A DNA stretch of 64,000 nucleotides from Spirochaetota bacterium (GCA_050298055.1 JBNKTL010000017.1:14920-78919), one strand, 5' to 3'. Shown: positions 1 through 64,000, counted from the stretch's first letter. The notes: generated from the sequence alone by a model not told the origin. Numbers and translations are program-made.

Positions 1-136
1 CTTCCATAGTGTTCTTCTTGAATGTGCTTCCAAAACAGATAAATTTATGAAAAAATAGTCTGTTGAGAATGATCTTACGTACCGATTAAAGTAACAGGTA
101 TAATATGACATAAAACTGAGGAATTATGGTGAAAGT

Positions 137-490
137 ATGACCGGCAAAGAGAAATTCAACGAGTTAATGATAACGATCGGAAATTATGTTTTCGATCTGC
201 AGTTCATCATTACAGGAGTGGTCTGCAATATCCTTGATGAGATGGAGAGGGAGAGTCTTGACATCAATATTGAGTTTCCCTGCAGGATTGAGAACAAACT
301 TGAAGTTTTAACTTCTGAAAAAATATCTTATGACAACGAAGATGAACGGCTCTCTGTCGTGACTGATGACGGGATGCTTATCCAGTGGGAAGATCTTGAT
401 GTATCTGTTCAGGAACAGATTGCCCAGGAGGTCCACATGGAGTATGTTTCTGATATGATCTATCGCGACCTTTCCCTCTCTGAACAGTAA
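137..490 (+). CDS. hypothetical acidic protein
   Basis: 117-aa ORF with plausible composition; no recognised motif. Confidence 0.6.
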   Translation: MTGKEKFNELMITIGNYVFDLQFIITGVVCNILDEMERESLDINIEFPCRIENKLEVLTSEKISYDNEDERLSVVTDDGMLIQWEDLDVSVQEQIAQEVHMEYVSDMIYRDLSLSEQ

Positions 491-672
491 ATTTATTCCG
501 AATTGCAGCAGGGTATCCGGCAGGAGATAAAACAACATTGTTTTGTATTTATTTAATGGATGTCCCCGGACTGTCAGGGATTTTTTCAGTATTACTGAAG
601 AATTTCTTGACACAAATAGATGCTTAAAGGGACAGTTATCCCTATCCTGAACAATTCGCTGGTTAAAAATTT

Positions 673-963
673 ATGAAAAAAAATGCCAGGTATGATATTC
701 TCAAAACAGCTTTTCTCCTGCTGCTGGTATTTTCCCAGTCTTTTCTTGTATCCACGCACTATCATGAAACTGCATCCGAGGAGAAGCACTGTCCCTATCA
801 TGAAATTATATTAAATTTAGAATATGACCAGCTTTCCTTTAACAATACAATTGAGTTTTCTCAAACTGTAATTATAAAGAAAATTGATCATTACAGCTAT
901 TTTGATTGTAATTTACAATTTCATATCAATTCAATATCTCCCCATGCTCCTCCTGTAGCGTAA
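673..963 (+). CDS. DUF2946/CruR-like metal-binding leader protein
   Basis: N-terminal hydrophobic segment, HxH...HCPYH motif, C-terminal SPHAPP (RAPP-like); lies directly upstream of a metal uptake operon. Confidence 0.6.
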   Translation: MKKNARYDILKTAFLLLLVFSQSFLVSTHYHETASEEKHCPYHEIILNLEYDQLSFNNTIEFSQTVIIKKIDHYSYFDCNLQFHINSISPHAPPVA

Positions 964-1118
964 TAACCTCCGGAGTGCAGGCCTGTGTCTGCTGTACCTT
1001 GCAAGCTTTGTGGTAACAGGCAGGCCTGTCCGTGCATGCGCATAACGTGCGTTATTGTAATCATCCGTCAGGTTAAAAACCGTATATTACTACCTATTAA
1101 TAAATTAAGGAGCATGGA

Positions 1119-2396
1119 ATGAATAAATTATCATATTATTTTCTCTTATTAGTACTATTTCCTCTCATCACATCAGAGCCTCTCCTTTCCCAGGAAGGAG
1201 GCACTAATGTATCGTCATTTTCTCAGGCGAAATTTGTACCGGACATATCCTTCATTATGGATTTTTCCGCTGTTTCCCGGAACAGGGAAGACGATGAATA
1301 TGAGAGTCTTGAAATTCCCGGGTTTGTCCATGGCGGTCACGGGGATGACGAACACGGACATTCACATGGACCAATGAACGGCAACAGGGGCCTGAACTTC
1401 AACTATGGTGAACTTTCTCTTTATTCCGTGGTTGATCCCTATTTTGAGCTCATGGCCAATTTTCATTTAAGTGAAGAAGGCTTTGAGGTTGAAGAGACAT
1501 ATGCGACTACAAGAAAAATTCCCGGCGGCTTTAAAATAAAAGCCGGTAAATTCCTGAGCAGTTTTGGACGGATTAACGGGCAGCATGCGCACTCCTGGAA
1601 CTTTGCCGACCAACCTGTTGCCTACTACGGATTTCTGGGAGGTGAGGGACTTGGTGAAAAGGGCGTGAATATTAGCTGGGTTGCTCCTACTGACCTCTAC
1701 CTGGTCATTGGAGGAGAGGCATTACAGGGAGAAAACGAGAACAGTTTTGGTGCGGAAGGATTTAAGGATGAGACTCTTGGTGTTGAAGTGAAAGGAGCTG
1801 ACGGGCTCAATCTATATACGGGGTTCTTGAAAGCATCCTTTGATATAGGAAACCTGTCTCTTTTACTCGGTGTGTCAGGGGCCTGCGGAGGGACCCGCAT
1901 CAATCATGAGATAGATGTCGATGAAGGGCATGGAGTGGATGCAAAAACATATATCCTGGACGGTGAATTAACGTTAAAATATGCAATAGATTCATACAGG
2001 TATATCTCCTGGCAGAGCGAATACCTCTACAGAAACATGAAAGGAGACTATCTCTATAACAATGGAGGGACCCTTGAGGTAAATGACCTGGAGAAAAAAC
2101 AGTCCGGTTTCTACACCCAGTTGGTCGTAAGACCCGCTCTGCTCTGGAGGATGGGTGTCCGCTATGAAATGCTGCAGATTAATGATGTTACCATCGGTAG
2201 TACGGCACAGGATCTTGACGACAACCTCTATAAGGGATCGTGTATGATTGACTATTCTCCTTCAGAGTTCAGCTTTATCAGGCTCCAGTATAATTACGAT
2301 AAGACAAAGTATGAGAGCGATAAAGTCAAGGTCAATCATGAAGTGATTCTTCAGATGAATATTGCTATTGGCGCCCATGGCGCACACTCATTTTAA
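1119..2396 (+). CDS. zinc-regulated outer-membrane beta-barrel receptor/porin
   Basis: Signal peptide, His-rich loop (HGGHGDDEHGHSH), FGRINGQHAHSWNF motif, C-terminal GAHGAHSF; AAGGAG RBS. Confidence 0.8.
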   Translation: MNKLSYYFLLLVLFPLITSEPLLSQEGGTNVSSFSQAKFVPDISFIMDFSAVSRNREDDEYESLEIPGFVHGGHGDDEHGHSHGPMNGNRGLNFNYGELSLYSVVDPYFELMANFHLSEEGFEVEETYATTRKIPGGFKIKAGKFLSSFGRINGQHAHSWNFADQPVAYYGFLGGEGLGEKGVNISWVAPTDLYLVIGGEALQGENENSFGAEGFKDETLGVEVKGADGLNLYTGFLKASFDIGNLSLLLGVSGACGGTRINHEIDVDEGHGVDAKTYILDGELTLKYAIDSYRYISWQSEYLYRNMKGDYLYNNGGTLEVNDLEKKQSGFYTQLVVRPALLWRMGVRYEMLQINDVTIGSTAQDLDDNLYKGSCMIDYSPSEFSFIRLQYNYDKTKYESDKVKVNHEVILQMNIAIGAHGAHSF

Positions 2397-2407
2397 GGAG
2401 AATGTAA

Positions 2408-3295
2408 ATGAAAAAAATATTTCTTTTAATAACCGGCATTTTCATTTCTGTTAATGCCTATGCAAAAATCAATATCGTTACAAGCTACCCATTTATAGAG
2501 GATATTGTCCGAAATATCGCCCAAGATAAAGTCAGGGTAAAAGCACTGGCCCCGGGCAACTGGGACCCTCATTTTATTTTACCGAAACCTTCTTTCATTG
2601 CAAAAGTCCGTCAGGCGGATCTCCTGATCATAAACGGGGCGGAGCTGGAGATAGGATGGATACCGCCGCTTATCCGGGACTCAAACAACAGTAAAATTCA
2701 GCCCGGTTCAGCGGGATTTCTCGATCTCTCAGAATATGTGAATTTAATAGAAAAACCGGAAAATATAAGCAGGGCGCACGGGGATGTTCATCCGTCAGGG
2801 AACCCCCATTATATTCTCGATCCCTATAATGTTGTTAAGCTGGCAAGAGTGATCACAAAAAAGTTATCTGCCCTTGACAGCGGAAACCGCGGGTATTATG
2901 AGAGCAACCTGAAAAAGTTTTTAAGCAGATGGGATGTCAAGCTCAAGGAGTGGGAGAGGGCCATGGAGAGTCTCAGGGGAGTGAAAGTTGTCCAGTACCA
3001 CGAACTCTTTAATTATTTTATAAAGAGATATAAATTAATATCAGTGATTGAACTTGAATCACTCCCGGGAATTCCTCCCAGCTCAAAACATCTTCTTGAA
3101 GTTATTAAGACTGCTAAAAGGGAGAATATCGGTTTTATTATTAATGATGTCTTTCATTCGCAAAAACCGGCCAAACTTGTATCAGGGAAAACAGGAGTAA
3201 AAGTTATTATTTTGCCTCATGATATCAGTGCATTAAATGAAGTGAAAACCGTTTTTGATCTTTTTGATACTATTGTGAGGAGGCTTACTCAATGA
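2408..3295 (+). CDS. znuA: Zn/Mn ABC transporter substrate-binding protein (ZnuA/TroA family)
   Basis: DPH, ADLLIINGAELE, HGDVHPSGNPH and YH..F.YF motifs. Confidence 0.9.
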   Translation: MKKIFLLITGIFISVNAYAKINIVTSYPFIEDIVRNIAQDKVRVKALAPGNWDPHFILPKPSFIAKVRQADLLIINGAELEIGWIPPLIRDSNNSKIQPGSAGFLDLSEYVNLIEKPENISRAHGDVHPSGNPHYILDPYNVVKLARVITKKLSALDSGNRGYYESNLKKFLSRWDVKLKEWERAMESLRGVKVVQYHELFNYFIKRYKLISVIELESLPGIPPSSKHLLEVIKTAKRENIGFIINDVFHSQKPAKLVSGKTGVKVIILPHDISALNEVKTVFDLFDTIVRRLTQ

Positions 3296-4053
3296 TAGAT
3301 ATACTGTTCCCGGCATTTATCATATCACTTGTACTTCTGGGAATCCATTCTTACTTCGGTCTCAGAATTATAGAGAGGAACATAATCTTCACAGACCTGG
3401 CAATAGGACAGATGGCGGCGCTCGGCGCTGCCATCTCGCTCTTCTTTTTTCACGGTGAAAAGATATATTTTGTTTCCTTGTTCATGTCCCTCACAGGGGG
3501 ACTCCTTATCGCCCTCCTGTCCAAACGTTCGAAATACCTTGAAGCCATTATCGGTCTTATCTATGCTCTTGGATTGTCCGGAGCGTTTATCCTCCTTTCA
3601 AAGTCCGCCCATGGGATGGAGAAGTTCAATGAACTTATGGCTTATGATATATTGTTCACCGAGATGAGTGATGTCACTATGACTGCCCTTTTCTACCTGG
3701 CATTGGGGATTGCAATAATCTTCATTAATAAATACACCAGGGGTTTTCTAAATGAGCTTTTGTTCTTTTTAACATTTGCCATTACCGTAACAAGCTCTGT
3801 AAAACTGGCAGGTGTACTTGTGGTTTTCGCGATACTTCTTGCACCGGCATTTATATCAATACAGCTGAGTCATCTCAAATTGTTTTCTTTTGTAAACAAA
3901 CACCGGCTCCTGGTGTCCTGGGTGATTGGAGTAGTTCTTAATACTCTCTCCATTTATATTTCGCACAGTCGGGATTTTCCCACGGGGTATACACTGGTCT
4001 TTGTGAATGCCCTTTCAGCTGTAGTAGTATCCATATGTGTTAAAACAGCATAA
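3292..4053 (+). CDS. metal ABC transporter permease (ABC-3/ZnuB family)
   Basis: Multi-TM protein with IIFTDLAIGQMAALG and SVKLAGVLVVFAIL motifs; start overlaps the znuA stop. Confidence 0.85.
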   Translation: MIDILFPAFIISLVLLGIHSYFGLRIIERNIIFTDLAIGQMAALGAAISLFFFHGEKIYFVSLFMSLTGGLLIALLSKRSKYLEAIIGLIYALGLSGAFILLSKSAHGMEKFNELMAYDILFTEMSDVTMTALFYLALGIAIIFINKYTRGFLNELLFFLTFAITVTSSVKLAGVLVVFAILLAPAFISIQLSHLKLFSFVNKHRLLVSWVIGVVLNTLSIYISHSRDFPTGYTLVFVNALSAVVVSICVKTA

Positions 4054-4085
4054 AAAAAAGGCGTCCTGTAAAGACGCCCTTTTTT
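4052..4085. terminator. bidirectional rho-independent terminator
   Basis: A8-GGCGTC-ctgtaaa-GACGCC-c-T6 between convergent genes. Confidence 0.85.
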
Positions 4086-4106
4086 CATATTTTAATGGGA
4101 AAAAGT

Positions 4107-4655
4107 CTATTTACCAATCTCCTTCTCAATTATACCGATAACCTTCCCAATTATTGCTTTGCTCTGAGCTTCGGTTTTCACTTTTTCAATATATTTTACT
4201 TTTTTATCTTTCCCTATCACTATTACGATACTGAACCCGTTTGTACTTCCCAGGTTCCATTTTTTCGCTACGGTTTTATCAACATCGGTCAGTATTGTTG
4301 AGTTATATTTTTTTATCTTTCTTCTAATAACCATTCTGATGATGAAGTTCGGTTTTCCCGTGTCTGCCAGGTTTGCTATACCCATTCCCTTATAAGCAGC
4401 CTTGCTGAATTTTCTGGCCTTGAGAGCATCGGCAAGGGGGTCGTTAACATCGGAAACATCCGGGTCCGCGTAGAATATTGTCACAACTTTTTTCCCTATA
4501 TCCGGAATATAAGCCGGATCGTTATTTGCGTCCCTGATCTTGATGGAGTTTACCACAGTGCCCGGTGTCAGGGCAAAACCGGCAGGCAAAATTATAAAAA
4601 CTAACAGAAGGGTAAATAAAATTTTAATGGCTGAGATTTTTTTGATTGTTATCAT
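4107..4655 (-). CDS. YtfJ-family periplasmic protein
   Basis: Signal peptide; FYADPD..DVNDPL.DALK and TILTD..K.VAKKW pattern. Confidence 0.7.
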   Translation of the reverse strand: MITIKKISAIKILFTLLLVFIILPAGFALTPGTVVNSIKIRDANNDPAYIPDIGKKVVTIFYADPDVSDVNDPLADALKARKFSKAAYKGMGIANLADTGKPNFIIRMVIRRKIKKYNSTILTDVDKTVAKKWNLGSTNGFSIVIVIGKDKKVKYIEKVKTEAQSKAIIGKVIGIIEKEIGK

Positions 4656-4688
4656 TGTATCCTCCGGATATATTTACTTAAAAATGGG

Positions 4689-4736
4689 GTAAAAACTCAA
4701 CTGCATAATTAATGATATGCATCGTTGAGCAGTAAC
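4689..4736. repeat. short degenerate copy of the GTAAC-TACTCAGCT element
   Basis: Imperfect inverted ends gtaaaaactcaactgcata ... tatgcatcgttgagcagtaac. Confidence 0.45.
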
Positions 4737-4854
4737 TTAAGGGTAATTGAGAGATGTACCCTTAAAAATATGTTTACACATAATTACCGAATGTTGAAAA
4801 ATGTCAAGAAATAGATTATGGATAAGGATTAATTCTTTTTAATCGGATATTATA

Positions 4855-5316
4855 ATGAACAGGATAGTCATTATTTTTCTGCTCTCAAGTTTGGGGTTCT
4901 GTTGCAAAAACAGCACGGGTAACGGTAATTTTGAGAGTATATTGCAAGAACTCTGCTCAGCAGATCAAAATAGAAAGATGAGTGATCTTTACACGCCGGG
5001 CACTCTCAATTCAATGAAAAGGGCGGCAAAAGCAGGAATCGTAAAGAAAACGGGAACTCTCCTCCGTAACTATTTTACGCCGGAAACAAAACTCAAGGTC
5101 ATGAAAATAAAGATTGATGGTTCGGATGCCCGTGTAAGGGTAAAATACCTGGACCATCCCGTTGAAAATGTCATTGGATCGGAAGTCGAATACAGGTTTC
5201 TCTACCGGGAAAAGAGGTGGAAACTCGACTTTAAAAAAGAGATTGATGAGATTATCAAAAGCTCACGCAGTGGAGCGGGAAGGGCTTACATTGAAAAAAA
5301 AGCTGTGAAGTACTAG
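4855..5316 (+). CDS. hypothetical lipoprotein
   Basis: Hydrophobic N-terminus ending LGFCC. Confidence 0.6.
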   Translation: MNRIVIIFLLSSLGFCCKNSTGNGNFESILQELCSADQNRKMSDLYTPGTLNSMKRAAKAGIVKKTGTLLRNYFTPETKLKVMKIKIDGSDARVRVKYLDHPVENVIGSEVEYRFLYREKRWKLDFKKEIDEIIKSSRSGAGRAYIEKKAVKY

Positions 5317-5342
5317 TGCTGAGCCCTTAGTCGAAGTACTAG
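5313..5342. repeat. REP-like palindrome (gtgctgagc..gtcgaagtac)
   Basis: ctagtgctgagcccttagtcgaagtactag; a second copy lies at 16489-16594. Confidence 0.7.
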
Positions 5343-5893
5343 ATGAGTGAGAGACCCAGGTTGATAATAATCTCGTTCATCAACTGCCGGTTCTCTTCAT
5401 TTTCAGGAAAATGCTTTATCAGGTAGCTGCATGTTGTCATGGCAGTGTAAAGATAACCTGCTTCAAGGTAGAGATTGATCAGGTTGTAGTAGGTCTCTTC
5501 AATTTCCGGGTCAATTTCTATTGACCGGGTATAATACAGGATGGACTTGTTGAAGTCCCCTGTTTCCCACATGATTCCCGCGAGGTTTGCATAAGTAATA
5601 GCATCATGAGGGTTCAGTCTCGCGGCCCTTTCCAGGATTATCCTCGATTTGTCATTGTATCCAAGCTCAAAGAGTGCAATGCCAAGGCCGTTTAATATCT
5701 CGGGGTCGGAGTTGTTCGCCTTTGTTCCCATACTGAAAACTGTTAAAGCCTTTTCAAAATCACCGATCTCAATGTATTCATATCCTTTTTCAATAAGCAT
5801 ATTTTCATTGTTTTTTAATTCGTTAAGTTCTATTTCGAAGTTTATGTCTCTTTTAGGTGTGCTTTTTATTATATTATTGAACTGGTTTTTCAT
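5339..5893 (-). CDS. tetratricopeptide repeat protein
   Basis: TPR consensus repeats (LNGLGIALFELG, YANLAG, YYNL). Confidence 0.85.
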   Translation of the reverse strand: MKNQFNNIIKSTPKRDINFEIELNELKNNENMLIEKGYEYIEIGDFEKALTVFSMGTKANNSDPEILNGLGIALFELGYNDKSRIILERAARLNPHDAITYANLAGIMWETGDFNKSILYYTRSIEIDPEIEETYYNLINLYLEAGYLYTAMTTCSYLIKHFPENEENRQLMNEIIINLGLSLI

Positions 5894-6102
5894 TATCTGG
5901 AAGTTAACCTGGAATCATTATTTAATCAGTCCTTTAAAAGAAGATTATTTCAACTCATCCTGCCCGGATGCTGCAGCACCCGTTAAAGAACTCATTTTGG
6001 ATTATTAGCCACGCATAATATTGTTGTCAAATGATTTTTTCCATTGAAAATGAATAGAGACCTTAGTTCAAGTTATGGGCCGGGTGGGGAGACGGTCAGA
6101 TA

Positions 6103-6861
6103 TTATTCAACTTTTATTACAGAGCAGAGATCACCGGATGTATCTGATGCAGATTCCGGGTTATAGATATCCTGCACCCATGAACCGTCAATGATATATC
6201 TGTAAAGATAAGAACCCGGCGGAATATGTTTTTTTATACTCCATACACCGTCTTTTCCCTTTTTGAGAATGTCATTTTCGGGGTTCCAGCTATTGAAATC
6301 TCCTACCAGGGAGATATACTTTGCTTTCGGTCTGTATATCCTGAATTCGACCCTGTTATTACTCAGCATCCTGTAGCTGATATGTTTTGAAAAGCTCTTT
6401 TTACTGTTTTTTATAAGTGAGAGAAATGATCCTGTCCCGTCATCGATTTTCTCAGAATTATAGGGATCGGAGATCCAGAGGGTATCCACAACATATTTAT
6501 ATTTGAGAACTCTCCTGTCCGATTGATTTTCATCAAGAAAATAGTACCATACACCGTTTTCATTTCTTTTCATGGGAACCGGCTGCCATCTTGAAAAATT
6601 CCCTGCGATCCGGACATCACTTGCTTTCCTGTTTTTGTAAGTAAAAAGAATGCCGTTTGAGATGACTTTTTTTCCATTATTCCCAAAATTTTCTGTCTGG
6701 ATAAGCCTCATCTGTTGAGGTGAATCGGCATTCTTGAGAAACCTGATTTTGTAGAGGTATTCGGCTTTCCCATTATCCATAGTATTTGTAAATGCATCAT
6801 TTTCCCCGGAAAAAGAGAGAATAATCAGTAAAAGCGGTATGATAAAGCTCCTCAATCTCAT
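6103..6861 (-). CDS. exported tandem glycogen-binding (CBM48/AMPK1_CBM-like) domain protein
   Basis: Two repeats V.IAGNFS.W...YKYVVD..W / LVGDFNSW...YRYIIDGSW; signal peptide. Confidence 0.8.
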   Translation of the reverse strand: MRLRSFIIPLLLIILSFSGENDAFTNTMDNGKAEYLYKIRFLKNADSPQQMRLIQTENFGNNGKKVISNGILFTYKNRKASDVRIAGNFSRWQPVPMKRNENGVWYYFLDENQSDRRVLKYKYVVDTLWISDPYNSEKIDDGTGSFLSLIKNSKKSFSKHISYRMLSNNRVEFRIYRPKAKYISLVGDFNSWNPENDILKKGKDGVWSIKKHIPPGSYLYRYIIDGSWVQDIYNPESASDTSGDLCSVIKVE

Positions 6862-6890
6862 ATCTGGCTCAACCTCTGTCTATTATATGT

Positions 6891-7028
6891 GAGAATGACT
6901 CACTATTTCTACAAAAGGATCAGTTTTTTTACTATATTAAACTGTGTAGAATTATGTAATAATCTGATAACAACATCAATTATGTTTTTAATGGATGTCA
7001 TTAGTTTTAATCATAGCTGAGTCGTTAC
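6891..7028. mobile_element. MITE-like element, GTAAC-TACTCAGCT family
   Basis: Right end atagctgagtcgttac; internal acatcaattatgtttttaatggat matches the reverse complement of part of the 50026-50154 copy at 22/24. Confidence 0.6.
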
Positions 7029-7138
7029 CATATTAATATTTATTTCATTCAGTTATTGAATCTTACAGTTAATATGTCGATAATTGAATAAGAAATATTA
7101 AGATATTTCCGAAGAAAACGGGATATTAAAAATGTTAA

Positions 7139-7242
7139 TTAATTACTCAGTTAATATGAATACAATTACATGTTTACTAATAATATCAGCAATATGTTAT
7201 TTCATGAAAATGATTATTCTTAATACAGAGCTGAGAAGTTAC
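7139..7242. mobile_element. MITE-like element, GTAAC-TACTCAGCT family (no central hairpin)
   Basis: aattactcagtt...agctgagaagttac; collinear with 54628-54762. Confidence 0.65.
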
Positions 7243-7407
7243 AATGTTTATTATCTCATGAAAAAAAATTGATTGATTTTATTTAAATTATATATTCAGC
7301 TGAATTATGTCTCTTAAAACCTGTTAAGATGATATGACTTGTATAGATGTCAGCAGGAAAAAAAGGGTCAGAGCCAGGTTCTGTTTATGGGTGATAAAGA
7401 AGTAAGA

Positions 7408-10400
7408 ATGGAAAATATCCAGTACTCTGAAGAAGAGATTCTGGAAATCGAGAGAATTAAAGGGATAGTCACCGGGGGTGACACCTTTAATGATATTGTG
7501 ACCAGACCGCCGGTTGAAGAAGCCGGACCTGAAGATCTTGATATGCCCGATTTCGAAGAAATGGAAGAGATCCCTTCGGATTTCAATATTGGTGAACCTG
7601 AGGACCTTGACCTTCCCGTTGGCGACCTTGACGGCATAACTTCCGGTACCCTGTCCCCTGAGATGGCCGATCTTACTCCCTCCTTCGAAGAGGAAGCTGT
7701 TGATGAAATTGAGAGTATTGTTCCTGAAGGATTTGCGGGGGATGAATTTGCAGACCTTACCGGAGAAGTCCCTGATGAAATCGAAGGGGAGATTGAGGAT
7801 ATATCTGACCTTTTACAGGAGATTGAGGAAGTATCAGAAGTTCCCGTTGAGGAAGTGGAAGAGGTCTCCCCTCCAGAAGAGGAGGGACTTATCGAGGGCC
7901 TGGAGATAACAGAAGGTTTCGATGAGGAGATGGAAGGCGGCGTCCCGGAAGAGATGACACCCGGTATTGAGGCCTTTGAAGAAGAGGCGGAGGAACCCGG
8001 AGAGAGATCTCCCCTTGATCAGCTTGATGCCCTCACCGGCGAAGAACCGGAATCAGTCGATATACAGGATCTTGCAGACGACACCTTCGTGGGCGAGGAT
8101 TTCAGTATGCCCGGTCTGGAGGGTGCCGGTGAAGAGATGGATGAGATCCCGGAACAGGGTGAAATTGAAGAACTGCCGGAAGATCTCGGTGAAGAAGCAG
8201 TTGAAACGGTCAGCCTGGACAAGGATGTAGATATGGACATCCCGGACCTTTCTGACCTGACATTTGAAGATGCCGGTGAGATCCCCGAAGCATCGGAGTC
8301 GGATATTCCCGATATTGACCTTGGGGATGTTGCTGCCGGTGGAGAGTTCCCTGAAGATCTGGATATATCGGATACTGACTTTGCCCCTCCTGAAATGGAA
8401 GACATGGGGGGAACAGGTGTTTCCGCTGAGATGGAGAGTTTTGAAGATATTAGCGGCATTGAGCCTCTTGATGAAGGTGATGTTTCCCTTGAAGAAATTC
8501 CCGGTATCCAGGTGGCTGAAATACCGGATGAAGAACCCATGGCCATCGAACCTCTGGATGATGAACCTGTGGAGAGAGAACCTGCCGGTCTGCCCCGTGG
8601 AGGGGAACCCCTTGAGTTCTCAGATAGAGATCTTAAAAAACTGAAGAAAGCAATTATTCTTTTCAATCCTTCATTGAGAAGGGAGATAAAGGAAACCGTA
8701 ATAAACGACCTGCTGCCGGTAGATGAACTCCGCCAGCTTGTGGACATGATTATATCCGGGAGACCTGAAGATAACATTCACAGGTTCCTTGAAAAGAAGC
8801 TGAGAAAGAAGATACTCCTTGTTGATGAATCAGTTACTGCTGGCAGAAGAATAATAACCTCAAGACAGGAATATACAAGAGAAGGAAGAGAGAGACAGAA
8901 GAAGCTTCTGAAATTTACCAGGATTTTCGGCGGTGCTGCACTGATCGCTTTCCTGGTTACTCTTGTGAGTTACCAGTACCTCTATAAGCCTTACATGGCA
9001 AAGAAAACAATCAATGAGGGAGTGGAACTTATCCTCAGCACCGGCGATTACCAAAAAAAACCGAAAGATTATGCAAAAGCCGAAGAACTTTTTAAATATG
9101 TTGAAGAAAACTACGCAAAAGACTTTCTCTATGGATATAATGCCTTTGGCAGGTCATATTTCCAGAAGGAAGAATATAACCGGTCGCTTCAAAAGCTGGA
9201 CAGGGCATTTGAGCTTAACAGCACTCATGTGAAAACATTGAACAACCTCGGTTATTTCTATGCCAGGGTCCCCGCGGAGTATTACAGGAGTGTAAGGGGA
9301 GATGTTGAGAGAAAGTATTTTGGAAAGAAAAAGCTTGAGGATAAAGAAAAAACCCAGCTTAACCTGGCCATCAGCTTCTACCAGAGGGCCCTGCTGATCG
9401 ATAGTAAGAACGTTTCATCACTGCTCGGTATTGGAAATGCTTATTTCCACCAGGGTCAGTTTTTGAAGGCCAAAAAGTATTATGAGGATATACTCAGGGT
9501 TGACAGGAAGTCTGTTGTCGGGCACTCGGGGCTCCTTAATCTCTACATTGAGCGGGACGCTTTCCCGCAGGTTGCAACGATTTTTGCCGATTTGAGAGAG
9601 AAAAAAATGCTCGATAAACTTCCCTCTGCGCTTTTGGGTAAACTTGCAGTATACTTTCTGGGCAAGAGCAAAACAGATGAGGGAAATGTCAGAATAGATT
9701 ACGGAGTAAGGAGCCCCAGGATAAAGGACCTTGATGATAATACATACCCGGCAGTGAGGACTTTACTCCAGGCACTGAACAGGCGTGATCCCGATTATCC
9801 TCCCCTTCATGTATATCTTGCGCTCCTGAGCCGGAAGGAGAACAATCTCCTGGTCATGAAAAGACATCTTGAAAAGGCAGTTGGTCTTTCACCAAGGTAT
9901 TTTTCGGCACTCCACCTCCTTGGTGAATTCCATTATAAAACAAAGGAACCTGTTGAAGCATACAGGCTGCTCAATGAAGCCATTAAATCCTATGGAACCC
10001 AGCCCGATTTTACCCGTGATGATTTTTATAAAGAAGTGGTTAATGTGGGGAAAACCCATGCAATGCTGGGTAATATCTTCTACTATTTCTTTGATAAAAT
10101 CAGGTTCAGGTTCGGTGATCTCGAGGACAGGCTGATAGATGATGACAGGGAAAAAATGGCAAATTACAGTATTGCCAGGGAGAAATATGAGAGTGCCGTG
10201 AGAGAGGGATATGTTTCACCGGAGCTGAATTACAACCTGGGCAGGATATACTATCTCAACAAACTCTACCGAAAGGCCCTTGACCGCTGGCTTCATCTCT
10301 ATGAAGACTTTGTCAGGAGCCCGGAACTGATGTATGCTCTGGGGAATGCCTTCTATCATCTTGGTAACTACGAAGCCAGTAAGGGTGAGTACCTGAAATT

Positions 10401-10716
10401 TATCTCTCTCTCGGAATATGATGCGGAAAAGATCAAGTTCGTGGAGATAAGCAGGAAAGAACATGTTAAACTCTTCAGCACTCTGGCATCTGTTTATAAC
10501 AATCTCGGGGCCATATACCAGAAACAGAATGAAGAAGGGAAAAGCAGTTTAAGTTACTGGAAGGCTATCGATTATGCCAAGAGGCTCAAGGTCGAAAACG
10601 ATTTTGCCCGGGTAAACCTTGCCAGGGCATATAAACCGGAAAGTAAGGCAGAACCTATTCTTGATGAAAATATCCCCTACAGCATGGATTACTACAGGGA
10701 AGGGATGCGGAAATAA
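7408..10716 (+). CDS. flcA: FlcA-like flagellar collar protein (acidic disordered N-terminus, TM helix, TPR array)
   Basis: ~400-aa D/E-rich region, single TM (IFGGAALIAFLVTLVSY), many TPRs; architecture matches spirochaete FlcA; start uncertain (7339, 7387 or 7408). Confidence 0.6.
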   Translation: MENIQYSEEEILEIERIKGIVTGGDTFNDIVTRPPVEEAGPEDLDMPDFEEMEEIPSDFNIGEPEDLDLPVGDLDGITSGTLSPEMADLTPSFEEEAVDEIESIVPEGFAGDEFADLTGEVPDEIEGEIEDISDLLQEIEEVSEVPVEEVEEVSPPEEEGLIEGLEITEGFDEEMEGGVPEEMTPGIEAFEEEAEEPGERSPLDQLDALTGEEPESVDIQDLADDTFVGEDFSMPGLEGAGEEMDEIPEQGEIEELPEDLGEEAVETVSLDKDVDMDIPDLSDLTFEDAGEIPEASESDIPDIDLGDVAAGGEFPEDLDISDTDFAPPEMEDMGGTGVSAEMESFEDISGIEPLDEGDVSLEEIPGIQVAEIPDEEPMAIEPLDDEPVEREPAGLPRGGEPLEFSDRDLKKLKKAIILFNPSLRREIKETVINDLLPVDELRQLVDMIISGRPEDNIHRFLEKKLRKKILLVDESVTAGRRIITSRQEYTREGRERQKKLLKFTRIFGGAALIAFLVTLVSYQYLYKPYMAKKTINEGVELILSTGDYQKKPKDYAKAEELFKYVEENYAKDFLYGYNAFGRSYFQKEEYNRSLQKLDRAFELNSTHVKTLNNLGYFYARVPAEYYRSVRGDVERKYFGKKKLEDKEKTQLNLAISFYQRALLIDSKNVSSLLGIGNAYFHQGQFLKAKKYYEDILRVDRKSVVGHSGLLNLYIERDAFPQVATIFADLREKKMLDKLPSALLGKLAVYFLGKSKTDEGNVRIDYGVRSPRIKDLDDNTYPAVRTLLQALNRRDPDYPPLHVYLALLSRKENNLLVMKRHLEKAVGLSPRYFSALHLLGEFHYKTKEPVEAYRLLNEAIKSYGTQPDFTRDDFYKEVVNVGKTHAMLGNIFYYFFDKIRFRFGDLEDRLIDDDREKMANYSIAREKYESAVREGYVSPELNYNLGRIYYLNKLYRKALDRWLHLYEDFVRSPELMYALGNAFYHLGNYEASKGEYLKFISLSEYDAEKIKFVEISRKEHVKLFSTLASVYNNLGAIYQKQNEEGKSSLSYWKAIDYAKRLKVENDFARVNLARAYKPESKAEPILDENIPYSMDYYREGMRK

Positions 10717-10719
10717 TAC

Positions 10720-11166
10720 TTATTCCTTTGTATTGAGGATCGCGTACTCAAATCCGTCAACAAGGCATTTAAATGAAGCGGCATTAATGTTTTCTGAGAA
10801 TGAACTCACGCGCCAGACCCGGGTCCCGTCTGTAAAGATAATGGTCACTTCCACTTCAGTACTGGTTCCTCTTTTGGAATCCAGTATGTGCGCCCTGTAA
10901 TCCACAAGTTTAATATCTGTTATGTGAGGGAAGAGGGGCGTGAGGGCCTTTTTCAAAACCTTGGCCAGGGCGTCAACCGGACCGTTTCCCGTTGAAGCCT
11001 CATGTATGACCCTGTCAAAAGCTTCAATCTGGACAGTCCCTTCGGGATCTTCGCCGTCATCGATCAGCCGGTATCCGCCGATTATTCTGAAAGGCGGTTT
11101 GTACTCCTTGAGGGATCTTGCTACCGCAAGAGCACTAGTTGCATCTTCTATTTCGTAGTTAAGCAT
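10720..11166 (-). CDS. stand-alone LeuA/CimA C-terminal regulatory domain protein
   Basis: TGNGPVDAL..ALxK, LVDY, SENINAASFKCL.DG. Confidence 0.85.
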   Translation of the reverse strand: MLNYEIEDATSALAVARSLKEYKPPFRIIGGYRLIDDGEDPEGTVQIEAFDRVIHEASTGNGPVDALAKVLKKALTPLFPHITDIKLVDYRAHILDSKRGTSTEVEVTIIFTDGTRVWRVSSFSENINAASFKCLVDGFEYAILNTKE

Positions 11167-11171
11167 ATTAT

Positions 11172-11654
11172 TTAACTGATAACCTTTCCGGTAGCGGTTG
11201 ATATTTTTTCTTCCTTCCCGGATTCATATTTAAGCAGTATTCTGTCATTTCTCAGGCTGTACTCGGAGAGATCTTCGTCAACCCGAAAGTACCATATCTT
11301 CTCCCCTGTGGACCTGTCAACCTTTATCAGGTAGTATTTATTTTCATCATCAATAAATATTAAAAAAATAAATCTGCCGAATATTTTCTGAAATAACGCC
11401 CTTCCGGGGATATGCCATTTTGTATTTCCCGTCTCTCTGGAGATGGCAATAAACTGTCCGCTCTTCTCATCAAGTTCCGATGAGATAAATAATGTATCAC
11501 TGTCTTCTTCAATATCATTTATGACAACAATATCATTAAGCTTTTTTGCCCACAGTTTTTTCCCGTCTGCATTTTTGCACATGAGTATCGATTTTTCAGG
11601 ATCATAGGAAAGCGTTATTTTTTCAAGCTGGAAAAAATGTTGTGTACCGCTCAT
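11172..11654 (-). CDS. PQQ-like beta-propeller repeat protein
   Basis: Repeated TG..KW motifs (DGKKLW, TGNTKW, TGEKIW). Confidence 0.6.
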   Translation of the reverse strand: MSGTQHFFQLEKITLSYDPEKSILMCKNADGKKLWAKKLNDIVVINDIEEDSDTLFISSELDEKSGQFIAISRETGNTKWHIPGRALFQKIFGRFIFLIFIDDENKYYLIKVDRSTGEKIWYFRVDEDLSEYSLRNDRILLKYESGKEEKISTATGKVIS

Positions 11655-11660
11655 TTTCTG

Positions 11661-12413
11661 CTATTCTGTGATGAGCCCCTTTATTTTCATTCCTTCTATT
11701 ATAAGACGGGCAACTTCTTCCGTGGAGTAAAGTGAGTTGTTTACAAAAAGATGATAGTTATGAGGATCGGTAATATCAAATTTCACGTATTTTTTCATAT
11801 AACTGTCCCTTTCCTTGGACTTTTTGCTTATCATTTCTCTGGCTTCATGCCGGGAGAAGCGAAACATTGAAGCGATCCTTTCGATCCTCCAATCCAGGTC
11901 TGCTACCAGCCGCACATGATAACCGCTTTTCATGTCACGGGTAATAACATTTCCCGCCCTTCCCACAATGACCACATGTCCGTTCTCCGCGAGAAGTATT
12001 ATTGTTTCCACGAGTTTTTTGTATACCGAAACCTGCGAAGGGAAATCGCTGAATGCAGTTTGTAAAAATTCGGTGAGCGACCTTCGCGCCGATGTGGTAA
12101 GAGTTTCCGCGAGACACTGACAGATCCCCATGTCTGCCATGACAGTTTCAAGGACTTCCTTATCATAAGCGGCCCAGGGACTTTTAAAATCGTATTCTGT
12201 ATTGAGAATGGTTGAAAGCCTTTCGGCGATTTCAAAACCGCCGCAGCCATATTCCCGGGAAATTGTTACAAAGGGATAGTAGTTTTTCTTGGGGAGCCTG
12301 CTTTCTTTTATTCGGGCTATAATTTTCTGGGGTCTGTCGATTTTGTTTTTTCTTTCGTGCCAGAATTTTATCTGCTTCTCTACATGTTTATCTTTCGCGG
12401 ATTGTTCACTCAT
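11661..12413 (-). CDS. cytidylate kinase-like family protein
   Basis: VTISREYGCGG, VIVGRAG, DITDPHNYHL.VN. Confidence 0.85.
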   Translation of the reverse strand: MSEQSAKDKHVEKQIKFWHERKNKIDRPQKIIARIKESRLPKKNYYPFVTISREYGCGGFEIAERLSTILNTEYDFKSPWAAYDKEVLETVMADMGICQCLAETLTTSARRSLTEFLQTAFSDFPSQVSVYKKLVETIILLAENGHVVIVGRAGNVITRDMKSGYHVRLVADLDWRIERIASMFRFSRHEAREMISKKSKERDSYMKKYVKFDITDPHNYHLFVNNSLYSTEEVARLIIEGMKIKGLITE

Positions 12414-12604
12414 TTACAATTCTCCTGAGAAGTCACACCTGATATCAAGTTTTATTTCGATAATATTTCCATTCAGTAAAGGTGCAAACTGAAAATAGAA
12501 TTTTCGTCAATGCCCAGCCGTATGGCTGAGATAAATGTATTTTTTTTCAAAGTTATATATATGTTGTGATTTTATCAATCATTTTTCAAATGAGAAAAAT
12601 AAAA

Positions 12605-13453
12605 TCATTCAAATTTTCCTATGACCTCGCCCATTCGTAACCTGTCTCCGGAGATAAAACTGTTAAAGTCCACCCTGTTTTTCTGAAAGAGGAGTATAAT
12701 TGTGGAACCAATATGGAAGATGCCCAGTTCTTCGCCCTTTTTTATAAAGGGTAAACTTTGATCAGGGAAAAACCTCTCTTCCCTTTTTCTAAAGGCCCTG
12801 TTTGTGGCAGCATCCGAATAAGAGAGTGTTATCCTGCCTACGTCCAGTGCGCCAATTTTGCATACTGCAACAAGGCCGTTATCAGTCTGTATATAGGATA
12901 TCATTCTTTCGTTTATGGAGTAAAGTCCTTTATAACCTTTGACCATGAATTCCTGGACAGTGTAGAGCTTTCCGGGAATATGATAATACCCCTTTACATT
13001 CCCGTTTACCGGGGAGTGAATCCTGTGATAATCGGAGGGAGAGAGGTATATTGTCATGAATGATCCGTCTCTGAACTCCCGGGCAGTGGGGGAGGGTATC
13101 AGCTCTTCCAGGGAATAGTCGATTCCTTTTGCCTGGAGAATTGAATTTCCCCTTATTTCTCCGAACTCCTGGACCCTCCCGTCAACGGGTGAGATAACCG
13201 TTTTTTTACCGGTATCAATTTTGTGAACACCTTCTTTCAATTCCCGGGTAAAGAACATGTCAAAGTTCCTGAAACCTGATTCGGGTATAAAATACTCTTC
13301 ACGGTTTACATTGTATGTTCTGCAGTACCAGTTGATTATTGGTTTCAAAAGAAAACCGGGAAGATGCAGCTGTGCAATAAATCCTGCAAACCGTGAAAGA
13401 AGGCATGTTGGAAGTATTCTGAAAAAGTCTATTATCAGTTTATTTTTGTTCAT
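12605..13453 (-). CDS. psd: phosphatidylserine decarboxylase proenzyme
   Basis: FFTRELK, SPVDG, YLSPSDYHRIHSP and FHIGSTIILLF (self-cleavage GST). Confidence 0.92.
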   Translation of the reverse strand: MNKNKLIIDFFRILPTCLLSRFAGFIAQLHLPGFLLKPIINWYCRTYNVNREEYFIPESGFRNFDMFFTRELKEGVHKIDTGKKTVISPVDGRVQEFGEIRGNSILQAKGIDYSLEELIPSPTAREFRDGSFMTIYLSPSDYHRIHSPVNGNVKGYYHIPGKLYTVQEFMVKGYKGLYSINERMISYIQTDNGLVAVCKIGALDVGRITLSYSDAATNRAFRKREERFFPDQSLPFIKKGEELGIFHIGSTIILLFQKNRVDFNSFISGDRLRMGEVIGKFE

Positions 13454-13573
13454 TATTGGGTCTTCGCTTAGATTGAAAATAATTCAATGGGAAGACACAC
13501 ATTATTATTACACTCTTCTAAATCAAGATTTTTTTTATTTGACACAGTAATGGAGAGTGATCAATATTAAATC

Positions 13574-14008
13574 ATGAAAACTTCCTGTTTAACAGCACTT
13601 TTAATTCTCCTCTCCGGCAGTCTTCCCGTCTCTGCTGAAAATGGTTTTAAACCCTGGGGTGCGGATATAAGAATAGGAGATGAGACAAAGAAGATTATAA
13701 AGCATACAGATGATGTAAAGGGGGGCCCGGGAAGAGCGGGTATCATCAACAGGAGTGTCAGGCCGGTCTACAATGGTGTTCAGGGAGGGGCATACTTTAT
13801 GATACGGTTCTTCCAGGTGGTTATCTCTCCCCAGGATGGAGCGAACTGCAGGTTTACGCCGACGTGCAGCGCGTATGGAAAACATGCAGTGGAGAAACAT
13901 GGAGCCCTCCTGGGAGCAATAATGGCAGGAGAGAGACTTATCAGGTGCAATCCCTATACCCGGCCCGGCTATGACAGGGTTCCTGATAAAATTTTTTCGG
14001 GTAAATAA
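13574..14008 (+). CDS. yidD: YidD-family protein with N-terminal signal-like extension
   Basis: ISPQDG..CRFTPTCS.Y...A..KHG...G......RLIRCNP. Confidence 0.75.
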   Translation: MKTSCLTALLILLSGSLPVSAENGFKPWGADIRIGDETKKIIKHTDDVKGGPGRAGIINRSVRPVYNGVQGGAYFMIRFFQVVISPQDGANCRFTPTCSAYGKHAVEKHGALLGAIMAGERLIRCNPYTRPGYDRVPDKIFSGK

Positions 14009-14017
14009 TCTCTCCCT

Positions 14018-14902
14018 ATGAAATATCTTTCCCTCTTTCTTCTGCTGGTAATAGAGATTGTTTCAACGCCCCTTTCACTCTATTCTGACAGTTTCTCTGA
14101 TCATCAAAAAGTGTTTATCAAAAAACTCTACAGGGAAAAACGCTATTTTGATGCCATTTCTGAAACACGGCGCTTGGTATCTTATCTCGGAGACTTCCCT
14201 GAAAAACGAAAATATGAGTATTTTATTCTGAGTAATTACTATCTCGGGGGACAGTATAAATCGGTTATTTTTCACTTTAATCATTTCTCCCGGGACCTCA
14301 ATATTGCCGAAAAGCTCCTCCTCTCACGATCATACCTCAAAGCGGGTCTTTACACTGAAAGTTCCGCTGTTTTAAAGGGTCAGGAGTATGGTAATTCTCC
14401 GGGAGAAAACTACAGAATTCTCCTGGGCCGGGTTGAACCTCTTCTCTACCTGCATAATAATGATTCTGCACTTGACCGCATCAATGAAGCGGAGAAATAT
14501 ATACAGGCGGATGCGTACGCGGATTTAAAAAAAGATGTATTGAAATACCATGATATGAGCTACAGGTCGCCGGTACTGGGAGGGGTCCTCTCTGCAGTGG
14601 TACCCGGTTCAGGCCAGGTTTACTCAGGAAAATATTTATCGGGCCTTATCAGTTTACTGGGTGTAGCGGCAGCAGCTGCAGGGACCCGTTATTACCACGA
14701 AAAGGGGAAAAGGGGACTGGCCTGCAGCATGGGTTTCTTTACACTCCTCTTTTACACGGGAAATATCTATACCGGCTATAATTCCGCCCGGGGAAGGAAT
14801 CATGATGAGGAGACAAAGTACTTTAACAGGGTGAGAAGGAGTTTTTCCCGGTATGATACTCCCCTTGAGGAATCGGATTTAGAGAAGATATTTCATGAAT
14901 AA
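14018..14902 (+). CDS. exported TPR-like protein with C-terminal TM2-like segment
   Basis: Signal peptide; SP.LGGVLSAVVPGSGQVYSG motif. Confidence 0.7.
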   Translation: MKYLSLFLLLVIEIVSTPLSLYSDSFSDHQKVFIKKLYREKRYFDAISETRRLVSYLGDFPEKRKYEYFILSNYYLGGQYKSVIFHFNHFSRDLNIAEKLLLSRSYLKAGLYTESSAVLKGQEYGNSPGENYRILLGRVEPLLYLHNNDSALDRINEAEKYIQADAYADLKKDVLKYHDMSYRSPVLGGVLSAVVPGSGQVYSGKYLSGLISLLGVAAAAAGTRYYHEKGKRGLACSMGFFTLLFYTGNIYTGYNSARGRNHDEETKYFNRVRRSFSRYDTPLEESDLEKIFHE

Positions 14903-15746
14903 AATAATAATATTCATTGCCATTTTCTTTCTTTCTATAGTTCCTTTAAGAGCAGAAGAGAGGGACCTGATAAAGTTTGCGGAATTATCATACGGGAAAA
15001 CAGAATACTATAGCACAATCACATCACTGATGCGCTACCAGTATCTCTATCCTCACGGTAAGTACTATGCGGAGAGCATGCTCCTTATGGGTAAGGCATA
15101 CTACAGGGGGGACAATTTCGGAAGGGCGGCTGAAGTCCTCACCTCGGCCTATGGCCGGTTTCCCGATGAGGAAGCAGGTGAAGAATCTCTCTATATTCTG
15201 GGAAGGATGAGGCTTATGAGCGCTTCTCCCTTTTATGCCCTGAGGTCTTTCCAGGAATATCTGCATGTCTATGAAGAGGGAAGATACAGAGAGGATGCAA
15301 TCTTCAATTCATGTTATTCATATGCGCTGAGCCCCGCAATAAGTCTCGCTCAGAGGAAAATCAATGAATACAGAAAGGCCTATCCCCGGGGAAAATACCT
15401 GGAAGAGATAGATCAACTGGAGAAAAGCATACGGTATGAAATAAACAGGCCGAAAAAAAGTGTAGGTGTTGCGGTTGCCGGGTCACTTATTTTCCCCGGG
15501 TTCGGACACTTCTATACCGGGAATTACTCAACCGGTTTTCTTTCCCTCTTTACAAATGCCCTTCTTATTTTCCTGATCTATGACGGTTACCGGGATGAAA
15601 GAAAAGCCCAGATGCTTGTTGCCGGCCTGGCGGAACTCTCATTTTACCAGTATTCAATCTATGAGGGTGCAAGGAATGTGAACAGGTATAACAGCAGGGA
15701 AGAATTCTACAGGCATGTGAGATTGAGTATCGGGACGAAGTTCTGA
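14895..15746 (+). CDS. BamD/YbgF-like TPR protein with C-terminal TM2-like segment
   Basis: YP.GKY TPR repeats; KS...AGSLIFPGFGHFYTG. Confidence 0.7.
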   Translation: MNKIIIFIAIFFLSIVPLRAEERDLIKFAELSYGKTEYYSTITSLMRYQYLYPHGKYYAESMLLMGKAYYRGDNFGRAAEVLTSAYGRFPDEEAGEESLYILGRMRLMSASPFYALRSFQEYLHVYEEGRYREDAIFNSCYSYALSPAISLAQRKINEYRKAYPRGKYLEEIDQLEKSIRYEINRPKKSVGVAVAGSLIFPGFGHFYTGNYSTGFLSLFTNALLIFLIYDGYRDERKAQMLVAGLAELSFYQYSIYEGARNVNRYNSREEFYRHVRLSIGTKF

Positions 15747-15782
15747 TTATCTATGAAATAATATTTTCTCTCAGTACCGAAT

Positions 15783-15848
15783 GCCCTCACCCCCCCCCCG
15801 GCCCCCTCTCCCAGAGAGTTTAATGGAGGAGGATGGGAGAGGGGGAGT
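15783..15848. repeat. REP-like GC-rich hairpin
   Basis: ccccctctccc ... gggagaggggg inverted arms. Confidence 0.6.
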
Positions 15849-15919
15849 GTTTAAAAAGGGTAAAGTTAAAACTTTAAAAAATAATTTTCTTCTCTTGAAT
15901 TATTAATTACAATAAATGC

Positions 15920-16492
15920 ATGAAAAGAATCAATTTGAGAACCCTCTATAGTTTTTTCGTTTTCTGTATAATAGTAACCTCCTGCGGCAGCAAAAATGTA
16001 CGGCTGGAGGATGTTCCCTCTACAGAATACAGGGGGTTTCTCATACAGGAGCCAAGGGGGGGGCTCGATATCAGGAAACCCCTGGACTTTATCATGATCA
16101 ATGAGCCGTTGTTTTTCAGGCTGTTGAAAAAGCACGTGAAAAAAATTGAGTACAGCGCATATCTCTCTAATAGAAATTTTCCCTATTACGATATCATTAT
16201 TATCTCGCAATTTACCCTGGAGAGAGGGGAGGCCCATTCCGCGTCCGTCCTTCTCCATGAGCTCTTCCACATCATTCTGAACACTATTCGGAGAAACAGA
16301 TCACACTGTGGTATTGATGAGAAAACTTTTTTGCTGAAAGCGGGAATAAAGTATGACGACATTAAAGGTATGAAGAAGAATGCCGAGGAAAGGGCAGCGT
16401 ACCTGTTCCAGTATGGTTTTATAAAACAATATGGTACTGAAAGAGATATCGATTATCAGAGGCAGAAACTTGAAAAGCTTGGCATTCACTAG
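15920..16492 (+). CDS. lipoprotein with HExxH zincin-like motif
   Basis: Lipobox VTSC; LLHELFH followed later by AEERAAY. Confidence 0.6.
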   Translation: MKRINLRTLYSFFVFCIIVTSCGSKNVRLEDVPSTEYRGFLIQEPRGGLDIRKPLDFIMINEPLFFRLLKKHVKKIEYSAYLSNRNFPYYDIIIISQFTLERGEAHSASVLLHELFHIILNTIRRNRSHCGIDEKTFLLKAGIKYDDIKGMKKNAEERAAYLFQYGFIKQYGTERDIDYQRQKLEKLGIH

Positions 16493-16594
16493 TGCTGAGC
16501 CCGCGTGATTTTGCACCAAGAAGATTTTCTTAATAGTTGGATATTCCAGCAGTTAACCAATCATGATTAGTTAAAAATCACGCAGTCGAAGTAC
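16489..16594. repeat. REP-like element with an 81-nt insert in its loop
   Basis: ctagtgctgagccc[gcgtgatttt...aaaatcacgc]agtcgaagtac. Confidence 0.7.
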
Positions 16595-16617
16595 GGGGAA
16601 AAAAACCGGAGGAAATA

Positions 16618-17289
16618 ATGAGTGATCTCGAAGATCATATTGAAGAGTCAATTGATGATGAACTGCTCAGCAGTAATGTTCAGCTTATCGATTACGAACA
16701 GCTTCTCAAGACAAATGAACTTTCTGTTGCAGCTAACAAGATTATTGAGACAAGCTATTTTCAGGAAGTGGACTTCATGCGGATGGATGCCATTGATAAG
16801 TTCCTGGAGTTTGTTTTTTTCAAGGTACAGACCGGGTACATGGAAATTATTCACATGGGGTATCCCACGAAAAGGATGATGGATGAGGACCTCGAAGCAA
16901 AGATTATTGAACTCATTAATATTCACATGATTCCGGAAATTATCTTCAAGCTTCTTAAATTTTTTACAAGGAACCTGAATGATCCCGATACAAATCTTTA
17001 CATTTCATACCTGATTTACTCCTCTGAGATCATTAAATCTATCTATGATACATTTCTCATGTTCAAAAAAGATATCTTTATCAGTGAACCTGAGAAGAGG
17101 GCGCTTAATGTAAAGAGGATACAGCAGTTTTCTCCACGGTCAGAACTGAAACTTTCTTCGCCCCTGGATGCGGCCGCAAGGCTTAAGTATATACTTGAGT
17201 TCTTTTCTATCAGGTATCATGTTGAAAACATTTACAGGAAAGAAGACCTTGTGATGCTGGGAGAAAAGGAATTAATCTCACAGAGGTAA
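16618..17289 (+). CDS. hypothetical protein
   Basis: 223-aa ORF with GGAGG RBS. Confidence 0.75.
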   Translation: MSDLEDHIEESIDDELLSSNVQLIDYEQLLKTNELSVAANKIIETSYFQEVDFMRMDAIDKFLEFVFFKVQTGYMEIIHMGYPTKRMMDEDLEAKIIELINIHMIPEIIFKLLKFFTRNLNDPDTNLYISYLIYSSEIIKSIYDTFLMFKKDIFISEPEKRALNVKRIQQFSPRSELKLSSPLDAAARLKYILEFFSIRYHVENIYRKEDLVMLGEKELISQR

Positions 17290-17296
17290 GGCCGTA

Positions 17297-17758
17297 TCAG
17301 GGGATCGGTTGATAGAGGGAAAATTTTTCAACAACATCGTCCTGGTTTCTTTCAGTCTCAATTAACTTTATCTGCCTGTATCTTCCGGAGTCCTTAAACA
17401 GGTCACTGTTATACAGCGGTTCATAGAGATAAATCAGTCCGCTCATTACATCCTTCATGTCCGCAAGGCTTCCTTCCACAACTGTGAACTTGTAGTAGAT
17501 GTCTCTTTCGGAAATGCTTTCAAGAATTTCCGGAAAGGGAGTAACGTCCGGGTCCATGAATTTCTTCAGGCCTCCCCTGCAGCCGTCTCTCCAGCAGCTG
17601 TAGAATATCAGAATTTCGAATTTTCTCTTTTTATGCATCAGACAGATGATTCCCGGCAGTTCGGTAACAATTTTCATTGCATCATATTTATCATACCTGT
17701 GAACCGGTGACCAGGCTATCCTGTAGATCGCGTTATTGCCGGATATTATTTTCTTCAT
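17297..17758 (-). CDS. hypothetical protein
   Basis: 153-aa ORF translationally coupled to the upstream Lon-N gene. Confidence 0.7.
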   Translation of the reverse strand: MKKIISGNNAIYRIAWSPVHRYDKYDAMKIVTELPGIICLMHKKRKFEILIFYSCWRDGCRGGLKKFMDPDVTPFPEILESISERDIYYKFTVVEGSLADMKDVMSGLIYLYEPLYNSDLFKDSGRYRQIKLIETERNQDDVVEKFSLYQPIP

Positions 17759-18351
17759 AATACATCTTTATTCTTTTTTCTTATTCTCAGGATAAGCTTT
17801 CCCATGGTTTTAATAAGGAGGTTCCCCCTTTTTATCAGGTTGAGTTCATTGAGAATTTTAAATCTGCCTTTGAAACCGAGAACAAAGTAGTTTGATATAA
17901 AGTCTGTGAGCTGGTTAATGTCGCTGATATAGTTGAGGAGGTCTATGAGCTTATCTGACTCATCGACATTGATCAGAAAAATCAGTTCCTGCGATTTTTT
18001 TCTCAGATCTTCAACAAGTTCTTCGTTCCTGTTTTCTTCATTTTCATTGATAATTGAATAGTCGGCTACCTGTTGTCTGTGGATTTTTTTTATCCTGACC
18101 CTTGAGAGTCCTTTCAACTGGATTTTTATTTTATTGTCAGAATTGTATTTCTCAATGACCTCAGTGAGAGTTGCTATCCTGTTTTTATAAAAAACCGCAT
18201 CAAGCAATCTTCTTATGGGGAAAGCCAGAATCCTGTCACCATTTTTTATGGAGTCAGATGATTCGGAATGCGCTACCACAACATTTATCGTACAGTAAGG
18301 GAAGACGACTTTTCTTTTCAGATAAAATATTTTTGATGTTTTTTCTTTCAT
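17755..18351 (-). CDS. stand-alone Lon protease N-terminal substrate-binding domain protein
   Basis: VVFPY, LKGLSRVRI, LTDFIS...ILNELN..KR; start placed at MKEK (18351). Confidence 0.7.
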   Translation of the reverse strand: MKEKTSKIFYLKRKVVFPYCTINVVVAHSESSDSIKNGDRILAFPIRRLLDAVFYKNRIATLTEVIEKYNSDNKIKIQLKGLSRVRIKKIHRQQVADYSIINENEENRNEELVEDLRKKSQELIFLINVDESDKLIDLLNYISDINQLTDFISNYFVLGFKGRFKILNELNLIKRGNLLIKTMGKLILRIRKKNKDVL

Positions 18352-18368
18352 GCTTTTATGAATAAACA

Positions 18369-18470
18369 GTAATGACTCAGCTATGTATAAAAATAGATAT
18401 GTTAATGAATAAAAGATAACTGATGTGTTGTTGTCATACAGCTTATTCTTATACATATAGGAGTCGTTAC
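18369..18470. mobile_element. MITE-like element, GTAAC-TACTCAGCT family
   Basis: 20-bp imperfect terminal inverted repeats gtaatgactcagctatgtat / atacatataggagtcgttac. Confidence 0.7.
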
Positions 18471-18575
18471 AAATAATCAACCTCAAAATAAAAAAAGATT
18501 GTAATATTTGTCAATATGTATATAGTGTAATATATCATGAAAGCGTAAGTTAACACATTTATTCCGGGGTCAGCA

Positions 18576-18893
18576 ATGGATGAAAAAAGAAAATTTGAAA
18601 GAACAAAGGTTAATACAAAATCAGAAGTTCATTCTGATGAAGGGATGACTTTCAGTAAATCTACGGACATGAGTAACGGAGGGCTCTTTATTGCCACGCC
18701 CGAGCCATTGGCTGAAGGGTCTGAAGTAAGCCTTTCTCTGCAGATTCCCGGTGAAGAGTCGGTTGATATTAAAGGTGTTGTCAGGTGGGTCAGGGAGAGC
18801 GGCGATGAGGATTCAAAATCCGGAATGGGTATTGAGTTTGTGGATATCTCTGAAAATGATCTTGAAAACCTGAAAAAGATCGTACTCGAATAA
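18576..18893 (+). CDS. PilZ domain protein (c-di-GMP receptor)
   Basis: RKFER (RxxxR), DMSNGG (DxSxxG), GMGIEF. Confidence 0.9.
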   Translation: MDEKRKFERTKVNTKSEVHSDEGMTFSKSTDMSNGGLFIATPEPLAEGSEVSLSLQIPGEESVDIKGVVRWVRESGDEDSKSGMGIEFVDISENDLENLKKIVLE

Positions 18894-18903
18894 TAAAATT
18901 TTA

Positions 18904-20256
18904 TCAGGTCCTGATTCCACCCATCTTCCCAATCGTGCGTATTAAAAAAAATCCAAAAGTCGTAAGGTTTTCTCCCTCTTTCAGGTATATGCGTTTGATT
19001 ATGTAAGCACATGCGAACTTTTTCAGGTCCATACTCTTAATGAATTTAAAAAGGGAGCTGAATTTCTGTTCAATAGAGACTTCCATTATTTCTGTGATAA
19101 AATTTTCAATCCTGGTTTTCACAATTTCCGTGTAGAACTTGGAAAAAGAGATCTTCTTGTCCCTATAGACAAATCTTTCGGTAAATGCTTTAATCCCGTA
19201 ATCAACATTAATCAGGTAATCAACAATATCAGCAATATCATCTTTGAACTCCACACTGCTCAGTCTTCCCGGATCTTCCACAAAGAGATTGAAAACAGGT
19301 TGTATCTTCTCCTTCATGACCTCGTCGGCAATGTTCCTGAATTTCAGCCTGCTGTCAGTGTTGAATATCTCTGATATTATCCTGTCTATAAGACTGCCAT
19401 ATTGCCGCCCGAAGGGTGTTTTCAGCATTTTATCGTTATAGTCCTGAGTTATCCTGTCTTTGGCATCCTGGATGCTTTCCTGTACTCTGCCATTCTCCTC
19501 ATCCAGTTTCTCCCTGGCTTTTAGTGTCTGGATCCTGCTCTCCTGGGCTTCATTCATATGTTCAATGACTTTAACGGTATTTTCAACTATCTGGCTCAGT
19601 GTCTGCCTCGGTTTTCTTGAAATCAGGAGAACATCATTTACTTTGAAGTCACTGTCATTGAAAAAGTATTTCATATAGGTCCTGTCATTCCACCACTCGG
19701 GTTGATTGATCAGGAGGACATACGCGTCATGAAGTGATGCTGAAATATAGCCGTGCTGGGCCTTTGTTGATATAGTGATATTTCCCAGGGATAGTTCTTC
19801 AAAGGTCTTGATATGGCCCTTTAGTTCGTTGAGGGGCATTGTGAGTGTTGTATTGTTTTTGGCCATGTTTATGTTATATTGCTGTATCTGATGGTTGAGT
19901 CTGTTTTCTATGGTATTTCTCAGATTTATATATGAGGAGATGTTGTAGGGATAAGCTGTCTCGGAGAATATATTGGAAATATACTCAACTTCAAGGTCCT
20001 TGAGCCCTTTGGATGCTATGTTATATATTTTTGATATTGCCTGTATATCTACGAGCAGGTTGATTATCAGGTTGGTCTGTTCACTGTTGAGATTGTATTT
20101 ATAGTTAATAAGACCGGCAAGTTTTCCCTCTGCGATGAAATCGGAATAATCGGTAATTTTATTAAATATCCTCTCCATACTGGCCGAATCGGTAAATTCG
20201 GTGATATTTTCAATATCGATCAAAACTCTCGTTGTGATCAATCCATCATCAAACAT
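18904..20256 (-). CDS. hypothetical helical/coiled-coil protein
   Basis: 450-aa ORF with AGGAG RBS. Confidence 0.75.
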   Translation of the reverse strand: MFDDGLITTRVLIDIENITEFTDSASMERIFNKITDYSDFIAEGKLAGLINYKYNLNSEQTNLIINLLVDIQAISKIYNIASKGLKDLEVEYISNIFSETAYPYNISSYINLRNTIENRLNHQIQQYNINMAKNNTTLTMPLNELKGHIKTFEELSLGNITISTKAQHGYISASLHDAYVLLINQPEWWNDRTYMKYFFNDSDFKVNDVLLISRKPRQTLSQIVENTVKVIEHMNEAQESRIQTLKAREKLDEENGRVQESIQDAKDRITQDYNDKMLKTPFGRQYGSLIDRIISEIFNTDSRLKFRNIADEVMKEKIQPVFNLFVEDPGRLSSVEFKDDIADIVDYLINVDYGIKAFTERFVYRDKKISFSKFYTEIVKTRIENFITEIMEVSIEQKFSSLFKFIKSMDLKKFACAYIIKRIYLKEGENLTTFGFFLIRTIGKMGGIRT

Positions 20257-20332
20257 GGTATACTCCTGAATAGATTCATTGTTAAAGCAAAAAAGAAAAC
20301 CATATGACAGCTGCTTTATGGGAACTACCCAT

Positions 20333-20421
20333 CGTGTGTTCCCTCCGCCAGGACCGGCGGGAACACACCGGTTATATTTTATTCATTAACATGTCTCTTT
20401 TATACATAGCAAAGTAGGTAA
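20333..20421. mobile_element. degenerate MITE-like element (central hairpin and right end)
   Basis: gtgttccc..ccg..cgg..gggaacac hairpin, then ttatacatagcaaagtaggta resembling the family right end. Confidence 0.5.
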
Positions 20422-20500
20422 TGTTGAACAATTAAAATCATTCTATAAACATAGAATGTATGTGTAAATAAAAAAACAATGAGAATTTAGTATTGACTGG

Positions 20501-20530
20501 TTGACAATATAAAAAAAAGTATGATATAGT
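20501..20530 (+). promoter_or_regulatory. sigma70-like promoter
   Basis: TTGACA-N18-TATAGT with extended -10 TG, upstream of the kinase gene. Confidence 0.5.
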
Positions 20531-20627
20531 AGTGCTTGTTGAAATGTTCCTTTTTTCTCATATCTGAAACCATAGAGTGAACTTTCTCAAGTCAGGTATC
20601 TGTGTCGAGGAGTGGTCTACCGGGTAA

Positions 20628-22277
20628 ATGGGCAATGAAACAAAGAAATTGATTGTTGAGGATGATAACGATTTGACCCTCAGGGACATCCTTTCGCATA
20701 TACCGGATGTTCTGTTCAGACTTGATCCCGGCGGGAAGTTCCTCGATGAAAAGGAGAGGGAAACAGCTAAAAATATCTGGTCACCGAAGGTGTCAGAAAA
20801 GGCAATGCCCTTCATCACCCGGGCCCTTGAAAGCGGAGACCGGCAGATCTACTCCTACAGTTTGAAAAAGAAAGACGGCAAAAAATACTATGAAGCCAGG
20901 ATTATTAAAGCAAAGGCAGATCGTGTCCTGGTTGTTGCAAGAGATATCACTGATAAGAAAATCGCAGAGATTAAAATTGAAAAATATAAGAAAAAGCTGG
21001 AGAGAATTATTGAAGAGAGTGACGGGGAACTGGATGTGACATCTGAATATCTCAAGATATTCAAACATGCCATTGACCAGAGTTCCAATAGTGTTGTTAT
21101 TATTACCAGCGAGGGAATAGTTGATTATGTCAATAACAGGTTTAAAAATCTCACCGGGTATTCAACCGGGGATATAATCGGGGTTGATGTAGGGAAAGAA
21201 GCAAACCCGGTCTTTCCCGAACCGGAATTGTGGGAACAGATCAAGTCTCTCGGACACTGGAAGGGAGAAATATATAATATTACCAGGGACGGCAGTTTTT
21301 TTTACGGTGATGCTGATGTTGTGCCCCTGGATGATGATGACGACAGGGTTTCCCATTATATCCTCCAGTTTGAAGATATCACGGCAAAAAAGAACGAGGA
21401 GAAGGAGATAGAAAATGTCAGGAAGGTCCTGGACAAAACCGATATACGGTCCATTGATATGGAGATGGACTGGCAGGACTGGAAAGAGAAAATTCTCAGC
21501 AGAAATATATCAAGAACTGACAAGTCGCTTTTCAGGAATATAAACAACAGTTTTACACAGGGTGCCGGTCTCGGCTCCCTCATCTCTCTCCTTGAGATGA
21601 TGTCTTCAGGCGCGGAGAGGGACGGAGACAAGTACAGGATCAACGCATCGCTTTTTGATCTTATCATTGACAATGCCCGTATTGCCGAGGATGCATTCAA
21701 GATGTTCAGCAATCTTGACTGGATCATATCCAATGATTTCGAGCTTGAACCTCTCTCTGCCAGGGAACTTTACGATTTTATCAAGGTCGTTGTCAACAAA
21801 GCAAACGAGTTTACATCAATAAAAAGACATAAGATAATCACAAGTGAATTGGATGCCATTATGAAAAATATCATGATAGATATTAATAAGGAGCATATGT
21901 ACAAGGCAGTCTATGAAATCCTTATCAATGCCATGAAATTTTCAAAGCCCGATACGAATATAATTATTATTTTCCGCGCAGACAGCAGGAACCTCATCCT
22001 GAACTTTATCAATGATCCTGAGAAGGGTGAGGGGAATACCCCGGGCATACCCGTTGAATATGAAAAAGTTGTTTTCGAGCCCTTCTACAGGCTGAGTAAG
22101 CTGGTCTTTGAACAATACAGGTCGCTGGATTTCGGTCTCGGGCTTACCCTGATAGAAAAGATCATCAGCAAACATGGGGGTGAGATTTTCCTTGGCAACA
22201 TCAGGGACCACACTGACCTGAAGCGCGAACCTCAGCAGAAAGTGAACCTCACAATTATACTGCCAGTCAGGAAATGA
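20628..22277 (+). CDS. PAS-PAS sensor kinase-like protein (HATPase_c) lacking an evident H-box His
   Basis: Two PAS/PAC domains (RDITDKK, EDITAKK); N-box EILINAMKF, F-box VFEPFYR, G2 GLGL. Confidence 0.8.
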   Translation: MGNETKKLIVEDDNDLTLRDILSHIPDVLFRLDPGGKFLDEKERETAKNIWSPKVSEKAMPFITRALESGDRQIYSYSLKKKDGKKYYEARIIKAKADRVLVVARDITDKKIAEIKIEKYKKKLERIIEESDGELDVTSEYLKIFKHAIDQSSNSVVIITSEGIVDYVNNRFKNLTGYSTGDIIGVDVGKEANPVFPEPELWEQIKSLGHWKGEIYNITRDGSFFYGDADVVPLDDDDDRVSHYILQFEDITAKKNEEKEIENVRKVLDKTDIRSIDMEMDWQDWKEKILSRNISRTDKSLFRNINNSFTQGAGLGSLISLLEMMSSGAERDGDKYRINASLFDLIIDNARIAEDAFKMFSNLDWIISNDFELEPLSARELYDFIKVVVNKANEFTSIKRHKIITSELDAIMKNIMIDINKEHMYKAVYEILINAMKFSKPDTNIIIIFRADSRNLILNFINDPEKGEGNTPGIPVEYEKVVFEPFYRLSKLVFEQYRSLDFGLGLTLIEKIISKHGGEIFLGNIRDHTDLKREPQQKVNLTIILPVRK

Positions 22278-22439
22278 TAAAATGAAAATATTTTCGGGGA
22301 CACCTTCTTTCTCTCTTATCCCGGTGTTTTTTTATTTTTTTTAGTGAAATATTTTCTGGCTCTTTGTATATGTACACAGAGAGGTAAATCGGATCAGTTA
22401 CTTAATATCAATGGATTTAACTTATACAAGGAGGATCAT

Positions 22440-22634
22440 ATGCCGTATATTAATGTTAAAGTTGCAGGGAGCCTGACCGTTGAACAGAGGAAAACAATAG
22501 CAGACAGGTTTTCCCATGTTCTTCATGAAGTGGCGGGTAAAAATCCCTCTTCAACATATATTGTCTTTGAAGAGGTTGCCCGGGACAGCTGGGCGGTGGG
22601 AGGCAGGCTTTTGTCTGAAAAAGATGAGATATAA
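22440..22634 (+). CDS. 4-oxalocrotonate tautomerase family protein
   Basis: MPYINVK (Pro1), EEV..DSWAVGG; AGGAGG RBS before ATG 22440. Confidence 0.9.
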   Translation: MPYINVKVAGSLTVEQRKTIADRFSHVLHEVAGKNPSSTYIVFEEVARDSWAVGGRLLSEKDEI

Positions 22635-22641
22635 CAGGTAG

Positions 22642-23313
22642 ATGTTACTGAGATTATCTAAAATAGAAAAATCTTTCCGGCAGAAAGGAGGGAAGCGGAG
22701 GATCCTTAATGGATTGGACCTTGAAATTGACAGCGGCGAGATCGTTTCAATAACAGGAAAATCAGGATGCGGTAAAACAACGCTTCTGAATGTCATTGCC
22801 GGCCTTACCTCCCCGGACCGTGGCAGTGTCACCTTTCAGGATAAAAAGGTCTCCTATCTCTTTGATCACAGCCTTTCAAAGAGGCGAAACCTCCGGATGG
22901 GATTTATCTTCCAGACATTCAAGCTCCTTGATGAAGAATCGGTCCTTTCCAATGTTCTTCTCCCCGCAAGGATCAGGGGAAGTATCGGAAAATCAACAAG
23001 GGAGTATATTGACGATATCCTGTTCAGCCTCGACATTTATTCATACAGGAGAGAAAAGGTGGGTATCCTGTCGGGAGGTCAGAAACAGAGAGTTGCCGTG
23101 GCGCGGGCCCTGGTGAACAGGCCCTCGCTTATCCTTGCCGATGAACCCACGGCCAACCTGGACAGGGAGACCTCAAAGGAGATCTTCGACATACTCTGTA
23201 AACTGAAAGAAGAAGGCAAGGCCCTGATTGTCATTACCCATAAGGATTATATGCTGAGCAGGTCGGACAGGGTCCATAACATGAAAAAGGGACAGTTGAA
23301 AGAGATATCATGA
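22642..23313 (+). CDS. ABC transporter ATP-binding protein (LolD/MacB type)
   Basis: GKSGCGKTT, LSGGQKQR, LADEPTANLD, ITH. Confidence 0.92.
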   Translation: MLLRLSKIEKSFRQKGGKRRILNGLDLEIDSGEIVSITGKSGCGKTTLLNVIAGLTSPDRGSVTFQDKKVSYLFDHSLSKRRNLRMGFIFQTFKLLDEESVLSNVLLPARIRGSIGKSTREYIDDILFSLDIYSYRREKVGILSGGQKQRVAVARALVNRPSLILADEPTANLDRETSKEIFDILCKLKEEGKALIVITHKDYMLSRSDRVHNMKKGQLKEIS

Positions 23314-24572
23314 TACAGAAATCCTTTCTTCTCCTCGCTGAACTTTTTAAGAGCAGGTTCATCAGCCTGATCGTTCTCTTTTCAATAATTGTTTCGGTAA
23401 TTTCGGTGGCTCTTTTTACCGTTATCGGGAACAACTTCAACAGCTATATAAGGAACAGGTTTGTTTCATCAATTCCCCCCAATACCATAAAGGTTCTTCC
23501 CAAACCTCCGGAGACAGTCCTCTTTTTCGGTACGGGGAGAAGAAAAGGCCCGGAACTGGATGAAAAGGCCCTGAGGAAAATCCGTTCCCTGAAGGGAGTA
23601 AAAAATGTCAATCCCGTGATGCTCACGCGGGTCCCCGTACAGGCACGGATATCCATGTTTGGTCTTACTTATAATACGGACATACTCTGCATTGGAGTTC
23701 CCTACAGGTTTATCTCCGGGGATTTTTCCAACGGGAAATACAGGAAGATGTGGAAATCCCATGACCCGGAAAAGAACATCCCCGTGCTCTTTCCCCGGAT
23801 CCTGATCAATGCTTACAACAGGGGGATGGCGGAACCGAATATGCTCCCGAGGATATCGGAAAAGATGGTTTCGGGGATGAAGTTTAAGCTTCTTTTCGGA
23901 TATTCCAGCCTGAGGAAAATGGATAACTATATCAAGGTCGATGCCACAGTCTCAGGTTTTACCGACAGGATCAATTCCCTTGCAATGGTTGTTCCCCTCA
24001 AGGCGGCACTCTACTATAACAGGGTGCTTCATCCCGGGGGCAAAAGAGACATTTATCTCCATGCGTTTGTTGCTGTTGATGACCATTCCGCCCTGCTGCG
24101 GGTCTCTTCCCTGGTCAAAAAGATGGGTTTTGTTGTTGAGGCGGAAAAGAAGCTTTCCCGGGAGATGCTTAAATTAAAGCGGAATGTCAACCTGGTCATA
24201 GACCTTCTCATGTACCTGATTGTCGCCCTTTCGGTCCTGACAATATCATTCTCTACCATGATTGCCACAATGAACAGGATCGCGTACTACAGGATCCTGA
24301 GGATAGTGGGAGCTTCGAGGAATTTTATTTCACTCTCAATAATAACCAGGTATGTTGTGCTGGGGATAGGGGGGACATTCCTGGGACTGCAGCTTCTTGA
24401 GTCCCTCTCAGGGGCGGTCACGGGAATGATAAACATTTCATTTATCAAAATTTCACTTCTCTTTACCGAAGATATCAAGGGCCGGTTATATCTTTACGGC
24501 GTCATGATCCCTCTCCTTTCCGCCCTCCCGGCAATTATCAGGCTGAACATCAAAGGGCTCAGCAGGGATTAA
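23310..24572 (+). CDS. FtsX/MacB-like ABC permease
   Basis: N-terminal TM, large periplasmic domain, three C-terminal TMs, ILRIVGAS. Confidence 0.8.
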   Translation: MIQKSFLLLAELFKSRFISLIVLFSIIVSVISVALFTVIGNNFNSYIRNRFVSSIPPNTIKVLPKPPETVLFFGTGRRKGPELDEKALRKIRSLKGVKNVNPVMLTRVPVQARISMFGLTYNTDILCIGVPYRFISGDFSNGKYRKMWKSHDPEKNIPVLFPRILINAYNRGMAEPNMLPRISEKMVSGMKFKLLFGYSSLRKMDNYIKVDATVSGFTDRINSLAMVVPLKAALYYNRVLHPGGKRDIYLHAFVAVDDHSALLRVSSLVKKMGFVVEAEKKLSREMLKLKRNVNLVIDLLMYLIVALSVLTISFSTMIATMNRIAYYRILRIVGASRNFISLSIITRYVVLGIGGTFLGLQLLESLSGAVTGMINISFIKISLLFTEDIKGRLYLYGVMIPLLSALPAIIRLNIKGLSRD

Positions 24573-24672
24573 AAAATATCTTGAAAAACCACCGGGCTTA
24601 TAATACTTTTTAATTAGGAATCATTTTCAATTATACCTTTTGCCGGGTAAACAATACCAAGAAGGATTTATC

Positions 24673-25971
24673 ATGTCAGAATTTATTGCGAGGTTTTTCA
24701 AGCTTGACGAGAGAAGGAGTGATATCAGGACAGAAGTTATTGCCGGTATCGCCACATTCCTGACAATGATGTACATCGTGCCCCTGAATGGAATCATCAT
24801 GTCCAACGGGGGGATGCCCATTGAGGCGGTCATCACGGCCACGGCCCTTATCACAATAATTGCCACAATTGCAAACGGGATCTACTCCAATACGCCTATC
24901 GCGATGTCTGTGGGGCTGGGCCTCAACAGCTACTTCACGTTTTCCCTTGTCCTGGGTGAGAAACTTCCCTGGCAGACGGTACTGGGCATCGTTTTTCTCT
25001 CCGGCTTCTTCTTCCTTGTTCTCACGGTTACGAAGGTCCGAAAGCTGATCATTGAATCCATAACCTCGGATTTTAAGATAGCCGTATCCTCGGGGATCGG
25101 TGTCTTTATCGCCTTTATCGGTCTCAAGGAGATGGGCCTTGTGGCGTCCCACCCGGTGACATTTGTTACACTGGGAAATCTCGGTGACAAAAATGTTCTC
25201 CTGGGGATTGCCGGTATCTTTATCACAACCAGTCTTGTTGTCTGGAGAGTGAAGGGGGCCTTTATCTTCGGGATACTTTTAACAAGTGTTATTGGTTATA
25301 TTATTTGTGCGGGTAAAGTCCCCGGGGGGATTATTTCACTTCCCGCGTCCATATCACCCATATTCCTGGAGCTGGACATTCAAAGCGCCCTGAAGATATC
25401 ACTTCTGGGTCCCATCATAACGTTCATGCTCACGGACCTCTTTGACAGTCTCGGGACCCTGGCGGGCGTGGGATACAGGGCGGGGATCTTCAGCGAGAAG
25501 AATTCGGGACCTATCCAGAAAACCCTGGAGGTGGACGCAGCGGCCACTGTTCTGGGATCGGTTCTGGGCCTCTCCACTACAACCAGTTTTATTGAAAGTG
25601 CCGCGGGAGTTGAGGAGGGGGGGCGGACCGGTCTTACATCGGTGGTGACCGGGCTTCTCTTTATCTGCACTCTCTTTATGCTTCCGCTCTTTAAGAGTAT
25701 CCCGGCCAATGCCATATACCCGGTCCTTGTGATTATCGGGGTGATGATGTTTGCCGATTTAAAAAACATCGACTTCAGCGACCTGGAGACCGGGATCCCC
25801 GCTTTCCTGATTATCATCATGATGCCTTTGAGCTTTTCAATTACCAAAGGCCTGGCGGCGGGATTTATCTCCTTTGTTTTTATCAAGCTGGTAAGGGGAA
25901 AATTTTCCGAACTTAACCCGGTCATGGTTATACTGGGCATTGTATCCCTTTTTGCCTTTATTATCAAATAG
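24673..25971 (+). CDS. NCS2/AzgA-family purine permease
   Basis: RTEVIAGIATFLTMMYI, DLFDSLGT, FIESAAGVEEGGRTGLT. Confidence 0.92.
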   Translation: MSEFIARFFKLDERRSDIRTEVIAGIATFLTMMYIVPLNGIIMSNGGMPIEAVITATALITIIATIANGIYSNTPIAMSVGLGLNSYFTFSLVLGEKLPWQTVLGIVFLSGFFFLVLTVTKVRKLIIESITSDFKIAVSSGIGVFIAFIGLKEMGLVASHPVTFVTLGNLGDKNVLLGIAGIFITTSLVVWRVKGAFIFGILLTSVIGYIICAGKVPGGIISLPASISPIFLELDIQSALKISLLGPIITFMLTDLFDSLGTLAGVGYRAGIFSEKNSGPIQKTLEVDAAATVLGSVLGLSTTTSFIESAAGVEEGGRTGLTSVVTGLLFICTLFMLPLFKSIPANAIYPVLVIIGVMMFADLKNIDFSDLETGIPAFLIIIMMPLSFSITKGLAAGFISFVFIKLVRGKFSELNPVMVILGIVSLFAFIIK

Positions 25972-25980
25972 GCCCTGCTC

Positions 25981-26412
25981 ATGACTGATGAAAACTTTCT
26001 TATTGACTACAGCAGGTTCACGGATATATGCTATGCCCTTCTTGATAATCTGAAAAAAAGAGGGAAAGAATATGAAGGCATACTCTGTCCCTTAAGGGGG
26101 GGCTTCTATCTTTCAAACTTTATGAGCAGGCACCTTGATCTCCCCGTTGAGTACATAATGATCTCTTCATACACCGGGAAAACCCGGCATGAATTTTCCA
26201 TCCCCTACAGGGCCCGGATAAAAAACGGAAATTTTCTTCTCTGTGATGATGTCTATGACTCGGGAAGGACAATTGAGAAGATCTATACACTCTATCCTCA
26301 CGTTGAATTTGAGACAGTATGCGTGGCGTCCAAGGTTGAAAAAGCGGATATACTCTACGGATGTCTTGTGGACAAAAACAGGTGGATAGACTTTTTCTGG
26401 GAGATCATGTAG
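25981..26412 (+). CDS. purine phosphoribosyltransferase-like protein
   Basis: PLRGG, LLCDDVYDSGRT (PRPP loop), WIDFFWE; follows the purine permease. Confidence 0.85.
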   Translation: MTDENFLIDYSRFTDICYALLDNLKKRGKEYEGILCPLRGGFYLSNFMSRHLDLPVEYIMISSYTGKTRHEFSIPYRARIKNGNFLLCDDVYDSGRTIEKIYTLYPHVEFETVCVASKVEKADILYGCLVDKNRWIDFFWEIM

Positions 26413-26433
26413 AAGAGCATCAATATTCTAAAC

Positions 26434-26605
26434 TGTCATAGCGAGCGCATCTCATCATGAGGAACGCAGTGACGTAATGATCTGTTCCCCTCGATACAAT
26501 TTGCCGCACTTTGAAAAGTATACAGTGCTGTGGCAGGAAAGCGGCAAATCACTCGGGGAACATTACAGATGCTCATCGAGTAGGTCGCAGGCCGTATCGA
26601 GATGC
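26434..26605. repeat. cluster of REP-like hairpins
   Basis: tgttcccctcgatacaatttgccgc...gcggcaaatcactcggggaaca and tcgagtagg..ccgtatcgaga. Confidence 0.6.
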
Positions 26606-26698
26606 TTTTTATTCCTTGACGAGATCAGAAAGACTTAATGTATTATTAAGTTGAGAAATTAAAAACTTACTGATACGAAAAACCTTAAGGAGCTATAC

Positions 26699-27763
26699 AT
26701 GAAAGAAAAAGTCTACTTTATGAAAATTTCAGAAAACGAAGATGATAAATCAATAATAAAAAGGCTGGAAAACCTTTTAGAATCCAGAGAGCTTCTTTCT
26801 GTTGTTGATGAATTTGACATGGTTGCCGTGAAAAGCCACTTTGGCGAGTCACAAAAATCAGGTTATGTGAGACCCGCTTATTTAAAAATGATAGGGGACC
26901 TGATAAAGAAGAGAAAGGGGCAGCCTTTCCTTACCGAGACATCAACTCTTTATAAAGGAAATCGGAGCAATGCCGTAAGCCATGCCCATCACCTGGAAAA
27001 CCAGGGTTTCGGGATGGCCAAAACCGGTATGCCCTTTATCCCCGCGGACGGCCTCTACGGGGACGAAGAGTGTGAAATAGAGATCCCGGGTAAGATCTAT
27101 TCCAGCATAAAGATCAGCTCACTTCTTGAGAAGATCCAGTCCCTGGTGGTTGTATCTCATTTTACCGGTCACATGCTGGCAGGTTTCGGAGCAGCTTTGA
27201 AGAACCTGGGAATGGGGCTTTCCAGCAGAAAAGGGAAAATGATACAGCATTCAACCATGAAACCGAAGGTCAAAGAAAAACTCTGCACCGGGTGTGAAAT
27301 GTGTGTTAAATGGTGTCCCACGGGGGCCGTGTCAATGGGTGAAGAAACCGCTTCCATCAACCAGGAGGCATGTATTGGATGCGGCCAGTGCCTGGCAGTC
27401 TGCAGGTTTTACGCCGTTGAGTTTAACTGGGGCGCCACATATGAAGATATTCAGAAGAAGGTTGTAGAGCATGCCTGGGGCGCCCATAAGGCCAATGAAG
27501 GGAAAAACCTCTACATAAATTTTCTCAACAGGATCTCCAAGGACTGTGACTGTATGCCTCAATACGAGCAGATTGCCCCGGATGTGGGGATCGTCATCTC
27601 CTGTGACCCTGTTGCCGCTGATGCCGCGTCACTGGACCTGGTGGAGGAGAAAGCGGGAAAAGAGTTCAACAACCTGGGGCATGATATTCCCTACCGCTTT
27701 CAGATCGAATATGCCCGGGAGGTCGGTTTCGGGAGTCCCGATTATGAAATTGAAGAGGTGTAG
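26699..27763 (+). CDS. DUF362 domain Fe-S protein with 2x[4Fe-4S] ferredoxin
   Basis: VAVKSHFGE, SHFTGH..AGFGAALKNLGMG, CTGCEMC..WCP, CIGCGQC..VC, CDC. Confidence 0.9.
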   Translation: MKEKVYFMKISENEDDKSIIKRLENLLESRELLSVVDEFDMVAVKSHFGESQKSGYVRPAYLKMIGDLIKKRKGQPFLTETSTLYKGNRSNAVSHAHHLENQGFGMAKTGMPFIPADGLYGDEECEIEIPGKIYSSIKISSLLEKIQSLVVVSHFTGHMLAGFGAALKNLGMGLSSRKGKMIQHSTMKPKVKEKLCTGCEMCVKWCPTGAVSMGEETASINQEACIGCGQCLAVCRFYAVEFNWGATYEDIQKKVVEHAWGAHKANEGKNLYINFLNRISKDCDCMPQYEQIAPDVGIVISCDPVAADAASLDLVEEKAGKEFNNLGHDIPYRFQIEYAREVGFGSPDYEIEEV

Positions 27764-27855
27764 GTCACGTGTATGCGGGGTCACATGTATACGAAATCAC
27801 GTGTATGCAGGCGGGGTCACGTGACCCCGCCTGCATACACGTGACCCCGCCTACA
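27760..27855. repeat. palindromic repeat cluster with a 48-bp perfect palindrome (27797-27844)
   Basis: tcacgtgtatgcaggcggggtcac|gtgaccccgcctgcatacacgtga plus partial copies. Confidence 0.85.
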
Positions 27856-28891
27856 TCCCGATATCCGCGAAGGTTCCCATCTCCTTCATGATCTTTGTTG
27901 CCGCGTCAATGATATGAAACGCAAGGGCGCAGCCTGTTCCTTCACCCAGCCTCATATCCATGTTCAGCATGGGATCGAGCTGAAGGATCTCCCTGATGGC
28001 CCCGGCACCCGGCTCAGCGCTTGAATGGGACGCCAGCATATACCCCGTGGCCTCGGGCTTGATCTTTGCCGCCACCACTGCGGCTGTTCCCGATATAAAC
28101 CCGTCAACCACTACCGGGATTTTTTTTGACGCGGCCGCAAGGTAGACACCCACAAGTCCCGCAATGTCAAAGCCCCCCACCTTCGCGAGAACATCAATGG
28201 GATCACCGGGATCGGGAGTGTTTATCTCCACGGCTTTTTTGATGATCATCTTCTTGTTCTCAAGACCTTCATCATCGAGACCGGCGCCCCTTCCCACAAG
28301 GCTGTCCAGGCTGTCCCCGGTCAGTGCATGGAGAATAGCGCTGCTGGTTGTGGTATTGCCTATGCCCACTTCCCCGGTACCCAGGATATCACTGCCTTCT
28401 TCAATTGCTTCACGGGCAATTTCAATCCCGATCTCTATGGCCTTTACGGCCTCGTCTCTTGTCATGGCCGGTCCCTTTGAGATGTTTCCTGTCCCTTTTC
28501 GGATCTTTCTCCGGATAATGCCTTCAGGTTCCGTATCGATGTCCAGTCCCATATCCACGATCCTGAGATCTGCTCCCGCGTGCCGGGAGAGGACCGCAAC
28601 ACCTGCAATGCCTTTTGCCATGCAATCGGCCACCAGGAAGCTGACATCCTTGGGAAATGAACTGACATTTTCCTCAACAACACCGTTGTCAGCGCACATG
28701 GCAATGATTGTTTTTTTCTCAAATGTATTCTGGAGCTCTCCGGTCATGCCCGATATTTTTTTTACGATACTCTCCAGTTTGCCCAGGCTTCCGGGAGGCT
28801 TGAGAAGATTGTCAAGCCTCTCCTGCGCCTTCTCCATTACTTCGGCATTGAGCCCGGCTATTGAATCAATTGTCTCGGTCAGAATTTTCAT
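27851..28891 (-). CDS. cobT: nicotinate-nucleotide--dimethylbenzimidazole phosphoribosyltransferase
   Basis: KPPGSLGKLE, GEVGIGNTT, VVDGFI, SHSSAEPG, MRLGEGTG. Confidence 0.95.
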   Translation of the reverse strand: MKILTETIDSIAGLNAEVMEKAQERLDNLLKPPGSLGKLESIVKKISGMTGELQNTFEKKTIIAMCADNGVVEENVSSFPKDVSFLVADCMAKGIAGVAVLSRHAGADLRIVDMGLDIDTEPEGIIRRKIRKGTGNISKGPAMTRDEAVKAIEIGIEIAREAIEEGSDILGTGEVGIGNTTTSSAILHALTGDSLDSLVGRGAGLDDEGLENKKMIIKKAVEINTPDPGDPIDVLAKVGGFDIAGLVGVYLAAASKKIPVVVDGFISGTAAVVAAKIKPEATGYMLASHSSAEPGAGAIREILQLDPMLNMDMRLGEGTGCALAFHIIDAATKIMKEMGTFADIGM

Positions 28892-28916
28892 ATGTACTCC
28901 TTTTCTATAAAATAAT

Positions 28917-28959
28917 ACTGATATCTCCCCGCCGCCGAAGGCGGCGGGGAGATATCAGT
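28917..28959. repeat. perfect 20-bp-stem hairpin related to the MITE central hairpin
   Basis: actgatatctccccgccgcc-gaa-ggcggcggggagatatcagt. Confidence 0.8.
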
Positions 28960-28964
28960 TACAC

Positions 28965-29561
28965 TTATTTCTCATTTAACGATTTTATAATGATATACTC
29001 ATTGCTGAAGCAGATCCTGCATATTGTGCCGTTGTCCACCTGGAAGTGCCACGACTTGTCCAGTGAATCCATCAGGTAATGGCCGATAATGGTCCTGATA
29101 CAGCCCCCGTGGGTTACCACCGCCTTTTTCCCGCTGCTCTTCTTTATTCTCTCAATTTCAGATATTACGTTTCTGCTCATGTCCCGGAAACTTTCACCGC
29201 CGGGTACGGGCCGGTTGATCCAGTCATCTCTCCAGCTGGCAAATTCATCCCTGCCTGAAGCCAGGACCTCTTTCCACATCTTGCCTTCCCACTCCCCGAA
29301 ATTCATCTCTCTCAGGTTCTTTGAGAATTCAATCTCTTGTTCGAAGTTGATGATCTCTGCTGTCTCCCTGCACCTTTTCAGGTCGCTGCAGTAAACCTCA
29401 TGGATCTCTTCACCTGCGAGGACCTCTTTCAGCCTCCCTGCCTGCTTTCTCCCGGTTTCGTTGATCCCTATGTCTGTATGACCCAGGAACCTGTTGTCCC
29501 TGTTGTAATCAGTTTCACCGTGCCGGATCAGTATCAGCTCCGTTGTTTTTTCCTGTTTCAT
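28965..29561 (-). CDS. cobC: alpha-ribazole phosphatase (histidine phosphatase)
   Basis: LIRHGET, SDLKRC.ETA, REMNFGEWEG, VTHGGCIR; within the cob cluster. Confidence 0.88.
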   Translation of the reverse strand: MKQEKTTELILIRHGETDYNRDNRFLGHTDIGINETGRKQAGRLKEVLAGEEIHEVYCSDLKRCRETAEIINFEQEIEFSKNLREMNFGEWEGKMWKEVLASGRDEFASWRDDWINRPVPGGESFRDMSRNVISEIERIKKSSGKKAVVTHGGCIRTIIGHYLMDSLDKSWHFQVDNGTICRICFSNEYIIIKSLNEK

Positions 29562-29586
29562 TTTTATTTTTCTAATACCTGAACTT

Positions 29587-29674
29587 CCCCCTTAAAAGTT
29601 CCCCCTAACCCCCTCAGGGGGCACAAGAGGTTTTTGGGTTAATATCTTTCGCCCCCTCTGGGGGATGGGGGGCC
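29587..29674. repeat. REP-like element
   Basis: ccccctaacccctcaggggg ... ccccctctgggggatgggggg. Confidence 0.6.
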
Positions 29675-29736
29675 GTTGGTGCGCAACCTGTGATCCTGCA
29701 ATTCACAATGAACCGGTCTCTGTGGCAAATCATTTT

Positions 29737-30492
29737 TTAATAAAAACCGAAGATCCTTTGAGAAAAGAGCATTGACGCGAGAAAAACCACCTCGGAGAGT
29801 TCAATGACAGCGCCCAGGATGTCTCCCGTTATGCCGCCGATTTTCCCCGATGCGTACCGCGTGAACAGAACCGCAAAGAGCGCCGGAAAGCTTATTGCCG
29901 GCAGGGCATTCATTCCCAGGAGAAGGTATCCCGGTGCAGCGGTTATGAGTACGGCGGCGGCTATCTCCCTGTACCCCGTATGGTCAATGGTTGATTTACC
30001 CATGCCGCTCTTCCGGGCGTATGATGATGTCCCGGCACTCCAGAGAATGTTCATCCGGGAGACAGCGGGCATCATGATTATTGTAAAGATAATGTTATCG
30101 CCTTTTAAGGAAATCATAAGCGCGATCTTCAGGATGATCAACAGGACAAGGCCCAGGGCGCCGTTGGTCCCCAGCCGCGGGTCTTTCATGATCTCAAGGA
30201 TCTCTTTCCCGGTCCTGTTGCTGAAGAGGCCGTCACATGTATCGGCCAGTCCGTCAAAGTGAAGTCCCCCCGTGACAATGATCTCAACCACTATGACAAG
30301 AACAATACCCGTATAAAAGAGATCCGTGTTAAGAAAGGGAAGAAAGACCAGTGCGGATACCAGGCCGATGATCAGTCCCACCAGGGGAGAAAGGACCATG
30401 CTTCTGGCAAAGAGGTCCTCGTCAAACTCCGGGTTTACCGGGAGGGGGATCCTGGTAAGGAAGCGAATCTGTAAAAAGAACCCTTTGAACAT
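29737..30492 (-). CDS. cobS: adenosylcobinamide-GDP ribazoletransferase
   Basis: FLTRIP, TGGLHFDGLADTCDG, IMKDPRLG, GGITGDILGA. Confidence 0.95.
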   Translation of the reverse strand: MFKGFFLQIRFLTRIPLPVNPEFDEDLFARSMVLSPLVGLIIGLVSALVFLPFLNTDLFYTGIVLVIVVEIIVTGGLHFDGLADTCDGLFSNRTGKEILEIMKDPRLGTNGALGLVLLIILKIALMISLKGDNIIFTIIMMPAVSRMNILWSAGTSSYARKSGMGKSTIDHTGYREIAAAVLITAAPGYLLLGMNALPAISFPALFAVLFTRYASGKIGGITGDILGAVIELSEVVFLASMLFSQRIFGFY

Positions 30493-31052
30493 TAATCGCC
30501 CTTTATCTTAAGGGGTATTCCGGAAACCAGCAGGTAGACCTCGTCAGCCATTGATGCCGCAAACTGGTTTGCCCTTCCGGCCATGTCCCTGAAATGCCTG
30601 CCCAGGGGCGTGGGGGGAACAACCCCCATCCCAATTTCGTTGGACACGATGAGACTTTCACCGGTGAAATGAACGGCCCCTTCCATGAGCATTTTCACTT
30701 CGCTCTCTATCATCTTTTCCGTTTCATGGACCGTGGCGGCATCGGTCCTTTCCCAGTTTATGTTGTTAATCACCATGAGGTTTGATACCATGATTGTCAG
30801 GCAGTCCAGGAGAATGTATCCGCGGCCGATGGCTTCTTCGGTAATGATATCTTTCAGGTTCCTGTATGCTTCAACGGTCTTCCAGTTCCTGTTTCTCTCT
30901 TTCCGGTGTCTTTTTATCCTCTCCTTCATCTCGCCGTCGAAGGGGAGGGCTGTTGCGATGTAGAGGACGTCGTTTTTCCCCTGAAGAAGAGACTCTGCGA
31001 AAGTACTCTTTCCGCTTCGGGCTCCTCCGGTTATGAATGTAATTTTACCCAT
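30492..31052 (-). CDS. cobU: bifunctional adenosylcobinamide kinase/guanylyltransferase
   Basis: TGGARSGKSTFAE, EMKERI.RH, LLDCLT, VSNEIGMGVVP. Confidence 0.95.
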   Translation of the reverse strand: MGKITFITGGARSGKSTFAESLLQGKNDVLYIATALPFDGEMKERIKRHRKERNRNWKTVEAYRNLKDIITEEAIGRGYILLDCLTIMVSNLMVINNINWERTDAATVHETEKMIESEVKMLMEGAVHFTGESLIVSNEIGMGVVPPTPLGRHFRDMAGRANQFAASMADEVYLLVSGIPLKIKGD

Positions 31053-31133
31053 GGATTTATCTTTTTAATTATCGGAAAGATTTAATAGATGGTACAATAG
31101 AGTGTAATAAAATCAAATAATGATACTCTTCAT

Positions 31134-31745
31134 TTATTTCAGATTCAATTTTTCAGCAACTGCTTTACTCATGCGATTAGCTATAATATGCTCGCAATAA
31201 TTAAAATTAAATATTTTATCCATATCCAGTACAAGGTATTCAAAGCTATAACCGTCAGGAGCATCAATGAGAACAGGAGCTGGAATTATATTGCATTCTT
31301 GCATCTTTTTTGCTACTGCTGGTTTTAAGAGACCTTCTGCAGCGGCAAGAAAAATAAGATGGTTAATGTCGCCCTGTTTTCCGTCATAGTCGTCACCTTC
31401 TTTATAAAACTCCTGAAATAATTTAAATACAGTTTTGGCAGCAGATGTAAACTTGGTAGATTTGCAGTTATTGTAATCAAATATACTGTAGTATTCCCAA
31501 TCAGCCGGACTGTATCGTAAATCATTGTCAGTTACAAAAGTTTCCTGGTTGACATAGTCTTTATCCTGACGAAAAGAAATTGCAAAATATTCCTGATAGG
31601 TTGATGGTATAATGTCTAAAGAAACTGCATCAATATATTCATTTAATGATTTTATTTCATCTTTATGTATTTCAAATAAATCCAAAATCCCATCTTCAAT
31701 GATTGGAATTAATTGCGAAATTTTATGTGGTAATTTAATTTTCAT
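31134..31745 (-). CDS. hypothetical acidic protein, possibly DUF4303/immunity-like
   Basis: AT-rich 203-aa ORF with RYSPADWEY motif. Confidence 0.5.
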   Translation of the reverse strand: MKIKLPHKISQLIPIIEDGILDLFEIHKDEIKSLNEYIDAVSLDIIPSTYQEYFAISFRQDKDYVNQETFVTDNDLRYSPADWEYYSIFDYNNCKSTKFTSAAKTVFKLFQEFYKEGDDYDGKQGDINHLIFLAAAEGLLKPAVAKKMQECNIIPAPVLIDAPDGYSFEYLVLDMDKIFNFNYCEHIIANRMSKAVAEKLNLK

Positions 31746-31889
31746 AGATTCCTTGCAATATATCAGAAGTCTTGATCTGACACTATTGTTGCCGTTTTAT
31801 AGAGTCAAGTGAATTATTGTTCGAGTCAGAGGTGCATGTTTGGACGTAAAACCACTTGAGTAGCCTGCCCGCCGCAGGCGAATCTCATG

Positions 31890-32777
31890 TCACTGTTTAT
31901 CAAGGATTTTCCCTTCAAGGGAAATAGTTTTTTTCCCCTGTGTATATCTTTTAAATACCATCTGTTTTTTATATGTATTGATAATAAAAAAGGGATCCCC
32001 GTCATCAATCGAATAATCACCGCCTGTTATTTCCCATGAACCATCCTTCTTATTAATTATTTTGCAGTTAAAAGCACCATCACCCAGCCAGCCGTAAATT
32101 CTGCTGTTTTTATAAAACAACCTTGCCCTGCAGAGATACTGGTTCTTTTCTTTCCTGAGCCATCCCACATCCAGGTCGCAGAATTGATCTGAAAAGCTTT
32201 TGGGAAATCCCGAACTTCGGATTATGTGAACTTTATAATCAGCGTGTTTCAGAACCGGGTTCCAGTCCGCCATGAACCAGGCAAAGACTCCAATCAAGAG
32301 AAATAAAAACAATGACAGCTGCCACATCCTCACAGGCCCTGTAATTTTTTTGTTATGACGGGGTGATTTAATATTTATGAGAGTAATTATTGCAAAAGCT
32401 GCTGCGCATCCTGAACCTGAAATAATAAACAGCAGGGCAGGCCTGTAGCTGTTTCGCTCCAGAAGAATCTGCGGTAAAAAATATATGAGGCTGAAAAAAA
32501 GAAGAAACCCTATGAGAAGATATACCAGTATGGGATAAAAATCATTATTAAAGTCAATCTCCGGTCCCTTCTTAAAGGGCGATACAGGCTGCATATTAAA
32601 AAGGATAATTGTGGAGTTGCCTGTGATGAAAGCGGTAAAAACCGATAAAACAACAGGAATGTAGATATCTCCTTTTGCGTAAAACACAAAATAGAAAGAT
32701 ATCCCTGCTGAAACGATAAAAAGGAGGATTAAAACAGCCCTTAAAGTTAAGGTAATATTTTTTCTTTTTTCCATCAC
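31890..32777 (-). CDS. hypothetical membrane protein
   Basis: About 5 N-terminal TM helices and a soluble C-terminal domain. Confidence 0.65.
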   Translation of the reverse strand: MMEKRKNITLTLRAVLILLFIVSAGISFYFVFYAKGDIYIPVVLSVFTAFITGNSTIILFNMQPVSPFKKGPEIDFNNDFYPILVYLLIGFLLFFSLIYFLPQILLERNSYRPALLFIISGSGCAAAFAIITLINIKSPRHNKKITGPVRMWQLSLFLFLLIGVFAWFMADWNPVLKHADYKVHIIRSSGFPKSFSDQFCDLDVGWLRKEKNQYLCRARLFYKNSRIYGWLGDGAFNCKIINKKDGSWEITGGDYSIDDGDPFFIINTYKKQMVFKRYTQGKKTISLEGKILDKQ

Positions 32778-32871
32778 GCTCTATACACTACATTTTGTAA
32801 ATTCTCTTAAATTAATCAAGCATTCTTCCTGTTCAAGTCATGTGAAAATTAATGTCGGCCGGTTGCTGTTA

Positions 32872-33387
32872 TTATAAAAGAAGTTTCCACTGGGAAAATG
32901 GTAACCACCTTGAGACGTTTTTACTGTAATCTTCCCATTCCCGGCCGAACTGTTCCTTTAAATAAGGCTCTTCGTATTTTATCACTCTCAAGTGGAATGA
33001 TATGAAAAGGATAATATCATAGAAAAAAAGAAACGGTGAGAAAAAGTATACGCACCAGCCAAAAACAGTGACAAGAACCCCTGTATACATGGGGTTGCGT
33101 ACATACCGGTAAAGACCTGAAATGATTAATCTTTTCGGCGGGTCCCAGGGCGCCAGGGTGCCTTTCCCGGTTATGAGGAAGTCACGAACGCACCATAACA
33201 GAATAACAGCGCCAACAAACAGTATGATTATCCCGGGAGTCAGATGACGGCCCTTCCAGGGGTCAAAACGGGCGATCAACGGGGGAAGCAACAGGGCAAA
33301 GATCCCGGGAAGTGAAACAAAGGCGATCAATGCCCTGATGAATATGTGAGATTCTGGATTCGATTTATTATTACCGGAATATTTCAC
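32872..33387 (-). CDS. isoprenylcysteine carboxyl methyltransferase/PEMT family protein
   Basis: GKGTLAPWDPPKRL...GLYRYVRNPMY, EEPYL...FG..W.DY...V.RW. Confidence 0.9.
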   Translation of the reverse strand: MKYSGNNKSNPESHIFIRALIAFVSLPGIFALLLPPLIARFDPWKGRHLTPGIIILFVGAVILLWCVRDFLITGKGTLAPWDPPKRLIISGLYRYVRNPMYTGVLVTVFGWCVYFFSPFLFFYDIILFISFHLRVIKYEEPYLKEQFGREWEDYSKNVSRWLPFSQWKLLL

Positions 33388-33405
33388 TGGGTATATTCGC
33401 TCTAT

Positions 33406-34107
33406 TCAAAGATTTTTTTGGGAAGAAAAAATTTTAATTTCATTATATCTGTTTAAGGACAGATCATAGTATTCGACCAATGATATTGTGTTAACAGAAT
33501 AATCAAATTTTCTATTGTTAATAATCCATTGATTCAAATATAAACTGGCATTGTTTTTTGCTTTTTCTGTAATTCTTTTAAAATCTATAAAATGACCCAG
33601 AACAACAGTACAGGTAAACAACCTGTTACCGTCAATTGTACCCTCTTTTATCATTGCTCCAAGTCCCTTTAAAAAAATTCTCATGTACGGTATAGCCCTC
33701 TCATTTATTAATACAATCTGTGTTGTTCCTGCTGAGCTGCTCTCAATACTTTTAAATGTTAATGAGAAACCATCATTGAGATAAAGGGATAAAAACCGGT
33801 CTAGTAATTTATAGTCACTGTCTAACCATGAACTTCTGTGCATTTTTAATCTCAATTGGTCATTAACAATATCTGTATAGGGCAGTTCTTTTGAAAGGAT
33901 TGTTGAGTGATGGTTCTCCTGATTTTGAAAACAATCACCAAATATTTCTTTTAAACCCAAAGATAACTCATTAAATTTATTTTTATATTCGGGAAAATAT
34001 TTCCAGTCAACTATAAAGCTTTGACCATAGACATCAGTAGATTTATTATACTTAGTCTTTTGGCAAGCTTCTTCATTTAGCGAGTTATAAAATTTATTTT
34101 CACTCAT
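33406..34107 (-). CDS. 2H-phosphoesterase-like protein (second motif degenerate)
   Basis: HST first motif (NHHSTIL), FSLTFKSI, TVVLGHF at the position of HxTL.RF, VNTISLVEY. Confidence 0.5.
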   Translation of the reverse strand: MSENKFYNSLNEEACQKTKYNKSTDVYGQSFIVDWKYFPEYKNKFNELSLGLKEIFGDCFQNQENHHSTILSKELPYTDIVNDQLRLKMHRSSWLDSDYKLLDRFLSLYLNDGFSLTFKSIESSSAGTTQIVLINERAIPYMRIFLKGLGAMIKEGTIDGNRLFTCTVVLGHFIDFKRITEKAKNNASLYLNQWIINNRKFDYSVNTISLVEYYDLSLNRYNEIKIFSSQKNL

Positions 34108-34369
34108 AAAGTTTGTTTAAAAAAACAATATTTTCCTTTCATTTATTATAACAATATAAAGATCCCGTCAAATTAAAAATATCAAAAAAAAGTATTATAT
34201 CAGGCTGGAATAATTATTCCTATAACCAGATATTATTAATAATAAATATATATTGTTAATATCCCGCATCTTTTAGAGTCCAATTTAGAATTTTTAAAAT
34301 TATGTTTGATTTTTTATCTATTATATTTTCGCATTAATTAAAATAACAGGTAAATAATTATAAATTCCT

Positions 34370-35359
34370 ATGCTATACTCGAAAACACCGGAAAAACTAC
34401 TGAGGATACCAATCAGTAATAAATGTAATTATGAGTGCACTTTTTGCTGTTGGAACCATAAACCGTTCAATCCTATTAAACTCCTTAATCCCAATGATTA
34501 CAATATACTGGTTCAGGCTGCAAATATGACAGGTTGTACCCGGATAATGCTTACAGGGGGCGAACCACTTCAAGTCACCAGTAATAATACTAAAGAACTT
34601 TTTGATATTATTAAATCTATTTCTTCAGTTAAAGGTTTGACCGACTTCTGGCTGCTTACAAATGGCTTTTATCTTAATTCAAGTAAGTTAATCAGTGATC
34701 TAAAACAGGCGGGATTAAAAAAAGTTGTTGTTTCCATCGGAGCTGAATCAAATAAGAAATATAAAGAGTATTCGCAAACAGAATATGATCTTGATACAAT
34801 CCTTAATAATATTACCCTGGCCATCAGGGGTGGTATGCATTTAAAGGTTGATGTACCACTCTCCAGGAGTGGAATAAAAAATTATGATGAACTCTTGGTC
34901 CTTATTAAAAAACTGGAATATCTTGGTGTACCGGAAGTAGCCTATTTTAAACTTCATAAAACAGCCGAAAACATAGAGGTTTACGATTCATTATTCGTTG
35001 ATGTCGAGAGTATTACTGAAGCTTTCAATGAGAGTGAATTATGGGATCTGAATGAAGATGAGGGGAAACTGAGTTTTTCAAATGGGAAAATCAGTGTTAT
35101 TATACCGGCGGCAATAGAGTATAGAACCACCAATTGCGATGAAAACAGTTGTGGGCCCTATTGTCAGGGAATATATGCTGCCTATCTGGTGTCAGAAGAA
35201 GACAAGACTTTTATCAGGGCTTGTCACCATGAATTTAAGGATAAAAGGAATGAATATATAATCGGGAACTGCAAAGGCCTTTTTGCAAAAGAAAAGATCA
35301 TAAAAATATTTCGAGATGTCTGGATATATGCATATGGCGAAAATGATATTATTCTTTGA
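34370..35359 (+). CDS. MoaA-like radical SAM protein with C-terminal Cys cluster
   Basis: LRIPISNKCNYECTFC (CxxxCxxC), LTGGEPL, LTNG, C-terminal C....C...C...IRAC. Confidence 0.88.
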   Translation: MLYSKTPEKLLRIPISNKCNYECTFCCWNHKPFNPIKLLNPNDYNILVQAANMTGCTRIMLTGGEPLQVTSNNTKELFDIIKSISSVKGLTDFWLLTNGFYLNSSKLISDLKQAGLKKVVVSIGAESNKKYKEYSQTEYDLDTILNNITLAIRGGMHLKVDVPLSRSGIKNYDELLVLIKKLEYLGVPEVAYFKLHKTAENIEVYDSLFVDVESITEAFNESELWDLNEDEGKLSFSNGKISVIIPAAIEYRTTNCDENSCGPYCQGIYAAYLVSEEDKTFIRACHHEFKDKRNEYIIGNCKGLFAKEKIIKIFRDVWIYAYGENDIIL

Positions 35360-36137
35360 CCTGGATGATACCCTCATTGAGAATGCAAAATATTTTGATA
35401 CTGTCAAAAACAATGTCGCAGAGGAATGCCGGAAAAAGGGAATAGAAAAATCAATCAATGAATTAAAACTCTATTTTGATGAGATTGAGAATAAAAACCA
35501 TAAGAAATATGGAAAAGGGAAGGATAATTTTAGAAGGTCTTTAAAAGAGGCATGCAGGACATTTGCGAATATCTCAGTTGGAACTCTCATTGATGAACAG
35601 GTCGATTGGCTTGAGAGCAACCTCTTTACACCGATTTACGGGGTCGGAGAGACACTTGAGGCCTTATCAGAATATTTCCCGATACTCTGTGTTACTCATG
35701 GGAACCCGCAAGAACAGATAAATAAGATAGAACGGTCTCACTTGAGCAGGTTTTTCAATTTTAAAGATAAATCTTTAGTGATACTGGAAAACAAAAGCAG
35801 AGAGCAATACTCAAATCTTCTTGAAAGTTTAACGTATGATCCGGAATATGCAGTTATGGTAGGCAACAGTCCGAAAAAAGATATTAACCCTGCAAAAGAA
35901 GCAGGAATGATAACGGTATTTATACCGAGTAAACACACCTGGCACATGGATGATGAAGATATATCCGGAGGAGATCCTCCAACACTGGTTGCTTTTTCCA
36001 TAACTGACCTGAAAGATCTTTTTATGCCCTCTTTCAATTTAAATAAAGGAAATAGATGTATTTCATATAACAGCACGGAAAAAAAGATTAGATACAAAGA
36101 CACAAGCGGCAGAGATAGTACTTTTATAATTCAATAA
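35334..36137 (+). CDS. HAD-family phosphatase
   Basis: FFDLDDTL (motif I), VTHG (II), K (III), VGNSPKKDI (IV); overlaps the radical SAM stop; start uncertain. Confidence 0.88.
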   Translation: MAKMILFFDLDDTLIENAKYFDTVKNNVAEECRKKGIEKSINELKLYFDEIENKNHKKYGKGKDNFRRSLKEACRTFANISVGTLIDEQVDWLESNLFTPIYGVGETLEALSEYFPILCVTHGNPQEQINKIERSHLSRFFNFKDKSLVILENKSREQYSNLLESLTYDPEYAVMVGNSPKKDINPAKEAGMITVFIPSKHTWHMDDEDISGGDPPTLVAFSITDLKDLFMPSFNLNKGNRCISYNSTEKKIRYKDTSGRDSTFIIQ

Positions 36138-36155
36138 CCTTAGAAAAAGAATTAC

Positions 36156-36770
36156 ATGATGAGAAAAGTTCTTATCATTACCGGTGGTAAAAATCCCGGC
36201 CATCCGATAGAAGCTCGAAATATTGAGATCTTTCAGGATATCTATGGTGATACTACTGAAATATCATCAATTGACCTCTCTGAGCTTTCAGTGAGAAAAC
36301 TTGATGAGTATAATAATTTTATTTTTTTCACATCCCTTGAAGGTGCAAATAACCAGATGCTTAATCATATTTTAGACAGGTCAGGCAAGCATTCCTGGTG
36401 CATGGTTTTTCTCCATGAGGCTGCAATTTTTAACAGGGACAACCATGCATTTTACCGATTCCTGGGGGTCCGGTTCAAGGAGCACTATGAATACGGCTCC
36501 TTTACGGTCAAGACAGAACGTTGTCCTGTTACAGAAGGTATTGGTGAAAAATTTATTATTGATGACGAATTATACTTTTTTGAAAAGCCGCTTAATGGTT
36601 CCGGTTCTTTTGTTTTCTGTTTTTCAGAAAAGAATGCTCCCCTGGGATTCATAAAAAATGAACAGCCAGGAGGAACATTGATCTATATCGCCCTTGGCCA
36701 CAATAGAGGGGCATTTACGAACAGAGAGTACAGGCGGATGCTGAAAAATTGTGCCGGCTATTTCATATGA
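36156..36770 (+). CDS. ThuA-like domain protein (class I glutamine-amidotransferase-like fold)
   Basis: VLIITGG..GH, FLHEA, LG.RF.EH, PVTEG...F.I.DELY, YIALGH. Confidence 0.8.
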   Translation: MMRKVLIITGGKNPGHPIEARNIEIFQDIYGDTTEISSIDLSELSVRKLDEYNNFIFFTSLEGANNQMLNHILDRSGKHSWCMVFLHEAAIFNRDNHAFYRFLGVRFKEHYEYGSFTVKTERCPVTEGIGEKFIIDDELYFFEKPLNGSGSFVFCFSEKNAPLGFIKNEQPGGTLIYIALGHNRGAFTNREYRRMLKNCAGYFI

Positions 36771-36787
36771 TTAATATTGGAGGGGAT

Positions 36788-39700
36788 ATGGGCAAGTATA
36801 TTAAGGACAGCAGGATTCTGGATGAAGAGGATAAAAAAACAATATTGATTTTTGATGCCGACGATACGTTATGGGAAAGTTCAAAACATTGGCGTGATAT
36901 AAAAATTGATATTGCCCATGAAATCATCAATGTGCTTTTCAAAAACAAAAACAAAATCGTTATGGATTATTTAGATTTGGCAAAAGAAAAACTTAAGGAG
37001 AACAGTGAAGAATTAAAAATTGATTTAAAAGATTATCTTAGGAAACATGAATTAAAAAGTTTTAAAAATAGTATAAAGGAGAAAATCCTCATTGATAGAA
37101 TACAATTATACATTCAACAAGATGATAAAACCGAATATATAAAAGAGTTTATCGTGTCACTTGAAAAACTTGTAATAGATAAGTATGATAAGGATTCTTT
37201 TAAGATACTCATTGAACTCTTTATAATATATTTCAATTTCAGGGAGGAAAAAAATCATAGCAACAAAGCACGCGGCATCGATAATTTCAGAACAGTGTTG
37301 TTAGAAATTGTCAAAGAATTATTTGATGAAAATGATGAAATAATATGGATTGAATCTTATGTAAATAAAAAAATTCATGAGCTTGAGTCTATTAGATATA
37401 CAGCAAAGGACGGTGTGAGATCAGCTCTTTCAATTTTAAAAAAAACACATCACCTTGCGATATTGTCCCAGGGAAGCCCCTATGAGATTAATTCAAAATT
37501 GAAGACGAGCGGACTCAATGTTTTTTTCGATAATAATAATATAGTTTTAGATTTTAATAAAAATAGTGATTTCAAAGAGTTAAAAAATGAAATTCCTCAC
37601 ACTAAAGAAATCTTCTATATTGGGAACAGCCTTAAAAATGATATATTACCGGCATTTAAAGCTGGATTTCGAACCATTTTTTATCCCAACAGCAACACAT
37701 GGATAAATGATGATGTTGTCGATAATGAAAATTTTACAGATATCAAAACCTACCTCATACGAACTCCCATGGAGATTATGAGCATTGTAAATATTAAAAA
37801 CGAAGAAAAGCTAAAGAAATTGCTAAAATATGATTCTCATACAAAAACAATCAAATACCTGGAAAACGGTAAAACCAATGAAATTACCATTTATAATTTC
37901 TGCACCCAGAAGGGCTTAATTTTCTGTATTGGCGATTTTATCCATGAAATGTTCGTAATACCCAAAAGTATAGCATATGAATCGGTGCGCCGCCACTCTG
38001 AAATTCACAGGGGTACTGAAAACGATATTTTACCGATTCAGCAGTATGGGGGGGCAATGCTCAGTCAGAGTTTATTAAATGTTTTAAATACCGGTGAAAA
38101 CGAATATATTGTTAAATCACCGCCCTGTATTGACGTCAACCAGGCTGAAAGGCTTTATCCGTGGCAGACAGGAACAGTAATAGACAAAGAGAATAAAGAC
38201 AGGCTCTACAACCAGCAGATATTCTATCTGAAGAAAAATCAATTTAATGATAACCTTATAGAAAACGGATCAACTTTTCGTGTCGAAACGCTGCTTACAA
38301 GGACATATGCTGAAGATATATATGCCAGGTTGTATAAGTGTATAAAAAACCATAACGACAAAGGAAAACTTGAAACAAAATTATCTGATTTTTTTGATAA
38401 TGAGTCATCAATGAACAGCATTCTTAATAAATGCAATAATGATCTATGCATTCATAGTTGTGAGAGAAATTCAGCAGAACATAATAAAAACGGTTTAATT
38501 GAAAAGCTGTCAAGAGAACTTTCAGATAGGTCAGAGGGAAAAACCCAAGATGGTATTCTCTTTAACATATTTAAAAAGAACTTCAGTTGCTACCATTATA
38601 AAAATTGTGATGACCAATTAGAAGATATTTCTTCTCTGTACAGTAATAATGAAAATAGTTACCTGGTAATTGATTATTTTTCGGATCAAAATAGAAATAA
38701 AAATAAAGATAACATCGCAATCAAAAAATTATTTGAGAATAAAGAGATTAATAATTTTAATACAATTTTCATTAAATGCAACGATCCCATTGAAGCAATT
38801 ACTTTGAGTTATAAAATTGATAACATCTGGATAATCGGCAATATAACAAACCTCTTTAATAAATCAGGTACACATTATTATTCATGGGAAGCGCTTATTG
38901 AAGCAGTAATCAAAGAGCTTGAGACATATGAAAATGGATCAATTATTAAAGTAGAAAATTGCTTCAATCTTGTTCTTCTCTGTAAAAATGAAGGATGCAT
39001 ATATATTGAAAAGAAAAGAAATGAAAATACATTTCATATGCATACCTTTATTGATCCATTCAATCAATACGGCACATTCTCTGCCAGTAATTATGGATGG
39101 GTTGCCGGATTTCAGAATATATTCATCACTAAATTTGTCCATTCATTTGTCTCAGAAAAGTCAATCGATCATGTTAACAGTGTCGGGGATGCCTGGAAAT
39201 ATGCCAGGGCTGTTTTTCTCCTTGGTTACGGTTCAATAGAATTGATAGAGAATAATGAAATAGATAAAATACCCTCACTAATACCGGTTGCGGAAAACTT
39301 GAAGACAGTGAAAGAGATCATGACCAAATGCGATGAGGAATTAACCGACTTTGAAAAAAAATTCAGAGACTATGTTCAAGATGTTCTCCAGTATAGTGTC
39401 AATGTGGACATGAAAAGAGATGATCAAATGTTCCAACAAGAAGGAAATGAAGGTAAAGTGTACCATTATTCTAAAAACTTTTCATTACTCTGTAAATACC
39501 GGCTTTCCTTAAAGCAGGCGTTTATTATCTCTGAAAAGATCATTGAATTAGGCCCCGATGCATTAAATAATGATATATATTTTGAACCTGGGAAGGAACC
39601 AGATAAGAAGATTAGTTTCAGGATACCTTTTTTAAAAATCGGCAACCATATATCGATATTCAGAAAAGAAATCGAAGAGGTAAACCTGATATATACTGTT

Positions 39701-40666
39701 ATACGCGATTATGTAAAAAGAAAAACAACAAAGCGTCCGCTTTCTATCGCGGTCTTTGGTGAGCCCGGTTCAGGGAAATCGTTTACTGTTACCCAGATTG
39801 TAAAAAACCTGCAGGGGGTCAAAAGCGAGATCCTTGAATTTAACCTTTCCCAGATGTATTCACTCAATGACCTTATGGAAGCCTTTCACCTGATCCAGGA
39901 TGCCGGACAGCGTGACAGGCTCCCCGTTGTTTTCTGGGACGAATTTGACTGTGAATTCAACGAAAATATCTTCGGGTGGCTTAAAAACTTTTTAGCGCCC
40001 ATGCAGGACGGTATGTACCTGAAGGACGGCAAAGACCACTATTTCGGCCAGGCAATTTTTATTTTTGCCGGTGGCATATGTTCAAATGATATTGTCTTTA
40101 AAGCTCTTAGGGTTGCAAAACAAGACGTTAATAAATATCTTGCTGATACATATCAAGATATTGATGGAGAGATACTAGAACAATATGCCCGTGAAGCAAC
40201 TTCAATTTTAAAAGACATAAATTCTACGAAGATCAAAACCCTGAAATTACCGGATTTTATCAGCCGGCTAAAGCTCACCTATACGGTCCCGACAAGTAGG
40301 ATTAGTGATTTAAACAAAAAAATTTTTAACACAAGTGAAAATATTAATGATACAAAACTGGAGGGCAAGGAAGCTGCAATTATCTTTCGCAGGGCAAGTC
40401 TCATCAGAAACCAACTGGCAAGCCATGCCGGACACCTCAAGACTATGGACTTTAAGGCCTTTCATCGACTGTTGCTCTCAGATAGATATGCATGTGCCCG
40501 TGATCTTGAAAGCGCCATTGAGGCAAGCACCCTGGCAGACGTGGAAAACTTCGGACTCAGCGCCCTTCCATTGTCTCAGGAAAGTGACAATGAAATTAAG
40601 TTAAACAAATTAGTAATAGACTATGGTAAAAAAGAGATTACTTTGAACAACCTTAACCGGACCTGA
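36788..40666 (+). CDS. multidomain HAD phosphatase / PfkB-like / P-loop ATPase protein
   Basis: GGAGG RBS; IFDADDTL...IGNSLKNDI (HAD); CIGDF...GGAML (PfkB-like start); PLSIAVFGEPGSGKS and VFWDEFD, LAPMQDG, IFIFAGG. Confidence 0.85.
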   Translation: MGKYIKDSRILDEEDKKTILIFDADDTLWESSKHWRDIKIDIAHEIINVLFKNKNKIVMDYLDLAKEKLKENSEELKIDLKDYLRKHELKSFKNSIKEKILIDRIQLYIQQDDKTEYIKEFIVSLEKLVIDKYDKDSFKILIELFIIYFNFREEKNHSNKARGIDNFRTVLLEIVKELFDENDEIIWIESYVNKKIHELESIRYTAKDGVRSALSILKKTHHLAILSQGSPYEINSKLKTSGLNVFFDNNNIVLDFNKNSDFKELKNEIPHTKEIFYIGNSLKNDILPAFKAGFRTIFYPNSNTWINDDVVDNENFTDIKTYLIRTPMEIMSIVNIKNEEKLKKLLKYDSHTKTIKYLENGKTNEITIYNFCTQKGLIFCIGDFIHEMFVIPKSIAYESVRRHSEIHRGTENDILPIQQYGGAMLSQSLLNVLNTGENEYIVKSPPCIDVNQAERLYPWQTGTVIDKENKDRLYNQQIFYLKKNQFNDNLIENGSTFRVETLLTRTYAEDIYARLYKCIKNHNDKGKLETKLSDFFDNESSMNSILNKCNNDLCIHSCERNSAEHNKNGLIEKLSRELSDRSEGKTQDGILFNIFKKNFSCYHYKNCDDQLEDISSLYSNNENSYLVIDYFSDQNRNKNKDNIAIKKLFENKEINNFNTIFIKCNDPIEAITLSYKIDNIWIIGNITNLFNKSGTHYYSWEALIEAVIKELETYENGSIIKVENCFNLVLLCKNEGCIYIEKKRNENTFHMHTFIDPFNQYGTFSASNYGWVAGFQNIFITKFVHSFVSEKSIDHVNSVGDAWKYARAVFLLGYGSIELIENNEIDKIPSLIPVAENLKTVKEIMTKCDEELTDFEKKFRDYVQDVLQYSVNVDMKRDDQMFQQEGNEGKVYHYSKNFSLLCKYRLSLKQAFIISEKIIELGPDALNNDIYFEPGKEPDKKISFRIPFLKIGNHISIFRKEIEEVNLIYTVIRDYVKRKTTKRPLSIAVFGEPGSGKSFTVTQIVKNLQGVKSEILEFNLSQMYSLNDLMEAFHLIQDAGQRDRLPVVFWDEFDCEFNENIFGWLKNFLAPMQDGMYLKDGKDHYFGQAIFIFAGGICSNDIVFKALRVAKQDVNKYLADTYQDIDGEILEQYAREATSILKDINSTKIKTLKLPDFISRLKLTYTVPTSRISDLNKKIFNTSENINDTKLEGKEAAIIFRRASLIRNQLASHAGHLKTMDFKAFHRLLLSDRYACARDLESAIEASTLADVENFGLSALPLSQESDNEIKLNKLVIDYGKKEITLNNLNRT

Positions 40667-40882
40667 CAGTGTAAATGATCCGCGGGAAGAGCCATCCCCG
40701 ACTGCGCGGTTCCTGGACCGATACTGTCATAAAACCGGTTTTATCTATGAGGCCCGACATATCTTTTTTTTCAGCCGGGAGTGAAAAAGCCGGGAAGCTG
40801 GTTTTCAATTTATCGAATGTTTTATGAATCTTAGCGTTGAATTTATATTGACAGTTATTTTTTAGGAACCTAACATGGAGAT

Positions 40883-41788
40883 GTGATGTGGCATATCTCT
40901 TCTCTGACTGCGTTTTTAATTATCATAACACTTGTTCCTGTGAGTGGCGCGGAACCGGCTGCTCACAGAAGCACGCAGAAGCAGGTTGAAGCTGCCGGAA
41001 GCCTGCTGAAGATCATTTCCCTTGTTCCCGGAGAAGGGAAGCCTGTAAGCGGCAGGTCGATGCTGAAGGCAGAGGTTTCGGTTGATATCCCCGGATTTAC
41101 ACCGGATGATCAGTACCTGCTTCGGGTCTACATGAGGAGTATGAAAAAGGGACAGCCGGGGAAGTACTTTGTGGACACCTATGATATTACGTCACGTAAA
41201 AATCATATGTACATCATTGTTCCCATTAACAAAGTCCTGGGAGGTTTCGGGAAGGGTGAGGTGGGTGTGGACTTTTCAGTGGCCCGGAAAAAGAGGGGCC
41301 TTTACGCACCGCTGCATATTATGACAACGGTTACAAAAAAGTATATAAACACCGGGGAGGGGATCTCCCCGGAAAGCCGGAGAATCAACTGGGAGAGAAG
41401 AACGGATTCTTTAGACACGGGGAATGATTCCTTCGGCAATATCGAACCTGTTGTCATGAAGATCCGGGACCTGAATAAAACTGCCGGTTCAACCATCCAG
41501 CCCGGCGGGGAGATCACCGGAACCGTGGATTACCGTATACCCGGGTATTCAGGGACCCGGCGGTACATCATCTACCTCTATGAGATCACAGGCGGCAATT
41601 ACCGTCTGGTCAAAAAATTCCGCATACCTTCGGGAAGCGGCAGCATTCCCTTCAGCTATACCTCTCCTTCCGGGGGAAGAGGTGACGGGGATTTAACCAT
41701 CAGGTTCGTGGTGAACAGGTACTCACGGATGGGCTTTCTCCCCGTCTTTACCTGTGATGCCGTCCGGTATAGGACCGGGAAGCATTAG
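40883..41788 (+). CDS. secreted hypothetical protein with two Ig-like repeats
   Basis: Signal peptide; two similar beta-rich halves (V..DIPGF / VDYRIPGY). Confidence 0.6.
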   Translation: MMWHISSLTAFLIIITLVPVSGAEPAAHRSTQKQVEAAGSLLKIISLVPGEGKPVSGRSMLKAEVSVDIPGFTPDDQYLLRVYMRSMKKGQPGKYFVDTYDITSRKNHMYIIVPINKVLGGFGKGEVGVDFSVARKKRGLYAPLHIMTTVTKKYINTGEGISPESRRINWERRTDSLDTGNDSFGNIEPVVMKIRDLNKTAGSTIQPGGEITGTVDYRIPGYSGTRRYIIYLYEITGGNYRLVKKFRIPSGSGSIPFSYTSPSGGRGDGDLTIRFVVNRYSRMGFLPVFTCDAVRYRTGKH

Positions 41789-42217
41789 TCTGCCGGCGGC
41801 TCCCGGAGGGAGGTGCATACCGGGCCGGGGACTGCTCCCGTATCCCGGCATTGTTTTTTTACCTCTGTAAAATTCTTCTTTTTCAACCGCGCATCGTCAA
41901 AATGGGCTCTTCCCGTAAGCTTAATGGGATGATGCTCTCTCTCCGGTTTAATTAAAGTGAAGCCGGTAAAGTCCCGTATAGTCACGGCTCTATATATACT
42001 TGTTGACAGAAGGAATACCGGATATATACTGCCTGGAGAATCAGCGAACATTTTATTATTACAATTATCGGTACAATTTATTTGTATTTTGCCTTCCTGA
42101 GGTAACTGTCTGGAATAAGTTACCAATCATTTGAGTAAAAATTAAATTTGTAAGCCCTCTGAATATTGTTTTCTCTCAATAAGCCGTTTATGTCATGAAC
42201 AGTAAAATTGCATATAA

Positions 42218-43366
42218 ATGAATATACTTCAGATAGCCACACTGAACCGGCCCATTAAGCAGGACCTGGGTTACGGCCCTATTGAAGCGGTTATTTATAA
42301 CATTGATAAAGGTCTGCATAAATTGGGTCACCGTTCTCTTGTTGCCTGTTCCGGTGATTCAAAAGTTTTCGGAGAACAATACTCCACCATAGAGAAGAGT
42401 TTCAGTGAATACCACAGTACAAATACCCGGGAACAGCGGAAAAATATGCGCAGGCATCTTCTCCTCTCCCTTGAAAGGGCGAAAAAGTGTGATATTGATA
42501 TCATCCATATACATGACGCCGCCATGGTTGAATATATTTTTAACGGAGTTGTTAAAAGTCCTGTTCCCATTGTGATGACACTCCATGTGCCTGCAAAAGA
42601 CAAAGGGCCATTCAGGCTGTGGAATGAGTCGCTTATTTCCACTTCCCGGGTGTTTTTTGTCCCGATCAGTGAATACCAGAAAAAACAACACAATGGATTA
42701 ATGAACATTCAGAATGTTATCCACCACGGTATTGATGTGGAGGACTATCCCTTTAAATCTGGCTCCGGTAAACAGGAATATCTGTTCTCCATCGGAAGGA
42801 TCACAAAGGATAAAGGGCAGGATATCGCAATCGAGATCGCGAAAAAAACCGGCAACCGGCTCATCATTGCCGGTAATGTTCAGAACAAAAAAAAAGACAG
42901 GGCATTCTTCAACAGTATCATAGAATCAATCGACCTTGTGACTGATCTGCCTGAACCCTGTGACGATAACGACTATTATGAAAAGATCATGAAACCGATT
43001 CTGGATTCGGATCACCAGATCATCTATATCGGAGAAGTCAATACCGCCCGGAAAATGCTCTGGTACATGCATGCAAAGGCGACGCTTTTTCCCATACAAT
43101 GGGGAGAACCCTTCGGGCTTGTGCTGATCGAATCAATGGCCTCCGGTACGCCGGTTGTGGCCTTCAATAAAGGCTCGGTGCCTGAAATTGTTATTCATGA
43201 AAAAACCGGTTTTGTGGTAGATTCAATAGATGAAATGGTCAATGCGGTGAGTGAGATCGGTATTATCAAACACCATGACTGCCGAAGTCACATTAAAGAG
43301 AATTTTTCAATTTTAAGTATGGCTGAAAAATATTCAGAGCTGTATCAATCTGTTATGGAGAAGTAA
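42218..43366 (+). CDS. glycosyltransferase family 4
   Basis: YGPIE, IHHGID, GRITKDKG, PIQWGEPFGLVLIESMASGTPV. Confidence 0.92.
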   Translation: MNILQIATLNRPIKQDLGYGPIEAVIYNIDKGLHKLGHRSLVACSGDSKVFGEQYSTIEKSFSEYHSTNTREQRKNMRRHLLLSLERAKKCDIDIIHIHDAAMVEYIFNGVVKSPVPIVMTLHVPAKDKGPFRLWNESLISTSRVFFVPISEYQKKQHNGLMNIQNVIHHGIDVEDYPFKSGSGKQEYLFSIGRITKDKGQDIAIEIAKKTGNRLIIAGNVQNKKKDRAFFNSIIESIDLVTDLPEPCDDNDYYEKIMKPILDSDHQIIYIGEVNTARKMLWYMHAKATLFPIQWGEPFGLVLIESMASGTPVVAFNKGSVPEIVIHEKTGFVVDSIDEMVNAVSEIGIIKHHDCRSHIKENFSILSMAEKYSELYQSVMEK

Positions 43367-43371
43367 AATTA

Positions 43372-45333
43372 ATGCCCAGAGATATCCCTGTCAGTAACGG
43401 TTCTTTCCTTTTGAATTTTGATCCGGATTACCAGATCAGAGATGTTTATTATCCTTTTATCGGACAGGAAAACCATTCCAGCGGGAATCCTTTTCTCTTT
43501 GGGGTATGGGTGGATGGGAAGTATTCGCGCATGGGACCGGAGTGGGAAAAAGATCTGCGATACCGGGATAACAGTCTTATAACAAACGTTTATCTCAAAA
43601 ATGACGATCTGGGCCTGACAATTCGATGCTCCGATGTTGTGGATATGGATTTAAACATCTACATCAAAAAAATCGAAGTTACCAACCTTGAAGGGAAGAA
43701 CCGACAGGTCCGGCTTTTTTTCAGTCATGAATTTAATCTCTATGGGAATGATATCGGAGGCACAGCTTATTTTGATCCCCGGAGCTGTTCAATCATCCAT
43801 TATAAAGTCAACCGGTATTTTCTTATAAGCTGCTGGGCCCATGACCAGTGGGGAATGAAACATTTTTCCTGCGGGAGAAGAAATGCTTCGGGTAGTTTAG
43901 AGACCATTAAAGAGACGGAGGAGGGAAAACTCAGCGGGAATCCTTCCGCATGGGGTTCGCCTCATTCCACTATCGGCATCTGGCTGGATTTGACAGGCGG
44001 GGGAACAGAAACCACCTATTACTGGATAGCGGCGGGGAAGACCTATTCCCAGGTGGCAGATCTCAACATGGCGGTCCACAAGATCACCCCGGAAGAACTT
44101 CTCATCCGCTCATCAAAATACTGGAAGACATGGGTGCAGGAAACCTCCCAGGATTTTCATAATCTTCCCCGATCGGTCACTGAAGTTTATAAACGAAGCC
44201 TGCTTATATTGAGAACACAAATTGACAATCGCGGCGCCATAATTGCAGCCAATGATTCGGATATTATCCGTTTTGGAAAGGATACCTATTCGTATATGTG
44301 GGGACGGGACGGGGCTTTTGTTGCCGCCGCCCTGGCAAAGGCCGGTTACTCCCATGTCTGTATGAAGTATTTTAATTTTTGCGCCCGTATTTTATCCAGT
44401 GACGGGTACCTGTTTCAGCATTATAATCCCGACGGATCCCTTGCCAGTAACTGGCATCCCTGGCTTGTGGATGGGAACGAGGTCCTTCCTATCCAGGAAG
44501 ATTCCACCGCTCTGACCCTGTGGGCACTCTGGATACACTACCGGAGCCTGAAGGATGTTGAATTCATCAAACCTCTCTACCGCACACTCATCATAAAGGC
44601 CGCTGATTTCTTAGTAAGTTACCGGGACCCTCAAACCCTGCTGCCTTTACCCTCCTATGATCTCTGGGAGGAACGCTATGAACTGCACACCTATACCGCC
44701 GCGACAGTGGTCGCGGGGCTCAGGGCTGCAGCTCATTTTTCAGAACTCTTTCAGGATACCTCACTGGCAGATAAGTATAACAGGGCGGCTGATGAAATAA
44801 CAGCAGGGATTGAACAATACCTTTATCATAAGGGGCTTAAACGCTTTGCCCGTTCAGGTTCCCGGACAGACGGCGGGTATAAGCTGGATGAAGTCATTGA
44901 TATCAGTCTTTTAAGCCTGGCGACTCTGGGAGTTCTGGATCCCGGAGATACGAAAATGATTGAAACGGCAGATGCCGTACATGAGAACCTGTGGCTGAAA
45001 ACCCCGACGGGAGGTTGCGCCCGGTACCAGGGAGATCTCTACCAGCGTACGGAAGACAGCCCCGGGGAGATTCCCGGGAACCCGTGGTTTATAGCTACAC
45101 TCTGGCTGGCCGAATATTATATTGACCGGGCTGAGAACCGGCAACAGCTCCACGCTGCTGTTCCTTATCTTGAATGGTGTGTAAAAAATGCCCTCCCTTC
45201 GGGAGTGCTGGCCGAGCAGGTGCACCCTCTGAACGGTTCTCCACTCTGTGTTTCTCCTCTCACCTGGAGCCATTCCGCCTTTGCCTGGACAGTTCTGCGT
45301 TACATTGAAAAGATCAGGGGGTTTGAGGTTTAA
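43372..45333 (+). CDS. glycoside hydrolase family 15 (glucoamylase-like)
   Basis: GAIIAA, YSYMWGRDG, QEDSTA, YDLWEE, LAEQV..., SPLTWSH. Confidence 0.92.
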   Translation: MPRDIPVSNGSFLLNFDPDYQIRDVYYPFIGQENHSSGNPFLFGVWVDGKYSRMGPEWEKDLRYRDNSLITNVYLKNDDLGLTIRCSDVVDMDLNIYIKKIEVTNLEGKNRQVRLFFSHEFNLYGNDIGGTAYFDPRSCSIIHYKVNRYFLISCWAHDQWGMKHFSCGRRNASGSLETIKETEEGKLSGNPSAWGSPHSTIGIWLDLTGGGTETTYYWIAAGKTYSQVADLNMAVHKITPEELLIRSSKYWKTWVQETSQDFHNLPRSVTEVYKRSLLILRTQIDNRGAIIAANDSDIIRFGKDTYSYMWGRDGAFVAAALAKAGYSHVCMKYFNFCARILSSDGYLFQHYNPDGSLASNWHPWLVDGNEVLPIQEDSTALTLWALWIHYRSLKDVEFIKPLYRTLIIKAADFLVSYRDPQTLLPLPSYDLWEERYELHTYTAATVVAGLRAAAHFSELFQDTSLADKYNRAADEITAGIEQYLYHKGLKRFARSGSRTDGGYKLDEVIDISLLSLATLGVLDPGDTKMIETADAVHENLWLKTPTGGCARYQGDLYQRTEDSPGEIPGNPWFIATLWLAEYYIDRAENRQQLHAAVPYLEWCVKNALPSGVLAEQVHPLNGSPLCVSPLTWSHSAFAWTVLRYIEKIRGFEV

Positions 45334-45381
45334 CAACCCGGTGGCGGCTAAAAAACAGGGCAGGGAGAAGAATTTCCTCCA

Positions 45382-47304
45382 TTATTCCGAGTACATACGG
45401 GCAATGGTATTTTTGTAATTGTCCAAAATAACTTTTCTTTTTACTTTAAGAGTTGGTGTCATCTCACCTGTTTCTTCAGTAAATTTTTTCGATAAAACAG
45501 TATATTTTTTCACCTGTTCAAAATCAGATAATTCCCTGTTTACTTTTTGGATATCTTCATCAATAAGAGCCTTTATTTTTTTGTCTGCGATCAGCTCTTC
45601 ACCGACTTTAATGCAGAGGGGGGCGGGGCCGTCATAATTATATTCAAGGGCCTTTTTGTCATACTCAATCCCATTGGTATCACAATAAGCGATAAGTTCG
45701 TTAAAGTCAGGGACAACAAGGGCGGAAACATATTTTTTATCATCGCCAACAGGAAAACAGATATCAATCCATTTGCTCAGAGAGAAAAGTGACTCAATGC
45801 GGGCAGAGGCTACATTTTTCCCCGTGTCAAGAACCATGATGCCTTTTTTCCGATCAATGATGCGGATAAATCCTTCAGCCACTTCCTCCACAATATCACC
45901 GGTTTTAAAAAAGCCGTCCTCTGTAAAGGCTTCCCCGGTTGCTTCTTCATTGTTCCAATAGCCAAGAAAGAGATTTTCTCCCCGGACAAGCCATTCACCG
46001 TCATCAGCGATTTTTCCCTCAACACAGTCAGGAAGCATTCCAACTGAGCCGGGAAGAATTTTTCCCTCTCTGTTAAGGTTAATGGTGTTCCATGTCTCTG
46101 TGAGCCCGTAGCCCTCCATGATGATAATGCCCATTGCCAGAAAGGCTTTACACAGATCAGCGGGAAGAGAGCCCGCGGCAGAAAAGGCCCCGCGGAAACG
46201 GCCTCCAAAGCGGTCCCGCACCCGGGAAAAGACCAGACGGTCATAGAGACGATAGCGCAACTTAAGAAAAATGCCGGCCTTTTCAGTAATGTCCCTGTTC
46301 TCTTCTATTGGCAGAATACCATGTTCACCTGCAATTGTTTCCATGACCTGGAGCCCTGTTTTCATTGCCCGGTTAAATATTGCCGTTTTCACAGGTGATG
46401 CGGAGGCCATTGCCCGCATTGCCATATAGATTCTCTCATAGATTCTTGGTACAGATACGAATATGTGGGGCCTGAATATCTGCAGGTCCTGTACAATGGT
46501 CTTTGGTGTTGAATATGCGATTGTTGAGACTGACATCATGGCGCAGCCATGGCCGCATTCCCGTTCATAAGTATGAGAAAGCGGGAGGAAAGAGAGGAAA
46601 ACATTTTCTTCAGGGAAAGCAGGGGCTATTTTCAGGTCACGGCATATGGCGGTATTGAACCCAAGATGGCTGTGCATGGCGCCTTTTGGTATGCCGGTGG
46701 TCCCGGATGTGTAAACAATGGTCATGAGGTCTGTGATTTCTACGGACCGCCACCGCTTTTCAAAGCAGCTCCGGTCTGACGCAAGTCTGTGGACCCCCAG
46801 TTCTCTCAACTGTTTTATACTCATGACACGATTGTCACTGGTTTCAAAATCATCGTTAAAAAGAACAACCTTCTCTAACCCCGGTATCTGGTCCCAGACA
46901 TTTATGATCTTTTTCAGCTGTTCATTTCCCTGAACATAGAGAATCTTTGATCCGGAATCCTTTAATATATAAGCTGTTTCATTTTCAGTCAGGGTGGGAT
47001 AGATGCATACGGTGACTCCTGCAGCGGATAGAATGGAATAGTCTGCGTGTACCCATTGTGGGCAGGTATGCGCCATAACGGCTGCCCGGTCACCTTTTTC
47101 AAAACCCAGCTCCATGAGGCCGGCTGACAGCTCTTTAACTATCCGCCAGACTTCCGCGTATGTCAATGATTCCAGTGAACCATCTTCATTTTGCCACCAC
47201 TGAAATCTCCTCTGGCCGAAACGAACCGCGTTACGGTTTAAAAGTGCCGGAGCTGTCAATTCCTCAATATACCATTTGTCAGTTGCTTTCGTCATTTCAA
47301 TCAC
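45382..47304 (-). CDS. fadD: long-chain fatty acid--CoA ligase
   Basis: YTSGTTGIPKG, EGYGLTE, FKTGD, IDRKK, TPTLKVKR. Confidence 0.9.
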   Translation of the reverse strand: MIEMTKATDKWYIEELTAPALLNRNAVRFGQRRFQWWQNEDGSLESLTYAEVWRIVKELSAGLMELGFEKGDRAAVMAHTCPQWVHADYSILSAAGVTVCIYPTLTENETAYILKDSGSKILYVQGNEQLKKIINVWDQIPGLEKVVLFNDDFETSDNRVMSIKQLRELGVHRLASDRSCFEKRWRSVEITDLMTIVYTSGTTGIPKGAMHSHLGFNTAICRDLKIAPAFPEENVFLSFLPLSHTYERECGHGCAMMSVSTIAYSTPKTIVQDLQIFRPHIFVSVPRIYERIYMAMRAMASASPVKTAIFNRAMKTGLQVMETIAGEHGILPIEENRDITEKAGIFLKLRYRLYDRLVFSRVRDRFGGRFRGAFSAAGSLPADLCKAFLAMGIIIMEGYGLTETWNTINLNREGKILPGSVGMLPDCVEGKIADDGEWLVRGENLFLGYWNNEEATGEAFTEDGFFKTGDIVEEVAEGFIRIIDRKKGIMVLDTGKNVASARIESLFSLSKWIDICFPVGDDKKYVSALVVPDFNELIAYCDTNGIEYDKKALEYNYDGPAPLCIKVGEELIADKKIKALIDEDIQKVNRELSDFEQVKKYTVLSKKFTEETGEMTPTLKVKRKVILDNYKNTIARMYSE

Positions 47305-47622
47305 CCCGGGTCATGTTTTTTCTTCTTTAATAGAAAAATCTATTTTATAAACTTTTAAGCACAATATATGCATATATATTTTAATATACATTTGTCAACA
47401 GAATAAATATTTATTTCTCACCAATTGTCTGGTGAAAATTTGCTATCCATTGTAAAAAAAAGTATCAAAGGGTATCTCATGAGATACCCGGTATCGGTTA
47501 CCACACTTTTTATCATTCCTTGATAAGCAAAAATCTTTCTTAAAAAAACTTGCAAAAATTGCTTTTTGATGCCGTAAATAAACCATATATGAATTGAATC
47601 ATCAGAACCAGGGATTGACAAT

Positions 47623-47949
47623 ATGAATCGTTTAGAAGCAAAAAAATGGATTTTGAAAAAGTGCGGCGAGGGCTGGCTGGGTCTTATAGATGAAGTCTAT
47701 GATAATCTTCCCCGGGGGATAGAAATTACACAGGTATATCAGAAGTATGCCGGTTTGCGTGTGGATATCAATCCTGAATCCGAATCATTTGAAGATTTTC
47801 TTGCGGATATCGAAGAGAGAAGTTATTCCCTGTGTGAAATCTGCGGTAAAGAGGCAAGCCAGTACGAAATCAACGAGTGGGAATATACCCGGTGTACGGA
47901 CCATTGTGAAAATGGAGTCGACCTCAATGATTTATTTGAAAAGGATTAG
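47623..47949 (+). CDS. small Zn-ribbon hypothetical protein
   Basis: GEGW..LI, QVYQKYAGLR, S..LCEICG...TRC..H. Confidence 0.6.
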   Translation: MNRLEAKKWILKKCGEGWLGLIDEVYDNLPRGIEITQVYQKYAGLRVDINPESESFEDFLADIEERSYSLCEICGKEASQYEINEWEYTRCTDHCENGVDLNDLFEKD

Positions 47950-48023
47950 TATGACGTTAAAAATTTTAAGAACTTTCTGTTATCAAGGTATAAGGATGTA
48001 CGAGATTGTTAAAGTAAAGATAA

Positions 48024-48992
48024 TTAAATATGTATATTGATGCCGGCTAAGCCGGCATTTATTTTTGCATATTCAGCTTTAAAAAGCCTGTATCCAATAA
48101 ATAATTCCAGATGTTTATATGAAATCCCAAGTCTTGATTCAAAGTCTATGAAATTAATATATTCGAAATTTATAGCACCATATTTTATAATGAGAGAGAA
48201 AGGCTTTACTGGGTATGATTTTATTTTAACACCATACGCAACTCCATTTCTTGACAGGATACCCCTGAACATGGCTCTTTGAATATAAAAGTCAGGTGAA
48301 ATATAATCATTTTGAAATACCGGTAAATTAATTCCCAAGGCATAATAATCTAAATGATCTTCATCATCCTTTATTCTCAATAAATCGATCTCCGGACCAA
48401 TTATTTTCCAAAACCGACCGGTAATTTTGCCAAAATATCCGGAGCCATTTTCCTTTGTCCGTAACCCGCCGCCATTTATTGAATAATAATAATTCTTATA
48501 TGTAGTTGTTTCCTTAAGTGATCTGGAAGGTTTTATATTGTCCGTTGATTCAAGAACATCTTTTTGTGTGTTTTTATCAACAAGAGAGTATGTATTATCT
48601 TTTTTTTGAATTGTTTTTAAATGTGATGATGCAGAATTCGCATTTTCATCATTTTTATCAGAAAAAGAAATATCGGTGATTTTATTTTCTTTTTTCTTAA
48701 TGTAGTTTACAAAGTGTTTATCAAAATTTTTGTTATATGGGTAATCTGAATAATAGACACTAAAATTATGCATTGCCCATAAAAGAAAAACGACTTCAGA
48801 AATTTCACCCAGTATATCTCCCAGACATCCTCCATCGGAACTACTTGATGAACTTCCTTTTTTCCTTTTATTTCTCCTTTCCTCTTTTTTTACGTCATCT
48901 TTAAAATCCTTAAGAGAAGCCAGAATAATATTATGAGTAAAAATTATTGTAAAAATAAGGAGAAATGATAATAATTTGTTTTTTCTTTTCAT
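48024..48992 (-). CDS. exported hypothetical protein, probable C-terminal beta-barrel
   Basis: Signal peptide; amphipathic beta strands; AT-rich. Confidence 0.6.
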   Translation of the reverse strand: MKRKNKLLSFLLIFTIIFTHNIILASLKDFKDDVKKEERRNKRKKGSSSSSSDGGCLGDILGEISEVVFLLWAMHNFSVYYSDYPYNKNFDKHFVNYIKKKENKITDISFSDKNDENANSASSHLKTIQKKDNTYSLVDKNTQKDVLESTDNIKPSRSLKETTTYKNYYYSINGGGLRTKENGSGYFGKITGRFWKIIGPEIDLLRIKDDEDHLDYYALGINLPVFQNDYISPDFYIQRAMFRGILSRNGVAYGVKIKSYPVKPFSLIIKYGAINFEYINFIDFESRLGISYKHLELFIGYRLFKAEYAKINAGLAGINIHI

Positions 48993-49168
48993 AAAATATT
49001 AATACAAAATTCTTCCAACCGTCATGGAGGGTTGTAATTAAGTTTTTAAGGCATTGTACTTAACGTCTCCGGATTAAGTACATTCTTCCCTGACCAGGCC
49101 CAGGTCAAATATGTCAGTGCGAATTGCCCGGGACTGCGGGCACAATAGCAACAGGTTAAAACCTGCGG

Positions 49169-49915
49169 TTACGGGATCTGCCCGGCAATCCCCAGAACAT
49201 CCTCTGCCTCATGAACAAGCTCCGGGTAGTCAATCTCCGGTCTCCGGATAACCAGGACCTCCAGTCCCGACTCAAGGGCGGGTTCAATCATTTCTCTCAT
49301 CCCCGAAGTGTCACCCGGCTCCTTGGTGACCAGGAACTTTATCTCCAGCTCCCTGTAGAGGAGAGAGTTGAACTCCCGGGACATCCTGAAGCTCATGGCC
49401 ACGATATTCCCGGGCCGTATACCCGCACCCAGGGCTTCTTCAACGGAGTTGAGAAAGGGGACGATCCTTACCATGAGCCTCTCCCCGGGGATGCGGGAGA
49501 AACTCCCGATCATGTCGGTGCCGGTCACCAGTAAGACCTTTCCCTCCTTTCCGGCGAGGTAGGATGATGCTTCTTCACAGGTCCCGAACATCAGGGCGCC
49601 CTCAAACTCTGCCGCTTTTTGTTCGTACCTGATATACCGGGTCCCTGTTTTCCGGGAAACATCCATAGCGTTGGATGTTACGTCAACGGAATATGAATGG
49701 GTGGCGTCAATGATAAGTTTTACGGAATATTCCTTCACCAGGGCGGCCATGGCATCCTCTGTGAGCTTTCCCGGAATAAAAGTGAGCCCGGGACAGTCTT
49801 TGTAGAGGTCTTTTCCGTATTCCGTACCGGTGGTAACCAGCACAGGGACCCCCGCTTCGCAGAGTTTCCCTACCAGTCCCCTTCCGCTCTCTGTTCCCGA
49901 TAGTACCCAGATCAT
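49169..49915 (-). CDS. cbiJ: precorrin-6A/cobalt-precorrin-6A reductase
   Basis: MIWVLSGTESGR, IIDATH, YIRYE, LVTK..G, VIRRP. Confidence 0.85.
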   Translation of the reverse strand: MIWVLSGTESGRGLVGKLCEAGVPVLVTTGTEYGKDLYKDCPGLTFIPGKLTEDAMAALVKEYSVKLIIDATHSYSVDVTSNAMDVSRKTGTRYIRYEQKAAEFEGALMFGTCEEASSYLAGKEGKVLLVTGTDMIGSFSRIPGERLMVRIVPFLNSVEEALGAGIRPGNIVAMSFRMSREFNSLLYRELEIKFLVTKEPGDTSGMREMIEPALESGLEVLVIRRPEIDYPELVHEAEDVLGIAGQIP

Positions 49916-50025
49916 TTACTCAGCTCCTCTTTTTGTACAGGAAGACCCGGCTTCCAGAGCCCGGAGTGTTCCTTTTCTCTGATTATCTGGTTTCTCTTTT
50001 CTCTCTGTCAATGAAATATTTCGGG

Positions 50026-50154
50026 GCATATTCAGTTAAGTAAAGAATATTCATGAAAAACATAATTGATGTATCCCACCGCCTGCGGCGGCGGGGACAC
50101 ATTGTTGATATTTTTGTAAATATATTTATTATTGCTCTTTAGCTGAATAGTTAC
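50026..50154. mobile_element. MITE-like element, GTAAC-TACTCAGCT family (inverted relative to the 54628 copy)
   Basis: Central ccgcc/ggcgg hairpin, cacattgttgatattt, right end agctgaatagttac. Confidence 0.7.
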
Positions 50155-50297
50155 AAAATAGAGATTTTACCATGAAATAATTAAAAATAAACTGTTTATT
50201 TGTCACATTTAATGTTATATTCTTGACGTAAAACATTACAAATGACACTGTTGAAATGTAATATATTTAAGATAAAATATGACATATAGAAACACAA

Positions 50298-51443
50298 ATG
50301 AGTAAATACCCCCATATACAATTTCGGAAACACTGGCAAATCGGAAATTCCTGTGCGTATCAATTAGGTGAATGTTCCGCTTTAATTCAGGCTCTCTCAA
50401 ATATTCCTTTAAAACCTGAATATAGATCAAAATTATTACAGGTATCACTGATAAAAGGAGCGCAGGCAACAACTGCTATCGAAGGAAATACTTTAACTGA
50501 AGAAGAAATTGAAAAGATTCAGGAAGGGTGGAAACTTCCTGAAAGCCGGGAATATCAGGAAAGAGAAGTAACAAATGTTATAAATGCTTTTAATGAATTA
50601 TTAAAAGAAATAATAGAAGAAGAAAAGTTAAGAATTATTACGCCGGATACCATAAAAACTTTTCATAAGATGATTGGAAAAAATTTAGGCAAACATCTGG
50701 ATGCTATACCCGGCAAATTCAGAACTGACAGCCGTTTTGTAGGTCCTTACAAAACACCGGACCATGAAGATATTCCTGGGCTAATGGAGGAATTATGTAC
50801 CTGGTTAAAAAAAGAATTTCATTTTGAATCGGGGCAGGATTTTCCCACAGCGGTCATTCAGGCTGTTGTGACACATGTTTATCTGGAATGGATTCATCCT
50901 TTTGGAGACGGTAACGGACGAACAGGAAGACTTCTTGAGTTTTATATCCTGTTACGTGCGGGACTTCCGGATATTGTTTCTCATGTCCTATCAAATTTCT
51001 ACAATAAAACAAGACAGGAATATTATCGCCAGCTGAGAAATGCAAAAGAAAAAAATGATTTAACTTTTTTTATCGAATACGCTGTTAAAGGATTTCGTGA
51101 CGGTCTTGTTGAAAATCTTGATATTATACAGGAAAGCCAATTGTATACTTTTTGGCATAATTATATTTATGAAATTTTTAGTAATTTAAGATATACAAAA
51201 AAGGAAGCTTTTAAAAGGAAAAGAGAATTAATTCTTCAGTTGCCAACTGACAAATATTTATCAACTGATGAAATGACGATGACAACTCCCCTCATTGCCA
51301 AAATGTATTCTCAAGTCAATAAAGTAACGGTATTACGTGATATAAAAGAATTAATTGAACTAAATCTTCTGAAAAAAGAGGGGAGAAAATATAAAGCAAA
51401 TATTGAAATATTGCGTACCATGATCCCCCTCAAGAAACAATAA
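50298..51443 (+). CDS. fic: Fic family AMPylase, class II, with probable C-terminal HTH
   Basis: HPFGDGNGRTGR catalytic motif; TTAIEGN autoinhibitory motif. Confidence 0.92.
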   Translation: MSKYPHIQFRKHWQIGNSCAYQLGECSALIQALSNIPLKPEYRSKLLQVSLIKGAQATTAIEGNTLTEEEIEKIQEGWKLPESREYQEREVTNVINAFNELLKEIIEEEKLRIITPDTIKTFHKMIGKNLGKHLDAIPGKFRTDSRFVGPYKTPDHEDIPGLMEELCTWLKKEFHFESGQDFPTAVIQAVVTHVYLEWIHPFGDGNGRTGRLLEFYILLRAGLPDIVSHVLSNFYNKTRQEYYRQLRNAKEKNDLTFFIEYAVKGFRDGLVENLDIIQESQLYTFWHNYIYEIFSNLRYTKKEAFKRKRELILQLPTDKYLSTDEMTMTTPLIAKMYSQVNKVTVLRDIKELIELNLLKKEGRKYKANIEILRTMIPLKKQ

Positions 51444-51455
51444 AACGGATGTCTC

Positions 51456-53318
51456 CTACTCATCCGGCGCCCCCGTAAAGATCTCCGGGACCGCTTCCAC
51501 TACGGAATCGTCCTCTGCCAGGACCGCGTTTATGACTCCCGGGTATTTTCCGAATTCCGTTCCGATAAAGTAGCGTGACGCCAGGATCTTTCCCCGGTAG
51601 AAGGCCGCTTCGCTGTTTTCGGACACGGCCTTATCAGGCTCGTCCGCTCCTCTTATCTCATCCAGTTTTGGAATGCAGATGGTGAGTGAACGGAGGTGCA
51701 TCCACGCGTAGCTCAGGAGGGCGAACGCCTCCAGGAGGAGGGCGGCCCTGGCCATGAGCCCCGGGACCTCCAGTTTTTTGAGTTTTTCACCCAGTTTTGC
51801 CACAGTACTGTTCATTATCTCAATTCCCTCTTTTACGGGAGCGATAAATTTTTCCTCAACGATACCCGATGCTTCATCCACGGCTTTTTGGACCCTTCCC
51901 CTGTACACGGTGTAATTCCTGAGTTCGGGATTCATCAGGAGTTTCCTCATGATGAGGTCCATGGCCTGTATCCCGTTTGTCCCTTCATAGATGGCCAGTA
52001 TCTTTGAGTCCCGTGCCAGCTGTTCCACGGGGTACTCCCGGGTGTATCCGTATCCGCCGAAAACCTGCACCGCGTCTCCCGTGATCTCCCACGCCCGGTC
52101 GGTGTTTCCGGCCTTGATGATGGGTGTGAGGAAATCCACAAGGGCTTCCTCCTCCTCTGCGGCGGCTTTGTCTCCCGTAAGGGCCCTGTCGATACTGAAA
52201 TTTGCCGTGGCCATAAGCATCCTCATGGCTTCCACGCGGGATTTCATCCTGAGGAGCATCCGCTTCACGTCGGGATGGCTGATAATGGGGACAGAGGGCG
52301 CGTCGGGGTCCGTCATCTTCATGATCTCCTTTCCCTGTATCCTGTTCTTCGCATAGGTGACCGCGTGAAGATAGGCGCTGCTGGAGAGGGCAAGCCCCTG
52401 GAGCCCCACGTCGATCCGTGCCTCGTTCATCATCTGGAACATCATCTTAAGCCCCTTCCTCTCCTCTCCCATGAGGTACCCCGCGCACTTTCCGTTGTCT
52501 CCGAAGCTCAGGGCGCAGGTGGCCGATCCGTTGAGCCCCATTTTATGTTCGATCCCGGTACAGATAAAATCGTTTCTCTCTCCCAGTGATCCGTCGTGGT
52601 TGACCAGGTATTTGGGCACCAGGAACATGGAGATCCCCCGTGTACCGGGGGGGTCTCCCTCTATCCGCGCCAGGACCGGGTGGACCATGTTCTCGTAGAG
52701 GTTGTTGTCCCCGGAGGATATGAAGATCTTCTGTCCCGAGATGAGATAGGTCCCGTCATCCTGCCTCACGGCTTTTGTCTTGAGGGCCCCCACATCGGAA
52801 CCGGCATCGGGCTCGGTGAGACACATGGTCCCTCCCCATTCACCTTCCGCCATCTTTTGCAGAAAGAGGTCTTTCAGCTCACCGGTATAAAAATTCCTTA
52901 CAAGCTTTGCGGCGCCCATGGTGAGAGTACAGTATATGCTGAAGGATATGCTCGCGGAGAAGAAATATTCCAGGGCGGCCCTGAAGACAACCATGGGCAG
53001 TCCCATTCCCCCGCAGTCGGCGGGAAGCCCCAGTCCCGGGAAGCCCGCTTCTTTAAATAACCTGAAGGGCTCCATAAATGATCCGGGGACTTTTACCTCC
53101 CCCGTCGCGGGATTGAAGAAGACACCCTCCTGCTCGGAAAGGGTGTTGGCGGGGTAGACCCTGTTATACGCAATCTGTTCCGCAAGGGTCAGGATATCTT
53201 CAAAGATCTCCCTGTCAAACTCCGAGTAGATCTCATGCCGGGTGAGATCCAGGGTATGGAGAAATTCAAAGAGTATAAAACGCACGTCACGTGAATCGAC
53301 CAGGAAGTTTGATGCCAT
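51456..53318 (-). CDS. acyl-CoA dehydrogenase
   Basis: TMCLTEPDAGSD, GQKIFIS, EHKMG, QVFGGYGY, IYEGTNGIQ. Confidence 0.95.
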   Translation of the reverse strand: MASNFLVDSRDVRFILFEFLHTLDLTRHEIYSEFDREIFEDILTLAEQIAYNRVYPANTLSEQEGVFFNPATGEVKVPGSFMEPFRLFKEAGFPGLGLPADCGGMGLPMVVFRAALEYFFSASISFSIYCTLTMGAAKLVRNFYTGELKDLFLQKMAEGEWGGTMCLTEPDAGSDVGALKTKAVRQDDGTYLISGQKIFISSGDNNLYENMVHPVLARIEGDPPGTRGISMFLVPKYLVNHDGSLGERNDFICTGIEHKMGLNGSATCALSFGDNGKCAGYLMGEERKGLKMMFQMMNEARIDVGLQGLALSSSAYLHAVTYAKNRIQGKEIMKMTDPDAPSVPIISHPDVKRMLLRMKSRVEAMRMLMATANFSIDRALTGDKAAAEEEEALVDFLTPIIKAGNTDRAWEITGDAVQVFGGYGYTREYPVEQLARDSKILAIYEGTNGIQAMDLIMRKLLMNPELRNYTVYRGRVQKAVDEASGIVEEKFIAPVKEGIEIMNSTVAKLGEKLKKLEVPGLMARAALLLEAFALLSYAWMHLRSLTICIPKLDEIRGADEPDKAVSENSEAAFYRGKILASRYFIGTEFGKYPGVINAVLAEDDSVVEAVPEIFTGAPDE

Positions 53319-53327
53319 TACGCTCTC

Positions 53328-54602
53328 CTATTTAAGATATTCTTTTGCTATTCTCTCTCCCTCTTCCATGTTGACCTTCAGAAGCAGGAATCCCCCGGTA
53401 ATAAAAAGTATAATTATCGAGATGATCCCGTACCGGATGTTGCCGGTAAGGAGAGTCACACTCCCCATGAGGAAAGGCCCGATCACCGCCGCGAACTTGC
53501 CGATCATGTTATAGAAACCGTAAAACTGCGCTGACTTTTCGGGGGGGATGAGTCGGGAGTAGAGACTCCTGCTCAGGGCCTGTATTCCTCCCTGGAAAAG
53601 CCCCACTGTTCCCGCGAGAATATAGAAGTGGATCTCACTGCTCATAAAATAAGCCAGGATGGTGATAATTGAATAGGCCAGGATTGAGATCTGCACCGCT
53701 TTTTTTACCCCGATCTTATAGGCCAGCTTGCTGTAGAGGAGCGTCGCGGGGAAGGCGATAAACTGTACCATGAGAAGCGCTGTTATCAGGGCGCTGCTGG
53801 GGAAGCCCAGGGACATACCGTAGTCAACGGCCATCCTGATGATGGTGTCCACCCCGTCGATATAGAGCCAGTATGCCAGGAGGAATGTCCCCACGATCTT
53901 CAGGTGCTGTATCTCTTTGAAGGTGTCAACCAGCTGGCGCCAGCCCCGGGTCACCGCTTCACCGAAACCGATGGATTCCTTCATGTAAGGCTCCTTCACG
54001 AAGAGGAAAACCGGGATTGAGAAGACCGCCCACCAGATGGCAACAGAGAGAAATGATATCCTGATGGCGGTGGCGCCGTCAGGGATGCCGAAAAGTTCCG
54101 GTTTCAGGTACATGAGAACATTTACCAGGAAGAGAAGCCCTCCCCCGATATATCCCAGCGAGAACCCCAGGGATGAGACAAAGTCAACCTTCTCTTCGGA
54201 TGCCACACCGGGAAGGAGTGAATCGTAAAAGATATTGCCTCCGGAAAAACCTATGGTGGCCCCCACATAGAAGACGATTGCCATGAACCAGTTTCCCTTT
54301 GCCACCAGCCAGAGGGACCCGCTCATGATGACCCCCAGGAACGCAAAGAGGAAGAGGAACTTTTTCTTTGCAGAGCCCCTGTCTGCCACAGCTCCCAGGA
54401 AGGGGGCCAGGGCGGCAACCAGTATGGATGCCATTGAATTTGCCACACCCAGGTAGAAAGTGCTCTGGTTCGGATCATCAGGATTTGCCCAGTAACCCTT
54501 AAAAAAGAGGGGAAAGAACCCTGCCATAACAGTTGTGGCGAAAGCCGAGTTGCCCCAGTCATAAAATGCCCAGGACCAGTATGTTTTTTTATTATCCTGC
54601 AT
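53328..54602 (-). CDS. MFS transporter (UMF1/Atg22-like)
   Basis: WAFYDWGNSAF, FYDSLLP, DGVDTII, QALSRS; 12 TMs. Confidence 0.9.
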   Translation of the reverse strand: MQDNKKTYWSWAFYDWGNSAFATTVMAGFFPLFFKGYWANPDDPNQSTFYLGVANSMASILVAALAPFLGAVADRGSAKKKFLFLFAFLGVIMSGSLWLVAKGNWFMAIVFYVGATIGFSGGNIFYDSLLPGVASEEKVDFVSSLGFSLGYIGGGLLFLVNVLMYLKPELFGIPDGATAIRISFLSVAIWWAVFSIPVFLFVKEPYMKESIGFGEAVTRGWRQLVDTFKEIQHLKIVGTFLLAYWLYIDGVDTIIRMAVDYGMSLGFPSSALITALLMVQFIAFPATLLYSKLAYKIGVKKAVQISILAYSIITILAYFMSSEIHFYILAGTVGLFQGGIQALSRSLYSRLIPPEKSAQFYGFYNMIGKFAAVIGPFLMGSVTLLTGNIRYGIISIIILFITGGFLLLKVNMEEGERIAKEYLK

Positions 54603-54627
54603 ATTTCCCTCTTTTATTCATTTATTT

Positions 54628-54762
54628 ATAACTACTCAGCTATATGGCTTGTAATTAACTTGTTTGCTAAAATATCAACAATGTGCCCCGCCGCCTTCGG
54701 CGGCGGGGGCACATCAGTTATGTTCGTGTTAAATATTTATTCTTATACATAGCTGTAATTAT
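54628..54762. mobile_element. MITE-like element, GTAAC-TACTCAGCT family
   Basis: Left end ataactactcagct; hairpin gtgccccgccgcc-ttc-ggcggcgggggcac; ttattcttatacatagctg. Confidence 0.7.
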
Positions 54763-54894
54763 ATTTATTTCATGAAATATAAGTTTATGAATTTTAAGGA
54801 AATATGTAAAGCACTATTGCAGTGAGAATTTTATTTTCAGGGAGAGTTCATGAAATTGCCTTGACCATAGGGAAAGACAATTTTTAATATCGGT

Positions 54895-55758
54895 ATGCAA
54901 AACAGTCCCAAGCCATTCATCAAGGGCCTTAAGGGGTTTACACCCATAGGTCACAGGGGTGCCGGGGGTGAAGTCCCGGGGAACACCATAGAGTCTTTCG
55001 GGCATCTCCTTGATCTTCTTCCCGGTGCCATCCTTGAGCTTGATGTCTGGGGCACCCGTGACGGCAGGATTGTGGTCTACCATGACGAGCTGCTCGATCA
55101 TGAAACAGACGGCAGGGGGCCGGTATCTTTTCTTACCTATGAAGAGCTTCGTAAAATTGACAGGGGTTACAGGGTCAGTTGGGACGGCGGGCAGAGTTTT
55201 CCTTTCAGGAACAGGGGATACAGGATACCCCTCCTTGAAGACGTTATAAAGGAGTTTCCCTCTTCAAGAATATCAATTGATGTCAAGCAGCATGATACCG
55301 GTTTTGCCGCGAAGGTCATGAAGATGCTTGAGGAGAATGACGCGGTTGAAAGGATCATCCTGGGATCCTTCAGCGGCGGGATCAACAGGTACCTGTGCCG
55401 GTGGAGTAATGATACAGTCACAAGCTTTCGGACCGGGGAGGTCCTGAAGTTCACGCTTTTTCATATCATTCATACGGCCTGTCTCTATAAAAAGAAGAAT
55501 GACGCCATGATGATCCCTGAATTCATAAGTCCCGGCGGAGAAGTGACCGAGGATGAGTATGGGAAGAGGGGGATACGGATAGTAAGCGAGAGGTTTATTA
55601 AAGACGCCCACAGGCTGGGGGTCCCCGTTTTCATATGGACAATAAACAGGGAAGAGAATATGAGAAGGCTCATAGACTGGGGTGTTGACGGGATCGTTAC
55701 GGATTATCCGTCCCGCCTCAAAAAGGTCATGCGGGAGAAGGGACTGATTTCGAGTTAG
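54895..55758 (+). CDS. glycerophosphodiester phosphodiesterase
   Basis: GHRGA, ELDV, VVYHD, WTIN, GVDGIVTDYP. Confidence 0.92.
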   Translation: MQNSPKPFIKGLKGFTPIGHRGAGGEVPGNTIESFGHLLDLLPGAILELDVWGTRDGRIVVYHDELLDHETDGRGPVSFLTYEELRKIDRGYRVSWDGGQSFPFRNRGYRIPLLEDVIKEFPSSRISIDVKQHDTGFAAKVMKMLEENDAVERIILGSFSGGINRYLCRWSNDTVTSFRTGEVLKFTLFHIIHTACLYKKKNDAMMIPEFISPGGEVTEDEYGKRGIRIVSERFIKDAHRLGVPVFIWTINREENMRRLIDWGVDGIVTDYPSRLKKVMREKGLISS

Positions 55759-55805
55759 GGAAAGTTCCGGGCTCCGAGTTCCGGGCTGAAAAGAGAAGAG
55801 TTTTA

Positions 55806-55950
55806 AACCGCCAAGACGCAAAGGACGCGAAGGAAGAGTTCCTTAATGTTAAGTTTAATTAAAGAAACCGTTTTTAATGAGATAATTCAAAATTAAAAAT
55901 TTAAAATTCAACATTATATAAAGCTTTGCGCCCTTTGTGTATTGGCGGTT
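55806..55950. repeat. REP-like inverted pair
   Basis: aaccgccaagacgcaaaggacgcgaag ... ctttgcgccctttgtgtattggcggtt; a half-copy lies at 58801-58830. Confidence 0.7.
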
Positions 55951-56002
55951 CAAAAAAAATGTGTAAATGTGAGCCGGATTGAAAAGGGGGCAGGAGAGGT
56001 CG

Positions 56003-56875
56003 ATGATTGACAAAACCATAACCGGAAAACTCATCGTTGAAGGGAGTGAAAGCTATCTCCTTGATAAGGAAGGCAGAGAACACTTCAGGGAGAACCTCAT
56101 CTGGGACGGTTATACGGGGCACTGGGAGGGTGAAAAACTGAACGCGCGGTATCTTCCGCAGAGGGACTACCGTTCCGGTGATCAGATCATTATCATGTGG
56201 CCCGTTGACAGCGGGGAGGGAAAAGGGGCGGTTGAACTCTATTACAATGAGAGGCTGGTGAAGTACCCTGTCTCGGTCCTGGGTCATATTGCACTTAACA
56301 TTGACGGTTCCCTCTTTAACTTTTCTCATCTGATAAACGAGAATGAGATTGTTACACCGGAAGAATACTTCTTCAGACCCGCACTTGGGGAGTTTGCTCC
56401 CCATCCCGAAACGGGGAGCTATAACGACACCGATCCCCAAAGGCCATACCTGGACAAGTTCGGGAGGCAGTTCATGAGAACGATCCATGTCCTGAGGATC
56501 CGGGGGCTTGATAACGAGAGACTCATTAAATACTGCAGAAACCAGCTTGAGATCATACACAATACTCCCCGGGACCCGGATAAACCGGATAAGTATGCCG
56601 ACTTTAATATTTTCAGGAGAAGCTGCAGTACCATCATCAGGGACTGTTTCCGTGAATACGGATTCACACCCATATCGGGTGTATTTCCCCGGGACCTCTT
56701 TGTGAACATGGCGTACTTTTTTTTCAGGAAAGAAAAAACAAAGAAACTCGGGATATCTTATTATCAGAGAAAACAGCTGAAAGTCCCGGAAGCGGCATGC
56801 AGTAAAATAACGCCGCTTATCAATCCCCTGAACAGGATAAGGGGCTTCCTGATAAGAAAGGACCTTCGTCAATAA
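56003..56875 (+). CDS. hypothetical protein with permuted papain-like (H...C) motifs
   Basis: LGHIALNIDG.LFNF and FNIFRRSCSTII; GAGG RBS before ATG 56003. Confidence 0.55.
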   Translation: MIDKTITGKLIVEGSESYLLDKEGREHFRENLIWDGYTGHWEGEKLNARYLPQRDYRSGDQIIIMWPVDSGEGKGAVELYYNERLVKYPVSVLGHIALNIDGSLFNFSHLINENEIVTPEEYFFRPALGEFAPHPETGSYNDTDPQRPYLDKFGRQFMRTIHVLRIRGLDNERLIKYCRNQLEIIHNTPRDPDKPDKYADFNIFRRSCSTIIRDCFREYGFTPISGVFPRDLFVNMAYFFFRKEKTKKLGISYYQRKQLKVPEAACSKITPLINPLNRIRGFLIRKDLRQ

Positions 56876-56905
56876 GAGGAGAGTGTCCCGGAGAGTAAAG
56901 GTCTC

Positions 56906-58621
56906 TCATTTCTCCTGTTTCACCTTCAGTGTCCGAAGCCTGTTCAGGGCTGCGGCGAGTTCAAGCTTCCTGAACCCCGCGTAGTTCCCCACCGGCCAGG
57001 GACTCAGTATATCGAGGCCCTCCGTATTAATATCCGTCTCAACCCTGGCGGCAATCTCACCCAGTGTATTCACTCCGTTCATATATTTTCGTGAGTAGTT
57101 GAGAGCATCGCCCATGGCACGGGTCTGGCTCATGCTTACGATCTGCTCGATCCCGGAGAGGTCGATCTCCTCCCTTCCGAACCGGATGCTGTTCATGCCC
57201 CGGGCATCGATCTTTACTTCTCTCTTCCCCCGTGATGGGTCCAGGCTTTCCGGTGAGGGTATCCTCCTGATAAGGGTCCCGAACCCGCTGCCTCCTTCAC
57301 GGCTTCGCTCGGCCCTGTATTTTCCGGCTATCCGCGACGCTTCCTCCGTTACCTCCTCCGGAAGATATTCAACCATGCAGATCACCGTATGGGCCACATC
57401 GAAGTAGTCCCCGGAGCCCCCGATGACCAGGACCGTGGATATCCCGTGATCGGTGTGGAGCTGCTCCACCTTGTCGATAAAGGGCGTTATCGGTTCCTTC
57501 TCCTTTGCAACAAGCTCCTGCATCCTGTGGTCCCTTATCATGAAGTTGGTGGCCGAGGTGTCCTCGTCGATCATGAGAATATCGGCCCCTGCCTCTATGG
57601 CCTCGATTATGTTGGCGGACTGTGAGGTGCTGCCGCTTGCGTCTCCCGTGCTGAAGGAGTCGGTGTTCCTGTTGAAGGGAAGGTTGCTAATGAAGGGGGA
57701 TATGCAGGTTTTCTCTATCCTTCTCCCGTCCTCGGCCCGTATCTTCACCGCCCCTCTTCCCGTGACCACAAACTCCCTGCCGTCGCCGGGCAGGTGGTTG
57801 TAGATCCCCCGTTCAAGGGCGTTCATAAGGGTGGATTTGCCATGGTATCCTCCTCCCACTATGAGGGTGATGCCCTTCCGTATGCCCATGCCGGAGATGG
57901 TGCCCCTGTTGGGAAGGGTAAAATCCACACGCAGGGATTCCGGAGACCTGAAAAGGACAGCCTCTTTCTTTTCCATGGGGGCCTGGTCTATGCCGCTTTT
58001 TCGGGGAAGGAGGGAGCCGTCGGCAACAAAGGCAATGAGGCCGGAACCGTCAAGCTCTTCCCGCAGGTGGTCCGCGTCTTCCGCAACTTCTATATGCCGG
58101 GTGAGCTCCTCCCGGTTGAGGTTTTTATAGACAAGTGATTTTTCCACTATTTCCGGGAGTTCATGGAAGAACATTCTTCCGGCGGTCCCGCTGTCAATCT
58201 TTCTTCCCCTGGCCGGAAGCCCCATGACAAACCGCGCCTCCACAAAGTCGCTGTTTACAAAAACCGATGTCCTGGGGAGGACCTCCTGTCCCGGCCTGTC
58301 AATTGAGATGATCCCGCTTTTCCCGGTCCCCCTTATTCCCCGGCAGATTTTTCCCGCCGCGCCGGCGAAGCACCGTGTGAGGTAATCGGCAAGCCCCCTG
58401 TTCCTGCTTTTCCCGGTATATGTATTCTCCGGGAACCCCCCTTCCTCCTGTGAAAGTCTCACGCGTATTCTGCTGGGAGCGGCGAAGGGATCTCCCTGTA
58501 CATGATCAATAATGAGTGTATAGAGACCGGCTCCGTAGGTGTCCCTGATGTCCTTATACGCCTTGTATCCCCGTCCGTCTATCCGGGCCAGTATTCTTTT
58601 TAAATCTTCCGTTGTTTTCAT
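56906..58621 (-). CDS. ABC-class ATPase-domain protein (ABC_ATPase/MRB1590-like)
   Basis: DHVQGDPFAAPSR, GGGYHGKST, ASGSTSQ, IDEDTSATNFMIRD, ALNRLR. Confidence 0.88.
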   Translation of the reverse strand: MKTTEDLKRILARIDGRGYKAYKDIRDTYGAGLYTLIIDHVQGDPFAAPSRIRVRLSQEEGGFPENTYTGKSRNRGLADYLTRCFAGAAGKICRGIRGTGKSGIISIDRPGQEVLPRTSVFVNSDFVEARFVMGLPARGRKIDSGTAGRMFFHELPEIVEKSLVYKNLNREELTRHIEVAEDADHLREELDGSGLIAFVADGSLLPRKSGIDQAPMEKKEAVLFRSPESLRVDFTLPNRGTISGMGIRKGITLIVGGGYHGKSTLMNALERGIYNHLPGDGREFVVTGRGAVKIRAEDGRRIEKTCISPFISNLPFNRNTDSFSTGDASGSTSQSANIIEAIEAGADILMIDEDTSATNFMIRDHRMQELVAKEKEPITPFIDKVEQLHTDHGISTVLVIGGSGDYFDVAHTVICMVEYLPEEVTEEASRIAGKYRAERSREGGSGFGTLIRRIPSPESLDPSRGKREVKIDARGMNSIRFGREEIDLSGIEQIVSMSQTRAMGDALNYSRKYMNGVNTLGEIAARVETDINTEGLDILSPWPVGNYAGFRKLELAAALNRLRTLKVKQEK

Positions 58622-58698
58622 TTTTAAATTATTTTTGCTGTCCGCTGTAAATCATATGCAACAGTAATTGATGATTATATTTTTCACAAGAAAAATTT

Positions 58699-58866
58699 AA
58701 GCCCCCTTCCGGGTTGAGTTCTACCCACATTTAGTAATGCAGAGGCATATCCCCTCTTCAATCCCCTAATCCCCCTTTTTTTTTCTTTATCTTATAAAAA
58801 CTTCGCGCTCTTTGTGTCCTGGGCGGTTCAAAAAATGTGGGTAGAAGTCAGCCTTCCGGGGGGCTT
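58699..58866. repeat. composite inverted repeat enclosing other REP halves
   Basis: aagccccc...ttctacccacattt / aaatgtgggtagaa...gggggctt. Confidence 0.65.
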
Positions 58867-58945
58867 TATGGGTAGCAATGAGTCGTGTGAACTTCCGGTT
58901 TTCTTGTTGAAATTGTGGGGCTGGCCGGCTAATATTACATTAATT

Positions 58946-61336
58946 ATGGTAGAGGGGAAAAACATCAAGGTTCTTCTCACAGATGACGAACGTATCGTGA
59001 GGGATGTCTTCGGGATATACCTGGAAACTATCGGTTTCACGGTCATTCAGGCCCAGAACGGGCTGGTCTGCCTGGACCTCTTTGAGAAGGAGAAGCCTGA
59101 TATTGTCCTCCTTGACCTGAAGATGCCGGTCATGGACGGGATCGAGACCCTCAAAAGTCTCAAGGAGAAAAACCCGGACATTCCTGTTATCATCATTTCC
59201 GGTGAAGGCCTGGTTGGAGATGTTGTCAGGGCACTGAGACTGGGAGCATGGGACTATATTATCAAGCCTGTGATAGATATGAACATCATATCTCATTCCA
59301 TGGGAAAAGCCCTGGAGAGGAGCCGGCTCATCGAGGAGAACAGGGCCTACCAGGAGAAACTGGAGGACCTTGTAAGACAAAGGACCGTTGAACTTGACAG
59401 GGCGAACAATGAGCTCCATACGATTAACAGCAGGCTGAGAAGTATTGTTTCATCGGCAACCGAGATCTCAAGCTGCAGCAGGATCAGCGATTTTGGAGAA
59501 CTCCTGATTAGGGAGTTTGGCAGGCATATGGATACTTCCGGAGGGTCATTATACCTCCTGGAGGATGAGGGCCTGCGGCTCCTCTCTTCCCTTGGTCCGT
59601 CCCACTGTCCCGAATTTATCACATTTCCCCTCAAAGAAGGTACAATATTCCAGAGAACAATTTCCGGCGGGAAATCACTTCTGAGCAACGACATCAGGAA
59701 AGATGAAACATGTTTTCTCAGCGGCTGGGATGGATACATAAATGATTCTCTCTTGACCTTCCCTCTGATCCATGAAAACGGCAGTGTCATTGCCGTTCTC
59801 TCTCTTCATAACAAGTCAAATCCTCCGTTTATACAGCAGGACCAGGAGGTGGGGATGATCCTGACAACCTACAGCTCCGAAGCGCTGAGAAATATCAGGG
59901 CCGTTGAAGACCTGCGGGAGAGTGAAAACAGGTACAGGAAACTCTTCAATAATGCCCGGGACGCAATATTTCTCTGGGAATTGCTTGATAATAACAATCC
60001 CGGGTGCTGTATCGACGCTAATGATGTAGCAGTTGAGATGACCGGCTTTAGCAGGGATGAACTGCTCAGGATGGAACCGGGGGATCTTGCTTATGGAAAT
60101 TTCCGGGAAAGCTGTTTGGAAATAATGAAAGAACTTATAAAAACCGGATCTGCGACCATTGAAAGGATTTATAAAACAAAGAAAGGTGATTTAATACCGG
60201 TTGAGATAAGCTCACATGTCTTTCATTTAAAAAAGAAAAGGGTCATTCTCTCTATAACCAGGGACATCACCAGGAGAAAGGAAGCTGAAGAAAAGATCAG
60301 GGAGTCTCTCCGGGAAAAGGAACTGATGCTCAAGGAGATACATCACAGGGTAAAGAACAATATCCAGATCATTATCAGTATTCTTAACCTCCAGTCGGAA
60401 AAAATAAAAAACCGTGAGGACCTTGAATACTTCGTTGAGAGTGAAAACCGTGTCAGGTCCATCGCCCTTGTTCATGAGATGCTTTACCGGTCCGAAAGTC
60501 TCTCCAATATTAATTTTAAGGATTATATCACGTCCCTGGTTGAACAGATAGAGATGTTCACCAGCTGCAGAGAGAAAAACATCAATATAAAAGTCAATGC
60601 CGAGAACCAGCTCATCGGAATTGAGTCGGCAATACCCTGCGCTCTCATCGTTAATGAACTCATTACCAATGCCGTTAAATATGCTTTCACCGGTGTTGAA
60701 GGAGGAACAATCGGGATAAGTTTTTCCGGAAAAAATGATACCTATTCCCTTGTTGTAACGGATGACGGTCCCGGTTTTCACAGTGACTTTAATCTTGAGA
60801 AGAGTGAATCTCTTGGCCTCAGGATGGTAAATGAACTGGTGAAACAGCTGAAAGGAAAGATCACGATTGAATCCCGCAAGGGTGTCCGGATAAGCGTTCT
60901 TTTCGGGGATGGTGTGAATCAGGAGTTGAATGAAACTGCGCCTGTGCATGAAGGGTTAACAATGAACGGGAAGCGCCTCCTTCTCGTTGAGGATGAGAGA
61001 ATTACGGTACTTCATATAAAGAATATCCTTGAAAATGTGGGATACTCGGTTATTGATACTGTTTCATCGGGGGAGGAAGCGCTTAAGATTGTCAAAAAGT
61101 TCCGGCCGGATATTATTCTTATGGATATCATGCTTGATGGTAAACTGGATGGTATCGACACAGTAGAAATGATTTTAAGGGATTATACCATACCCGTTAT
61201 ATATTTGACTGCCAATACGGACATGTATGTGAAAGAGAGGGCCATGAAGACCAGTCCCTTCGGGTATCTTCCCAAACCCATAGAGAGGGATGAAATGATA
61301 AGGCTTATAGAGAAGGGTCTTTCCGAAAAACAGTAA
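58946..61336 (+). CDS. hybrid REC-GAF-PAS-HisKA_2-HATPase-REC sensor kinase
   Basis: LLDLKMP, KEIHHRVKNN, NELITNAVKY, DDGPG, LMDIML. Confidence 0.9.
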   Translation: MVEGKNIKVLLTDDERIVRDVFGIYLETIGFTVIQAQNGLVCLDLFEKEKPDIVLLDLKMPVMDGIETLKSLKEKNPDIPVIIISGEGLVGDVVRALRLGAWDYIIKPVIDMNIISHSMGKALERSRLIEENRAYQEKLEDLVRQRTVELDRANNELHTINSRLRSIVSSATEISSCSRISDFGELLIREFGRHMDTSGGSLYLLEDEGLRLLSSLGPSHCPEFITFPLKEGTIFQRTISGGKSLLSNDIRKDETCFLSGWDGYINDSLLTFPLIHENGSVIAVLSLHNKSNPPFIQQDQEVGMILTTYSSEALRNIRAVEDLRESENRYRKLFNNARDAIFLWELLDNNNPGCCIDANDVAVEMTGFSRDELLRMEPGDLAYGNFRESCLEIMKELIKTGSATIERIYKTKKGDLIPVEISSHVFHLKKKRVILSITRDITRRKEAEEKIRESLREKELMLKEIHHRVKNNIQIIISILNLQSEKIKNREDLEYFVESENRVRSIALVHEMLYRSESLSNINFKDYITSLVEQIEMFTSCREKNINIKVNAENQLIGIESAIPCALIVNELITNAVKYAFTGVEGGTIGISFSGKNDTYSLVVTDDGPGFHSDFNLEKSESLGLRMVNELVKQLKGKITIESRKGVRISVLFGDGVNQELNETAPVHEGLTMNGKRLLLVEDERITVLHIKNILENVGYSVIDTVSSGEEALKIVKKFRPDIILMDIMLDGKLDGIDTVEMILRDYTIPVIYLTANTDMYVKERAMKTSPFGYLPKPIERDEMIRLIEKGLSEKQ

Positions 61337-61345
61337 GTTAATCAG

Positions 61346-62020
61346 TCAGTTGCAGCAGTCAGAGTTACAGGAACAGGAGAAGTAGTTCTTCCTGGCCTTT
61401 TCAAAAGACTCCCTTCCTTCCTTAAAAGAAAAGTATGCAATACCGAGGCCCCCGATGACGTCTATGTATGAAATCCTGAATATTTCGTAAAGAAGGCTTG
61501 AAGCCAGGAGGAGAAAGGATAAAGAAAAGCATGTTTTTGTGCAGCGGGCATCTGCGATGATCGGTTCAGAGTTGAGTGCTGTTCCGACTTTCATCTTCCG
61601 GTTGTAGAGGAACCACATGGTAATGATTGAGATTGCTGATATTATCACTCCCGCCATTGTGGTCTCGGGCCGGTTTCCCATTATGATTGTGAGAACAGAC
61701 CCGAATATCAATCCAAGAGTAAGCAGATAAAAGCCGGTACCGGTAATGAAGAGTGCCTGCCTCTCGAACCTGTCCCTCTTCTCAACAGGGTTATTTTTCA
61801 TCCTTAAAACCATGTGAGCAATACCGATCCCGGATATTACCTCCACAAAGCTGTCCACTCCAAAACCAAAAAGTGCAATGGTCTCATCTTCCATCCCGAA
61901 GAAGGTGGAGATGAGCCCCTCCGCAATGTTGTATCCTATGGTTATCATGCTTAATATAAATGCTGTTTTCAGCAGTCTGAGTGATGTTGTTTTGCTGTCT
62001 GTTTTCATTTTTTTATTCAT
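61346..62020 (-). CDS. CDF-like cation transporter TM domain with Cys-rich tail
   Basis: YNIAEG..S, FGVDSFVEVISG, ADARCT; C-terminal CSCNSDCCN. Confidence 0.8.
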   Translation of the reverse strand: MNKKMKTDSKTTSLRLLKTAFILSMITIGYNIAEGLISTFFGMEDETIALFGFGVDSFVEVISGIGIAHMVLRMKNNPVEKRDRFERQALFITGTGFYLLTLGLIFGSVLTIIMGNRPETTMAGVIISAISIITMWFLYNRKMKVGTALNSEPIIADARCTKTCFSLSFLLLASSLLYEIFRISYIDVIGGLGIAYFSFKEGRESFEKARKNYFSCSCNSDCCN

Positions 62021-62144
62021 TTGGTTTTATCTTTTTATAATGTTCAGTATTCAATATTTGCATAAGACATAAATGAGTCAAGTCTGTTCACTCTGCGGCA
62101 CATTAATTATTTGAGGAATTAATCGTGTTTTTTTCTCTAATTTC

Positions 62145-62174
62145 TTGACTGATTATAATAATTAATGTTATGCT
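62145..62174 (+). promoter_or_regulatory. sigma70-like promoter
   Basis: TTGACT-N18-TATGCT with extended -10 TG. Confidence 0.4.
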
Positions 62175-62205
62175 CCCAATTATTGTGGGCAATAGAACTT
62201 TAATA

Positions 62206-62282
62206 GTAACTACTCAGTTATGCGTAAGAGTAGTGAGATTCATTGAAAACATCTCATATGAGTCATAGAGTTGAGAAGTTAT
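62206..62282. mobile_element. short MITE-like element, GTAAC-TACTCAGCT family
   Basis: gtaactactcagtt ... agttgagaagttat. Confidence 0.6.
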
Positions 62283-62310
62283 CTTTAATAAAATATTAGA
62301 GGGATTTAAC

Positions 62311-63300
62311 ATGGCAAGTTACTATAAAAAAATCAAGGGTAAAAACTATGACAGGGCGCTTCTTGACCTTGCGGATACGTCAACAAGAGGAAAGGGTGAC
62401 GGCAGGATTTCTATCAATGACGCGAAAAAGCTCTTTAAAAAAATAAAGGACTCTGACACATATACTGATATTGAAAAGAAGACTGTTCAATTTATCCGCG
62501 ACAATTATAAATTCACAAAAGAAGCTGACAGCTTTTTCAGGGCCGAAGTCAGGAAGTGGGCATCCGGCAAAAAGGAGAGCGGAAAGAAGACGGCCGTTCC
62601 TCAAAAGAAAGCCGGTGTGAAGGAAAAAGCAGCCCAAAAAGCAGCTGCTAAAAAAACTGCTGCAAAGAAGAAAGCCGCAAAAAAACCGGCCGTGAAAAAG
62701 AAAGCGGTAAAAAAACCGGCGGCGAAAAAAGCTGCTGCAAAAAAACCGGCTGTAAAAAAACCCGTTGAAAGAAAAGAAGAGACCGGCTTCATTCAAACAT
62801 CCGCAGAACCTGGAATCAGGGAAGCGGAAGCAGTACAGAGCGCAGCAGCTGTCCCCGAAGGGAAAGAGGAGAGATCACGAAAACCTGTCACGGCAATTCT
62901 GATTGTAGCGGTTATTGCTGTTCTGGTTTTTTTCCTTTTACCCCGGTTCAGGAAATATATCTCCGGTGACAGGAAAGTTCCCCCGGGGGAAACCGTAACT
63001 GAAAAAGGGGAAGAGATTGAAGGAAAAAAAGCCGGTGAGATAAAAGAGAAAGCAGCCGGACAGAAACCGGAAAAAACAGTTGATTCGGATAAAAGCAAAA
63101 CCCGGCCGCTCCCGGCTGCGGAAGAAAAGAACATCTACACGGTACAGGTCAAGGACCAGCTCACGGAAATCGGTTACAAATTTTATGGAAATTACCATGA
63201 CTGGAAGTTAATTTACAATGCAAACCGTGACAGGATCAAGGACCCTGCCCTTATTTTCCCCGGGCAGAAACTTGTGATCCCGGAGAAGAAAGAAAAATAA
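62311..63300 (+). CDS. LysM membrane protein with K/A-rich (histone H1-like) repeats
   Basis: N-terminal SYYKKIKG.NYDR...GDGRIS domain, KKPAAKK repeats, one TM, LysM (YTVQ..DQL..I...YG...W..IY.AN...I.DP.LI.PGQ.L.IP). Confidence 0.85.
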   Translation: MASYYKKIKGKNYDRALLDLADTSTRGKGDGRISINDAKKLFKKIKDSDTYTDIEKKTVQFIRDNYKFTKEADSFFRAEVRKWASGKKESGKKTAVPQKKAGVKEKAAQKAAAKKTAAKKKAAKKPAVKKKAVKKPAAKKAAAKKPAVKKPVERKEETGFIQTSAEPGIREAEAVQSAAAVPEGKEERSRKPVTAILIVAVIAVLVFFLLPRFRKYISGDRKVPPGETVTEKGEEIEGKKAGEIKEKAAGQKPEKTVDSDKSKTRPLPAAEEKNIYTVQVKDQLTEIGYKFYGNYHDWKLIYNANRDRIKDPALIFPGQKLVIPEKKEK

Positions 63301-63318
63301 TAAACCCCGGGGCGCGTT

Positions 63319-64000
63319 CTAGTTTTTCATCTGGTACTTTTTATATTCCCGGAGGATCCTGTGCAGTTCTTCACGGGAAATCATCCCTTTGTTAACAAAA
63401 TACTCCCCAAGCTGTTGCTGCGTTTTGGACTGCTTGTAGAGTATTGCTTTATGTTGAAATTCTTTGAGATATCCGAGCCGAACAGCGCAATCTCCAAATT
63501 TTTCCAGAGGTTCTTTGCTCTTGAGTATTGTTAAAATATCGTTTTTCTTAATTATGCCCCATTTTAAGGCGATTGTGCCGTAGAGATCACGCTGCTGTCT
63601 CTGCCAGAAAATCGCGTCAAGAAGCGCGGAAAATGTTATATACCCGGAGAAGAAGAGATACTGCCCGAACAGGAGCCTGTAGTTTTTCCTGACTCCCGTT
63701 TTTCTTTCCCATTTCGGGTCACGGGTTTTTCCTGCTTCTTTCCGGTCAAAGCTGCCTTTCTTTTCTTTCTCACTGTAAGGATTTTTTTGAGTCTTCCCGG
63801 TATACCGGTTCTGTGAACCGGCCCTGTTTTTGTTTTTATTGCCCGAACCGGAGAACGGTTTACTGGTATGCCTTTTTTTCAGGGAAGCAGCCGGGACACT
63901 GCAGCAGCTAATAAATTCGTAGAGGGCTTTGTATGCGTTGCTGATTTCATTAAATTTCATTGTAAGGACCTTTTCGTTGACACCCAGAAGCTTTGCCCTG
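63319..64000 (-). CDS. probable J-domain protein with MshEN-like repeats (5'-partial)
   Basis: Frame open to the window edge (RAKLLGVNEKVLTMKFNEISNAY, resembling J-domain helix III); four (L/F)G......G.(I/L) repeats. Confidence 0.7.
   Translation of the reverse strand, partial: RAKLLGVNEKVLTMKFNEISNAYKALYEFISCCSVPAASLKKRHTSKPFSGSGNKNKNRAGSQNRYTGKTQKNPYSEKEKKGSFDRKEAGKTRDPKWERKTGVRKNYRLLFGQYLFFSGYITFSALLDAIFWQRQQRDLYGTIALKWGIIKKNDILTILKSKEPLEKFGDCAVRLGYLKEFQHKAILYKQSKTQQQLGEYFVNKGMISREELHRILREYKKYQMKN

Follow-up and report, generated by a model that had tools for sequence, protein, structure and literature searches.

Examination of a 64,000-nucleotide stretch from a Spirochaetota bacterium (hereafter the window) reveals five open reading frames between 33406 and 40666, lying where a sequence-only reading had placed them: a minus-strand gene and, across a divergent spacer, four plus-strand genes that overlap or lie within 18 nt of one another. 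The features of this block are:

33406..34107, minus strand: gene for a 2H-phosphoesterase-fold protein, 233 aa (Foldseek, ESM features, aligned motifs)
34108..34369, no strand: AT-rich divergent spacer, 262 bp (18.7% G+C)
34370..35359, plus strand: gene for a MoaA-derived radical SAM enzyme, part 1 of the conserved core (Pfam Radical_SAM, 1e-12)
35334..36137, plus strand: gene for a free HAD phosphatase, subfamily IA (Pfam HAD_2, 6e-12; 3ddh, E 3e-18)
36156..36770, plus strand: ThuA-like gene of a dedicated subfamily, part 2 of the conserved core (Pfam ThuA, 5e-16)
36788..40666, plus strand: giant gene encoding HAD, putative pseudo-PfkB and AAA+ domains, 1292 aa (Pfam and predicted structure)
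36842..37666, plus strand: HAD domain of the giant protein, with DADDT, S and GNSLKND (Pfam Hydrolase, 5e-7; motifs)
37913..39409, plus strand: ribokinase/PfkB-fold domain of the giant protein, without GAGD and with AGFQNIF at 39104 (structure match, motif columns)
39629..40603, plus strand: AAA+ ATPase domain of the giant protein (Pfam AAA, 2e-4; structure match; motifs)

The radical SAM and HAD genes overlap by 17-26 nt, depending on whether the HAD gene begins at the ATG at 35343 or at 35334, and gaps of 18 nt and 17 nt separate the HAD gene from the ThuA-like gene and the latter from the giant gene. A GGAGGGG site precedes the ATG at 36788, which is most likely the start of the giant gene, giving 1292 aa. 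The AT-richness ascribed to the block and to a spacer of about 260 bp was borne out: the block averages 34.0% G+C against a genome mean of 44.4%, a value matched by 4 of 593 windows of the same size, and the 262-bp spacer is more extreme still. A promoter and terminator scan of the region, spacer included, found nothing above chance (44 promoter-like sites at 31000-42300 versus 41.2 +/- 6.4 in shuffled sequence). In run X1, perhaps the source sample itself, one contig of 12,180 bases covers 28945-41124 with 0 differences, which speaks against an assembly chimera to the extent that this contig can show; run X2 of the same study covers the block piecewise. The left flank holds cobT/cobC/cobS/cobU-type genes and the right flank a glycosyltransferase and a GH15 gene, while unrelated low-GC genes extend left of the block to 31134. 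Only 18 nt separate the 2H gene from a downstream ICMT/PEMT-like gene on the same strand, orthologs of which were found in 0/40 host relatives, so that an empty site could not be mapped. No tRNA was found in a scan of the window, no moa gene lies in the block, as had been noticed, and a Pfam scan of the block found no transferase, exporter or scaffold enzyme.

The radical SAM protein has an intact CxxxCxxC motif and a C-terminal cluster motif of the form C..C-x3-CQGxYAxY..RxCH. Its best named NCBIfam models are those of MoaA (89.9-91.4 bits against cut-offs of 284-325); it scores 32.9 bits with the viperin model NF038283 (cut-off 180), its PADLOC match to pVip (E 2e-10) spans the barrel only, and its nearest solved relative is MoaA (1tv7, E 1e-26), which is closer than the viperin structures. 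When proteins of comparable length were searched there were 30 matches, 7 of them full-length at 39-45% identity and set off by a gap from ordinary MoaA; longer proteins gave 53, of which 13 are full-length and carry a SIR2_2 domain and a ~190-aa domain ahead of the radical SAM part. In a tree of 34 rows, compiled with viperins left out, 25 subfamily sequences (12 unfused, with two near-copies, and 13 fused) split from the 9 MoaA rows at 100/100; the share of 13/25 SIR2-fused members is not an unbiased ratio because two differing searches supplied the unfused and fused sequences. CQGxYAxY and [RQ]xCH are present in 25/25 members, and the equivalent of MoaA R17 (R12) aligns with the MoaA rows and is invariant, whereas CxxCxRxR and a C-terminal GG occur, for either motif, in 0/25 members and, for both, in 8/8 MoaA controls. 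PMC9026282 describes R17 as the guanine/3'-OH arginine of MoaA and both CxxCxRxR (R266/R268), the motif with which MoaA reads guanine, and the GG tail as essential there, and notes that the GG tail is not kept in archaeal MoaA. Elsewhere in the host genome, contig C15 carries a canonical moaA and C3 carries moaC.

The missing motifs, the separate clade and the host moaA elsewhere argue that this enzyme is a separate MoaA-derived subfamily and not a Moco enzyme. That it could be a second MoaA, serving to make the molybdenum/tungsten cofactor, is very improbable: its top named models are indeed MoaA (91 bits; 1tv7 at E 1e-26) and the R17 equivalent is retained, but 91 bits falls far below the cut-offs of 284-325, CxxCxRxR and GG are found in none of the 25 members, the clade stands apart with full support, and the canonical moaA and moaC lie on C15 and C3. 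With MoaA the window enzyme shares the barrel, CxxxCxxC, the R17 equivalent and C-terminal cysteines that are predicted to be able to hold a second cluster; it differs in lacking R266/R268 and the GG tail, in the spacing of its C-terminal cysteines with the conserved CQGxYAxY and RxCH, and in having no moa neighbors, the partners of its subfamily being ThuA-like proteins or SIR2. Prokaryotic viperins (pVip), likewise MoaA-related radical SAM enzymes, are, according to 10.1101/2023.09.13.557418, often linked to nucleotide-handling genes and modify nucleotides for anti-phage defense. The window enzyme departs from pVip in its score (33 bits versus 180), its greater proximity to MoaA structures, its cysteine-rich C-terminal domain and the lack of an adjoining NMP kinase. 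By analogy, the closest working likeness of the cassette is a viperin with its linked nucleotide enzymes, yet the enzyme is not itself a viperin.

A scan of 185,579 species genomes recovered 24 radical SAM loci, 4 of them with a full-length ortholog: L004 (Desulfobacteraceae), L006 (carrying the archaeal label Methanosarcinales) and L007 (Desulfatiglandales), all with an unfused radical SAM gene, and L005 (Deltaproteobacteria), a SIR2-fused version on a 3-kb contig. A ThuA-like gene adjoins the radical SAM gene in all three further loci that are unfused and have flanks (L004, L006, L007; 30-40% identity), and in L006 this partner is itself joined to another radical SAM/SPASM domain. The ThuA-like protein of the window displays the motifs GGKNPGH, TSLE, HEA, DE and GH, and in a leave-one-out profile the partner ThuAs score 153-202 bits versus 37-56 for 5 generic ThuAs, which indicates that they are a dedicated subfamily. 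PMC8121099 reports that ThuAB forms 3-keto-disaccharides; the window protein has the ThuA fold of this catabolic system (Pfam 5e-16) but belongs to a distinct subfamily, and it pairs with a radical SAM enzyme, with neither a Gfo/Idh/MocA dehydrogenase nor a sugar transporter alongside. No ThuA match came from G042, the genome with the SIR2-fused version. Neither the radical SAM enzyme nor the partner ThuA turned up in 300 genomes from the phylum of G041; the host's own phylum, surveyed through 300 genomes, gave no radical SAM match and only generic ThuA matches of ~50 bits, in 7 genomes. A metagenome scan with the radical SAM enzyme yielded 46 loci, none full-length, viral scans gave no radical SAM and no 2H match, and plasmid scans no full-length radical SAM ortholog and no 2H, ThuA or SIR2-linker match.

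Beyond the pair, L004 encodes a CofD/YvcK-nucleotidyltransferase and a 1247-aa ROK-Nudix protein, a different giant combining a sugar-kinase fold with a pyrophosphatase, which occupies the slot after ThuA; L006 encodes two radical SAM enzymes and a xylose-isomerase barrel, and L007 PfkB, ROK and B12 radical SAM proteins. Across the 4 loci with context on which this pattern rests, the neighbors vary by locus and their common theme is sugar kinases, nucleotidyltransferases, Nudix proteins and more radical SAM enzymes; the nucleotide or sugar-phosphate theme first proposed for the block is upheld. The idea of a five-gene system did not survive. The combination was found nowhere else and the co-occurrence check failed for three of the genes: the 4 genomes with a radical SAM ortholog yielded no ortholog of the 2H protein, the ATPase or the HAD in a search that recovered the positive control G000, and as these four genomes are incomplete this means 'not found' and not 'absent'. 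Approached from the 2H side, 300 genomes gave a single other locus, in G212, and all of the partners are missing there. These comparisons identify the stable core as a rare radical SAM-ThuA pair and not a five-gene system.

The SIR2_2 domains of the 13 fusions keep GAGxS, TTNFD and HG, and the best PADLOC models for them are SIR2 effectors in the three cases tested (E down to 1e-29). The ~190-aa domain between SIR2 and radical SAM has no match in G000, G041, G043, G044 or PHROGs and a weak TRAP match only in PDB. A MADS-like run (mad2/MTase, mad5, SspF-like, mad7 and DndH/mad8) begins 4.7 kb away from L007, which also has LmuB-like, PDC-S01 and PDC-M19B genes within 20 kb. A link to biological conflict, as earlier proposed, thus finds support in the 13 SIR2-fused relatives and in one homologous pair within a defense island; proximity to such islands applies to L007 and not to L004 or L006, whose flanks show none. 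No SIR2_2 match was found in the host genome G000, and the block has no recognizable effector and no TIR, SIR2, SLOG or RyR domain. As anticipated, neither PADLOC nor NCBIfam gave a named system for the five genes; for the systems of PADLOC v2.0.0, Thoeris included, the required component genes were not found and the matches were weak and at the domain level only. The resemblance to Thoeris and other SIR2- or NAD-signal systems lies in relatives, those of the radical SAM enzyme carrying defense-type SIR2 and those of the ATPase RyR and SLOG; the block has none of TIR, SIR2, SLOG and RyR, and its signal, if any, would come from radical chemistry. The HXS system, which surfaced for the combination of SIR2 and radical SAM, is apparently unrelated (PMC13128918).

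The domain assignments of the sequence-only reading proved correct, with Pfam supporting radical SAM, HAD, ThuA and AAA, and structure search supporting 2H, PfkB and AAA+; Pfam support for the 2H and PfkB calls was nil, and predicted structures matched both folds. Foldseek places the Appr>p cyclic phosphodiesterase 1fsi on top for the 2H protein (E 5e-5), along with the 2'-5' RNA ligase-like 1vdx; the model (pLDDT 91.5) aligns with ATU0111 (2fsq) at TM 0.59, ESM features point to PF08975, and 15 relatives were found. 2H phosphoesterases are characterized by two HxT/S motifs. The window protein keeps the first (H67-S-T69), while the second, at a position judged from sequence and secondary structure, reads T-C-T, with TxT in 11/11 aligned rows. 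Hence it shares the fold and first HxT with the 2H phosphoesterases (Appr>p CPDase, LigT, DUF1868) but has an invariant Thr in place of the second His (11/11 rows) and invariant K, T, Y and D residues of its own. The fold that had been called is present and the second catalytic His is missing, and with one catalytic His only the suggestion that this protein removes a modified nucleotide is weakened. The 2H gene is probably a passenger or ligand binder outside the conserved unit.

The free HAD has all four subfamily IA motifs (DLDDT, T, K and GN..D); it and the HAD domain of the giant protein are mutual best matches in the genome, at 31% identity, and the cut-offs of the substrate subfamilies YjjG and CTE7 were not reached. 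In a model of giant residues 386-1305 (mean pLDDT 71, with part of the middle domain below 50) the middle domain takes a ribokinase fold (3hic, Z 13.9, rmsd 4.6, 270 aligned; 2awd, Z 13.5; predicted structure). This fold was revealed by fold search only: hhalign gave PfkB a probability of 0.2, ESM was blank, and a PDB profile search was filled by RyR. PfkB kinases carry a GAGD anion-hole motif with the catalytic Asp. At this position, in a register set by eye and not by coordinates, the window giant has AGFQNIF and its family mostly GYT[ST]C, with G[AC]GD anywhere in 4/119 rows. The PfkB call thus stands as to fold and falls as to catalysis, the kinase motif being missing, so that no normal kinase is present; given that GAGD is replaced, the domain is likely a ligand-binding pseudo-kinase that serves as a binding pocket. 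The AAA+ domain retains Walker A (GEPGSGKS) and Walker B (WDEFD) intact, with a putative Arg finger and sensor-2, and its predicted fold is closest to ClpB/ClpA NBD2 and the bEBP-like sigma-54 activators (Z 14-16). A STAND/NLR-like sensor ATPase was considered and rejected: nSTAND/AAA_16 Pfam matches were below cut-off, the top structures were Clp NBD2 and sigma-54 activators, and there were no repeats.

The C-terminal two thirds of the giant protein fall in a family named 'RyR domain-containing protein', with 283 proteins at E<=0.001, the best 120 of which are the basis of the family comparisons. The PfkB-like/AAA+ core is 26-36% identical to relatives, the best RyR-bearing match having E 2e-43 among the matches listed. 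In 109/120 aligned rows (best 120 of 283) RyR occupies the C-terminus, and 5/120 rows of the same set have a SLOG-like tail by motif; RyR is absent from the window giant and was not matched in the host genome G000. The closest relative among the matches listed, P0002 (E 1e-75 versus 2e-43 for the next), is also without RyR and has a Ham1 pyrophosphatase where the window giant has HAD. In a tree built from 36 of those 120 rows the two group together at 100/98, a placement that carries a long-branch warning. These observations point to the giant being a RyR-less offshoot of the PfkB-AAA+-RyR family: it shares the PfkB-like/AAA+ core of those proteins but differs in lacking RyR, in its N-terminal HAD, in the long branch shared with the Ham1 fusion and in its enzyme-operon setting. 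A search for the giant in 40 host relatives found 1, in the HAD part only, and its ATPase was found in 0 of 300 genomes of host relatives. Three plasmid relatives of the ATPase are solo genes, one of them near a SIR2 gene and a transposase; a viral scan gave 4 loci, with one full match, on a conjugative-element-like contig and without partners. Phage RyR domains bind or cleave the cADPR signals of Thoeris (10.64898/2026.05.28.727677, 10.64898/2026.06.04.730250); in the main text of these two sources the words 'PfkB' and 'ATPase' do not appear.

We tentatively favor, at somewhat short of an even chance, a horizontally acquired four-gene operon built round an enzyme pair that makes a modified sugar-nucleotide and is coupled to a sensor ATPase, acting as a conflict module in defense or signaling. 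On this proposal the radical SAM enzyme would abstract a hydrogen atom from the sugar moiety of a nucleotide or nucleotide-sugar in a reaction other than that of MoaA on GTP, and because its relatives are fused to SIR2 the substrate is plausibly NAD- or ADP-ribose-derived. The ThuA-like partner, whose pairing is observed directly, might then convert an oxidized or rearranged intermediate of keto-sugar type, since ThuA is tied to 3-keto-sugars. The free HAD, which has the necessary motifs, could dephosphorylate the product or a precursor. Finally, given the architecture of the giant protein, its dead PfkB pocket may bind the product and so switch the AAA+ ring, acting on some target, while its own HAD domain would clear the ligand as an off-switch. 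Coupling of core and sensor ATPase is seen at one locus only, that of the window. We counted for this explanation the 3/3 adjacency of the pair, the high leave-one-out scores of the partner ThuAs, the finding of neither gene in the surveyed genomes of the two phyla, the 13 SIR2 fusions, the L007 island, the sugar- and nucleotide-handling neighbors at the other loci, the Ham1 domain of P0002 and the RyR and SLOG domains of ATPase relatives. Counted against it were the small number of loci, the 4 genomes that yielded no ATPase, HAD ortholog or 2H, the lack of an effector or RyR in the block and of a SIR2_2 match in its genome, the cob and glycosyltransferase/GH15 flanks with a Fic protein as the one strong PADLOC match among 15 proteins, the location of L004 and L006 outside defense islands, the missing ThuA match in G042 and the three plasmid ATPase relatives without such enzymes.

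Alternatively, the locus could be purely biosynthetic, with the pair modifying a sugar or nucleoside destined for an envelope glycan or a secondary metabolite and the giant protein serving in regulation or clean-up. Kinases, nucleotidyltransferases and extra radical SAM enzymes are abundant in the clusters of L004, L006 and L007, two of these three lie outside defense islands, and ThuA is tied to 3-keto-disaccharide metabolism (PMC8121099). We nevertheless regard this as unlikely, though a serious contender, in view of the 13 SIR2 fusions, the very patchy distribution and low G+C, and the lack in the window block of any transferase, exporter or scaffold enzyme that would complete a product. 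It is a rather unlikely proposition that the block is a mosaic in a variable region, in which chance has brought together the pair, a conflict ATPase that stands alone and a lone 2H gene. No second locus combines the pair with the ATPase, the plasmid relatives of the latter stand alone, the other 2H locus is unrelated, and the low-GC genes running on leftwards to 31134 are unrelated too; chance is nonetheless harder to reconcile with four plus-strand genes that overlap or lie within 18 nt, with two HADs that resemble each other (31%) more than anything else in the genome, and with the ROK-Nudix giant of L004 that fills the same slot after ThuA.

Extending the favored conflict-module reading, one might envisage a new form of immunity based on nucleotide signals, whose second messenger or chain-poison arises by radical SAM chemistry on a sugar derived from NAD or ADP-ribose: SIR2 fusions would supply the radical enzyme, the ThuA-like partner would complete the molecule, dead-PfkB AAA+ proteins would be the receptors, and HAD, Ham1 and Nudix domains the off-switches; we offer this as a decidedly improbable, speculative scenario. 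The cassette itself is real, rare and undescribed, smaller than the five-gene system proposed for it, and matches no named system; in the literature covered, from which subscription papers were mostly out of reach, no description was found of the radical SAM-ThuA pair, SIR2-radical SAM fusions or the PfkB-AAA+-RyR family. It defines an unstudied MoaA-like branch whose chemistry can be approached through a dedicated ThuA-like partner and an NAD-cleaving defense-type fusion, and it raises three questions, namely the role of ThuA-like proteins, whether NAD-derived sugars are substrates for radical SAM enzymes, and the ligand of the widespread dead-PfkB AAA+ proteins. If the proposal is true, viperin would be joined by another path that leads from MoaA-like enzymes to chemical defense. 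Across the rest of the window, PADLOC was run on 15 proteins and a Pfam scan alone covered the other open reading frames; the sole strong PADLOC match is a Fic protein at 50298, 9.6 kb away from the block.

The giant protein is most closely related to P0002 (encoded on an 8-kb contig), which combines Ham1, pseudo-PfkB and AAA+ domains and is missing the RyR domain. RyR is also missing from the PfkB-like AAA+ proteins P0103 and P0113, and in P0103 a SLOG-like tail, judged by eye, is directly continuous with the PfkB-like AAA+ part.

The radical SAM-ThuA pair is found in distinct gene-neighborhoods. In Desulfobacteraceae (L004:4483-15341) the operon members are:

CofD/YvcK-nucleotidyltransferase fusion
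520-aa protein with an HExxH motif
317-aa protein, no family assigned
radical SAM-ThuA pair
1247-aa ROK-Nudix protein

In a 1.8-Mb genome labelled archaeal (L006:6225-12940 and L084:4109-14825), five genes carry four radical SAM domains, and some 20 kb upstream is another cluster containing radical SAM. Among relatives of the radical SAM enzyme, a fusion family of 807-934 aa (P0168-P0180 and L005:466-2916, the latter deltaproteobacterial) links SIR2_2 to a radical SAM domain through a middle domain of ~190 aa, which had no match in the sets tested. The Desulfatiglandales cluster (L007) is surrounded by genes for a MADS-like system, LmuB-like, PDC-S01 and PDC-M19B proteins and a D5-like primase (L082:11564-19952, L007:1-4179, L083:2054-11645); these surroundings constitute a defence island, likely on an integrative element.

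An 18-nt gap separates the 2H gene from the next gene downstream:

32872-33387, minus strand, ICMT/PEMT-like methyltransferase

Its GC3 is higher (0.51 versus 0.27), and a close match was absent among the 40 relatives searched. The 2H relative in another genome (L095:9937-10743) bears a zinc-ribbon-like tail at its C-terminus, in a prophage-like region.

Elsewhere in the window, many loose-ended contigs pile up at short intergenic stretches (28909-28961 and 29601-29643), a repeat with many copies in the sample. An AT-rich stretch (48024-48992) adjoins the following gene:

50298-51443, plus strand, Fic protein, strong PADLOC SoFic match (4e-67)
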